Of a stretch of 64,000 nt of DNA, positions 1 through 64,000 are shown piece by piece; positions within the stretch are counted from its first letter, which is position 1, and the number at the start of each line of letters is the position of its first letter. The position numbers and the translations under genes are program-made. The stretch lies in the IMG/VR virus record IMGVR_UViG_2597490185_000004, positions 43,004 to 107,003 of that record; one strand, 5' to 3'. Source of the DNA: a virus. The notes beneath the pieces were generated by a model. That model was not told the origin of the DNA, searched no databases, and saw nothing but the letters and a program-made list of their open reading frames with translations.

Positions 1-2
1 GG

Positions 3-1487
3 TCTACCCGCAGTTTTCCATCTGGTTTTGTTCAGGCAGTAAAAAGTAAGCTGGAAAAAGCCGGCCATCGTGTTTTACTGCAAAGGAAACCGATGCTTGA
101 GCCATTAGGTCAGCCAAATCCAAAGATAAATGACTTTCCTTTCAACCCCGATTATCTGTATCAGGATGAGACGGTTGAGAGGATGGTCAAAATTGGCGGA
201 ATGATCGCCCAAATCGCTACCGGTGGTGGAAAATCCAACATTGCATGTAAAGCCGCTGCCAGAATCAATCGATTGGGTCTGTTTATCACCACGCGATCAG
301 TGCTTATGCACCAAATGAGAGCCAATTTTCAGCGATCTATTGATTACCGTGCTGAAAATGGAGAACCACACCTTAAAGGTGAGAAAGTTGGCATCATCGG
401 TGACGGATTATTCCATTTTTCACGTCATATCAATGTCGCAACTATTCAAACACTAACCAGCTTCCTTGATGAATACCCACGTTTTGTTGAGAAGCTACCA
501 CCGAAAGGTAAATCGGGTAAAAAACCATATCCAACCAAAGAAGAACAGCGGAAAGAGTGGGAGAAGAAACGCAATTTTCATTATCGCAGACAAGTCGCCG
601 TCAAAATGATGCTTAAAGAAGCCGCATTATTGATCCTTGAAGAAGCTCACGAGTCTTCTGGCAACTCGTTCTATGATATTTCTCGTATGTGCATCAACGC
701 TGATTATCGCTTGGGGCTGACAGCTACACCATTTATGAAAGACTCGGCGGAAGCCAATATGCGTTTAATGGCGGTGACCGGCTCTATTGGAATTAAAGTG
801 TCTGAGAAGTATTTGATCGACAGGAGCATTCTGGCTAAACCGTATTTCCTGTATTTGCGAACAGACTACACGCCGGATGAGGTAAATATCAGCAATGACC
901 TGAAAGAAACCGTTGGAAATACCCGTCTTGGCAGAACCTCACCATATACCAGAGCCGCGAAACTCGGTATCACATATAACCTTGCCCGTAACAGTCTCAT
1001 TGTTCATCAGGTTAAGAAAATGGTCAGTCACAACTTAAGCGTAATGATACTGGTTAAGTTAACCCGTCACGGTAACATCTTAAAAGAAATGCTCGAAAAC
1101 ATAGGTATCAAAGCTGAATTTATCTTTGGCGAAAACAATCAAAAAGAACGTATGGCACAACTCGATAAACTGCGAAACCGGACGATTGATGTACTCATCG
1201 GTTCAACCATACTCGATGTCGGGGTGGATGTGCCGGGTGTGGGCGGCGTTATTTTAGCTGGTGGAGGAAAGGCAGAGGTTGAATTACGTCAGCGTGTCGG
1301 TCGTGGATTACGTAAAAAAACAGATCAGACGAATATCTGTTTCGTGGTTGATTTCTTAGACTACTCAAACAACAAGCTATTAGAACACTCATTTGAACGC
1401 CGAAATATCATTCGTGAAACAGACGGATTCCATCAAGGCATGTTGCCGGAAGGCAGTGAATTCCCTTTTCACTTACTTACTAAATAG
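3..1487 (+). CDS. SF2 DEAD/DEAH-like (UvsW-type) helicase, 5' end outside window
   Basis: Walker A-like ATGGGKS, LILEEAH (motif II), GLTATP (III), QRVGRGLR (VI). The frame is open from base 3, so the true start is upstream of the window. Confidence 0.9.
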   Translation, partial: STRSFPSGFVQAVKSKLEKAGHRVLLQRKPMLEPLGQPNPKINDFPFNPDYLYQDETVERMVKIGGMIAQIATGGGKSNIACKAAARINRLGLFITTRSVLMHQMRANFQRSIDYRAENGEPHLKGEKVGIIGDGLFHFSRHINVATIQTLTSFLDEYPRFVEKLPPKGKSGKKPYPTKEEQRKEWEKKRNFHYRRQVAVKMMLKEAALLILEEAHESSGNSFYDISRMCINADYRLGLTATPFMKDSAEANMRLMAVTGSIGIKVSEKYLIDRSILAKPYFLYLRTDYTPDEVNISNDLKETVGNTRLGRTSPYTRAAKLGITYNLARNSLIVHQVKKMVSHNLSVMILVKLTRHGNILKEMLENIGIKAEFIFGENNQKERMAQLDKLRNRTIDVLIGSTILDVGVDVPGVGGVILAGGGKAEVELRQRVGRGLRKKTDQTNICFVVDFLDYSNNKLLEHSFERRNIIRETDGFHQGMLPEGSEFPFHLLTK

Positions 1488-1525
1488 CTATAATTTTAAA
1501 AAAGGTATTTTTCTAAAGGTATTTT

Positions 1526-1816
1526 ATGATCAATAAAACAAAAGTGGTTCAGTTCAGAGCCACACCTAAGTCGCATGAAAAGCTGGAGCAGTTAAAAACC
1601 AGACTTAAAGAGAAAGGTGTCAAACCGAGGATTGAACTGATACTGAATACCATCTTAGAAAATGTAACGCTGGCTGATTTTGATAAATCAACAAAGGCTC
1701 TTGTAGAGACAAGTAGCGTAAAAACACGGCTGCTCAAGATGTTCAAAGATGGTCGCATTACTCAGGAAATGCTTGATACACTGCTTAAGAACGCGGAATC
1801 AAACGAAGTACAGTAA
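1526..1816 (+). CDS. small basic protein, possible ribbon-helix-helix DNA-binding protein
   Basis: 96 aa ORF right after the helicase; N-terminal KVVQFRATPKSHEKLEQLK strand-helix pattern. Confidence 0.6.
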   Translation: MINKTKVVQFRATPKSHEKLEQLKTRLKEKGVKPRIELILNTILENVTLADFDKSTKALVETSSVKTRLLKMFKDGRITQEMLDTLLKNAESNEVQ

Positions 1817-2236
1817 GCCACCAAATACTTATTTTTTCCCCTTTGTTATCGTTCTATGATCCGCTCCGTTTATACAATACCGCAAAACGGAGCGAGCTAT
1901 GTCTAAAAATATTTTTGCCAATGATTTAAAAATTTTCTCTTGTTAATAATGATCCTTATTGTATGTTTGCCTAAGTGTTCGTTGCAATACGAGGACGTAA
2001 TTAACATGTCAGTCCCTGTTGACAATCTGGCATGGTAGGGCGAGAGCGCGGACGTCGAGCATTTTTCTATCTCAAATTGTATAAAAACAACTCATAATGG
2101 GGAAATAATACAATCTGATTTTACTAATCTGTTAATGCTTTATTTCAATAATTAGTTAAAAAAGTAAATTTCCCATGATTTCGCCCTGAGATTTTATTTT
2201 CTCTTCTCAAGAGACGGATAATTCAACCTTGAGAAA

Positions 2237-3328
2237 TTAAAAATAGTTTGAAAATTCTATTGCGTATGTTGGAATTGCTGCGGACAAACTGTGGTCATAC
2301 TGCGGTCCAATATTACCATTACCAATTTTTATACCTTTTGTTATGGTTATTTTATTTCCAGTGAATTTATATGCCGTTGCATAATAATCCCAATCATTCC
2401 CACTTTTATCCCATAAAAGAAACAAATCTGTTGCTCTAATCATTGGGGATTGTAATGTTGTAGTCACCACATCGGTATGGTTATTGAAAATAATATTCTC
2501 TCCTTGAAAAAAAGGAATATATCTACTGGAATAAGTTAATTCTCCCTGTTCATTCCAAATATGTAATCCACAATCATCCTTCTGTGGAGTGAACCCAGAA
2601 GAAAAAACAACAATATATAAATTGCAATCATGGGATACCGTAATTTTATTGTATATCCTATCAGTAGAAACGGCGCAATTTGGGTTATCACTTCGAACAA
2701 ATACCACATGATTTTCAGGATTTGGTAAGCCTAATGGTACACTCCATGATTGACCTGCACTCATTTTAATTTTTTCTCTTAAAATGCAATAGCCAATCTC
2801 TTTTTCATCAGAAACTGTTAAAAATTGATCAGCGGCTTTAAAATCTAAACCAAAATTATTTTTTATCAATTGATTTTTCTTGTATCCATATACATCAATA
2901 ATGTATTCATTATCAAATACCCATTCAGACATATAAAGAAACTCATAAAGAACATCTTTGTCAATCTCCCAAACAATATGCTCCCCTTGAATATCGAATT
3001 TTGTGATCGGAACCGAACACATTTCATTAAATATTCTTATGTGCCCTCCTCCTGCAACTCCACCACCACCACCTGCCATATAGTTAACCGTGAAGTACAA
3101 GCAAGAACATCTAGGAACTATAACTAATTCATATTTATCAGCATTAGGTATAAAATGTTTATATTGATATTCGATATTCCACTTTGATCCTTTCTGTTTC
3201 TGTTTAATTGTTATTAATTTAGTTAATAACTTGCATTCTTCATTTAATAAAAAGTGTTTTCCACCATCTGACGGGAAAACAATTAATCCTGTTTTTTCCA
3301 TTATATACAACCTAACTACAGCATCCAA
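2237..3328 (-). CDS. tail-fibre/host-specificity-associated protein (DUF6453-like), orphan
   Basis: 363 aa beta-rich protein; N-terminal GLIVFPSDGGK, repeated GLHIWNEQGELTYSS-type motif, glycine run; low GC. Confidence 0.5.
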   Translation of the reverse strand: MDAVVRLYIMEKTGLIVFPSDGGKHFLLNEECKLLTKLITIKQKQKGSKWNIEYQYKHFIPNADKYELVIVPRCSCLYFTVNYMAGGGGGVAGGGHIRIFNEMCSVPITKFDIQGEHIVWEIDKDVLYEFLYMSEWVFDNEYIIDVYGYKKNQLIKNNFGLDFKAADQFLTVSDEKEIGYCILREKIKMSAGQSWSVPLGLPNPENHVVFVRSDNPNCAVSTDRIYNKITVSHDCNLYIVVFSSGFTPQKDDCGLHIWNEQGELTYSSRYIPFFQGENIIFNNHTDVVTTTLQSPMIRATDLFLLWDKSGNDWDYYATAYKFTGNKITITKGIKIGNGNIGPQYDHSLSAAIPTYAIEFSNYF

Positions 3329-3634
3329 TGCAAACGACGGTGAGCAAAATACAAGAGCTTTCTACTCTGTTCTTCAATCTTATGTAAGATAATACCACTG
3401 CATAATTATTACATAGTGTAAATTACAGCGGTAGTGTTAAGCTCTCAAAAAATATCTGTATCTATTATATTGATTAATAAAAGTTGTTGAATGGAAAACT
3501 ATCAATTTAGGTTGGCGGCGCACTGTTTTAGGAGATTTATTGCTGTAAATAACATATTGAGAATCCCAATTCTCTACGAACAATCATATACTTGGTCAGA
3601 TTTACAGTTCAATAACGGAAACTATAACTGAGAT

Positions 3635-3999
3635 ATGGAACTGGTACAAAAGCATATCCCGGCGACGGGATATGCTGGAATGGATTCTCCAATTGGTATA
3701 ACTTTAAATGCGGGACATAATACAATTGAACAGCGCTATGTTGTGTTACGCTATATTTTACTGAATGGACATACGCTGGAACTCTCACAATTTGTCCATC
3801 AACTGTCTGAACAATCCCCAGAGCATGAAAATATGTTGATAACTATTGCAGAACTGCTTGAACAAAAAGGGATAGAGCAGGGCTGGGAAGAAGGAAGCTA
3901 GAAACAGCCCACTCACTATTACAACAGGGCATCAGTCTGGATATTATTGTCACCAGCACCGGCCTGAGCCAGGATAAAATTGAAGCGTTAAAGCATTAA
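3635..3999 (+). pseudogene. C-terminal remnant of an Rpn/YhgA-like transposase (frameshifted)
   Basis: ELVQKHI...TIAELLEQKGIEQG, then after a frameshift LETAHSLLQQGISLDIIVTSTGLSQDKIEALKH*; nuclease N-terminus absent. Confidence 0.8.
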
Positions 4000-4020
4000 G
4001 TTAATTTCCTCTTTCATCGT

Positions 4021-4050
4021 AAAATGCCGATCTGAGATATCGGCATTTTT
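4021..4050. terminator. bidirectional intrinsic terminator
   Basis: aaaatgccgat-ctgagat-atcggcatttt between convergent genes. Confidence 0.75.
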
Positions 4051-4134
4051 GTTTTATGGCTTTAGCCATAATGCAAGCTATGGAGACACAAGATCTCCAT
4101 TTCGGTAAAACTAATTCTTATTGTTCACTTATAA

Positions 4135-4569
4135 TTAGGAATCATTATCCTTGATAATCTTCGGTGCAGAACCATCTACTACTGCTATTCTAAAGATATT
4201 TGAAGAATTAGGTAATATCTTTACCGCCAGTGAACTGATAAGAGAACCACAGAAAGCACTCCCGCTTAAATATGTAGTGAATGTGTAATTACCGGGAGGC
4301 GCATAAAAAGTTACTTTTTCTCCAATTTCCAATTCAGCAACTTTTATTCCGTTAAGTTGAATATTTTGTAGGCAACCTGAGCCAACAAAACCTCGATCTC
4401 TTTTTATAATAATCTGACTTTTCAACCCTTCATTGCCCTTATCTGATCCCCAAAACATCCTATTTACTGGTACTTCCTTTGATGCAGCAACGTCAAGCCT
4501 TGTGGAGCTACAACCTGCAAGCAAACTAAAAACAACCAGAACAGATGGCAAAATTACCCTATTTTTCAT
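4135..4569 (-). CDS. lipoprotein
   Basis: Signal peptide with lipobox LLAG-C; 144 aa. Confidence 0.8.
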   Translation of the reverse strand: MKNRVILPSVLVVFSLLAGCSSTRLDVAASKEVPVNRMFWGSDKGNEGLKSQIIIKRDRGFVGSGCLQNIQLNGIKVAELEIGEKVTFYAPPGNYTFTTYLSGSAFCGSLISSLAVKILPNSSNIFRIAVVDGSAPKIIKDNDS

Positions 4570-4792
4570 TACATTTCTCTATCATTGATAATGCAACTCA
4601 TTTTACATATATGTGAATATTTATTACAACAACCTATGAAAATCGGGTTCTTTTGCACCGTCGAGTTTATCGGAAGTTCACATTTCCTATGTTGGTAAGT
4701 ATAGACAGAAGTAACCTTTCCCTCTATTTTTACAAATCTCCTTCTTGTCTTTGGTATAATATTCCCAAGAGCTTTTAAAAAAGAGAAAAAAA

Positions 4793-5317
4793 ATGAATAA
4801 CGAATTACCAAAGGTCGATATTACATACGGCACCAAACGATACAATGAGCGTACTTATAAAACTTTTTACACAGGACTTGTACCAGCAATTAAAGGTGAA
4901 TATTCAGTAAGGGTAACCGATATTGATGGTAACACTTTTGAAACCAACGTACTCAAAACCAATAATCGCAGCGGAGTTATTGTATTTTCAAATCGCAGGA
5001 TGCTTCTTTGTCAGATTGCTACATTAGAACTCATACCAAGACAAGAAATCGAAACTATCACCTCAAACACGGAATTTTTTGAAAAAAGCTCTTTGCCGAA
5101 ACCCAAAACTTTCCATCTGATATTGAACAAAGCTCATGCTATGAATCGTAATGTAGCTGTAATTATAAAAGATGGCAAAACCTATAAGGGAAAATGTGAT
5201 AGATGCGACTATGATACAGTTATTCTCATGACCAATAGCGGAAGCACTATAAATATTATGTATGATATAGTTAAACGTATCGTGCCTATTGAAGCTGATG
5301 GTTCTCTGGCTGAATAA
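4793..5317 (+). CDS. hypothetical protein with C-terminal Sm/LSm-like domain
   Basis: VAVIIKDGKTYKGKCDRCDYDTVILM...INIMYDIVKRIVP follows the Sm1/Sm2 pattern. Confidence 0.5.
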   Translation: MNNELPKVDITYGTKRYNERTYKTFYTGLVPAIKGEYSVRVTDIDGNTFETNVLKTNNRSGVIVFSNRRMLLCQIATLELIPRQEIETITSNTEFFEKSSLPKPKTFHLILNKAHAMNRNVAVIIKDGKTYKGKCDRCDYDTVILMTNSGSTINIMYDIVKRIVPIEADGSLAE

Positions 5318-5835
5318 GCTCTCTACAACTTAGGACCAGTGAAGCGCCCCTTGGCAATTGGTTTTTTATTAAATCGCATTTCAAAATGATAGGAGTAACC
5401 CTTGTCCGCGCGGACAAGGGTTCACCATCTGGAAATACTCTCACTATTATGAAAAGGCATTTAATCCATAAGTTTTTTTACAATATATCATTCATATATT
5501 TCTTCCTCTGCAACACCAATATCTTCATCGAAATAACTCTATCAAATAATCTCACCAATCAATCTAATGCATAGATAATCACGTATCTCTTGAATTTAAA
5601 ATATATATAAGGGCAAGCGTTATTAAATGATATTTTTATAGGCAACATCTTCCAATAATTTATTGTTTTTTCTAAGATTTTTGTTTTCATATTGAAAGCA
5701 AAAAAAATATATAAAAAGTAAAAAAATATCTTGATTGGTTTAATTTGTTTGATAATATAATCGCTACCAAGTGATGACAACACTATAAAACAAATCAATT
5801 AAGCGTACTAAACGCATAGTAAAGGAATCTACACA

Positions 5836-6510
5836 ATGGCTAACTTATCTAAATCTATTATCGTCTCTTCTGTTGCATCCGTAGCATCTCTATTAGACAC
5901 ACAATATAACGATATAAAACAACGCTTGTCTGATGTTGCTAACTTATCTAGTAAAGATAAAGCAGACTTACAAGCAGCCAGCACAAAAGTTAAATACTTT
6001 ACTGGTTTATCATCTTTAATCTCAACTAATGAAAAAGCTGTTTCCTCACTGTATTACATTGTAAAGAACGCCAAAGCAGAGCCAGCAGATTTATTAAAAG
6101 AAATAGCTATTAACTCTTATAGCTTAAATAAGTTTGGTTTTATGATCCGTGGTATCGCAAACGGATTCTATGACTATGATTTATCGGACATGAGCGCATC
6201 TAATATCATAGCAATATTAGACTTTATTAAAGATGATAAAACTAAGTTCACCATGCGCCAATATCGCGATCAAATGACTTCTCACAAAGAAAAAGCAGAC
6301 AAGAAAGCAGATAGCGGATTTACACAAACAAACCAAGCATTAAAATTATGTGAGCGTTTGGGGATTGTGTCTTACACTGGCGGAAAAATCAGCTTAGGAT
6401 ACGGTGAATATAAAATCAATTCTGAAAATGACTTAGTGAAATATTTAAAATCTATCTTCACCAAAGATAAAGAGAAACAAAAAGAATTAGATCTTGCTAT
6501 CGCTGAATAA
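5836..6510 (+). CDS. hypothetical protein (monocistronic, AT-rich)
   Basis: 224 aa ORF with AAGGA RBS and its own terminator. Confidence 0.8.
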   Translation: MANLSKSIIVSSVASVASLLDTQYNDIKQRLSDVANLSSKDKADLQAASTKVKYFTGLSSLISTNEKAVSSLYYIVKNAKAEPADLLKEIAINSYSLNKFGFMIRGIANGFYDYDLSDMSASNIIAILDFIKDDKTKFTMRQYRDQMTSHKEKADKKADSGFTQTNQALKLCERLGIVSYTGGKISLGYGEYKINSENDLVKYLKSIFTKDKEKQKELDLAIAE

Positions 6511-6529
6511 TCAATCTCACACTCTATAA

Positions 6530-6558
6530 TATCCGCTACTTGTTAGCGGATTTTTTTG
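6530..6558 (+). terminator. intrinsic terminator
   Basis: atccgcta-cttgt-tagcggat followed by a T7 run. Confidence 0.8.
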
Positions 6559-7261
6559 CTTGTTTTCTGCTACTAGTAACACGTCCGACGATCCGCACTA
6601 TAACGCCACAAAGCATACTATAAACGCTTTTAAATCCTTTCTTATGCAATCCACCAGCTATCATACAGTAAGCGCTTAGAATCGTTATGATCGCGTTTAA
6701 TCTCTTTCTATCTGTCTTTACTGGCAATATTAAACAACACAATCAACCATAAGAGCGCATAGAATCTATTTTGAGACATTTTAAACATTAAGATATCACA
6801 TCATATTATCAGTAAGTAAAAACGCTTAGAATGCGAAATATTATCGATTTAGTGCCCAGATGCTGCCGATATATTTTTCTATGAATTTTTAGCGTGATAA
6901 GTCAGTATTAGAGCACGATTTAAGTATATGTGAAGAATAAAGCATGATTGATATAGTTTCATCGAGTAACTACTTGCGAGGTAGTAACTTAATTTAGACT
7001 CGCTAAACTATTAATCCACACTGATTATCGTCTAATTTTCAAATTCTCCGCCTCATGCGTGATGCGACCCTTTCCCCGTTTCCCGAATCCAGCCGTTTCC
7101 CTTTCCCGTAGGCAATCTTTCTCTCTTTCCTCCAACATGTTGCCTTTTCTTCCCGTAGGCGCGATTCGGTTTCCCGTAGGGTTAAACTGGCGCCAAAAAA
7201 GTCCCGCTTTTACACTGGACTCTTTAGGGCGGAGAACCGCAGTTACACAACACACACAACG

Positions 7262-7570
7262 TTACAGAATAAACAAATTACGGCTAAAATCTTTGTTCAA
7301 GGTAAACAAGTCATTCCCATTTGAATAAATCGGTGTTTTATCCAGTAGGTAGAATGTAAGTGACAACTTCTCACAAGCTGATGGATGTTTATAGGTTTCA
7401 CATTCTTTTCGTATTTCATCAGCGATACGCATCTTTAGGCGTAAATGATGACGATTTTCTTCGATTTGTTCAGCAATTTTCTTGTCCAACTCAAGTTCGT
7501 GTTCAAGTGCATCATGATCGACAAATCGGTTTTGAGCGTTGCTATGACGATTAAATGCGTTAGAGCGCAT
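7262..7570 (-). CDS. hypothetical protein
   Basis: 102 aa charged helical ORF with GGAG RBS. Confidence 0.65.
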   Translation of the reverse strand: MRSNAFNRHSNAQNRFVDHDALEHELELDKKIAEQIEENRHHLRLKMRIADEIRKECETYKHPSACEKLSLTFYLLDKTPIYSNGNDLFTLNKDFSRNLFIL

Positions 7571-7924
7571 ATTATTTACTCCGTTTAGTTATCTATCTTG
7601 TTATCTTAATGATGTTATTTTCACACGTTGGATAAGGCGAAAAAGCGATAAATGACGGGCGTAAAAAAATAATGCACTTCATGTTATAGGCAGATAATTA
7701 CTTAACACATACACTCAGGTAAGCATCAGAGTAAATTGCGGGAAGCCAGTCGATAGCCGGGCAGAAAGAGGTCCATTGCCTACGGGAAAGAGGTGGGTAA
7801 AAAAGCCGCTACAAGAGCGACAGGAGAATGGCAACAGCCTAATATTATTTTCCAATGGACTTCCCTGTAATCACAGCATTTCAAATATGAAAGCGGATCT
7901 TCCATTTTATCCGCCGATAATTCT

Positions 7925-8245
7925 TTATTTCGCCATCTTCTCTTGAGCTGTTTCCATAATCGCCCATTGAGTTAATGTGACCATTTCGCTAATCGCTTTA
8001 TTGCGTTCTGACATTGGGTAATGTTTGGCGATTGCTGTAACATATTTGCCACTCTTCCATTCCTTACGAGTTAGTGCAATCCGCGTATCAATAAGTTTGC
8101 CATCTGCTTTGCGATAGATCTCTTCTTCTGCCAGCTCAAATTGAGCATGTCCCACTTCTACCTGCATGACAATTTCAACAAGTTCAATTTCACGAGACTC
8201 GTCTGGAAAAATCATATTTTCAGAGTTCATCAAGTTCTTGGCCAT
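7925..8245 (-). CDS. hypothetical phage protein
   Basis: Likely start MAKNLM at 8245 with AAGGA RBS; upstream terminator hairpin about 8344-8372. Confidence 0.7.
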   Translation of the reverse strand: MAKNLMNSENMIFPDESREIELVEIVMQVEVGHAQFELAEEEIYRKADGKLIDTRIALTRKEWKSGKYVTAIAKHYPMSERNKAISEMVTLTQWAIMETAQEKMAK

Positions 8246-8392
8246 ACTGCGTTCCTTAATTTGTACTTTGTCGTTTTGATGGAAGTATTTTGCCAGTAGC
8301 AAATAGGCGAAAAAGTGGAAGCAGTAGGGATGATGAAAAGATAAAGGGCGTAGTTTTTATTCTACGCCCCGAAGGTGTCAGACTATTGACCG

Positions 8393-8845
8393 TTATTTAC
8401 CTACATCTACCGTAGGTTCTTCAATCGGCTTTTCACCTAAAAGCGCCAATACGTTTTCCGGCAGATGTAAAGCCGCATCCATATCACCCAATACACGCAA
8501 GCCAAACATGCCGATCCACGTTGAGCTATTCAGACCGCTTTCCAGCACATCACTTACTTCAACCATCAGGTTTTTAAATTGGCTTTCTACGTCTTTGCGG
8601 TAGTGTTCGATTACCGATGTACAAAACTGATCGTTGCCACGGCTCAATCGGATAACACCTAAATCAAATTTCTGACTGCGATCTTTACCGGTGATACGTT
8701 TGAATGTAGTAGTGGTAACTTCTTCACCAGTGGCACGATCACGAACAATGGCCGTGATTTCTGCAACTTTCTCACCAGCCGCTCCGTTCTTGCTGGAGGA
8801 GTAGTACATATCGAAAACGAGGTTTGAGCGATTAATCTTTTCCAT
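8393..8845 (-). CDS. hypothetical phage protein
   Basis: 150 aa ORF, AAGGA RBS, co-oriented with neighbours. Confidence 0.75.
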   Translation of the reverse strand: MEKINRSNLVFDMYYSSSKNGAAGEKVAEITAIVRDRATGEEVTTTTFKRITGKDRSQKFDLGVIRLSRGNDQFCTSVIEHYRKDVESQFKNLMVEVSDVLESGLNSSTWIGMFGLRVLGDMDAALHLPENVLALLGEKPIEEPTVDVGK

Positions 8846-9000
8846 GATAATTATTCCTTGTTAGCCAAATCCCATTATTGGAATGATTATCTTAACTTCT
8901 ACATTTTGTTATTCAAGTTGTTTTCTTGTTTATTTATTGTCGTAGGTGATTGGTAATGATTACCCAGCGAAAGACTCGAATAGGTCTTTCGCTGTTATAG

Positions 9001-9471
9001 TTAGCTACAGCTAATCACATTTGGAGGAATAACCAAGCCATCAAGTTTTGTATACTCTTTTACTATTTTCAGCACCCGCAACCAGTCTTCTTCACCATCA
9101 GAGCTAATATTAAAGTAGTTTCCGCAGAAGTGGTGTAACAAGATCAATGCTGCAACAACGTAAAAATCGTATGGTCTTCGGGCAGTTTTACAACACCTAA
9201 AATCCTCCCCATTTATCAGCTTTCCTGCAATACGTTTTACGGAAAATGTTTCGTAAGATTCGCCATTTTTGTCATTGCCATTAAATCGTAATGTATCCGC
9301 TCCTTTTAAAAGGAAATTTAAATCTATTGGCTCCTCACCGAATCAGTCATATAACTCTGCATTGGCGTGGAATAGGTGGTGCGCATAAACGATAGAGAAA
9401 TGGAGTTTGAACTTGTTCCACTTAATATCAGGCACAGTCTCAATTTGTGAAAAATAATGTGTGTATCCCAT
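9001..9471 (-). pseudogene. phage protein of MGYTHY... type with one in-frame TGA
   Basis: Manual translation: MGYTHYF...ELYD*FGEEP...FNG...ETF...CKTARRPYD...SSDG...DW...CS*; TGA at 9345-9343. Not in the ORF track. Confidence 0.7.
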
Positions 9472-9719
9472 AACACGCTCCCATAATGTATTTAATTAAT
9501 TTTCTTAATGAAATTATTATTACATTGTGAGAAAGGTAGTAAACAATTTAATGTTGGCAACAAAATATTTTGCCGTAGGGAATCACAGGCAAAACGTCCA
9601 CCTCGCCAGTTCTCATGTCAACCTGTAATGAACCCCGTTTCTGACCTGTAGCCGCTTCCCGTCGGTGAGAATAGACCTTTTCCTCATTTCCCATAGGCAA
9701 CCGTAGGGATGCTTCGGCT

Positions 9720-10560
9720 GACCGGCTCACGGTGGGGAATTTCTACGGTAAAAGTACGTACCCGTTTCTATTTTCCATCTCTTATACTTTCACTGTTCCT
9801 ACTATCTCTTGCTGCTGATACTTCTCTACGGTTCTTCTACGTATACGACTACCCATCACATGTAACCGTGATTGCTTCTCTTACTTTTCCTACCTGTGTT
9901 ATTACCATTGATTGTCTACCGTCTTCTCTCTGATGATTGATATGCCGGAGTTCTTATTGTCTCCTGTAATATCCAGTATCGTTTTTATTGTCTTACTGGT
10001 GTGATTACTTATCTTTTGGTGATTGTTTTCTTCTTTCTACTAATTTTTAAACATTGGTAATTTTTCTTGTTTAGTTATTATTGTATATTTCTTGATTATT
10101 CAGTTTAGCTGCTGATGTAGTTTCTATGCATTACTTGCTGTAATGGTTGACGTGTGGGCTTTCCATTTGGATTGTTGCGGCGATAGTTTCTCTTTGTCTG
10201 CTTAGTTTGAACGTGTTAGAAAGTAGCTGGATTGTTCTTCTCTCTAATTACCAGTGGAAACTAGGTTGTCTATTAATATTTGATTAGCTACCTAGTGGAA
10301 TTAGGTTGAGTATTTGTCTGTTATGAGCAGGTCGGTTCTCTTGGGGTTTGGTTTGCCGTAGTGTTGTTTGCTTTTCTCGTCTTATTCTGATTTGGCTGGT
10401 GAGTTGGACAATTCAGCTTGGATTATTTTGGCTCCCTTTCAGGGGAACTTGGTGATTTATTGTATTGGAATTAATTACCACAGCTTGCTTCTCTAATTCT
10501 TTCGTCGGTTTCGATTCGAATTGAGAAAACTAGCTGTGAAACCTGTAAGAATTAGTTTGC
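9720..10560. other. long strand-asymmetric non-coding region
   Basis: + strand very T-rich and A-poor; no credible ORF; imperfect direct repeat cc(t)agtggaaNNtaggttg at 10251-10268 and 10291-10308. Confidence 0.7.
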
Positions 10561-10899
10561 AAATAGATCAACTTTTTCGTTTTCAAAAGTCGATTTTTTG
10601 TTGACTATTCGTTGACCTAATGCCTTATATTCTCACATAGACATATGCAATTGATTTTATTAATTAAATTACATTAAAAAATGTCTTAAAGTATGATCAA
10701 TTCACACTTATAGAAAACGTCAACAATGATGCTTATTTTGTCGCCATTATTTACGTCATTTCTACCAATCTGGTAATTAATATAAATTTCTTATTGATGT
10801 TGTTTTTTGATTTAGAAATAGGTGTGAAAGGTGCTTGGAAAAGCGACCGTGGGATATACAAAATGATTTATATATATCCCACTCTTTTCTTATAAAACT

Positions 10900-12627
10900 T
10901 TAGATTCGGTCGATAGTAAATACCTTTACCATCACGCCGGTATCTTCAAATTCATTGCTGTACGTGGCGCATTCTTCAACCTTAAACTGATTTGCATCGA
11001 TCCATTGCATACGCTCACTACCAGGCATTACCGCCACGCAACGACCACCAACTTTAAGATGTCTTATAGCTGCTTCTACGTGTACTTTTGCACGTCCTTC
11101 TGAATACGGCGGATTCATGGCAATTTTATTAAACATTACACTGGCGTTTTCGTCTGACCATTTCAGAAAATCTGCGTTAATAGGTGAATAGCCTTTTGAC
11201 TCAAGTATCTTGCAGAACAACGGCGCCAGTTCGATACAGGTCGTTTGTTTTGGTGCATCAATAAATGTCAGTAAATCACCACGACCGGCGGATGGTTCAA
11301 GCAGTCGGTCACTGTCTTGTAACTCAATAAGGTCAGTTACTAACCGTTGTAATGGCTCTGGTGTCGGGTAAAACTGATAAGTCTTTTGATCCGGCAAACA
11401 GCGATTTTTTAGCACAAAGTCTCTTACCTCGCAGAATTCATACGTAAAGCTCCAGCGGCTGTCACTGTCATCTCTGACACCACCGAGTTTACGCATGATG
11501 CCGACATACTGTTTCTTCGTTTCGTCAGTGCTGTTTATCCAATAGCAGCCAGAACTGCTATACACACCTGTTGATTTTTCAGGTTTATCCATAGCAACAA
11601 TAAGTTTTACCACATCTTCGTCGACCGGAATCAAAATCTCACCAAACTCTTTAGCTGCACGTTTATTTTTAGGCATTGAGCGGAATTCTGGCGGAATAGC
11701 GTAAGGCAGTGATGCAGCCAGTACCTCATTCAGTTTCCATGCAACGTCAGGGTGAATTTCAATATGTAGATTGCCATTCATAAACATTTTTACACGGAGA
11801 AGATTGCCGTCGATAGGCTCCCATTTACCAAAATTACGTGTAGCTTTATCGGGGTTTGCTCTGTAAACAGCACTCAGGACAGTTGCCAGACGCTCAACGC
11901 GACCAAATCGACCGTGCGCAAAGAATTGCAGAACTACCCGCAGATCATCAATAGAGTCTTCACTGTAGGTTGACGTTGAAACTGAATTACCCCAAAAATC
12001 ACTAATTACATTTGTCAGGATCAGCCGCTCTGAAAAACCGTAGCTTTTGTTCGTCTTGTGCTTCGGACTCAACGCACAGAATACACCGTACACACGTTCA
12101 TTCAGATACATATTGCGGTCATTCAGCAGCCCCAGCAAAGTTGGGATCACTGAATCCTCACTGAATTCAGGAACGCCTACATATTCTGTCACCGTTCTCA
12201 TTCTACCGGCAGTATAAGGATCTGGTTTATCAACCTTAACTTTTCCCTCAATAAACTGCTCACGCCATTCATCACGGCGTCTAGCCGGCATCAGTTGCAG
12301 AATATTGGTCATATCAACCACCCGCTGCCAGTATTTAGCTCTCAGGTTTCCTCGAACATAATCGAGGTCAATACTGTGGGGGATTTGGTACGCACCGTGG
12401 TTTCTTTCGCCAGGCTTGGCACCTTCATCAAGAAGCTGGTTAATCTTTGAAACACGGTCACCCGAAAACAGAATGGAATGAAGCAATTCGCGCTCAGTCA
12501 CATCACGATGATACTGACCGATAACATCACGGATCTGATTTATTTCCTCGCGGAAAACAAGGTCTGATTGCTGGAAATGTAGTTCAGTAGTAGAAGCGAC
12601 TAATGCCGTTGTCATTGTTTTCACCAT
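10900..12627 (-). CDS. DUF4942-type class I SAM-dependent (amino) DNA methyltransferase
   Basis: C-terminal LLEPSAGRG (SAM binding) and NPPY motifs; FxNGNLHI motif in the N-terminal domain. Confidence 0.8.
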   Translation of the reverse strand: MVKTMTTALVASTTELHFQQSDLVFREEINQIRDVIGQYHRDVTERELLHSILFSGDRVSKINQLLDEGAKPGERNHGAYQIPHSIDLDYVRGNLRAKYWQRVVDMTNILQLMPARRRDEWREQFIEGKVKVDKPDPYTAGRMRTVTEYVGVPEFSEDSVIPTLLGLLNDRNMYLNERVYGVFCALSPKHKTNKSYGFSERLILTNVISDFWGNSVSTSTYSEDSIDDLRVVLQFFAHGRFGRVERLATVLSAVYRANPDKATRNFGKWEPIDGNLLRVKMFMNGNLHIEIHPDVAWKLNEVLAASLPYAIPPEFRSMPKNKRAAKEFGEILIPVDEDVVKLIVAMDKPEKSTGVYSSSGCYWINSTDETKKQYVGIMRKLGGVRDDSDSRWSFTYEFCEVRDFVLKNRCLPDQKTYQFYPTPEPLQRLVTDLIELQDSDRLLEPSAGRGDLLTFIDAPKQTTCIELAPLFCKILESKGYSPINADFLKWSDENASVMFNKIAMNPPYSEGRAKVHVEAAIRHLKVGGRCVAVMPGSERMQWIDANQFKVEECATYSNEFEDTGVMVKVFTIDRI

Positions 12628-12708
12628 TATATAAATAACTTCATTTTCTTAATGATATTATTATCTAATTCATAAAAAGGTGAACAACAAATTAACAACG
12701 GCAATTGA

Positions 12709-13056
12709 CTATTCAGCGATCAAATCCTTTACGACCGTTTTTAATTTGTTCAGGTCAATATGGCCAGTCACATAAGCAAGACGCATGGCAACGTTTGGCC
12801 TACCTTTTAACAAGAGCCATCCCATCGCACCAGCGCAAAAAGACTCTTTGCCGGACGCATGATAAACATAGTCATCGTCATAGTATCCACCCGTTGAGAA
12901 CGTGGTCTTATGGCATTGGAACACTTTCTGATCATCTTCAAATAATCCTTGTTTGATTGATTCAAGTCTTCCCTCTGCAAGTTCTATTCCGTTCTTTTTC
13001 AGGAAAGGACAGTTAGTACATGGCTGTTTTACAGCAAAAAATTTTCTTAGTTTCAT
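12709..13056 (-). CDS. small Cys-rich hypothetical protein
   Basis: PCxxCPF...FQCHK...CAGA, probable Zn-binding. Confidence 0.7.
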   Translation of the reverse strand: MKLRKFFAVKQPCTNCPFLKKNGIELAEGRLESIKQGLFEDDQKVFQCHKTTFSTGGYYDDDYVYHASGKESFCAGAMGWLLLKGRPNVAMRLAYVTGHIDLNKLKTVVKDLIAE

Positions 13057-13185
13057 CGTTTTTCATTTACCTTCCCGCGAATAAACCTCTGACATACGAC
13101 TTTTGCCTTTTTGCACATTACTTAGAATTTTTCTGTGCAATTTCGGCTGCTTTCATCATTAGATCTGAATGTAGGTGTTTAGGCA

Positions 13186-13551
13186 TTATTTATCCTCACT
13201 AATTCTTGTGACCTTCAATTCATCAACGACTCGTTGCAGCTTTTTCTTGGACTCTTCATCGAGGCTGTTGTGGAAAGCGATAATATTTTTTAATTGTCTT
13301 ACTGAATCACCAAACAAGAACTCCTGACGGTAATCGTTCTCAAAAAAGACAGAGATTTGTATTACTCTGTTTTTGTGGCTACGTTCGCCCCAACGTGAAA
13401 GTTCACAGGCTGTCTGCTCATAACACTGCCGATAAATAGACTTCCCTTTTATCACCTTAGTTATAACAGCAAATATAAATCCAACAACGACCTTTGTTGA
13501 GTACATAACCCCTATGACAACAAAGACGGTCAACACGATTCCAGTATTCAT
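13186..13551 (-). CDS. hypothetical membrane protein
   Basis: Hydrophobic N-terminal segment, 121 aa. Confidence 0.65.
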   Translation of the reverse strand: MNTGIVLTVFVVIGVMYSTKVVVGFIFAVITKVIKGKSIYRQCYEQTACELSRWGERSHKNRVIQISVFFENDYRQEFLFGDSVRQLKNIIAFHNSLDEESKKKLQRVVDELKVTRISEDK

Positions 13552-13562
13552 TGTTCCTCCTG

Positions 13563-13805
13563 TTATTCTGGTCGTTCAGCTAATGCCATCCAATGTGTTA
13601 CATCATACTTACACCAATCTTGGCTACCATCGTATGGGTTCTCTTTTTTAATTCTTCCATATGCCTCCTTACGATTTATGTTAGTCGTAGCCACCACGAC
13701 CATAATCACTACCCGAATAGCTATCACGTAACTATCTTGGGATGACTTACTATGAGCCGGGGTTAATGGCGCTATACTGTGATTCGTTACCAATGAGTGC
13801 ATCAT
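13563..13805 (-). pseudogene. degraded DUF551-like phage gene
   Basis: Ends in VTHWMAL..P, typical of DUF551; upstream part looks frameshifted. Confidence 0.4.
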
Positions 13806-14137
13806 AAGAGAATCAATAAGGGGAACTCTTGAATCAGAAGGTAATTAGAGTTTTTTTGAAGGTTGAAGAAATCTGTCATGATTACTAAAGGAAAGAGGCT
13901 TTTTCCGAGTATTACGGACGAAGTACGTACCGCAGGATTTGATAGAGACAAAGTGTCCGTTTTTTTCTGATCCTCATTTTATCATCAGATTGAACAGCCA
14001 CCGTGCCATTTTCATATGAATAACGACAACGAGCTTGTCGCTTTCAACCTCGTACTGGCCGCTCTGAGATATAAAACTTCATCTTTTTTGCCGAAAAACC
14101 AGCTAAAAATCTTGTTAAACATATTGTCACCTGTAAT

Positions 14138-14300
14138 GGAAAAGCCCACAGTAATAGGTGGGCTTTTTGGGAGTTGGCAATGTCTCGTAAACCTGTTTCA
14201 CGGACGGTGAGGAGGGAGTCAGGAAACCCAACTCCACTACCCCGATTTTTTACTCATCCTGAGTAATAACGGCTTCCGCCAATGTGCGTCATCCCATGAC
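14138..14300 (-). ncRNA. candidate structured small RNA / leader RNA
   Basis: Promoter TTGAAT-17-CATATT (14335-14307), successive hairpins from 14300, terminator hairpin 14140-14168. Confidence 0.45.
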
Positions 14301-14362
14301 GAGGACAATATGCAACAATAAACAAACAAATTCAATATGTATTTACTTACCTATTTAAAATT

Positions 14363-14719
14363 TTAATCATCAAAGAAAGTTTCAGCACCTATTAACGGGA
14401 TTATTCTTGCTAAAACTTCATCAAACACGCCATCTTCCGCCTCAGTTTCAAACTTAACACTGAGATCTTTCCATGATAAAGTCTGGATTAGGCTTGCAGC
14501 CACAACACTCGGCGTATCAAGGTTATTCACAGATACTTCCGTTATTCCGCCTCTAATACTGGTACTGATAGGACAGCAAATAACAAGTCCTGTTTTCTTG
14601 CTGTATTCAATACTAGACAGAACCAACGCCGGTCGATACTTACCGATTTCTTTTCCCTTTTTTGGTTCAAAGTCCAGCCAAATTATATCGTTTCTTCTTG
14701 GTATGTAAGTTTTATTCAT
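14363..14719 (-). CDS. mazF: MazF/PemK family toxin
   Basis: DIIWLDFEPKKGKEIGKYRPALVLS...CCPIST; overlaps the antitoxin stop. Confidence 0.9.
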   Translation of the reverse strand: MNKTYIPRRNDIIWLDFEPKKGKEIGKYRPALVLSSIEYSKKTGLVICCPISTSIRGGITEVSVNNLDTPSVVAASLIQTLSWKDLSVKFETEAEDGVFDEVLARIIPLIGAETFFDD

Positions 14720-14961
14720 TCGCCTATTTCCATCCCCTCTATCTGTGCCAACTCATCCGAATGGGCATTATAAGAATCCATATTCTTCAGCAGGTAGCTC
14801 TCTGAAAATACACGTTTATTCTTCTTGGGTGACAAAACTAAGTTGCCGTTTTCAATAGATAGATCCAGCTTATGACCCGTCTCTACGCCGAGCTGCTTGA
14901 GAACAGCGGTTGGTATGATAATACCCTGACTGTTCCCCCATTTTCTGATCGCTACACTCAT
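14716..14961 (-). CDS. mazE: MazE/AbrB family antitoxin
   Basis: IRKWGNSQGIIIP AbrB motif; likely start ATG at 14961. Confidence 0.9.
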   Translation of the reverse strand: MSVAIRKWGNSQGIIIPTAVLKQLGVETGHKLDLSIENGNLVLSPKKNKRVFSESYLLKNMDSYNAHSDELAQIEGMEIGE

Positions 14962-15667
14962 AATACACCTCCAATAACGCTTAACGTATAAACATAGTAT
15001 AACTTCTTTTTCTAGGTGAACAAGAGTATTGTAGCAATTATAATCAGTCACCTTTATATACGTATTTACTTATTGATCACACACATTTATATATCTATCA
15101 TTCACCGCGCTGGTACTCATCCAATGACTGCATAATTACCGCAAATTATTCAGTAAATGGTGACGATGGTTAGGTGTTAGCGCATCCTCCCCTGACAACA
15201 AACAAACTGCGCTCAAGACCAGTGACAAATGCGGAAACTTACGGGCTAATGACTTTTGACCGAGGATAAAGCAGGAGAAGGTGGCAGCGATCTAATAACT
15301 ACCCATGCTTCAAGCCAGTGTGAATCAACTACCACACACCACGATTTTTCGTTTCAGGCTGCATGGATGCCGGGCATGACCTCTCCCAAATGAGGTTCTG
15401 CATATTTACCGCCCGTATTTTAAGACAGATTCTTATGGTTGGTATTTAAAGGCTGTAAAGCCAGAAGTGCGGGAAGCTCCGTAATTCTATGCCACCATAA
15501 GGTCATTAGACTTCTTCGGCCAAAAAAACAAAATTAGTTCAAATACCGCTTATTGCCTTGACCTACACCAATTTTTAACTCCCCCCCAAACAAAACAAGG
15601 AATTTGAACATGGCACCGTTTTGACGTACAATAAAGGAATCAATTTACAAATGGGGGGGCATTAATC

Positions 15668-15943
15668 ATGAGCACAATAACAGAAAGAATCAATCTTCGC
15701 TTACAGTCTCAAGCTAAGCAGGCCATTGAACGAGCGGCAAGTTTTGAAGGTAAGACCATAAGTCATTTCATTTTGGCTTGTGCGTTGGCACAAGCTGAAA
15801 AAACTATTCACGAGCACGAAGTGATGCGTTTGAATCACCAAGATTCAGAGGTATTTTTTAATGCTTTAGATAACCCAGTCGATTTCAATAATAAACTGAC
15901 CGCCGCTTTGTCGGAACATAGTCAAAGAGTTACCAATAAATGA
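15668..15943 (+). CDS. DUF1778 (TacA/AtaR-like) antitoxin
   Basis: ERINLRL...IERAA...ISHFILACA...FFNALDNP; overlaps toxin start. Confidence 0.9.
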   Translation: MSTITERINLRLQSQAKQAIERAASFEGKTISHFILACALAQAEKTIHEHEVMRLNHQDSEVFFNALDNPVDFNNKLTAALSEHSQRVTNK

Positions 15944-16434
15944 CCGATAGTTCAACACTTATTATATCGGCACTAGACAACAGCCATGACAGAGCCAGTT
16001 TTCATTGCGGTGTTCCTTTATTAGATGAATATATTCGAAAACAAGCCAAACAAGATGTGACACGTAGAATAAGTCGAGTATTTGTCGCTATTAATGTTAC
16101 AGAACCAAACAAAATCATAGGCTATTACACACTTTCAGCTTTATCGGTTGAGTTTAGTGAACTACCGCCATCTCTCGCTAAGAAATTACCCCGAAGAGCT
16201 GTCCCGGCAGCATTATTGGGTAGATTGGCTGTTAATCAGACTACACAACAGGGGGGAGTGGGGAGAATGTTACTGGCAGACGCCATTAAACGCACACTGG
16301 CTATTACCGACATTGCGATTTATGCAATGATAGTTGATGCTATTGAGGGGGCACAAAAGTTCTATGAACAATATGGATTTATCCCCCTTACTACAGGAAA
16401 AAACAGATTATTCCTTCCGATGAAGTCCATTTGA
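15940..16434 (+). CDS. GNAT acetyltransferase toxin (TacT/AtaT-like)
   Basis: HDRASFHCG...LDEYI, LLGRLAV...GGVGRMLL, FYEQYGF. Confidence 0.9.
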   Translation: MTDSSTLIISALDNSHDRASFHCGVPLLDEYIRKQAKQDVTRRISRVFVAINVTEPNKIIGYYTLSALSVEFSELPPSLAKKLPRRAVPAALLGRLAVNQTTQQGGVGRMLLADAIKRTLAITDIAIYAMIVDAIEGAQKFYEQYGFIPLTTGKNRLFLPMKSI

Positions 16435-16550
16435 AAAAGATGCCGAGCATGACCTCTCCCAAATGAGGTTCTGCATATTTGCCACAGATTCTTATGCTGA
16501 AAAGCCAGAAGTACAGGAAGCTTCGTAATTCCATGCCACCATAAGGTCAT

Positions 16551-17415
16551 TAGAAACTATTCAGAATCTTTTTAAATCTGAATAGTTTTTCATATAAACT
16601 ACTGGGATGAGAAAAATTTATGCCAGTGATATTAGTCGAGAAGTGTTCTCGGAAATTGAACCCCTGCTGCTTAGCAGCAGGAAGCGCACACGCCCCAGAA
16701 AAACCGATGTTTATGAGGTATTTTGTGCATTATTATATCTCCTCAAGAGCGGCTGTCAGTGGGATATGCTGCCCAGCGATTTTCCCGCCAAAAGCACGGT
16801 TTATTACTACTTCAAACTCTGGAAAGAGAAGCCGTCAGAAACAGAACCCAGCCTGTTTGAGCAAGCTTTAAAAAAATGTCGTTGGCGAGGTCCGTATCAG
16901 CAATGGTCGGAACGTCAACACCACTTTCGTGATAGTTGACTCGCAAAGTGTTAAGAACACGGACACCGCGCGCGAAAAAGGGTATGACGCGGGTAAAAAG
17001 GTTTCCGGTATCAAACGACACATTGCGGTGGACAATCAGGGTCTACCGCATGCGATAGTAGTCACGACAGCCAATGTGACGGACAGAAAAGGTGCCCTAA
17101 TAACTTTTACCCGGCATAGGAAATCGCTTTCTTGCGTAACGAATGTTTTGGCGGACGGGGGTTACACGGGAGCAGCCTTCGCAGAGGAAGTGCATCATAT
17201 ACTGGGCGCGACCGTCGAGATCGCCAAACGGCGTGAACTCCATACTTTCAAGGTAATCCCAAAGAGATGGATAGTCGAACGTTCGTTTGCCTGGCAGAAA
17301 AGTGTCGGCGGCTGTGGAAGAACTGTGAGGAGGATTTGAATACCAGCCTTCAGTTAGTCAACTTAGCATTCCTTGCTTTGCTTTTGCGCAGGAAAGATAC
17401 TGAATAAGCACTTAG
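16551..17415 (+). mobile_element. IS5-family element, split transposase, frameshifted near 3' end
   Basis: ORFs 16607-16939 and 16929-17339 (GCQWDMLP..FP; IVDSQSVK; KRHIAVD; DGGY; RWIVERSFAW); A7 slippery site; imperfect ends with TATTCAG.ATC. Boundaries approximate. Confidence 0.85.
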
Positions 17416-17522
17416 ACCCTTATTGTCATTTTAGAACCATCCCCTAGAGCAGCGTAAAATGCCCCCCGCTAGTCCATTATGGTAAATTCCTTGACCGATT
17501 ATCGTTTATAAACGATAATCGT

Positions 17523-17849
17523 GTGATGAACGAGATCAAGCATTATATTGATAAAAATAATCGAAACTACTTTGCTGAGTGGCGTAATCAAATACGTGAT
17601 ATTAAGGCAAAGATTGCGGTTGACCGTCGTCTTATGCGAATAGAGTTAGGTAACTTTGGTGATCATAAACCTATTCGTGAGGGGGTTTGGGAGTTAAAAA
17701 TTGATGTAGGTCAAGGCTACCGTATTTACTATGCCAAATCGGGTAACACAATAGTATTGCTATTATGTGGAGGTATCAAGAGAACTCAATCAGCTGATAT
17801 TGAACGCGCATGTGTTTACTGGCGAGATTGGCAACAAAGAGATAACTAG
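17523..17849 (+). CDS. RelE/HigB-like addiction module killer protein
   Basis: GNFGDHKPIREGVWELKIDVGQGYRIYY...LLLCGG. Confidence 0.9.
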   Translation: MMNEIKHYIDKNNRNYFAEWRNQIRDIKAKIAVDRRLMRIELGNFGDHKPIREGVWELKIDVGQGYRIYYAKSGNTIVLLLCGGIKRTQSADIERACVYWRDWQQRDN

Positions 17850-17866
17850 GTTAGGAGATTGATATT

Positions 17867-18163
17867 ATGAAAGATTTTTCACATGATAATTTTATGGCTG
17901 AAGTTTTTAAAAACGATCCAGCGTATGCGATTGAGTTACTAAATTCTATTTTAGCAGATGGGGAACAAGCGGAATTAATGATTGCTTTACGTCAAATGAC
18001 AAAGGCATTTGGCGGAGTTCGTTCTGTTGCTGATACCGCTAATTTAAATAATACACAAATTTATCGTATGTTATCTGAAAATGGTAATCCTGCTTTTAGC
18101 AGTTTAAATTCTATATTAAGAGCTATGGGATTACGTTTAGCTATACAATCGATCAATGCGTGA
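17867..18163 (+). CDS. addiction module antidote (HTH)
   Basis: ALRQMTKAFGGV..VA....LNNTQIYRMLSENGNP. Confidence 0.9.
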   Translation: MKDFSHDNFMAEVFKNDPAYAIELLNSILADGEQAELMIALRQMTKAFGGVRSVADTANLNNTQIYRMLSENGNPAFSSLNSILRAMGLRLAIQSINA

Positions 18164-18320
18164 AGAAAAACACAGGTCTTTTAAACAAGATGCACTGCGT
18201 GCCTGAGAAGCATATCAAGAGAATAGACTACACTTGACGTTTAAAGAAGCGGACAACTGGTTAGTTAAGCTCGAAGCAGGAGAAGATGCGGAGTTACCTG
18301 AATGCCACGTTTGATTTAGT
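18159..18320 (+). pseudogene. remnant of CopG/ParD-type antitoxin plus first codons of a ParE/RelE toxin
   Basis: Manual translation REEKHRSFKQDALRA*EAYQENRLHLTFKEADNWLVKLEAGEDAELPECHV*, overlapping ATG CCA CGT TTG ATT TAG (MPRLI*). Confidence 0.65.
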
Positions 18321-18579
18321 ATGAGTCAGTACAGATTATGTGGGTCTTGCGTCTGGTGCAACACAGCCAACACTTCAATGCCAGCCGGAACTTCCTGATA
18401 GTAAATAATGTGGCTCTCAACGGGAAAACTCCGCACACCAAAATAAAGATCCTCACTAGCTTCTGCGACATTAATTCCCCATCGGCGCATAGAAGAGAGT
18501 TTCCTATGAAAAGCAAGGAATTAGTTGCTTAACTTACTTATTCGATTATTGAATTAACTAACGTAATTAGTTAAAGTGA

Positions 18580-18760
18580 AAAAGCTATCGGCAAAATCCG
18601 ATAGTCGGGAGGTCGCAGCCCCGTAAGTTCTCCACTGGTAGGATATTTCTACCAGTGCGCCTGCTATCGCACCTTCAATGGCGGTTCAGGCAGGGGAGAC
18701 TCACGTCTCGCCGGTTGAGAACTCCGGTACTGCGAACCCTGTTTTGAATCGCCACCATCA
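18580..18760 (+). ncRNA. c4/CI-type antisense RNA with upstream target sites
   Basis: atggcggttcaggcagggg...ccggtactgcgaaccctgttttgaatcgccaccat closing stem; upstream ggtcgcag and agttctc complement ctgcgaacc and gagaact in the RNA. Confidence 0.6.
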
Positions 18761-18785
18761 ATAATGAACAGAAGGGGAAGCAGGT

Positions 18786-19019
18786 ATGACTCACACTCAA
18801 AAAGACTGGCACCCAGCCGATATTATTGCTGCATTATCCCGTGAATCGGGGTTAAGCTCATCAACATTAGCTAATACACTTTCCCGTCCTTGGCCTAAAG
18901 GGGAAATCCTCATTGCAACTCGTTTGGGCGTTGACCCTTCCGAAATTTGGCCGAGCCGATATTTTGATCATAATGGTCAACTCATTAAGCGGCTAATGCG
19001 TAAGCGTATTTCAGGATAA
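18786..19019 (+). CDS. Ner/Nlp(SfsB)-like HTH protein with internal deletion
   Basis: DWHPADIIAAL-SRESGLSSSTLANTLSRPWPKGE...PSEIWPSRY; the usual RKxGTTLAAL segment is missing. Confidence 0.8.
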   Translation: MTHTQKDWHPADIIAALSRESGLSSSTLANTLSRPWPKGEILIATRLGVDPSEIWPSRYFDHNGQLIKRLMRKRISG

Positions 19020-19336
19020 TTGGGATTTTTCTTTTCAGAAAATAAACTTCATTGATTGGGTAAACTTCCGTATTCCCTGCACAGTCATGTCTGTTTTATG
19101 ACTGGACAGTAAGACGTTTACTTACTCGACGGGTATTTGATTGATGAAAATAACAACGCCCCGAAGTGCAGCAACACTACCGAGGCGTCTAACCAACAAC
19201 GTAAAAGAGACTTACGCGATGGCTAATGCAGAGTCTAACCAAACTCGCCTTGAATTAACATTCCTAATTGGATCAGGCAATCAACGACTGATGGATATTT
19301 ACTCTATGCACCTTATCACCATTCAGGTGGTGAGCC

Positions 19337-19744
19337 ATGAGTAAAAGTTCTCTTTCATTAAAACAGGCGGAATATCGTACACACTTAGCAACATCTGTAT
19401 TCAGTTTCATTCTTGAAAAATATCAGGATGAGTGCTCAATTGACTTAAATAATTTGATCTTGCTGGCGCGTGATATTAATCAAGAAGTACAGAATACACT
19501 TTTGAAACATGCGCCACAGCCCTTGATAGTCACGTTATTGGGGTATGTGGGGCGTACACCGAAGAAAGCGATGCCTTTAGATCAGGCTATGTATCGTGCA
19601 GGGCTGGCAATCTCTTTATTTCAGGTCATTATTGACCAGATAGATAGCGATTGTTCGGAAGAATTACGCGATTTGATTTCACTGGCCTGTGATTTCAATC
19701 AGGAAGTCTATCATGCGCTTTATGCGGCTGTTTATGAGGAATAA
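19337..19744 (+). CDS. hypothetical protein with two internal repeats
   Basis: QA.YR..LA.S.F..I......CS..L..LI.LA.D.NQEV occurs twice. Confidence 0.75.
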   Translation: MSKSSLSLKQAEYRTHLATSVFSFILEKYQDECSIDLNNLILLARDINQEVQNTLLKHAPQPLIVTLLGYVGRTPKKAMPLDQAMYRAGLAISLFQVIIDQIDSDCSEELRDLISLACDFNQEVYHALYAAVYEE

Positions 19745-19823
19745 TTATGTGATTAGGCGGCTTAATGCCGCCTTAATTGGATTGGCTATTACACAAAATC
19801 GTAAACAGGGTCGTGAAGCTCAT

Positions 19824-20099
19824 TCATTTGCTTCCTGTACACTCTCCCATATCACTAATCATCTTGCGCTGGAAAAACACTTCGTTGACCAACACACCGA
19901 TCAATTGCCGCATGTTATCCTTATTTTCGCCGGTTTCAATGCACCGAAAAGCCCATTCCGCCAGTTCAAAAGATTGACCTTTATCATTCAACCGATGCCT
20001 GACGTGTTCGGTAAATTCTGTTTCAACAAAAGCAACTACATTCATGGGTTCTGACATTTTATCTCCGCAGATACTTATCATTTCCGCAGTGTTTATCAA
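19824..20099 (-). CDS. hypothetical phage protein
   Basis: ORF co-oriented with the backbone, downstream of the dam-like gene; exact start uncertain. Confidence 0.55.
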   Translation of the reverse strand: MINTAEMISICGDKMSEPMNVVAFVETEFTEHVRHRLNDKGQSFELAEWAFRCIETGENKDNMRQLIGVLVNEVFFQRKMISDMGECTGSK

Positions 20100-20186
20100 T
20101 GCCTTGCTCCCATAGTATTTATATATATTTCTTTAAGTGATCTTAGTAAAAATCCATTAAATATATATGGGAGCAAGGCAACTTAA

Positions 20187-20795
20187 CTACACTGCGGCAC
20201 TCACTGTTTTAGGTTTTCTTTTAACAACACGTTTTGCTCGAACTGGCGGAACATAACTACCGAGCTTCTTCATTACTTCAATTTCCACTTCACGGTTTAT
20301 ACAACCCACGCCACCAGAGAAACCACGGAATACCACCAGCATACTTCCGCCCGTATTCATCCTGCTTTCTTTGAATCCAAGCGCAACGTCAGGCTCAAGG
20401 AATGCAATACGGCCACCGACGATCATGACTATCTCATTGGCACTCTGACGAGTTTTGAGATACCACTTTGTATCGATGGATTGGGGGATCAGCATGACCG
20501 TAGTCACTCCCTTACTTTGTTCACGAATCGCGGCATCAATCCACGGTTCGATTTTGGAATAGGGCGGGTTCAAAAATGCCTTTGTGCCAGGCGTACCCCA
20601 ACTGGATTTCAGCGCATCTTTTTCTACGCCGATAAAGTGGGGAAATAAGGCATTGTCTTTGTTACAGGCTACGTCCACGTCAAATTTCAAAGACAGGATT
20701 GTCTCGGTGGCATCAATGCACCATCGAGGAGTTCGCCACAAATCTTTGAGGGATTTGTCACGTTTTCTTTTCGCCGTTGTCGTCACTGTTACCAT
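20187..20795 (-). CDS. phage-type DNA N6-adenine methyltransferase (Dam family)
   Basis: DLWRTP, FDVDVAC, FLNPPYS, GRIAF. Confidence 0.9.
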   Translation of the reverse strand: MVTVTTTAKRKRDKSLKDLWRTPRWCIDATETILSLKFDVDVACNKDNALFPHFIGVEKDALKSSWGTPGTKAFLNPPYSKIEPWIDAAIREQSKGVTTVMLIPQSIDTKWYLKTRQSANEIVMIVGGRIAFLEPDVALGFKESRMNTGGSMLVVFRGFSGGVGCINREVEIEVMKKLGSYVPPVRAKRVVKRKPKTVSAAV

Positions 20796-20969
20796 AAGTA
20801 TTTAATTACCTATTTAAAACAATAATTTTATATCAAGCGATCCGATCTGCAAGCGTTGTTTTAAATATTCGGGGGTGGGGTCTATTTGAGCTTTTAAGAC
20901 GTTTTCAGACATAAGCTAAGGCAAACGTATTGCTGCTACCACAAAACGTTTCCCTGAGTAGTTCTGGCG

Positions 20970-21845
20970 CTATTTTGAATATTGCTCTTTGTACAGCTTA
21001 ACCAGAGGACTATCAGCTTTGAGTGTAACGTTTTTGCCGATACGATCCGCAATCCCAAGCGCCGGAAAAACAGCCATAAACTGACCCGCTTGTGTGCCAG
21101 CAGTACCAACCGGATAAGGACGAGTCGGGTTACTCATCATGTGAAGACGGAACACCTCAGAGGATGCCGTGTTCTTCTTAATGAGACACTCGATGCCTAA
21201 TTGTGTGTACACAGACAACTCATTACCTCGTAAAACCCACTGGGCAATGTTAAGCACCTTTTCCTGCGCTTTTTTCGGGCACTTTTTTACGGCTGCTAAC
21301 AGCACATCTTTGCTAACACCGATCTTTTCACAATCTTCTTCGGTCAGATCAGTCAGTTCAAAATGAGGGCGACTAGAAATTTTATGTTTACGTTTTTCTT
21401 TCTTCCTAGGTTCGGCGAGTTTTTCAGTTTCAATATCTTCTAAGGTGGTTGCCACAACAGGTTCTTCGGTAACAACTTCTAATTTAACTGGTTCAATTGC
21501 CGGTTTATCTGCCACATAAGTTTCCGACAAAGCCGCCATCGTCGCCTCAAGCTCATCAGTATCTTTATCAATAGTATCTAAACTAACAGATTCCGGTGTG
21601 GAAATAACTGGCTCAGACTCAACCACTTTGACAGGTGACAACGTTGAAAGCAGATCACTATCTTTCTTAAAATCCAATGCACTCAATTCTGCGGCCAACT
21701 TTTCAAGCTCATTTAACCCACTCAGGTCGTTATTTTTTGTCTCAACAGTTGGCTTAGATAACTCCCCACTGTCCAGAGCGGCCAGCATAGCTTCTAAAGA
21801 TAAATTATCAGATTCGTTAACAGTCGTTGCGGTATTCATAGTCAT
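20970..21845 (-). CDS. hypothetical phage protein, acidic N-terminus
   Basis: 291 aa; low-complexity acidic N-half and globular C-half. Confidence 0.8.
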   Translation of the reverse strand: MTMNTATTVNESDNLSLEAMLAALDSGELSKPTVETKNNDLSGLNELEKLAAELSALDFKKDSDLLSTLSPVKVVESEPVISTPESVSLDTIDKDTDELEATMAALSETYVADKPAIEPVKLEVVTEEPVVATTLEDIETEKLAEPRKKEKRKHKISSRPHFELTDLTEEDCEKIGVSKDVLLAAVKKCPKKAQEKVLNIAQWVLRGNELSVYTQLGIECLIKKNTASSEVFRLHMMSNPTRPYPVGTAGTQAGQFMAVFPALGIADRIGKNVTLKADSPLVKLYKEQYSK

Positions 21846-21995
21846 TTACATTTTTCCTCTACTTTTAAGTAAGTTCGTTTGGCGCAATGATTATGGATGA
21901 CTTGGGTAGGCGAGAAAGGAAAAGTGATAGGTGAGTCCAAATATGGAAAGGCTGGAAATTCCAGCCCTCATTTTAAAAAATTCCGCTAAGTGAGC

Positions 21996-22310
21996 TTAAT
22001 GATTTACGATGGTCTGCGATATTTCGTTCTGATCACCGTATAAAACGATCCCAGACGTGTCGATTTGGTTTTCCAATTGACGAAGGTCATAAGCAGTTTG
22101 GAGACGTAACCAAAACTCAGGAGTGCTTCCCAATGCGGCAGCGATACGAATTGCTAGCGGTGGAGTTAACGCAGTTTTACCGGCAAGCAAGCGTGATATA
22201 GTCGCAGGCGTTACCCCTATATTGAGCGCAAAGCGACGGCCACTAACACCCATATCAGCCAAATCTCTGGCGATAATCTCTCCTGGATGGGAAATTTTAA
22301 ACTGTCTCAT
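21996..22310 (-). CDS. higA: HigA antitoxin
   Basis: HPGEII...[40 protein letters not shown]. Confidence 0.92.
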
Positions 22311-22600
22311 TAGTGATAATCCTCATAATTCACAATGTAAGCATCACCGTTGATGAACTGAAAAGTAATGCGCCAGTTAGCTCGGATTGTAATAGACCAG
22401 TAACCTTCACGATCGCCTTTCAGCGGGTGAAGCTTGTAGATTTGACGGTTTAACTCGTTTATTTCATTTGCTGCGTCGATGGCTTGTAAACGGTCGTTAA
22501 TCCTCTCGGCATCTTGCGCCAATACTCCTGAAGTCACGCCTTTTTCAAAAAGTTGCTTCAACCCTTTGTGCTTGAAAGATTTAATCATTATTCCAACCAT
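22310..22600 (-). CDS. higB: HigB toxin
   Basis: [14 protein letters not shown]...[24 protein letters not shown]. Confidence 0.92.
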
Positions 22601-22646
22601 ATTACACTCTGTGTAATAGTATATTTCAATGTTGCACGTCGTGCAA
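22601..22646. promoter_or_regulatory. HigBA operator palindromes
   Basis: attacac-tct-gtgtaat (22601-22617) and ttgcac-gtc-gtgcaa (22632-22646) upstream of higB. Confidence 0.65.
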
Positions 22647-22664
22647 TGTTTATGATAAATAGGG

Positions 22665-23279
22665 TTAGCTTAAATAGGAAAGTTTTGAACCTGAGCCAAG
22701 CGGAACTATATTGGATTTAATTTGATCTTCGTTGGGTAACTGAAACAATCCATACTTATCACGGGCAGTAAAGAAGCAATCCATCATGAGTTGTGTATCA
22801 TACAAAGCCCCATGAGCCTTTTCCTCGTCATATTCAAACCCAAGCGCAAAAGCCAACTCTCTCAGGTTAGGACGCTTACCGTCCTGCGTCGCCCATAAAC
22901 CTTGAAGCATGGTGTCCATCCAGATAAGATCTTGTCTTAACGTCAGACCATGTAAACCTAACTCATGCTCAATGAATGGCTTATCGAAACCAAGACCATT
23001 ATGTGCCACAATCACAGTGGCATTGTTAAGTATCGAGGCTATGGCATGTGCTTTACTTTTAAATAACGGCTCTGCGACCAGATCCGACAATTTAACGCCG
23101 GTAATTTCCTGAGCCTTTGCAGATAGTTCACGCTGAGGGTTGAAACGCAGTGCAATATCTTTAATAGCAGAGCCCGTAAGCAAGTCACGGGCGCATAATG
23201 CCACTTCAAAGATACGATGCCCGTCAGCGTATTCCAGACCTGTTGTTTCAAGGTCAAGACCAACGACGGTATACGTCAT
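22665..23279 (-). CDS. DnaQ-like DEDDh 3'-5' exonuclease
   Basis: GLDLETTG, VAHNGLGFD, H.ALYD. Confidence 0.9.
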   Translation of the reverse strand: MTYTVVGLDLETTGLEYADGHRIFEVALCARDLLTGSAIKDIALRFNPQRELSAKAQEITGVKLSDLVAEPLFKSKAHAIASILNNATVIVAHNGLGFDKPFIEHELGLHGLTLRQDLIWMDTMLQGLWATQDGKRPNLRELAFALGFEYDEEKAHGALYDTQLMMDCFFTARDKYGLFQLPNEDQIKSNIVPLGSGSKLSYLS

Positions 23280-23740
23280 AGTTTCACAGCTCCATTTTTA
23301 GTGAATGTAATCGCTTTTGTGATCGCTGATTTCAACGCGGCCGGCTCATCATCTAAGACTTCTGACTTTTCCATCTTAGAACCGTCAGCTTTTACTACCA
23401 TGTATGTAACTGTGCGAGAAAACATATCCAGTTTTAAAAAAACCACTGCACCTTTATGAGCAAATACCATAGGAAACTGATCTGCTTTATCGTTTTTCTG
23501 AATCTCTGTTAACGTCACATTCAAAACTTCACCAACATCACTATTTACCAAACCTTGAACCGCATCAAATACCGCATAGATAGCCATTTTCGCTTCATTG
23601 CGGGTAATAAAACGTTTCTCCAACCTAATTAGGATATTTTCAATTGATGCCAGCGTCTTGCGGTCAATCTCATCACGCAGATCGATCAGCTCATCTTCTG
23701 CGTTAGGGTAATTATCGTAGTTCATTGCTTCATCTGACAT
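23276..23740 (-). CDS. hypothetical phage protein
   Basis: 154 aa, translationally coupled in the operon. Confidence 0.75.
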   Translation of the reverse strand: MSDEAMNYDNYPNAEDELIDLRDEIDRKTLASIENILIRLEKRFITRNEAKMAIYAVFDAVQGLVNSDVGEVLNVTLTEIQKNDKADQFPMVFAHKGAVVFLKLDMFSRTVTYMVVKADGSKMEKSEVLDDEPAALKSAITKAITFTKNGAVKL

Positions 23741-23800
23741 TTGTAAAATCTCTGTTATATGGTCAGCATATTTTCAGCCAACCACATAGGTATTAAAGGA

Positions 23801-24454
23801 TTAATGGGAGGCGATGGTTTCGTACCCGTATGAATCGATATGCTTTTCGTAAACACCGATCAGTGAGTCCACCCGCTTCGACAAATTTTGAATGTGAGAG
23901 GGTATTGCCTGAAAGACGACGCCGGCAGTATTCGTGAACTCAGAAAAACGTCTCATTTCTCCTTCTATCAGACTTTCAATTTTGAGTCTGTAACCTAAAT
24001 GAACAGAAGCTCTGTCCGTGCGTGTATCTGTCTGACCAGAAACAAAAGTCCCTCTTGCCATCACGATATTGCTAAAATGCTTTTCGGTCGCTAAACGTGA
24101 TTCTGAAATGATATCGATAAGGGCAAACTCGATGTCATGACCCTCTTTCGTGTCAGTTGATATCGTCGGTGGTACATATGCCAGCGTATAAGCCATTACA
24201 TCAATGGGAGTGCGGTCGGTGACAAAACTTTCTGTTGGATAGCTGGCAATCAACTCTTTGCATACTGTTTTCTGCATTCTGAAATATTCTGGCAGAGTCA
24301 TTTCCGCCCGGCAGTCAAAACCGTTGCACTTGAGAATATGCCGTACACCTGAGTCAAAATAAGGAACGTCGGTTTGTTCAGAAAAGGCTTTGGCCAAAGT
24401 CGTTTTTCCCGACCCTTGAGCGCCACATAATCCAAGTCGAAATTGATGATTCAT
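23801..24454 (-). CDS. P-loop NTPase / nucleotide kinase-like (AAA_28 type)
   Basis: GLCGAQGSGKTTLA, FVTDRTPIDV; ATGA coupling with the folA stop. Confidence 0.8.
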   Translation of the reverse strand: MNHQFRLGLCGAQGSGKTTLAKAFSEQTDVPYFDSGVRHILKCNGFDCRAEMTLPEYFRMQKTVCKELIASYPTESFVTDRTPIDVMAYTLAYVPPTISTDTKEGHDIEFALIDIISESRLATEKHFSNIVMARGTFVSGQTDTRTDRASVHLGYRLKIESLIEGEMRRFSEFTNTAGVVFQAIPSHIQNLSKRVDSLIGVYEKHIDSYGYETIASH

Positions 24455-24942
24455 TCTTTTTGCTTCCAATACATAACATGATCAAACGCAGGTTCATTTT
24501 CTAACTCGTCGTAATAGTTCAACGTCATACGGCGGTTGAATGCGGCTTTAAGCTCATCCATCGGAAAAAAGGTGTCTGCGTCGGGCGTGTCATCTTCAAT
24601 ATGGGAGATAAAAGCGCGGTCAGCTATATTGATAAACTGACGATAGATCTCGGCACCTCCGATGATGTAAACAGAGTGCAACCGAGCCAGATCTTTCACT
24701 TCACTAGTATCACGAATAATCGAAAAGCCAGCCGGAACCCGATTAGGATCGCGTGATAGCACAAAGTTGAAGCGGTCTTTCAATGGCTTACCCAAACTTT
24801 CCGCAGTTTTGCGACCCATCACAACAATTTCACCAACCGTCTTATTCTTAAACAGTTTCAGATCGCGAGAACTATGCCAGGGCAGGGCGTTATTCACGCC
24901 AATGCCGTTGCCACGTCCTACAGCCGCAATAAGGGAAATCAC
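24451..24942 (-). CDS. folA: dihydrofolate reductase
   Basis: GIGVNNALPW, DLKLFK..T, VVMGRKT..S, IIGGAEIY, DADTFFP. Confidence 0.95.
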   Translation of the reverse strand: MISLIAAVGRGNGIGVNNALPWHSSRDLKLFKNKTVGEIVVMGRKTAESLGKPLKDRFNFVLSRDPNRVPAGFSIIRDTSEVKDLARLHSVYIIGGAEIYRQFINIADRAFISHIEDDTPDADTFFPMDELKAAFNRRMTLNYYDELENEPAFDHVMYWKQKE

Positions 24943-25376
24943 ACCGCACCTCTTGAGATCGAATAGACCGTTGGCCGATGCGGGTGGTTGCGAAAATCGT
25001 GTTCGTCCTGACGCTCAGTACAAAGCACAGCAATGATCTGACCGCCGTTCTCGCGCAGATGTTCTTTAACCGCTTTCATTTTGAAATAACGACCCATCTC
25101 TTTCGGTTTAGGCAAATACAGATAGTCAAAGAAGACGCCTTGCTCTTTAAGCCAAGCCTCGGTTTGCTCCTTATATTCAGCAGGGCGGTCGTCAACAATC
25201 AGAATGTCACAGCCAGTGCGCTGAAACCCTTTAAGCATACGAACGGAGGCAATGATCGCATCATCGCGCTCATGTCTTTCGTTGTATTCAATAAAACTGC
25301 CTTCTTTCATCAGATGAAGACGGTCTGAGTTGTCAGAAAGCACACCGTCTATTGTGCAAATAACTAAAGGTTGCAT
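24939..25376 (-). CDS. HAD-family (PNKP phosphatase-like) protein
   Basis: ICTIDGVLSD; resembles the T4 Pnk phosphatase domain but the first Asp of DxDG is replaced by Thr. Confidence 0.6.
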   Translation of the reverse strand: MQPLVICTIDGVLSDNSDRLHLMKEGSFIEYNERHERDDAIIASVRMLKGFQRTGCDILIVDDRPAEYKEQTEAWLKEQGVFFDYLYLPKPKEMGRYFKMKAVKEHLRENGGQIIAVLCTERQDEHDFRNHPHRPTVYSISRGAV

Positions 25377-25387
25377 ATGAAATGTCC

Positions 25388-26512
25388 TTATTTTGCTACT
25401 GGGGCTTTAATCCACGGATGAGATTGATAACCAAAGATACTGATCCCCTGCCAATTGAAGTCACTCAGCTCTTTCCATGACTCAGGGAACACAACGATAG
25501 GATCGTTTTCAGCAATATCTTCACGCTTCATATACGTATCAACGCCTTCTGCGTGATTGTTATACAAGTGAACATCAAAGCCGAAATGCGAGAAACCCGC
25601 CGCCATGTGATCGGTAATGTGGGCTAAAAAATGCGTAATAATGCTATAACCAGCAATGTTAAAAGGCATACCGACAAAGGTATCAACGCTGCGCTGAACC
25701 ATTCCGGTATTTAGAACGCGACGAGGGATGTTGTAATGGTCAAGCCATTTGTGCGTTAACCCATCCATAAAGCAGTTGTAATCGTGATTGTTGCTCTCCA
25801 TCACTGGCTTAATTGCCAGCGCGAAAGAGGCATACTTGGAATCGACGTTGTGATCGATATGATTTACGCCGATATTGAATGCCATCATGAGACGATTAAC
25901 GGGATCTAATTCACGACTCCATGCGCCGAAAGCAAAGTGACAAGGAGGCAAAGCCATATCTTCCAATTCACCCACATTCCACGCTAACATAATGTTACGG
26001 CGGTTTTCAGGGTCATTACGCAGATTGTCCACAATGCGTTGTAACTGGTCGATTTCACGGGTGACAACTAAACGTCCGTCTGTCAGTTCGCCATCGACCA
26101 CATAACCCCTGTGTTTGATTTGCTCAAACTGTTCAGGGGTAACTACGCGAGTATCACGCCATTTACGCCATTGCTTTCCGTAGACAGGCCCAAGGTCGCC
26201 ATTTTCATTTGCCCACAGATCCCAAATCTTCACGCCATTTTCATTCAGGAAACGAACGTTTGTCAGCCCTCTGAAATACCACTCAAGTTCAACCAAAAGA
26301 GGATGCTGATTAACGGCTTTGCCTGAAATCATCGGCACAAGACCACCGTTTAAATAGTAAAAGCTCGGAATAAAAGAGATGCCAGATGTACCGACACCAG
26401 TTCTCTCAGAGCTTGAAGGAAAGCCGTTGACGACAATATCCGCTACGATATCGCGGTATGACTCGTCATTAATCAGAGACAGGTTGTTTTTTGGTGATTT
26501 TTTTTCAGTCAT
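25388..26512 (-). CDS. thyA: thymidylate synthase
   Basis: ERTGVGT, IWDLWA, LGPVYGKQWR, ALPPCH, QRSVD..VGMPFN, DVHLYNNH. Confidence 0.95.
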   Translation of the reverse strand: MTEKKSPKNNLSLINDESYRDIVADIVVNGFPSSSERTGVGTSGISFIPSFYYLNGGLVPMISGKAVNQHPLLVELEWYFRGLTNVRFLNENGVKIWDLWANENGDLGPVYGKQWRKWRDTRVVTPEQFEQIKHRGYVVDGELTDGRLVVTREIDQLQRIVDNLRNDPENRRNIMLAWNVGELEDMALPPCHFAFGAWSRELDPVNRLMMAFNIGVNHIDHNVDSKYASFALAIKPVMESNNHDYNCFMDGLTHKWLDHYNIPRRVLNTGMVQRSVDTFVGMPFNIAGYSIITHFLAHITDHMAAGFSHFGFDVHLYNNHAEGVDTYMKREDIAENDPIVVFPESWKELSDFNWQGISIFGYQSHPWIKAPVAK

Positions 26513-26708
26513 TTTTTATTTGCTATAGATATGTATTTACTTACTATATTTTATATAAGTTAGTTAGGCAGTAAACAAAAAAAAGCACACTCGAAAAGTG
26601 TGCTTACAATCGGCTATCGCTATTACCGGAACGACAGCAAAATTAGTTCAATTCAAAATAAATAAGGCGACACAAATATAATACGTATTTACTTACTTAT
26701 CAATAATT

Positions 26709-27512
26709 TTATGCTAATTCTGTGCATTGTTTTAAGAATGGTGTTAAATCAACCGGTGTGTAACTCGGTGACTTCAAAATCTTGCCGTCAGAAATACGAT
26801 AACCGATCAGCCCATCACGAGAAATACATGTACGAAATGCCAAATCATCGGCGTCATACTTACAGTTCTCAACTTGTTCTTTGCGAATCGTTGCGTCACT
26901 CGACCAAAGTTTAGACATGTTAGATTCATGAATCGTGGTCGTCAGTTCAACAAGATCCACCCCTGAAATACCTAACAGGTAATAGAGTAAGTGCAGAGCA
27001 TCTGCGATAGCCGCCGGAAACAGAACCAAATCCTCTATAGCCGTTGCTACATTCCCTCTATCCATATTATCAGCCAATAATTCCAACTGATCAGCGATAC
27101 AAATTGAGTGCTCGAATGCTGACTTCATATCATCCATAAAGCCAGATGAGAGGTTATGTTGCGTATTTTTTGTCAATGATTCTTTCTTGTAATCAAATGC
27201 AAGCGCGTGGCTTAAAGATCCGCCTAACATAACCAGAGTACCGGTCAGAACGTAAACGGTATCACCGGCAGCGTCCAGTATTTCAATGCTGTCATTTTCG
27301 TTAATCGCCTTAACACCCTCTTTGGCTTCTTCACGGATCAAATTGGCGCGTAGGCGGAACATATCAGCAGTGACCTCGTTACTTTCAATAGGATGCTCAA
27401 ACACCTGATGAAACTCTTTAACCATATCGTAAAAGCTACTGATATACCCAGAATTTCTAATCGGCTGTTTTTCAGTTGGGTTTAGCTTCATGGTTGCGCT
27501 TGTTTTCTTCAT
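26709..27512 (-). CDS. MazG-like NTP pyrophosphohydrolase
   Basis: VKEFH..F, LIREEAKE, ILDAAGD, HESNMSK, DGKILKS. Confidence 0.85.
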   Translation of the reverse strand: MKKTSATMKLNPTEKQPIRNSGYISSFYDMVKEFHQVFEHPIESNEVTADMFRLRANLIREEAKEGVKAINENDSIEILDAAGDTVYVLTGTLVMLGGSLSHALAFDYKKESLTKNTQHNLSSGFMDDMKSAFEHSICIADQLELLADNMDRGNVATAIEDLVLFPAAIADALHLLYYLLGISGVDLVELTTTIHESNMSKLWSSDATIRKEQVENCKYDADDLAFRTCISRDGLIGYRISDGKILKSPSYTPVDLTPFLKQCTELA

Positions 27513-27609
27513 TATATTATTTCCAAAAATAAAATATTTTTATTATTTATTAATTTATATAGATAATAAATGAACGACAACTCCCGTCACTCATTTATCG
27601 CAGGTGTCG

Positions 27610-28731
27610 TCAGATTTCAAAGCCAGACAATGCTCCAGTGTTGACCTGAGAGTCTATTTGACCAGTCAGATAATCCGCTTTCTCCGTTTCTTGTGGGGCA
27701 ACCTGAACGTTATCTGATAGTAACCAATTGTTCACCCAAGGTAACGGGTCGTGGCTAATCTCTGCAAACACCGCATCAAATCCAATTCGTTTCATTGCGA
27801 CATTGGCACGGTATTTCACGTATTCTTTGAGCATATCGGCATTCAGGCCAATCATAGAGCCATCTTTAAACAGATAATCAGCCCAATTCATTTCCTGTTC
27901 AGCCACCGAAACCATCGTGCGAATAACAAAATCACGGTTCCGTTCCGCAATTCGCTTCCACATTTCACCCTCGCGGCCGTTGTACATCAGTTTGAGCATT
28001 TCCTGAGTGACATGGCAATGCAACGCTTCATCACGGGCAATAAACTTCATGATCTTTGCGTTGGCTTCCATCACACCACGCTCACCAAAAGCAAACGTAC
28101 AGGCGAAGCTGACATAGAAGCGAATAGCCTCAAGTGTATTGACCGCCACCAATGTTTTAAATACCTGCTCCTGAATCGTCTCTTCACCGTACTGACGCTC
28201 AAATTCCTCAACGCCAAGATATTCACGAGTAACAAACAGCTTAATCAGGCGATCATATTCTTCTGACACGGATGAGGCGCGTGCGAGGATCATTTCATCT
28301 TCAACAATGCCGTCAAAGATAGTTTCAGGATCAGTAACCAGATTACGGATAATGTGCGTGTAACTGCGACTGTGAATCGTTTCAGAGAAAGACCATGTTT
28401 CGATCCATGTTTCCAGTTCCGGCAGTGAACAGATAGGCAGAAAGGCAATATTTGGGGCGCGTCCCTGAACAGAATCCAGCAGAGTTTGATATTTCAGGTT
28501 AGCAATAAAAATGTGTCGCTCATGTTCAGGCATATTTTGGTAGTCGATGCGATCTTTACTCACATCCACTTCTTCCGGTCGCCAGAACAGGCTCAGTTGA
28601 CGTTCAATCGCTTTTTCAAACAAACGGTGTTTTTGCTGATCGTAACGAGCCACGTTCACACTCAAACCGAAAAACATAGGTTCTTTAGTAGCATCATTCT
28701 TGGCTTGTCGAAATACGGAATAACCTGACAT
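27610..28731 (-). CDS. nrdB: ribonucleotide reductase class Ia beta subunit
   Basis: FWRPEEVDVS, LLDSVQGR, ETIHSRSY, EAIRFYVSF, RDEALH. Confidence 0.97.
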   Translation of the reverse strand: MSGYSVFRQAKNDATKEPMFFGLSVNVARYDQQKHRLFEKAIERQLSLFWRPEEVDVSKDRIDYQNMPEHERHIFIANLKYQTLLDSVQGRAPNIAFLPICSLPELETWIETWSFSETIHSRSYTHIIRNLVTDPETIFDGIVEDEMILARASSVSEEYDRLIKLFVTREYLGVEEFERQYGEETIQEQVFKTLVAVNTLEAIRFYVSFACTFAFGERGVMEANAKIMKFIARDEALHCHVTQEMLKLMYNGREGEMWKRIAERNRDFVIRTMVSVAEQEMNWADYLFKDGSMIGLNADMLKEYVKYRANVAMKRIGFDAVFAEISHDPLPWVNNWLLSDNVQVAPQETEKADYLTGQIDSQVNTGALSGFEI

Positions 28732-28839
28732 ATTTTTTCCTTTTTGTGTAAATCTTTTGTATTTTGTATCAGTCAATTAGGCACTCAAGATGAATAAAAA
28801 GGTGAGCATAAGCCCACCTTTATTCCGTGCATTCAGGAA

Positions 28840-31128
28840 TTAGATTTTGCAGGCATCGCCACAATCATCACCGACCGGCGCCATTGGGGTTTCACGCTCA
28901 TCTTCCTCACCAGAGCGGTCACGGGTATTGTGGTAATAGAGTGTCTTAACGCCCATTGAATAAGCCATCAGCAGGTCACGCAGAAGCTCATCCATAGGTA
29001 CACGACCATTAGGATAAATTTCAGGGTCATAATTAGTATTCGCGGAAATGGACTGATCCACAAACTTTTGCATGATCGCAACTTTTGTCAGATAACCTTT
29101 GTTACTGCCCATCTGCCAGAGGTATTCGTATTGGTCTTTCAGACGCTCAAACTCCGGCACAATCATACGAACAGTGCCTTCTTTGCTCATCTTCACTGAC
29201 ATAGGTCCACGAGGTGGCTCGATACCATTGGTACTGTTTGTGATCTGGCTTGAGGTTTCGCACGGCATCAGCGCCGAAACAGTTGAGTTACGTAAACCAT
29301 ACGCTTTGATATCAGCGCGTAACGCTTCCCAATCCATTTTCAGCGGTTCAGTTACACCAACAGCCGCCTTATCCAATTGCTTCCTATAGTGGCCGATTGG
29401 TAGCTCACCATTGGCATAACGAGTTTCATTAAACAAAGAGCATTCGCCGAATTCTTTAGCCAACCGATTAGATGCTTTGAGCAGGTAATACTGGAATGCT
29501 TCAAATGTGTCATGAACGAACTGATCACCGGCAGTGTCAGAATATTTGAAACCGTTTTTCGCCAAATAATAGGCAAGGTTTGTCACGCCAACACCAAGAC
29601 TACGGCGATTCTTGGTCGAGTTCTCAGCCGCTTTAACAGGATATTTCTGGTAATCCAACAACGCATCAAGCGCCGACACAAGCAAGAATGACAGGTGTTC
29701 CAGCTCATCGAGGCTTTCAATTGCACCCAAGTTAAACGCTGACAACGTACACAGAGAAATCTCACCGTTTGGATCGTCCATGTATTCAAGCGGTTTTGTA
29801 GGTAACGCAATTTCCATACAAAGATTGGATTGACGAACAGGAGCTACCGCCGGATTAAATGCCCCGTGAGTGTTCATGTGGTCTACGTTAGCAATATAAA
29901 TACGACCGGTAGAAGCGCGTTCCTGCATGATTGATGAAAACAATTCCACAGCCGGTACGCTAATCCGTTTAATGCTTTCATCAGCCTCAGCCGCTTCATA
30001 CAGACGGGCAAATTCAGCCTGATCAGAGAAAAAAGCATCGTACATACCAGGCACGTCATTCGGACTAAACAGAGAAATGTTTTTGCTTTCAGTGAGGCGT
30101 TTATACAGAAGACCATTAATCATCACACCGTAATCCATGTGACGAACACGGTTTTCTTCAACGCCACGGTTATTTTTCAGCACCAGCAGATTTTGTGTTT
30201 CACGGTGCCATAGTGGATAAAACGCAGTAGCCGCCCCGCCACGAACACCACCCTGAGAGCACGATTTGACAGCCGCTTGGAAATATTTCAGGAATGGAAT
30301 GACGCCAGTGTGGTTTGCTTCACCACCACGGATCTCACTGCCCAAGGCACGAATAGCACCGAAGCCAAGACCAATACCAGCACGTTGAGATACATAGCTC
30401 ACGATTGCTGATGCCGTTGTGTAAATCGATGGCAGAGAGTCACCTGCTTCCATCACCACACAAGAGCTAAACTGCCGGGTTGGGGTACGTAAACCCGCCA
30501 TAATAGGCGTCGGCAAAGAGAGTTTGAACGTCGATGTAGCGTCGTAAAAGTCTTTCACCATTTGTAAGCGAGTGTCTTTGTTCCAGTTTTGGAAAAAACA
30601 CATAGCTGAAAGTATGTAAACATGCTGAGGCGCTTCGTACAGCTCGCCAGTAACACGGTTCTGAACCAGATATTTGCCGCGTAACTGAACGGTGGCCGCA
30701 TAGCCGAACAAATCATCACGCTCAGGATTCAGATAATCACCGAGTTCGTTAATCTCTTTAGATGTGTATTTAGTCAGTAGTTCTTTATCATACTTTTTAC
30801 GATCAACATTACGCTGGATATGCTCAAGCAGATTAGGATAATCGTAACCACCAAAGGCTTCTTTACGGATTAAACCTATATTTAATTTCGCTGCTACACG
30901 GCTATAGTTTGGTGAGTTGACAGAAATTAGATCAGCCGCAGCTTTCACCATGAGGGAGTGAATATCCGTTGTTTTAATGCCATTCTTCGCGCTGATATGC
31001 ACTTTCATTGCGATAGCTGATGCGCTAACACCATCGATTCCCTCAGTTCCATACATAGCAACACGATTGAATTTCTCAGTATCGAACGGTACTTGTGATC
31101 CGTCACGTTTAGTAACAAATAAGGTCAT
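28840..31128 (-). CDS. nrdA: ribonucleotide reductase class Ia alpha subunit
   Basis: ATP cone, QFSSC, SQGGVRGG, QSNLCMEI, LCTL, PCETSS, KTLYY; no intein or intron seen. Confidence 0.97.
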   Translation of the reverse strand: MTLFVTKRDGSQVPFDTEKFNRVAMYGTEGIDGVSASAIAMKVHISAKNGIKTTDIHSLMVKAAADLISVNSPNYSRVAAKLNIGLIRKEAFGGYDYPNLLEHIQRNVDRKKYDKELLTKYTSKEINELGDYLNPERDDLFGYAATVQLRGKYLVQNRVTGELYEAPQHVYILSAMCFFQNWNKDTRLQMVKDFYDATSTFKLSLPTPIMAGLRTPTRQFSSCVVMEAGDSLPSIYTTASAIVSYVSQRAGIGLGFGAIRALGSEIRGGEANHTGVIPFLKYFQAAVKSCSQGGVRGGAATAFYPLWHRETQNLLVLKNNRGVEENRVRHMDYGVMINGLLYKRLTESKNISLFSPNDVPGMYDAFFSDQAEFARLYEAAEADESIKRISVPAVELFSSIMQERASTGRIYIANVDHMNTHGAFNPAVAPVRQSNLCMEIALPTKPLEYMDDPNGEISLCTLSAFNLGAIESLDELEHLSFLLVSALDALLDYQKYPVKAAENSTKNRRSLGVGVTNLAYYLAKNGFKYSDTAGDQFVHDTFEAFQYYLLKASNRLAKEFGECSLFNETRYANGELPIGHYRKQLDKAAVGVTEPLKMDWEALRADIKAYGLRNSTVSALMPCETSSQITNSTNGIEPPRGPMSVKMSKEGTVRMIVPEFERLKDQYEYLWQMGSNKGYLTKVAIMQKFVDQSISANTNYDPEIYPNGRVPMDELLRDLLMAYSMGVKTLYYHNTRDRSGEEDERETPMAPVGDDCGDACKI

Positions 31129-31243
31129 TTACATCATTCCACGTTGTTTGTATTTTATTTATGATAGGTATGTGATTACGTATTATCAACCACACAAAAA
31201 CAATATCTTGTGTGGTTGATCTATAAGTGTTCAATATGTGGGT

Positions 31244-31813
31244 TTATAACAGAGAGGAAATAACCGTAGAAATTTGACGATATTGATCAGTTTGAATACC
31301 GGTATGAATTGCCGCAACAGCATCGGCCAGATGTTCATTTTTATTTACCAGCTTAACAACGCCTTTTTCCTTTCTTCTGAGCCAAGGCGCTTCTGGATGC
31401 TTGCCAACAGCCCATTCGATAATTTCTTCTTTCGTGGTTGTTTTTTTATTCGCCACAAACTGCTTAATTTCGATAGGCGTTACCTGAATCAATGGCTTAT
31501 CGATACATGCCAGAACACCAATGCAAATACCGTATGACGTCTGCGCACGGCTTGATTGGCTACCAACAGGCAATTCACAAAACACTAATTGAGCCTGATC
31601 GATAATTGGCTTTGCTGTTTTCCAAATCTCGCTTGCACGGCGTAAATCGTCGCTGTTTACACGCACTGACTTCTTATCGCTGGATTCTGTCTGTACCAGC
31701 TCCATACGTTCAATTTTGACAATCTGATTAGTGGTGATATCCAGCTCACCGAATACAACACCGAAATTACTCATACTCGGATCTATGCCAGCGATTTTGA
31801 TTATTTTACTCAT
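31244..31813 (-). CDS. RuvC-like Holliday junction resolvase
   Basis: IAGIDPSMSNFG, CELP, HLADAVAA. Confidence 0.8.
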   Translation of the reverse strand: MSKIIKIAGIDPSMSNFGVVFGELDITTNQIVKIERMELVQTESSDKKSVRVNSDDLRRASEIWKTAKPIIDQAQLVFCELPVGSQSSRAQTSYGICIGVLACIDKPLIQVTPIEIKQFVANKKTTTKEEIIEWAVGKHPEAPWLRRKEKGVVKLVNKNEHLADAVAAIHTGIQTDQYRQISTVISSLL

Positions 31814-31836
31814 GTAGTTACCTGTTTGTGATTGAT

Positions 31837-32709
31837 TTAAAATGAACCGAATGCGAATGAACGACCGTTAACCGATATACTTGCTGACTCATTCATTGGT
31901 TTTGGTTTAACTGCCGGCGTTTCTTTTGGTAAAGATAATTCCTGCTCTGTTGATTCATCCGATAAAATTATCCCTGTGGAATAACCATCGGAAAGCAACG
32001 CTATTTTCCCTAACTCACCCGTTATTTTTGAATTCTCGTGATTAACGACAGCTTTAAATGAAAAACTCTCTGTATGTAAGCTGAATTCGTTGCTTAAATC
32101 CGTTTTACAGAGTTTTTCTGGTATAACTGGCGTTATCCCATTCTCAACTTCATAAAAGCTGTCTGAGAGCGATTTAGACATATTCCCGATAGCTGAATGG
32201 TAATAAGCGTCATACCCAAGTTCTTCATTCAACAAAAGATGGTCTGCTTTCGCGTAAATTAACTTGCGATTATCCTCGATATTGTCTGCGTCAAGATCGG
32301 GTGTGTATGCCATCAGGATAAAATCACTTTTACCGCCTAAAACGGTATGAATCCGTGTAATGGAAACTAAAAGATCTGTAACACCGTCCAGCATTTTCAT
32401 TGATAACCAGTTGTCAATTTTATCTACAACCTCTTTACCAAATACTTTTCTGAGCTTTGAGCTATGCCAGTTATTATCAGTGATCGTAATCCGACCTGAT
32501 TTATCATCATCGGCAAAATCCAAACCCACCTTGGCTATATGGTGATTTTCATTTGCTGGCTGTTTGTATTTCACAGCCGGCTCAACAATGCCTCTAATGT
32601 CAGCGAAAATACGCGGCAAGCGGGAAATATCCGCAACTGCTACCGCTAAAATGGTAGCTTGTTGAATTGGTAACTTAATGGACATACGAACGACCGCCTT
32701 TAGATTCAA
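31837..32709 (-). CDS. hypothetical phage protein
   Basis: 290 aa ORF in the operon; start uncertain. Confidence 0.7.
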   Translation of the reverse strand: MNLKAVVRMSIKLPIQQATILAVAVADISRLPRIFADIRGIVEPAVKYKQPANENHHIAKVGLDFADDDKSGRITITDNNWHSSKLRKVFGKEVVDKIDNWLSMKMLDGVTDLLVSITRIHTVLGGKSDFILMAYTPDLDADNIEDNRKLIYAKADHLLLNEELGYDAYYHSAIGNMSKSLSDSFYEVENGITPVIPEKLCKTDLSNEFSLHTESFSFKAVVNHENSKITGELGKIALLSDGYSTGIILSDESTEQELSLPKETPAVKPKPMNESASISVNGRSFAFGSF

Positions 32710-34594
32710 CCGTAATTGTTTCTCTGAACCATGATTTCATTTCTTTGTGAGAGATAATCATCACGGTTCCGCGTTCACGGGCTTTGACTTCGAGGATTGC
32801 CATTAATCGCTCAAGACCAGCAATATCCAAGGCATCATCGATTTCATCACCGATAAATAACTGGATATTCTTAGTAGCTCGGCTGGCAACTAAATCCTGC
32901 AATGCTAAGGCGGTGGCAATACGGACTTTACGCTTCTCACCACCGGATAATCCGGCAAACGACTTGGAGGCACTTTCTTTAGAAACAGAGATATTGAATT
33001 TGTCTTTGACTTCACCTTTTTTTGTGGTTTCCATCGTAGACCAAACCGCTGTTATCAATCCGTCTGAAAGCGTATTAAGATATTCCGCCGTTCTTGCATT
33101 CAGGAAAGGAGTAACATTGGATAAAATATGGCTACGGACACCAGACGGAGAAAACACTTTCCGTGCATGTTCCAACAAGGCACATTCGTCATCTAATGTT
33201 CCTTTGTTTTTCTTTAAAGTCTTTAAATTATCTTTCAGGAGCGCGGCTTCGTGTTTTGTCTTTTCAATAAGCGCGGTAAACGGATTTAACTCAGCTTCAA
33301 TCGTCTTTAATTTCTCAATTTCAGCTTTCAAGGCACGCTTGCCGGCTAGTTCATCGTTGGTCGATTTTTCAATGTAAGTACGCTGTCTTTGGAATACGGC
33401 GATCTTTTCCATTTCTGTGTCAACGTTAGGTCGAGTGGCTTTCAGAGCATTAAGTGCCGTTTCTGCTCTGGCGATTTGGTCGGTTACGGCGGTTATTTCA
33501 GGCGCTAGTTCGGTAGTAATACGTGCTATATCAGCTTTCGCTTTTTCGATATGAACTTTTTTTACCGTTTCTAAATCACTCTCACAGTATGGTTTCCCGC
33601 ATTCAGTACATGGCACACCCACTTTAGCCGAAACCTCGGTGGCGTTCGTCATGGCGCGTTTTGCCTGAGTTTTCAGACGGTCGATTTCGTTTTGTTTAAT
33701 TGTCTGCGTTGAACGAGCTTTGGCAATTGCAGATTCCAGTTCACTGACTTTACGGTCATGCCCAGTTACGCCAGAAATACTGGCACGTAATCCCCTTATC
33801 TTTTCATCAATCGACTCAAGAGTAGGATTGTCACGGTTGGATAACTGTAGTTCGGCTAAATTTATTTCCGCCGCACCAATTGCTTTCTTCGCTTCATCAA
33901 TCCGCAATTTGCGACCGGCTTCCCATGTCTCAGCGGAATTTAAGGTTTCTTCCGCAGTTTCGAGGGCACTACTGAAAGAGCGATCCATAATCGTAATCTT
34001 GCCGGCTACACCATCACGCTCTGCCAATTTTGCGTTATGGCGATCACGGGCAATCTCATAGGAATGAGTTAAACGATCCACACCAGCAGCCTCTTCAACA
34101 ATCGCTTTCAGGTTCTTATCTGTCATGCCGGGTAAATCGGGCATATTTTCCTGACTGGCATAAATTGAAGCCAGAAAGACGTCTTTTGAGGCTCCGATTA
34201 GTTTCTCGATAAATTCCTGAGTGAGTTTATCTGTGCCTTTGGTGAGATCGCCATCTTCACATGAAACTATCAAACGGTTTTTATTCGCGGTATGAGCACG
34301 ATGTCGCATGATTGAGTAACGTTTCCCGTCTTCATCTTCGACGATGATAGCGACACGACAGTTCTTTTCATGATCGGTACTGAGCACATCATCAGCTTTT
34401 AAACCGTTGGCTGTTTCGCCATATAATCCCCAACACAGGGCGTTCATTAACGTTGACTTACCGGAACCATTACTGTTCGCAGAGGTATCATCGGTGTTTT
34501 TGCCTTGGATAAGGATCAAACCACGGTCGTTTAGTTCGACTTTTGCTTCCGCTATACGCATGAAGTTTTCTGCCGTCATTTTGATAAATTTCAT
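32675..34594 (-). CDS. SbcC/Rad50/gp46-like SMC ATPase
   Basis: NGSGKST, coiled coil with CTEC hook, LSGGEKRK, DEIDDALD. Confidence 0.92.
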   Translation of the reverse strand: MKFIKMTAENFMRIAEAKVELNDRGLILIQGKNTDDTSANSNGSGKSTLMNALCWGLYGETANGLKADDVLSTDHEKNCRVAIIVEDEDGKRYSIMRHRAHTANKNRLIVSCEDGDLTKGTDKLTQEFIEKLIGASKDVFLASIYASQENMPDLPGMTDKNLKAIVEEAAGVDRLTHSYEIARDRHNAKLAERDGVAGKITIMDRSFSSALETAEETLNSAETWEAGRKLRIDEAKKAIGAAEINLAELQLSNRDNPTLESIDEKIRGLRASISGVTGHDRKVSELESAIAKARSTQTIKQNEIDRLKTQAKRAMTNATEVSAKVGVPCTECGKPYCESDLETVKKVHIEKAKADIARITTELAPEITAVTDQIARAETALNALKATRPNVDTEMEKIAVFQRQRTYIEKSTNDELAGKRALKAEIEKLKTIEAELNPFTALIEKTKHEAALLKDNLKTLKKNKGTLDDECALLEHARKVFSPSGVRSHILSNVTPFLNARTAEYLNTLSDGLITAVWSTMETTKKGEVKDKFNISVSKESASKSFAGLSGGEKRKVRIATALALQDLVASRATKNIQLFIGDEIDDALDIAGLERLMAILEVKARERGTVMIISHKEMKSWFRETITVESKGGRSYVH

Positions 34595-35679
34595 TATTCT
34601 TTGCCCTCTGCCTGAGATAACACATCGTCACAAATCGCTGTCAGTTTGGTTACATCAATCGAGGTGTCGCTTTTTCCCATTAGAATGCAGTAGTTGCCAA
34701 CCGATTCTTTCAAGCTGTCAATTTTGGCTGTACCCGCTGTTGCTGTCGTCGCGCCAACCAGAGCTGATTCCTTAGTAAAGTTTCTCGTTACACCGCTTGC
34801 GCCGAGTAATTTCACCATTTCTTCAATTTTTTTACCTTCTTCATCGTCTTTGATTACGGCGCGGATGCGAACGTAATTCCCTTTGATTGCCGATTCTTCC
34901 ATATCGCCGTCTAATTCGAGGAAAACAGGGGCTTGTGTTGAGTATTGTGAATATGATCCATCAGCATTAATCAACATATAACCCGCTGTAGTGCCAATAT
35001 CGCCCCAATTCTGATGCGTCAGTGCTCCGATAGAGATAACGCCGGGAATGACCTCTTTGTGGTTGTGATAATGGCCGGAAAGGACATAGCGGAAACCCAA
35101 ACCTTCAAATTCTTCGGCTTCCATTCCAACATCTGGCATACCCGGTATCGCTTTATTGATTGAGGTATGGATGATCAGGTCATTTGGAACAGTGGGATCG
35201 AGTGTTTTTGCCAACTCTTTAACGGTGTTTAAAAGCTCTTTGTGATCGTTGTACCAGCTAATCATGTGAACTTTAACACCATCGATATCGAACGTTTGAG
35301 GTGTCTTAGAGCACACAATCTTCGCGCCAATTTTGGTAAATGATGCTGAGGCGTTGGCTGAGAACACAGAATCATTGGTTTCTAAGTCGTGGTTGCCAGC
35401 GAGAATATAAACATCTAAACCGAGCGTATTTATGATCCAATCATACAACTCAGATGTGAAGTGCAGGACGGTTGGGGCAATTGAACCACGAACATGAAAT
35501 ACGTCACCACCATGAAACAGAGCTTTTGCACCAGCTTCTTTAGCGGCAACTGCGGCTTCTCGCGTGGCATCTAACTGTATTTTTAATCGAGAATTCATAC
35601 CATCATGAGCGGTTGAAGCAAAGGCATCCCATACATGGTAGTGCGTATCAGATATTAAGCCGTATAACGCTTTCTTCAT
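34594..35679 (-). CDS. SbcD/Mre11/gp47-like metallophosphoesterase nuclease
   Basis: SDTHYH, GGDVFH, AGNHD, SGHYH. Confidence 0.92.
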   Translation of the reverse strand: MKKALYGLISDTHYHVWDAFASTAHDGMNSRLKIQLDATREAAVAAKEAGAKALFHGGDVFHVRGSIAPTVLHFTSELYDWIINTLGLDVYILAGNHDLETNDSVFSANASASFTKIGAKIVCSKTPQTFDIDGVKVHMISWYNDHKELLNTVKELAKTLDPTVPNDLIIHTSINKAIPGMPDVGMEAEEFEGLGFRYVLSGHYHNHKEVIPGVISIGALTHQNWGDIGTTAGYMLINADGSYSQYSTQAPVFLELDGDMEESAIKGNYVRIRAVIKDDEEGKKIEEMVKLLGASGVTRNFTKESALVGATTATAGTAKIDSLKESVGNYCILMGKSDTSIDVTKLTAICDDVLSQAEGKE

Positions 35680-35808
35680 CTTTCTTTCACCTTTAAATAT
35701 GTAAATAAATACGTATTACCATTCAAATGGTATCAGAATAGAAAAGGCGAGAAAGTAAAAATATAAGGCACTCAATATATTGAGTGCCTTTTTAGTGTAT
35801 AGGCTGGC

Positions 35809-36435
35809 TTACAGGTTCCTATGCCATGAAAGATTAATTACCTTGCTTTCAACATTTTCCGGTGTATCACCAAGCTTCTTATCAATTTTATCGATGAGTT
35901 CATGCGAAACGTTCTCAATATAGATTGCGGTCAACTTGGAATCTGGCTTTAAGAAGTGTCCATAAGACTTACGGATCACTCTTTCGACTTCATCAACTCC
36001 TTTTCCGGCCATAGCAATGTGGTTAAATTGAGCGTGTACTTCCAGCATCTTATCGATTCCACCTGAGATAACGCTTTTCACTTTGCCAAATCGAATGATA
36101 TCGCCAGATTTTGAATCTGTAAGAGCTACAACTTTCCCTTTTACCAATCGTTCCTGCCACGTTGTACCTGCTCTTAATGTATTAAATATTGAGAAGTGAA
36201 GACCAACGTAAGGGGAGCAAAAGGGGATTGAGGGCACGAATCTAGCACATGTTCTGATAACTGCCTCAGCATGACCTTCTGTGAACGATAAAGCGCGTTG
36301 GATAGGACAATTTGAAATGATAGAACATACCTGACACAAGTGGTCATTTCGGGATCGTACTGATTTAGGCTCTATAGTGTAGACGCCTTTTTCTAAGAGT
36401 CTTACACGTTTATTTTTTTGTTGAGAGTCAGTCAT
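35809..36435 (-). CDS. hypothetical protein (CxxC, FNTLR.G motif)
   Basis: 208 aa ORF. Confidence 0.7.
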   Translation of the reverse strand: MTDSQQKNKRVRLLEKGVYTIEPKSVRSRNDHLCQVCSIISNCPIQRALSFTEGHAEAVIRTCARFVPSIPFCSPYVGLHFSIFNTLRAGTTWQERLVKGKVVALTDSKSGDIIRFGKVKSVISGGIDKMLEVHAQFNHIAMAGKGVDEVERVIRKSYGHFLKPDSKLTAIYIENVSHELIDKIDKKLGDTPENVESKVINLSWHRNL

Positions 36436-36669
36436 GATTTACCTTATTTGTATTTTACTAAGGCGATCATAGCTGAAAAGAAATGGCTTGTGCCGATTTG
36501 CCTGGTTTTAGTCTTCCTCAATACAAGATGGTGATTGTCAATCAATTATCATTTCCTCCCTGATTTTGATCAATGATATTCATAGTTTTTCCTATAACGT
36601 ATTTTGTTTGATTTGTATTATTTGCCAATGAGTTAAAGGTTAAATTGGGATACGACGGTATTTTATGAA

Positions 36670-37120
36670 TGTTATTCACACGACCGATCCAATAATAAGT
36701 TCCAAATAGATCATTATAAAGATCAATAAAGATCCCCGATCTCCGCAGAGTTTGTGGCACAAGGCCTTAAGTGGTATCAGCGACCACTGTAGAGAGGTAA
36801 TAGACCTCTAAGGAGAGTGAGAATGACTACTGTAGTCAGCAAAATGACGGCTTAAAAGAGCAACTGTGACCACTATAGGGAGAGGCTCCATATTTTTATT
36901 CACTAGCGAGTTATTCAGATATCCACAAGATAGATCCAATAATAGCTCCTATGAGTTCCCAAAGATCCTTGTTGCTGATTACGTATAAATATCAATAGGT
37001 TTAGTTACTTAATGACCACTATAAAGTGTAATCCGACCACTATAAAGAGTAAATAAACCACTATAAACATTAGTGACACGACTACTATAGATAGCAATAA
37101 TAAACCACTATAGAGAGTGT
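36670..37120. promoter_or_regulatory. iteron-type plasmid origin (P1/FIB-like)
   Basis: DnaA box ttattcaca (36672-36680), clustered GATC/AGATCC, five iterons at about 37013, 37034, 37055, 37079, 37102 plus copies near 36781 and 36867; consensus about gACCACTATAgAgAGTAA. Confidence 0.85.
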
Positions 37121-37146
37121 TCTACTCAGAGTGTGGGAGGTAATTT

Positions 37147-38163
37147 ATGTCTGAAAATTCAATAGCTAATGTCAATCTAGCTTCTGCATTAACAGAAGTA
37201 AACAAAGAAACCGGTGAGCTAATTACACTGACACCGAACACCAATAATACCGTTCAGCCTGTCGCATTGATGCGGCTAGGATTGTTTGTCCCTACTTTGA
37301 AATCCACGAACCGAAGTAAACGAAATCTCATGTCGTCAATGGATGCAACTGAGGAATTGAAACAACTTTCTCTTGCAAAATCAGAGGGATATAACAATAT
37401 CAAGATAACTGGAGAACGGCTTGATATGGACAATGACTTTAAAACATGGGTCGGGATCATACACTCGTTTGCAAAGCATAAAGTGATAGGCGATAAAGTC
37501 ACCCTTAAATTTGTCGATTTTGTAAAACTCTGTGGTATTCCGTCTGCCAGATCATCAAAACGCCTGAGAGAACGTTTGGATGAATCACTCCGGCGAATAG
37601 TCTCTACTACACTCTCTTTTACTAATGATTCAAAGTCTTATCATACTCACCTCGTTCAGTCAGCTTACTATGATATGAAAGAGGATACGGTGACAATTCA
37701 GGCTGACCCGAAGATATTTGAGCTGTATCAGTTTGACCATAAGGTATTACTGCAATTACGGGCAATTAACGAATTAGCGCGTAAGGAAAGCGCTCAGGCA
37801 CTTTATACGTTCATCGAGAGTTTACCCACCAGTCCAGCTCCCGTATCAATGGCGAGGCTTAGGGCACGGTTAAATCTCAAATCCCGCCCCAATACTCAGA
37901 ACGCTACTGTCAGACGAGCATTAGAGCAATTAAAAGAGATCGGCTATCTAGATTGCACAGAGACTAAAAAAGGTAATTCAGTTTACTTCCTAATCCACGA
38001 ACGGACTCCTAAGCTCAAGAAAAACAAGCCAATTAAAACAGTTAAGAAAGCAAAGACCACTAAAGGAAGTAAGACCACTATAGAGAGCGATGATACTATT
38101 TTGGCTGAATTGACAAGGGAAGAACTTGAATTGTTAAAAAAAATCAGAAAATCAAATAAATAG
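37147..38163 (+). CDS. repA: RepFIB/P1-type replication initiator
   Basis: [51 protein letters not shown]; flanked by iterons. Confidence 0.93.
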
Positions 38164-38460
38164 CAAATTAACGACCGCTATAGAGAGTAAAAACAGAAGA
38201 CCACTATGGAGAGTAATTTCTCATTATAGAGGTCTTTTTTATGCAGCATGGGTTGCAATTGAGATAACGTACCTTGATTTTTGGAATTGTTACGGTGTAA
38301 CCATCATCTTTCTTGCTATAGTGGTTTTTTATAACATGTTGTTATATTTATATTTTTATCAAACAAAGCAGATGATGAATAATACGGTCACTTATCCTGA
38401 CAGTAAATCGCGTATCGGTATCGACCACTATAGAGAGAATAGGTGCTCTTTATAGCGGTC
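38072..38460. repeat. downstream (incA-like) iterons
   Basis: Copies at about 38072 (inside repA), 38172, 38198, 38422; inverted copies near 38317 and 38446. Confidence 0.85.
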
Positions 38461-38578
38461 TTACAAATCAAATATTTTTCAAAAGGGTAGGGTGGTTGAC
38501 GCATTGGCTGATGAAGGCAAACAAAATGCTACTGTGCCGGCAAATATCCAAAGAACAATAAAGAAAGCAAAGGCTACT

Positions 38579-38779
38579 TTACGCATCTTTCTTTTCCAAA
38601 GCAGCTCGAACAAGAGAGTCTTTTGCTTCTAGTAGTTTTCGAAGGCCGACAGACTTCTCAGCGGAATCAGGTAGCATTCCGTCCATTTGAACAGCCAAGT
38701 CACCAACTGGCTTACTGACAGACTGTAAATTAGCTGGAAGATGGTTGTACGCGAAGTATTTGATAATAGGTGATGCCAT
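38579..38779 (-). CDS. small helical protein, Acb2/Tad1-hairpin-like
   Basis: FAYNHLP..LQSVSKPVGDLA....LPDSAEKSVGLRKLLEAKD..VRA. Confidence 0.6.
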   Translation of the reverse strand: MASPIIKYFAYNHLPANLQSVSKPVGDLAVQMDGMLPDSAEKSVGLRKLLEAKDSLVRAALEKKDA

Positions 38780-39240
38780 GTCATTTCCTTATTCTGGCTA
38801 TTTCCGATTTAATATGAGGTGCACAGAAGAAAATCCACAACCAGCATTTTAGGAATGCTTTTGATATGTTGCGGCGAACCAATGACTCGAACATTAATCC
38901 GGCACCGCCGATGTAAAGTAAACCCATCAATACGATAAAATTATCCATCCTAGCACCATTAGGTAAGTGAATACATATTTTATAAGTTGTGAAAATAAAG
39001 GTAAAGTTACATTGTATAAACCTGCACATTCAATGCTTGTTTAAATTCTTATTTTTCATAATTAACCTCATTTAGATAAGTTTATTGTTTTCTTATTGAT
39101 GTTATTTTCTCAAAATAAAAAAGGCACTCAATAGAGCGCCTTTAAAAAGTGAGATTAGTTTTGAGAGCCAAATCTTGCGTCCAATTGCCGACTGATTACT
39201 TGAAGTGTATACTTAATATACACATAATGGAGGTATACCT

Positions 39241-39459
39241 ATGAAGCATAGAATTAGCGTAACCGTAGATAGAGAGCATTATCAGGTACTTAGTTCTTCC
39301 GGGATAAATATTTCTGGTCTAGTAAATGACGCCATAGGAAAAGAAGCCCGCAGGATAAAGGCCGAAAAGTGGAAAGCAGATAACCGAGAAGGTATGGCGG
39401 AAGTTGCAGAATTTATAGCACAATATGGTTCGTTCGCTGAAGAAAACAGGAATTGGTGA
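39241..39459 (+). CDS. ccdA: CcdA antitoxin
   Basis: [10 protein letters not shown]...NISGLV...EARR..AE.WKA.N.EGMAEVA.FI...GSFA.ENR.W, colinear with F CcdA. Confidence 0.96.
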
Positions 39460-39460
39460 T

Positions 39461-39766
39461 ATGCAATTCATTGTTTATGAATACAAGCGGGCAAGCCATT
39501 ACAAAATGTTTGTCGATGTACAAAGCGATATCATCGATACTCCTGGGCGGCGTATGGTCATCCCTTTGATTGAATCCCGCCATCTTTCTGAAAAAGTGAA
39601 TAGCTTATTGTTTCCTTTGGTTAGAGTCAACGATGAGGATTATCGGGTGATGACGACCGAACTATCAAGCGTGTCTGTAAACGTTATTGGAGAGGTCATT
39701 ACCGACGTTAGCAGTGCCGCCGACGCGATTAAGAACGCCATCAACCTCATATTCCCCAGAACATGA
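39461..39766 (+). CDS. ccdB: CcdB toxin with non-canonical C-terminus (IFPRT instead of MFWGI)
   Basis: [10 protein letters not shown]...[20 protein letters not shown]...[11 protein letters not shown]...IKNAINL; 101 aa from ATG 39461. Confidence 0.95.
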
Positions 39767-39777
39767 GGTTGATGGCG
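39736..39777. repeat. 15-bp perfect inverted repeat around a 12-bp invertible loop
   Basis: cgccatcaacctcat [attccccagaac] atgaggttgatggcg. Confidence 0.95.
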
Positions 39778-39940
39778 CAATTGACCACTATGGTTAGTAA
39801 TGTAATGGGTTTTGTAGCCGTCATCACTTTTATTATCTCAGATTTGAGCTGACAGCTTTCTCATGCAGCACACAACACACAATCAAATCTTACAGTCAGC
39901 TCATAGCTGACTGTAAGATTACAACACCTATCCTGTTGCT

Positions 39941-40318
39941 TTAATACCAGCCATTCTCTGCTATTTGGCATCCGAGCGAAAAGATTTCATCTTGGTAATC
40001 TCTAATAACTTGCTCTATGGATTGCTTTTGTTCAGTCGTTAAAGAGTCCCAAATTTCAATAATAGGCTTATCGTGTTCTGACCATTCTATTGGGGGTTCA
40101 TTATCCTCTGGAGCAGTCGGAATTTGCGTTTTTACGTTGATATCAGGCGATTGACTTGACGGAGTACATGAAATATCACCCACTATCACTCTTACAATAC
40201 CTGTTCTATCACGAAGGATAATGTTGTTGTTATACAGCTCCATACGCTCTCCTTTAGAGCAGTAAACATCAGTTTCTGATTTTTTCTGTTTTTCCACTAG
40301 TGATACCGTGAAGTGCAT
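39941..40318 (-). CDS. hypothetical protein, possibly a fragment
   Basis: 125 aa ORF; start uncertain. Confidence 0.4.
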   Translation of the reverse strand: MHFTVSLVEKQKKSETDVYCSKGERMELYNNNIILRDRTGIVRVIVGDISCTPSSQSPDINVKTQIPTAPEDNEPPIEWSEHDKPIIEIWDSLTTEQKQSIEQVIRDYQDEIFSLGCQIAENGWY

Positions 40319-40770
40319 GAAGCCTGATGGGGCAGTTCAGATGTAAACAAATCAGTACCAATTGAGTTCGTTACACTCATCGATACAATCCCGAAAGAAA
40401 GAGACTGTTTCATTGTGTAACCCAAGCTGTCTATGCAATTTGTTGGCGCAGTTCTTTCTTGATTAGCCATTGTCTTTCGCCTTTTTGTTCAATTGAATAA
40501 GTGATCGTTTTGCATTCGCGGCATTGCGAATATAAAAAAGACGTTCCTGAAAAAACTCTTTCTCTTTAGGTACATGCTTCAAAAATGAAAGATTTGCTTC
40601 TAACGATTGCCTATACATTAATATTTCAAACATAATTGTAAGTAAGTGAATACATATTGTTTTGGTATAATAATGATCTAAAGCAGGTATACAAGAAATT
40701 TATATAAGAGTTAAAGGCGGGAGCAATAGAAAGGGCGCCAATTGCGCCCCAGTGTAGACAATAATATTGG

Positions 40771-41877
40771 TTATTCTTCTCTTTCTTCCGCTTCGTCTTC
40801 TGGAATGTCCTTAGCGTCCATATCCATAGCCGCGTCAGCCGACTCAGAGTTTTCGGTGTGCCATGTTTCAAGTAGCTCGACAATGCGATCTGCCGGCAAT
40901 TTCTTGAAATTAACAACTACTTCTTTACGTGAATAGGCTTTATCACCTAGTAATATACGACCGGAATCATTCTTTTTCAGATAACCCACTGCCAGCATGT
41001 GATCAACTAAAGACTCGGTAGCGTCGATGCCGATCTCTGTGTCGTAGTAGAAACTCCATGATGCAGTTTTAAATGGTGGAGCTACCTTGTTTTTAATGAT
41101 TTTGGCAGTTACAACGTCACCAACTCGCTCCGTACCTTCTTTGATTTGGGATTTGCTTAACTGAACACGAACAGAAGCGGCGAATCCCGGTGCTTTGCCG
41201 CCCGGTGCTTTGGTGTTGTCGCCAAATGTCACGCTCAGATCCTGACGGCACTGGTTGAGGAAAATCATACATACATTGTATTTATTCGCCCACTGGCTCA
41301 GAGCAGGGAAGTGAGAAGACGTACAACGTGCTAGCGCCGTATTATCATTCATATTCAGATCATCTTTCTTTGTCGCTTTGCCACAGGCTTTATTGGCGAA
41401 TTTCTCGAAAATTTGCTTCGGCACCATTGTTGCCAAAGAATCGAAAACAAGGACAATAGGCGCTGTTGGTGGAATAATTTTCCCGTCGCGGATCTCTTTT
41501 ACAATATACGAGGCGTATTCGAGAGATTCTTCAAACGTCTCAGGCTGTTGGTAGATCCAGTTTCCGTCTTCACCTACATTCAAACCACATTTTTCGGCTA
41601 GGAGTGAGTCGAAACTTTTTTCATGATCCATAAACATCGAAATACCACCGGCTTTTTGACCTGAAATCATAGCTTGAGTAGCAATATATGTTTTGCCTGA
41701 CGACTCCCATCCAAAAATTTCCACAATACGACCGCATGGGAAGCCGCCATTGTACTTACCTGAGATTGCTTTATTCAAATGCGGTAAACCAGTATCAAGC
41801 CAGACCTCGACATGCTGTTGCTTTGCATTGGATTTAACTTTGCTTTTAAAAAACTTCTTCATCTTATCTGCTGACAT
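40771..41877 (-). CDS. recA: RecA/UvsX-like recombinase
   Basis: GRIVEIFGWESSGKT, FMDHEKSFD, VFDSLA, IFLNQ.R, PGGKA..F.ASVR, IKNKVAPPFK. Confidence 0.92.
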   Translation of the reverse strand: MSADKMKKFFKSKVKSNAKQQHVEVWLDTGLPHLNKAISGKYNGGFPCGRIVEIFGWESSGKTYIATQAMISGQKAGGISMFMDHEKSFDSLLAEKCGLNVGEDGNWIYQQPETFEESLEYASYIVKEIRDGKIIPPTAPIVLVFDSLATMVPKQIFEKFANKACGKATKKDDLNMNDNTALARCTSSHFPALSQWANKYNVCMIFLNQCRQDLSVTFGDNTKAPGGKAPGFAASVRVQLSKSQIKEGTERVGDVVTAKIIKNKVAPPFKTASWSFYYDTEIGIDATESLVDHMLAVGYLKKNDSGRILLGDKAYSRKEVVVNFKKLPADRIVELLETWHTENSESADAAMDMDAKDIPEDEAEEREE

Positions 41878-41879
41878 GG

Positions 41880-42146
41880 TTAGGCACTCGCTTTCTCTAA
41901 CGGGTAAATAGTTGCCAGTTGCTCAGGCTCGAAGTAATCCTGATTTAGCTTTCTACAAATACGGTTATACATGGTCATACAATGGCCGTGGACTAAGGCT
42001 AATTCCCGTTCAGTAACCTTTATTTCATTCTGGGAAAGGATGGTGCGTACACGGCCTAATCCACTACGACCGTACATAGAAACGAATTCTTTCGCTAAAT
42101 CTGTAGGGGAGACTGTTATGCCTCTATTAATTAAAGATGTGATCAT
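41880..42146 (-). CDS. hypothetical phage protein
   Basis: 88 aa, coupled between the exonuclease and recA. Confidence 0.7.
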   Translation of the reverse strand: MITSLINRGITVSPTDLAKEFVSMYGRSGLGRVRTILSQNEIKVTERELALVHGHCMTMYNRICRKLNQDYFEPEQLATIYPLEKASA

Positions 42147-43099
42147 GCGGAAACTCCTTTTAGCCCGTATCGTTCAAATGGAGTCAGAAACACCTCTAAA
42201 TCTTCTAAAATTGTCTGGAAGTTCAGCTCTAACATTAATTGCCGTAACTTTTCAGGATCGTATTCCATCGGAATAGAGGTGATTGTGTCTGGCTTTAACG
42301 GACAACCACGTAACATCATTAATCGTAGGTTACGTTTGAAAATATCCATCATCCCCATACCCTGCTTCTCGTTAAATTCGTTGAGTGACAGTTTCTCGAA
42401 CGCTTTACGTGAACGATTTTTCATCAATGCTTCTCCAGACAGAACGACACGACGGATTTCTGCAACTGAGCCATATTCAGCCAAGAATTCTTTTGCGCCT
42501 TTCTCGCCAATTCCACCAACGCCAGGGATCGTATCGGACGTATCGCCTTGAAGTGCTTTGCCTTGGATAAATGCTAGTGGTGTGTGATAACCAGTGTCTT
42601 CAAAGAATTTATCGAGGCGCAAAATGGAATCGTCGCGCTGATTGATAAATGACACATTTTCATCAACTAATTGCTTGTAATCCCCGTCACCAGACAGCAA
42701 ATATATATGCTCGTATTTGCCTTTTTCTGTACTGACCAATAAGCCGGCCAAATCATCCGCTTCGCCGTCTTCGGCAATAAACTGTTCGACGCCGAGATAA
42801 GAGAATGCCTTTTGGATATATGGGCGCTGTAGCTTAAATTTCTCTTTCATGGCCTCCATGTCAGGGTTTGGCTCACGCTTCTTGTAATCCGCATAGATCG
42901 CGTTGCGTTTGACGGTTTTACCATCCCAAAGAATGACGACACGGGCTTTTTGGATAGAAGCGAGACGTTTAACAGTGCGGAGTGTGTTGTAGACAGCCTG
43001 AGTTTCCATGTCACCGACTTTCAGCGTAGCCGCTGATTGCTGGTGGTAGTAACCTTGGCTGTGTGCATCAACTAATAACAGGTTCATATTTCCCTCCAA
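42143..43099 (-). CDS. 5'-3' exonuclease / flap endonuclease (T4 RNase H-like)
   Basis: LLVDAHS, WDG, GEADDL, SGDGDYKQL, GDTSDTIPGVGGIGEK. Confidence 0.92.
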   Translation of the reverse strand: MEGNMNLLLVDAHSQGYYHQQSAATLKVGDMETQAVYNTLRTVKRLASIQKARVVILWDGKTVKRNAIYADYKKREPNPDMEAMKEKFKLQRPYIQKAFSYLGVEQFIAEDGEADDLAGLLVSTEKGKYEHIYLLSGDGDYKQLVDENVSFINQRDDSILRLDKFFEDTGYHTPLAFIQGKALQGDTSDTIPGVGGIGEKGAKEFLAEYGSVAEIRRVVLSGEALMKNRSRKAFEKLSLNEFNEKQGMGMMDIFKRNLRLMMLRGCPLKPDTITSIPMEYDPEKLRQLMLELNFQTILEDLEVFLTPFERYGLKGVSA

Positions 43100-43145
43100 T
43101 GATAAGGGCGCACGAATGCGCCCTGTTTCACAACCAAAGTTACGA

Positions 43146-44120
43146 TTAAATGCCTTCCAGCTCTTTCATCATCTTTTCAAGTTCGTTGGCATCCAGAGAG
43201 TCACCGATTGGCTCAGCAATAGGTGCTTCACTTACTGCCGCAGATGCTTTTGCACTATCAACACCAGTAAACTCTGCCTCAGATGCCGCAGCCGCAGCCT
43301 CTTTAGCGACGTTTGTTGAGCTGGAGAAAGGTATATCGTCAGACGCAGGAGCGGAAAAGCCCGGTAAAGCTGCTCCAGTAGTGCCAGTTGCAGGTAGTGC
43401 CATTGTGGAAGAAACTGAAACAGCAACACCGGTTAATGCGCCAATTGCTTTACCAGCGATAGCTATTTTGTTTACGTCACCCTGACTTGCGACAAAATTT
43501 TCCAAACTGATTACACTACTTGTTAATTTGGCAGGAATTTCGCATTTGGATTTACGATTAGGAGATACTGAGTATTTGGTATCACGGCCAGCACCGGTAC
43601 GCTCAATTTTAAACGCATAGCCCGCGGTTGCAGACAGAGGATTGCCGATTTCGTCAGACAGATGTTCTTCAATGCCTTTCAGCACATCGTCAAATACCGT
43701 TTGTGGTAGTTCAACTAACTGAGCTTTTTCAGCGGAATCTAGTTCCGGTGAAGTGGTGACGACGCCGTTAACAAGGAAACGTTGACTGGAACGAATATCT
43801 GTGATCAATTCTTCCATTTTTTCGTTGCCTTTATGGATCGCTTTCGCTTCCATCAGTGCTTCACACAATTCACATGGCTCACCGTATGATGCGCTTTTAC
43901 AAATAGAGGCAACTGTTTTCGCTTTACCACCTTCGTTTGTTTTTACAAAATGCATACCAAAAGCGTGATAAAATACACCGTTTGGATCTGTCATATTTGG
44001 AAACACACGGAGATAAGAAACACCGTTTTGTAGCTTAACTGTATCTATGCCACGACCCGCGTTTTTAGTTGCAATTTCTTTACGTTTACCGCGAATAAGC
44101 TCTAATAAAGATGTTGACAT
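43146..44120 (-). CDS. single-stranded DNA-binding protein (gp32-like)
   Basis: LRVFP, H.F.MH, CK...G.PCELC, Y.FKIERTG.G.DTKY, acidic tail. Confidence 0.75.
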   Translation of the reverse strand: MSTSLLELIRGKRKEIATKNAGRGIDTVKLQNGVSYLRVFPNMTDPNGVFYHAFGMHFVKTNEGGKAKTVASICKSASYGEPCELCEALMEAKAIHKGNEKMEELITDIRSSQRFLVNGVVTTSPELDSAEKAQLVELPQTVFDDVLKGIEEHLSDEIGNPLSATAGYAFKIERTGAGRDTKYSVSPNRKSKCEIPAKLTSSVISLENFVASQGDVNKIAIAGKAIGALTGVAVSVSSTMALPATGTTGAALPGFSAPASDDIPFSSSTNVAKEAAAAASEAEFTGVDSAKASAAVSEAPIAEPIGDSLDANELEKMMKELEGI

Positions 44121-44252
44121 ACCTGTTCCTTAATTTGTTTCGTTTGTCTGTTTTTGTGTTTTGTCTATTTAGTGAGTTCAAATACAATTGTGTTTTGTTG
44201 CTCTAGTTTTCTGAGTGGCTAGATAATAGATCAGTAAGTACATACATAAAAG

Positions 44253-44819
44253 CTATTTTTTTAGGTTGGTGTTATTTCTTCCGGCAAACGTACCTGCGCC
44301 CAAAATTTCATAATCCAAGATTGCTTTCTTAGAGGCTTGCACAACCATGTCACGGCGATGGCGTAGGGCGTCAACAGCACCTTTGTAGATATCCGTCATT
44401 TCTTTTGTATGGTTGTAATTGTTTCGCACCTTAGCTAACGTTCTGGCGATCACGGCAACCTTTTCAGGCAATTCATCCATGAACGAATTTTTGAGGCTAA
44501 GTTCGGTGTCAGAGCCAGAATAATGCCGCTCTATCTGTTTAACCATTGCTTCAATAGCAGCCTCTGAACTCTTTGTTCCGTTCATGTTTCTTGCTGTTCT
44601 AACTACGTTGTAAAGAGCCGCCTCAAGTCCCTCAATACGGTCCTTTTCCTCAGCGCAGATTCTTTCTGATTCGGCTTGTTTTGCCGTGTATTTAATCACC
44701 AGTTTTGGCTGATTAGCCCAGACGGAATCAAGGTTATCTAGATCGGTTTCTAAGTCAGATATAACCTGCTCAATTACTAATTCTCTCAAACTTACGTTTG
44801 TGTCATTCATGCTGCTCAC
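44253..44819 (-). CDS. UvsY-like recombination mediator (helical)
   Basis: DLETDLDNLD..W.NQPKL..KY... coiled coil; lies next to the SSB and RecA genes. Confidence 0.45.
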   Translation of the reverse strand: MSSMNDTNVSLRELVIEQVISDLETDLDNLDSVWANQPKLVIKYTAKQAESERICAEEKDRIEGLEAALYNVVRTARNMNGTKSSEAAIEAMVKQIERHYSGSDTELSLKNSFMDELPEKVAVIARTLAKVRNNYNHTKEMTDIYKGAVDALRHRRDMVVQASKKAILDYEILGAGTFAGRNNTNLKK

Positions 44820-45009
44820 TCATTATTTAATAATTTAATTTGGTAACTAAATACCTATTATCGTTCACCAAAGTTATTTGATAAAGAGCCGAAATGATGG
44901 AGTGACTTGGTTAAGGTAGCCGGATACGCGATTGGCGCGTTAAATTCACCATCCGCATAGAATTTGCCGTTCGGTTTAAAATACGTCATTTTTAGTGTGA
45001 TTTTATCCA

Positions 45010-45483
45010 TTATGCAGCCTCTATCTGTGCAAAAAACTTTCTGAATTCAGATACTTTTTGGGTCAACTCCTCAACCGGAACTCCTTGCTCCATAAGCTCA
45101 TCGAGATCGCCGCCAATATAATCGTTCATTAAGGCGATCCGCTTTTCAGCGGATGAAATGAATGAATCCCGGTATGACAAAATATTGAGGTAGGCTTTAT
45201 CTGTATTGGTGCTGGTGGCGAGATCTTTTAGCAGACAATTAAGCTCATCAAGCGGATATTTACCAATGATGCTCTTGGCAACATCACGTAAACGACGATT
45301 AGGTCGGTCACCGTATTTTATTGCTATTGCCCTTGCTAGCTCTAAATTGGTGGCTGTGCTGATAAATGGGACAAATATGGATGACATAATCATCAAATTA
45401 GCCTTTTCACGGATCTTGTCTGTGATAATTGGTTCTACTTTTTTCAGTTCCATTTTTATTTTTTCTGTACTTGCTTGAGACAT
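45010..45483 (-). CDS. hypothetical phage protein
   Basis: 157 aa ORF. Confidence 0.7.
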   Translation of the reverse strand: MSQASTEKIKMELKKVEPIITDKIREKANLMIMSSIFVPFISTATNLELARAIAIKYGDRPNRRLRDVAKSIIGKYPLDELNCLLKDLATSTNTDKAYLNILSYRDSFISSAEKRIALMNDYIGGDLDELMEQGVPVEELTQKVSEFRKFFAQIEAA

Positions 45484-45539
45484 AAATAATAAACCATTCA
45501 GACAGGCAATATACCCAATCTGAACGGCTTTACAGGTGG

Positions 45540-48500
45540 TTAATTCTCGTTTACTGTGGTGGCAACTTCTTCGACAATCTTGATTAGCTTTTCGTCTTCT
45601 TCTGGTCGGAAATAGAGAATATTAGGGTTGAATGCATAGAACACCGTGGCGTCCATACCCGCAAAGTATTCCTTTCTGCCGACTAAATCTGAGGGTTTAG
45701 ATTTGTTATTGAAAAGTGAGGAAGCCAAGCTACCACAAGCCAGAATGTAAGTAGGTTTCGCGATTTCAAGCTCAGCTTTCATGTAATCAGTGAAAGCTGA
45801 AATATCCTCTTTGGAATATGTTTTAGCTCCCTCATCTTTTTGCTTTTTCAACACACCAGTAATATAAATGTCACCCATCAGGAAACCGGCGTTTGTCAAA
45901 ATAGCTTTGAACTCGTTATAGCCGGATTCCATGAATATCCCGTTGTTCACATCACTTTTACTTGCCCCATCAAGGATGATCATGAATTTCGGCTTTCTGC
46001 CAGTACGTGGTCTTACCAGACTATCGGTTAAACCTGTCTCGGAAGAAATACGATTCATCAGTAAGCTAATATTGGCGTTTTTCTTTTCATCCATGACAAA
46101 CTCACGGGATGTTTTAACCGCCTCGATAACCAAGTTACCCATCAACTCAGCCTGATTTTTACGACGAGATTCATCAGATGCTGGCGGCTGATCTGCTTCG
46201 ATAGAGGCGAATGCCCCGACTAGATCCAGCGATTCAATAACTCGCGCATTGCAAGAACGTTTGTTTACAACTTCGACAAACTGAGTCTTGCTTTCAAACT
46301 TACCACCGAGTTTATTTCTGGCTTCAACAATGGCGTTACTTCCGTTCGATGAACAACCTTTGACAGCACTGAAAGGAGCGAACAAAGTAGGGCCCCCGTC
46401 AATGTCTCTGATTTCCATACGATGACTGGAAATATTGATATCTGGTGGAAGAATAGAAATGCCGTAATCTAGCGCATCAGCTACCAAATCCTGATGCTTG
46501 TCCTCGCCTAAAATCGTGATGGCGGCGGCGAAGAATTCTGCTGGATAGAAGGTTTTTAGCCACATTGATTGATAACTAATCAGGGTATACGCAACGGAAT
46601 GTGACTTGTTGAACTGATACGCACCGTTCTTTTCCAGTGCATTCCAAATCTCATTTGCTTTTTCTTTCGTCAGTCCAGCCTGTTCAGAGCCGACTATAAC
46701 GCCTTTAACCAGTTTACCCTCGATACGGATCTCAACTTCTGATCCCAAAGCGTTTTCAATAGTGAGTTTAGTGTCGCCGCACTTGAAGTGTTCCGCTCTG
46801 TGAACGGTCATTATCGAGCCATCTTCAAACAGAACATCGATCCAGCCAGCGCCAGCCTGAGCTTTAAATAACTCACCCATAGACGCCATTTTAGCAGCGT
46901 CCTTTTTACCAATCGCTTTACGGACAGCATCAGCCTCAGCCAAAGTAAATCCACCAAGGATCTGCACCGTTTTCATGGTCTGTTCCTGATAGAGAATAAC
47001 GCCGTTGGTTTCTCTCGTGAGTTCGTCAAGTTTAGGGTGAAGTGACGCTGGCTCAGAAAAGCCTTTCGCGACTGAAACAAACGTGTCTAACATGCCTGAT
47101 TGAATAGGCCCAGGTCGAAACAGTGCGGTTGTCGCAACGATAGTCTCAAATGAGATCGGATCTACGCCACCGCCCAAGTCTTTCAGAAGGTTACGCATAG
47201 GTGCGGATTCAAGCTGGAATACACCTTTAGTCCGGCCATTGGCAAAGTTTTCCATTACCTTACTTTCATCGAGTGACACTTCATTGAGGCGCACCACACC
47301 AGCCCCGTGACGTTCATCGATATAATCGACAGCCAATTGCAATAAATCGAGTGTAGCCAACCCTAAGACGTCTAATTTGATTAACCCCATGTCCTCACAA
47401 TGGCGCTTATCCCAATTGATTACACGCTCGTCACCACGACGTTCAATCACCGCTCGTTCACGAATTGGCACACTGGAAACGATCATACCGGCTGCGTGAC
47501 GGCCATAGCTACGCATCATGTTTTTTAACTTACAAGCTGATTCGAATGCTTTAGGGTATTTGGTTGCGTATTTATCCAGAGAAGCAAGTTCAGAACGCAA
47601 TTCTTCAAGCGGCAAATCATCACCTTCTTTGACAGCCCACCCCACCTCTTTTGATACAGCTAAATCGGCGGTCGGAACGTTAAAAATCCTCGCTGAGTCA
47701 CGAATGGCAGATGCCGCGCCAAGATAGGAATAGTTAACGATGCCGGCAACGTAATCCTCACCGTATTTTTCGTACAAATATTTAATTGCGAGGTGGCGTT
47801 TGGATTGTGAAAAGTCCAAGTCAGCATCGGGTAAATCCAGACGTTCTGGGTTAATGAAACGTTCAAAAAGTAAACCGTGTCGAATTGGGTCTACATCGGT
47901 AATACCCACGCACCACGCAACCAATGAACCACCTACAGAACCACGGCCAGCTCCGACAGGTATTTTTGTCTTGATAGAGTGTTGCATCAGATCGGAAACC
48001 ATGAGGAAGTAACCGCAAAACCCTAAACGAGTCAGCACCTCCAACTCATATTTCATGCGACTAATGTATTCTGGCCACTGTGTTTTAGGTGGTGTGTAGC
48101 CAAACGATTTGCCGACCAGTTTTGCTTTTAATCCATCAATAGCTAACGTTTTCAGCGTAGTAGCCTCATCCTCTGCCATTTTCGGTAATGCAATACCCAT
48201 CTTGTGCCAGCGATAATTACATTTGCCTATAATTTCATCCTGTATTGTTGAAACCATAGCAGGGGAGACGGCTGTTCCGGTTCTCTCATTGAACTCTTTC
48301 AGATGCTTAAGCAGATGAAAACGGTCGTTAATCGCATTGTCACGCACATAAGGTATTCTCATGCGGTGAACTTGGTCGGATTTGACGTTGTTACACACCT
48401 GATACGCAATATCTTTAAGATCGGCATCGTCAGAAGATTCGTAATAGGCCGGATAGAAAGCAACGCGCTTTAAAGATAAAGTTTCCGCTGTGATAGATGA

Positions 48501-49076
48501 TTTGATATTAATCTGGTCGAAAAAAGGCGAATTCATTGGGTAAACGGCTGCGTATAAATCCTCACGGTTTACGGATGCCAGTTTTTCCATTACAGCCACA
48601 TGGTCACGCCGACGAAACACACTGTCAAAATCCGCTGTCGTTAAGACAATATTGCCTTTGCTGTGCGTTTCAATGACTTGCGATAGATCTAAACGTGGGA
48701 TCTTATAAAACTGATTTCGTTCATAACCGTAGCTCAGTAAAGAGCATAGATCAGAGAACCCCTGTTCGTTCTTTGCCATAGCGATAAACGAATAGCCAAA
48801 GTCACGATCAATTGGCAGTAATTCTTCTCCTTTTTCCTTACGTTCTTTGTTTTCGGATTCAATAAAAGGATTATCTACGATAATTAGACGTGTACCGAGT
48901 ATGACTGAAACGTCCTCAGAAGCTGCCGTTTGCATTGGGATAACAGCGGATATATTCATGGTATCAGCGGATATAATCGCTTTGTAGCCTTTGTCCTTTG
49001 CGATTTGAACAGCATTAGCCGCCTTGATGGTAGACTCACCTAATGAAAAGTCAGTTCTTACGAGTAGAGCTTGCAT
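45540..49076 (-). CDS. dnaE: DNA polymerase III alpha subunit with C-terminal UDG-like domain
   Basis: PHP domain, GRGSVGGSLV, PERLDLPDADLDF, GRHAAG, KLDVLGL, ILYQEQ, FNKSHSVAY, YPAEF; likely start MQALLVRTDFS. Confidence 0.95.
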   Translation of the reverse strand: MQALLVRTDFSLGESTIKAANAVQIAKDKGYKAIISADTMNISAVIPMQTAASEDVSVILGTRLIIVDNPFIESENKERKEKGEELLPIDRDFGYSFIAMAKNEQGFSDLCSLLSYGYERNQFYKIPRLDLSQVIETHSKGNIVLTTADFDSVFRRRDHVAVMEKLASVNREDLYAAVYPMNSPFFDQINIKSSITAETLSLKRVAFYPAYYESSDDADLKDIAYQVCNNVKSDQVHRMRIPYVRDNAINDRFHLLKHLKEFNERTGTAVSPAMVSTIQDEIIGKCNYRWHKMGIALPKMAEDEATTLKTLAIDGLKAKLVGKSFGYTPPKTQWPEYISRMKYELEVLTRLGFCGYFLMVSDLMQHSIKTKIPVGAGRGSVGGSLVAWCVGITDVDPIRHGLLFERFINPERLDLPDADLDFSQSKRHLAIKYLYEKYGEDYVAGIVNYSYLGAASAIRDSARIFNVPTADLAVSKEVGWAVKEGDDLPLEELRSELASLDKYATKYPKAFESACKLKNMMRSYGRHAAGMIVSSVPIRERAVIERRGDERVINWDKRHCEDMGLIKLDVLGLATLDLLQLAVDYIDERHGAGVVRLNEVSLDESKVMENFANGRTKGVFQLESAPMRNLLKDLGGGVDPISFETIVATTALFRPGPIQSGMLDTFVSVAKGFSEPASLHPKLDELTRETNGVILYQEQTMKTVQILGGFTLAEADAVRKAIGKKDAAKMASMGELFKAQAGAGWIDVLFEDGSIMTVHRAEHFKCGDTKLTIENALGSEVEIRIEGKLVKGVIVGSEQAGLTKEKANEIWNALEKNGAYQFNKSHSVAYTLISYQSMWLKTFYPAEFFAAAITILGEDKHQDLVADALDYGISILPPDINISSHRMEIRDIDGGPTLFAPFSAVKGCSSNGSNAIVEARNKLGGKFESKTQFVEVVNKRSCNARVIESLDLVGAFASIEADQPPASDESRRKNQAELMGNLVIEAVKTSREFVMDEKKNANISLLMNRISSETGLTDSLVRPRTGRKPKFMIILDGASKSDVNNGIFMESGYNEFKAILTNAGFLMGDIYITGVLKKQKDEGAKTYSKEDISAFTDYMKAELEIAKPTYILACGSLASSLFNNKSKPSDLVGRKEYFAGMDATVFYAFNPNILYFRPEEDEKLIKIVEEVATTVNEN

Positions 49077-49245
49077 TCTTTTTACCTCGCGTGTTTCCGC
49101 CATCCATAGGGAAACACTCAAATTTACCGAATATAGCGATCATTCTGTTTTGTGCCTCAACGTGACACGCCTCTCTGTGAGGACAAGCCTGACAGAGAAG
49201 CGATTTTTCGGAGGCGGTTAGAATTGAGCCGAAGCACCCAATCAT
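49051..49245 (-). CDS. small Cys-rich phage protein
   Basis: GCFGS...CQACP....C; coupled to the AAA gene and overlaps the dnaE start. Confidence 0.7.
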   Translation of the reverse strand: MIGCFGSILTASEKSLLCQACPHREACHVEAQNRMIAIFGKFECFPMDGGNTRGKKNASSTRKN

Positions 49246-50567
49246 GCGGCTTTTCCGAATAAGCGTTGTGCAAATTCAAGCGCGGCAACAGCTGACGCAG
49301 ATGGGAGTTTATTGACGTAGGCTTTCTTCAAGCCAAGAATAGGATCGTTGCGCATTACACCGATTGTGCCGGCATTCAGTAATTCACGAGGGCCGATAGG
49401 TTGGGCGATTTCATGAGCTTCATAAGCCTCGCGACAACGTTTGGCGAAATTCACCAATTTTTTAGCAAGTTGTTCAGGTATACCGTTGGCAACCAAAATT
49501 GCAATTTCTTGTGCTTCTGGCATGTATTCGACTTTTGAAACCAGAGCAAAGCGTGAGTAGTTTGCGGCGTTTTGTTGGTTTGTTCCTTGATATAGCCCCG
49601 TTTCGTCGCCAGAGCCGTTTGTGTTGCCGGTAGCTAAGAATGCAAAATGTTTGTGTCGAACCGTTCTGCGCCATTCTGGTGTCGCTTCTTTCAGGATCAG
49701 CGGTTCACCCTCTAATACTGGCTGATACAGTGACAAAATTTGTGGATAGGCAAAGTCGTATTCGTCGGCCAGATAGATAAAGCCATGCTTCATTGCCAAG
49801 GTTAATAAACCCGGTTCAAAGTATGTGCGGCCATCTTTTGCAAGGATCTGACCGGTGATATGAGATTCTTCGGTTGATGCCGTGTGTTGTGAACGAATGA
49901 CAGGGCGCCCAAGACGTGCCGCGATTTGCGTTGGCAATGATGATTTACCAGTGCCGGCGTGGCCCCATAAATAACCAGGCATACCTGTGGTGAACATCAT
50001 CAGAATATCTTTAATTAACTCAACGTCATTAAAAACATAAGCCTTGTTAACTTCCGGCACGAATTCAGGAAACGGTCGGTTGATAAAAATATCTGTAATG
50101 ATTGGTTTTCCCAAAGCATTCATCAGATGCCCCGCAGGAAGTCCAAGAACCTCATGCAAAGCTGCTTTCTCAGTGGTGTATTCAGTTATACCGGCATGAC
50201 CGTGAGTATGCGTTACCGTTGCATCTAGAGAGCCAGTGCCAGAAGTTTCTGTGGCTGTTGTTGCCATACCTACTTTGGAATGAGCAGTAGATTCTTTAGC
50301 TTTCATTTTAGATTCGGCAGCTCTTAGTGCTGAAGTAGAAACGGTTTCCTTATAAGGATAGAGGCGTTTGTATTCAGCCAGAGCATCGTCAGGATTCATT
50401 GGTTCGCCATTTTTGTATTTTGGATGCTCAAGACACTTTAATGAGCCGTCTTCTGGTTTTGGCATGAAATGCGTCTTCATTAACAACTCAGGAGCACCGC
50501 AGAGAGCACAATGAATAGGCGTAATTTTTGGGGCATCAACCGCAGATGATTCGCTGACTTTTGACAT
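49242..50567 (-). CDS. MoxR/CobS-like AAA+ ATPase
   Basis: WGHAGTGKSS, YLADEYD, F.FLATGNTNG, NAANYSRF. Confidence 0.9.
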   Translation of the reverse strand: MSKVSESSAVDAPKITPIHCALCGAPELLMKTHFMPKPEDGSLKCLEHPKYKNGEPMNPDDALAEYKRLYPYKETVSTSALRAAESKMKAKESTAHSKVGMATTATETSGTGSLDATVTHTHGHAGITEYTTEKAALHEVLGLPAGHLMNALGKPIITDIFINRPFPEFVPEVNKAYVFNDVELIKDILMMFTTGMPGYLWGHAGTGKSSLPTQIAARLGRPVIRSQHTASTEESHITGQILAKDGRTYFEPGLLTLAMKHGFIYLADEYDFAYPQILSLYQPVLEGEPLILKEATPEWRRTVRHKHFAFLATGNTNGSGDETGLYQGTNQQNAANYSRFALVSKVEYMPEAQEIAILVANGIPEQLAKKLVNFAKRCREAYEAHEIAQPIGPRELLNAGTIGVMRNDPILGLKKAYVNKLPSASAVAALEFAQRLFGKAA

Positions 50568-50738
50568 TTTCTGTATAACCTTAATTTGCGTTGGTGTTAT
50601 TGTTAAAACTTATATATATCTTACATAAAATAATTAAGTAAGTAATTAGATACCTATTTAAATTTAGAGGTTAATAATTATGAAAAATCTCTTTAAATAC
50701 TATGGGAGCACGGCTTCAAAAAATACATAGGATTGAAG

Positions 50739-64000: not shown

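Follow-up and report, generated by a model that had tools for sequence, protein, structure and literature searches.

Intermolecular template switching between short inverted repeats is known to invert the spacer that separates them and to homogenise or extend the arms (PMC8604942). Ten spacer inversions have been described in yeast coding genes, one of them with arms that grew from 5 bp to 16 bp and with five residue changes, and sequential reversals of such inversions have also been noted in yeast (PMC8604942). Loop inversions are also found in rRNA hairpins (PMC8794818). In Escherichia coli, quasi-palindrome reporters (lacZ) have been used to study template switching, and fluoroquinolones, through gyrase poisoning, promote this switching at quasi-palindromes (PMC7202029). 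Recombinase-operated switches, including fimS, hin and those of Clostridioides difficile (PMC9286219), likewise consist of an inverted repeat flanking a segment whose orientation alters the gene product. The toxin CcdB is treated in PMC1635281, which describes residues W99-G100-I101 as critical for toxicity (citing Bahassi 1995) and Trp99 as stacking on Arg462 of GyrA, and which gives mutants at positions 99-101 as non-cytotoxic with their regulatory function kept (citing Bahassi et al. 1995 and Dao-Thi et al. 2005). The decay of toxin-antitoxin (TA) loci through inactive toxin mutants has been reviewed (PMC7167474); ccdO157 (Mine et al. 2009, as cited in that review) is one of the decaying loci in which the antitoxin has been kept and the toxin disabled.

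The locus described here lies in a window of 64,000 nucleotides, by which is meant the whole stretch of DNA that was analysed, and concerns the 3' end of a ccdB gene. As in the template-switch spacer inversions that follow the Ripley model (PMC8604942, PMC8794818, PMC7202029), inverted-repeat arms enclose a block that reads as a reverse complement, length is kept and several adjacent codons are changed; as in yeast REG2, where the arms went from 5 bp to 16 bp (PMC8604942), the arms are more perfect than those of the outgroup. The locus differs from those cases in belonging to a bacterial phage-plasmid, in its long spacer (12 nt, with six bases changed and four residues replaced) and in that the inversion coincides precisely with a toxin's functional tip, while one arm contains the stop codon. 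The non-cytotoxic F-plasmid CcdB mutants (Bahassi et al. 1995, as cited in PMC1635281) share with it a change at positions 99-101 on an intact protein body. Those mutants are, in that account, laboratory point mutants, whereas the window allele is natural and would have had the three residues and M97 replaced in one event. Decay of TA loci as described in PMC7167474 proceeds by deletion, nonsense or point mutation and mostly on chromosomes, whereas here the lesion is a micro-inversion and the replicon is plasmid-like and should profit from addiction. The recombinase switches invert hundreds of nucleotides rather than 12; here, in addition, only one orientation is found, the repeat is not conserved in relatives and a recombinase gene was not observed beside ccdAB. 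The neighbouring ORFs of 35.8-44 kb yielded no invertase domain. Most probably a replication error that happened once in the past, and not a switch, gave rise to the inversion, which became fixed in one clonal SSU5-like phage-plasmid. The features of the locus, by position in the window, are as follows.

39150..40593, no strand assigned: variable backbone insert bearing ccdAB (backbone blastn blocks stop at 39150 and resume at 40593)
39171..39772, plus strand: ccdAB cassette, ~89-90% nucleotide identity with same-genus chromosomal copies (blastn against L024, L025 and L007)
39185..39228, plus strand: promoter-like sites and a small palindrome recognised by eye, a possible ccd promoter/operator upstream of ccdA (consensus scan only)
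39241..39459, plus strand: ccdA antitoxin gene, intact, 72 aa (Pfam PF07362, E 3e-24, full length)
39461..39766, plus strand: ccdB toxin gene, 101 aa, ending IFPRT in place of MFWGI (Pfam PF01845, PDB alignment and 122 homologue C-termini)
39736..39750, plus strand: upstream hairpin arm, coding (A-I-N-L-I/M codons), exact complement of 39763-39777
39751..39762, plus strand: inverted 12-nt spacer, the reverse complement of the ancestral (M)FWGI codons as judged by mismatch counts against seven relatives
39763..39777, plus strand: downstream hairpin arm holding the stop codon (39764-66), its last 5 nt beyond the homology with same-genus ccdAB copies

The replicon is an SSU5-like phage-plasmid whose own replication and recombination set lies within 28840-50567 and includes a Rep3 initiator, a gp32-like ssDNA-binding protein, Pol III alpha, a RecA-like protein, a 5'-3' exonuclease, SbcCD-like proteins and ribonucleotide reductase. 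The ORFs of 35.8-44 kb encode the Rep3 initiator, small unknown proteins, the RecA-like protein, the exonuclease and gp32. Rep gave a 77% match to a Xenorhabdus bovienii plasmid; with Photorhabdus a different genus from that of the host, this tentatively points to Xenorhabdus as the host genus. The insert that bears ccdAB is missing from the backbone relatives in Moellerella and Providencia. A separate perfect 16-bp inverted repeat with a 3-nt loop is present at 39886-39920, between ccdB and a convergent 125-aa ORF, and has a partial copy at 39838-39853. Stretches of ~70-80 nt with 73-76% similarity to this element occur in two same-genus genomes (G024 and G003), and the element may represent a repeat or a site bound by protein.

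The two ccd genes form one operon, with the cognate antitoxin directly upstream of the toxin and the ccdA stop codon 1 nt ahead of the ccdB start. The full-length match to PF07362 supports the description of ccdA as intact in the initial annotation. CcdB was matched by PF01845 over residues 2-98 (E 1.5e-28) and by F-plasmid CcdB in the PDB (E 3e-35), the latter alignment halting at residue 98, exactly where the inversion begins. With homology across the whole fold and a cognate ccdA upstream, the protein belongs by descent to the CcdB family, the gyrase-poisoning toxins of ccdAB type II TA modules, but it is predicted to be non-toxic. The toxicity motif Trp99-Gly100-Ile/Val101 is absent and the gene ends P-R-T, M97-F-W99-G100-I101 having given way to I-F-P-R-T. 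That the inversion takes away the W99-G100-I101 needed for poisoning, as had been proposed, agrees with the account of these residues in PMC1635281. Since all three critical residues are replaced, loss of gyrase poisoning in the IFPRT allele is very likely, by analogy with the F-plasmid mutants. The host GyrA retains Arg462 and is identical to that of E. coli over residues 452-472, from which an intact CcdB should be toxic in this host. No second CcdB homologue was found in the host genome.

Apart from its end, ccdB carries no other lesion. Relative to the same-genus allele, dN/dS was 0.08-0.12 for ccdB codons 1-96, and ccdA gave a value of 0.10 against the same-genus relative. The low ratios and the lack of a further lesion in ccdB imply that either the event is recent compared with the divergence or the protein has been retained as a co-repressor; purifying selection on the remaining ccdB would also fit a retained function. 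The promoter-like sites upstream of ccdA were no more numerous than the hits in shuffled sequence and are weak evidence for a promoter.

At the end of ccdB, the 15-mers at 39736-39750 and 39763-39777 are exactly complementary and bracket the 12-nt loop 39751-39762, which as written is ATTCCCCAGAAC. In this orientation the C-terminus is LIFPRT*. Reverse-complementing the loop alone yields a ccdB end of MFWGI, and the length of the gene is equal in both orientations because the stop codon sits in the downstream arm. A re-check of the sequence confirmed both the 12-nt loop between perfect 15-bp inverted repeats and the equal-length conversion of IFPRT to MFWGI that had been claimed for it. The loop is partly self-complementary, the full structure being a quasi-palindrome in which 19-nt arms with one mismatch surround a 4-nt centre, and inversion alters just six of the 12 loop bases. 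By our own arithmetic, a perfect 15-bp inverted repeat with a spacer of up to 20 nt is expected by chance ~0.001 times per 64 kb. Folded as RNA, the hairpin has an energy of -29.5 kcal/mol (z = -8.4). A role as an intrinsic terminator was considered and rejected, as a T-tract is absent and a terminator scan made no call.

Comparison with relatives established which orientation is the derived one. Against seven relatives the loop has 6-7 mismatches as written and 0-2 once reverse-complemented (0 to L002 and L022; 1 to L024, L025, L001 and L004), and DNA alignments to relatives stop exactly at the loop. The nearest intact relatives, three same-genus copies (L007, L024 and L025; ~90% nucleotide identity), have the loop uninverted. 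Plasmid ccdAB relatives (71-79% nucleotide identity) and the same-genus chromosomal copies (~90%) all end MFWGI, LFWGI or MFWGV. A WGI or WGV end is present in 114 of 122 homologues and the PRT end in this allele only (P0001, and P0002 with a longer start); among 5.8 billion proteins, none was found at an intermediate identity of 93-100% to the window CcdB. All six changed bases are the reverse complement of the relatives' bases. Six clustered changes that share this property are therefore not independent substitutions, and an origin of FPRT by separate point substitutions was ruled out. By these mismatch counts the loop is inverted relative to the ancestral state, which supports the earlier proposal that it derives from an ancestral MFWGI end. 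Four other CcdB homologues (P0052, P0090, P0111 and P0113) end WRI, WDI or WEI, with Gly100 replaced, and may be non-toxic alleles that arose by point mutation.

The arms are not shared with these relatives. No complementary stretch 3' of the stop codon was found in any of the relatives of 71-79% identity. In L007, L024 and L025 homology to the window ends at 39772, the post-stop sequence is ATGAGGGTGAAATCC, and only a 6-bp perfect stem plus scattered pairs can be formed; the RNA fold of these ~90% relatives is no better than shuffled sequence (z = -0.7, against -8.4 in the window). Perfect arms of 15 bp are thus a peculiarity of this lineage, and the downstream arm runs for its final 5 nt beyond the shared cassette. 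The same three copies carry a different 7-bp hairpin over the same gene end (L007 1495-1520, minus strand, also in L024 and L025), in which the W-G-I codons GGGGGAT pair with ATCCCCC 11 nt downstream, and the ccdB 3' end therefore appears to be hairpin-prone in the clade.

A degenerate pattern that allowed either loop orientation together with an arm gave one match in a scan of one genome per species, a remnant in Photorhabdus khanii. Within the genus of the host the pattern was found in G000 and G012 only, and no match was obtained in metagenome contigs or viral contigs. The remnant, on the chromosome of P. khanii NC19 (L046 892-920), consists of 29 nt identical to the core of the window hairpin. 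It is situated downstream of a peptidase-like gene and 3 nt from a ~45-nt repeat that is multi-copy in Photorhabdus genomes. Because the element is nearly palindromic, the 29-mer can be read in two ways: either with the loop uninverted between 6 nt of the upstream arm and 11 nt of the downstream arm, the latter continuing into ATA-GCAAT (GGC-GCAAT in the window), or, on the other strand, with the loop inverted between 11 nt of the upstream and 6 nt of the downstream arm. Similarity of the flanks is weak for both, at 10/20 and 8/20 identities, respectively. The former reading is moderately preferred, as it involves a single breakpoint, which abuts the multi-copy repeat. If it is right, the ancestor would have had an 11-bp arm followed by three mismatches, and the window would differ by the spacer inversion plus three bases (39774-76) that perfect the arm, that is, by an extension in the same event. 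No close relative was found of the downstream flank 39778-39936, and the ancestral flank is not recoverable by synteny; as this flank is shared by no relative, any reconstruction of the arm before the event is uncertain.

A one-off template switch would account for the inversion and for the state of the arms. Before the event, the 3' end of ccdB would already have lain in a small quasi-palindrome, made up of the MFWGI-stop codons, which are partly self-complementary, and of a few complementary bases beyond the stop. In the course of replication, the nascent strand would have crossed at the upstream arm to the opposite strand, copied from it, in reverse, the spacer and probably the entire arm, and then returned to its initial template, leaving the 12-nt spacer inverted and 15-bp arms more perfect than in the outgroup. 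In our own derivation, copying from 39762 back to 39736 off the opposite strand yields 39751-39777 exactly as it now stands, down to the exchanged bases of the mismatch 39751/39762. The changed block is the reverse complement of the ancestral block with its length preserved, and the flanking arms were partly pre-existing, as a 6-bp stem in L024, L025 and L007 and possibly as 11 nt in P. khanii. The window arms, which exceed those of the outgroup in perfection and run 5 nt past the shared homology, suggest that the arms may have been extended in the same event, with the qualifications that the downstream flank is common to no relative and that the orientation of the P. khanii remnant is ambiguous. 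The change of M97-F-W99-G100-I101 to I-F-P-R-T would remove the residues that contact Arg462 of GyrA and leave the remaining CcdB, ccdA and the reading frame intact. Fixation of such a mutant in one clonal phage-plasmid lineage would amount to toxin-first decay of the addiction module. The event was probably single and recent.

The orientation of the loop in the population was assessed from raw reads and assemblies. Raw reads of run X5, which has the same species label and is possibly from the source strain, were 100% identical to the window across 39100-40300 (1.2 kb), with both strands agreeing. At the reporting threshold of 2% and a depth of ~185x at the hairpin, no alternative letters were present in the loop. 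The exact IFPRT protein was recovered on 8-9 contigs of Logan assemblies from seven other runs (ERR3464985/86/88/92/93/94 and SRR32300891). These contigs match the window at 100% identity over as much as 6.3 kb, with the loop inverted in all; they may come from one clone and hence are perhaps not independent samples. One of them (L032, from ERR3464986) stops inside the loop at 39761, likely due to low coverage rather than a graph break at the hairpin; the other contigs break at unrelated places. No uninverted allele was found on the same backbone, all contigs with the exact CcdA or the downstream 100-aa ORF being identical and OFF (inverted), and no ON (MFWGI) allele with these arms was found among 5.8 billion proteins or in scans of genome, metagenome and viral DNA. 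The OFF state looks to be fixed in what is apparently one clone, and the ON state with these arms was never observed. Two checks proposed in the initial annotation had the following outcome. A count of reads by orientation returned the sequenced orientation, the other being absent at 2% or above in ~185x, and a search of homologues for both alleles and the arm returned MFWGI in relatives, with neither IFPRT elsewhere nor a shared perfect arm.

The same annotation had interpreted the locus as a phase-variable, reversible ON/OFF switch, a contingency device without an invertase in which the hairpin flips the last four codons between a toxic MFWGI and a harmless IFPRT end and so maintains ON and OFF subpopulations. 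The architecture lends itself to this: perfect 15-bp arms lie inside a quasi-palindrome with 19-nt arms, both states preserve the frame and the stop codon, ccdA and the remaining ccdB are intact and under purifying selection, and sequential template switches can reverse spacer inversions (PMC8604942). With Arg462 in the host GyrA, moreover, the ON state would matter. A switch of this kind is nevertheless very unlikely. Coexisting orientations were not found at 2% or above in the ~185x reads, a single run that excludes flipping above ~2%, and all assemblies of the plasmid are OFF. Repeats conserved with both states in nature were likewise not found, the ON allele with the same arms being absent from the protein, genome, metagenome and viral scans and the arms unconserved in intact relatives, and neither a selective logic nor a regulator is evident. 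One orientation in reads and contigs, and solely the other in relatives that have no perfect arms, is largely the outcome that the initial annotation had itself set against its proposal. As a mechanism of phase variation the locus would be remarkable if true, but the evidence gathered is against it. Perfect arms do permit re-inversion at mutational rates, so that the proposal keeps a small probability, and rare re-inversion at mutational frequency is possible. A hairpin-templated toggle, in which template switching at the 19-nt-arm quasi-palindrome flips the final four codons of ccdB often enough to matter biologically in the absence of an invertase, is highly improbable. Since gyrase poisons stimulate mutations of this type, CcdB may promote its own inactivation, and the rate of such a toggle might, by analogy, be self-stimulated through gyrase poisoning; if true, the toxin would raise the rate of its own inactivation.

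Breakage and rejoining could also have produced a one-off inversion, through short-homology recombination between the arms or processing of an extruded cruciform or hairpin, in which the SbcCD-like nuclease and RecA-like recombinase of the element itself might have acted. The end product would be the same as that of a template switch, and the element encodes SbcC/SbcD-like proteins (32678-35679), together with a RecA-like protein and a 5'-3' exonuclease next to ccdAB. This route is considered unlikely, in that recombination of pre-existing arms would not perfect or extend them, whereas the window arms exceed those of the outgroup; arms of 15 bp around a 12-bp spacer are also very short for reciprocal recombination, and the documented route for inversions of this size is template switching (PMC8604942, PMC8794818). 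Chimeric reads can arise at hairpins and one Logan contig (ERR3464986) terminates in the loop at 39761, yet an assembly or sequencing artefact has a negligible probability. The raw reads at ~185x agree on both strands without variants and the identical sequence was assembled in seven other runs, by which an assembly artefact is effectively refuted.

The preferred template switch places the locus among ordinary cases of TA toxin decay, what is new being the micro-inversion route and its precision. Toxin-first decay, judged from the genes that remain, is also the condition of the Photorhabdus ccd loci, of which five to six of seven keep ccdA DNA with ccdB truncated or missing. Most chromosomal ccd loci of ~74% identity, namely L052 and L054-L058 (Photorhabdus) and L017 (the second ccd locus of G012), retain ccdA-like DNA next to a ccdB that is cut to 31-88 residues or missing, and full-length ccdB is present in L053 and L009 only. 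Micro-inversion may be added to deletion, nonsense and point mutation as a route of toxin decay, and annotators are warned that a ccdB gene can be complete and score well in Pfam and yet have lost its function. The window allele represents an unusually clean natural case of a single template switch that would have rewritten several adjacent codons in a bacterial gene, and the locus offers a natural substrate on which rates of spacer inversion, and their stimulation by gyrase poisons including CcdB itself, may be measured.
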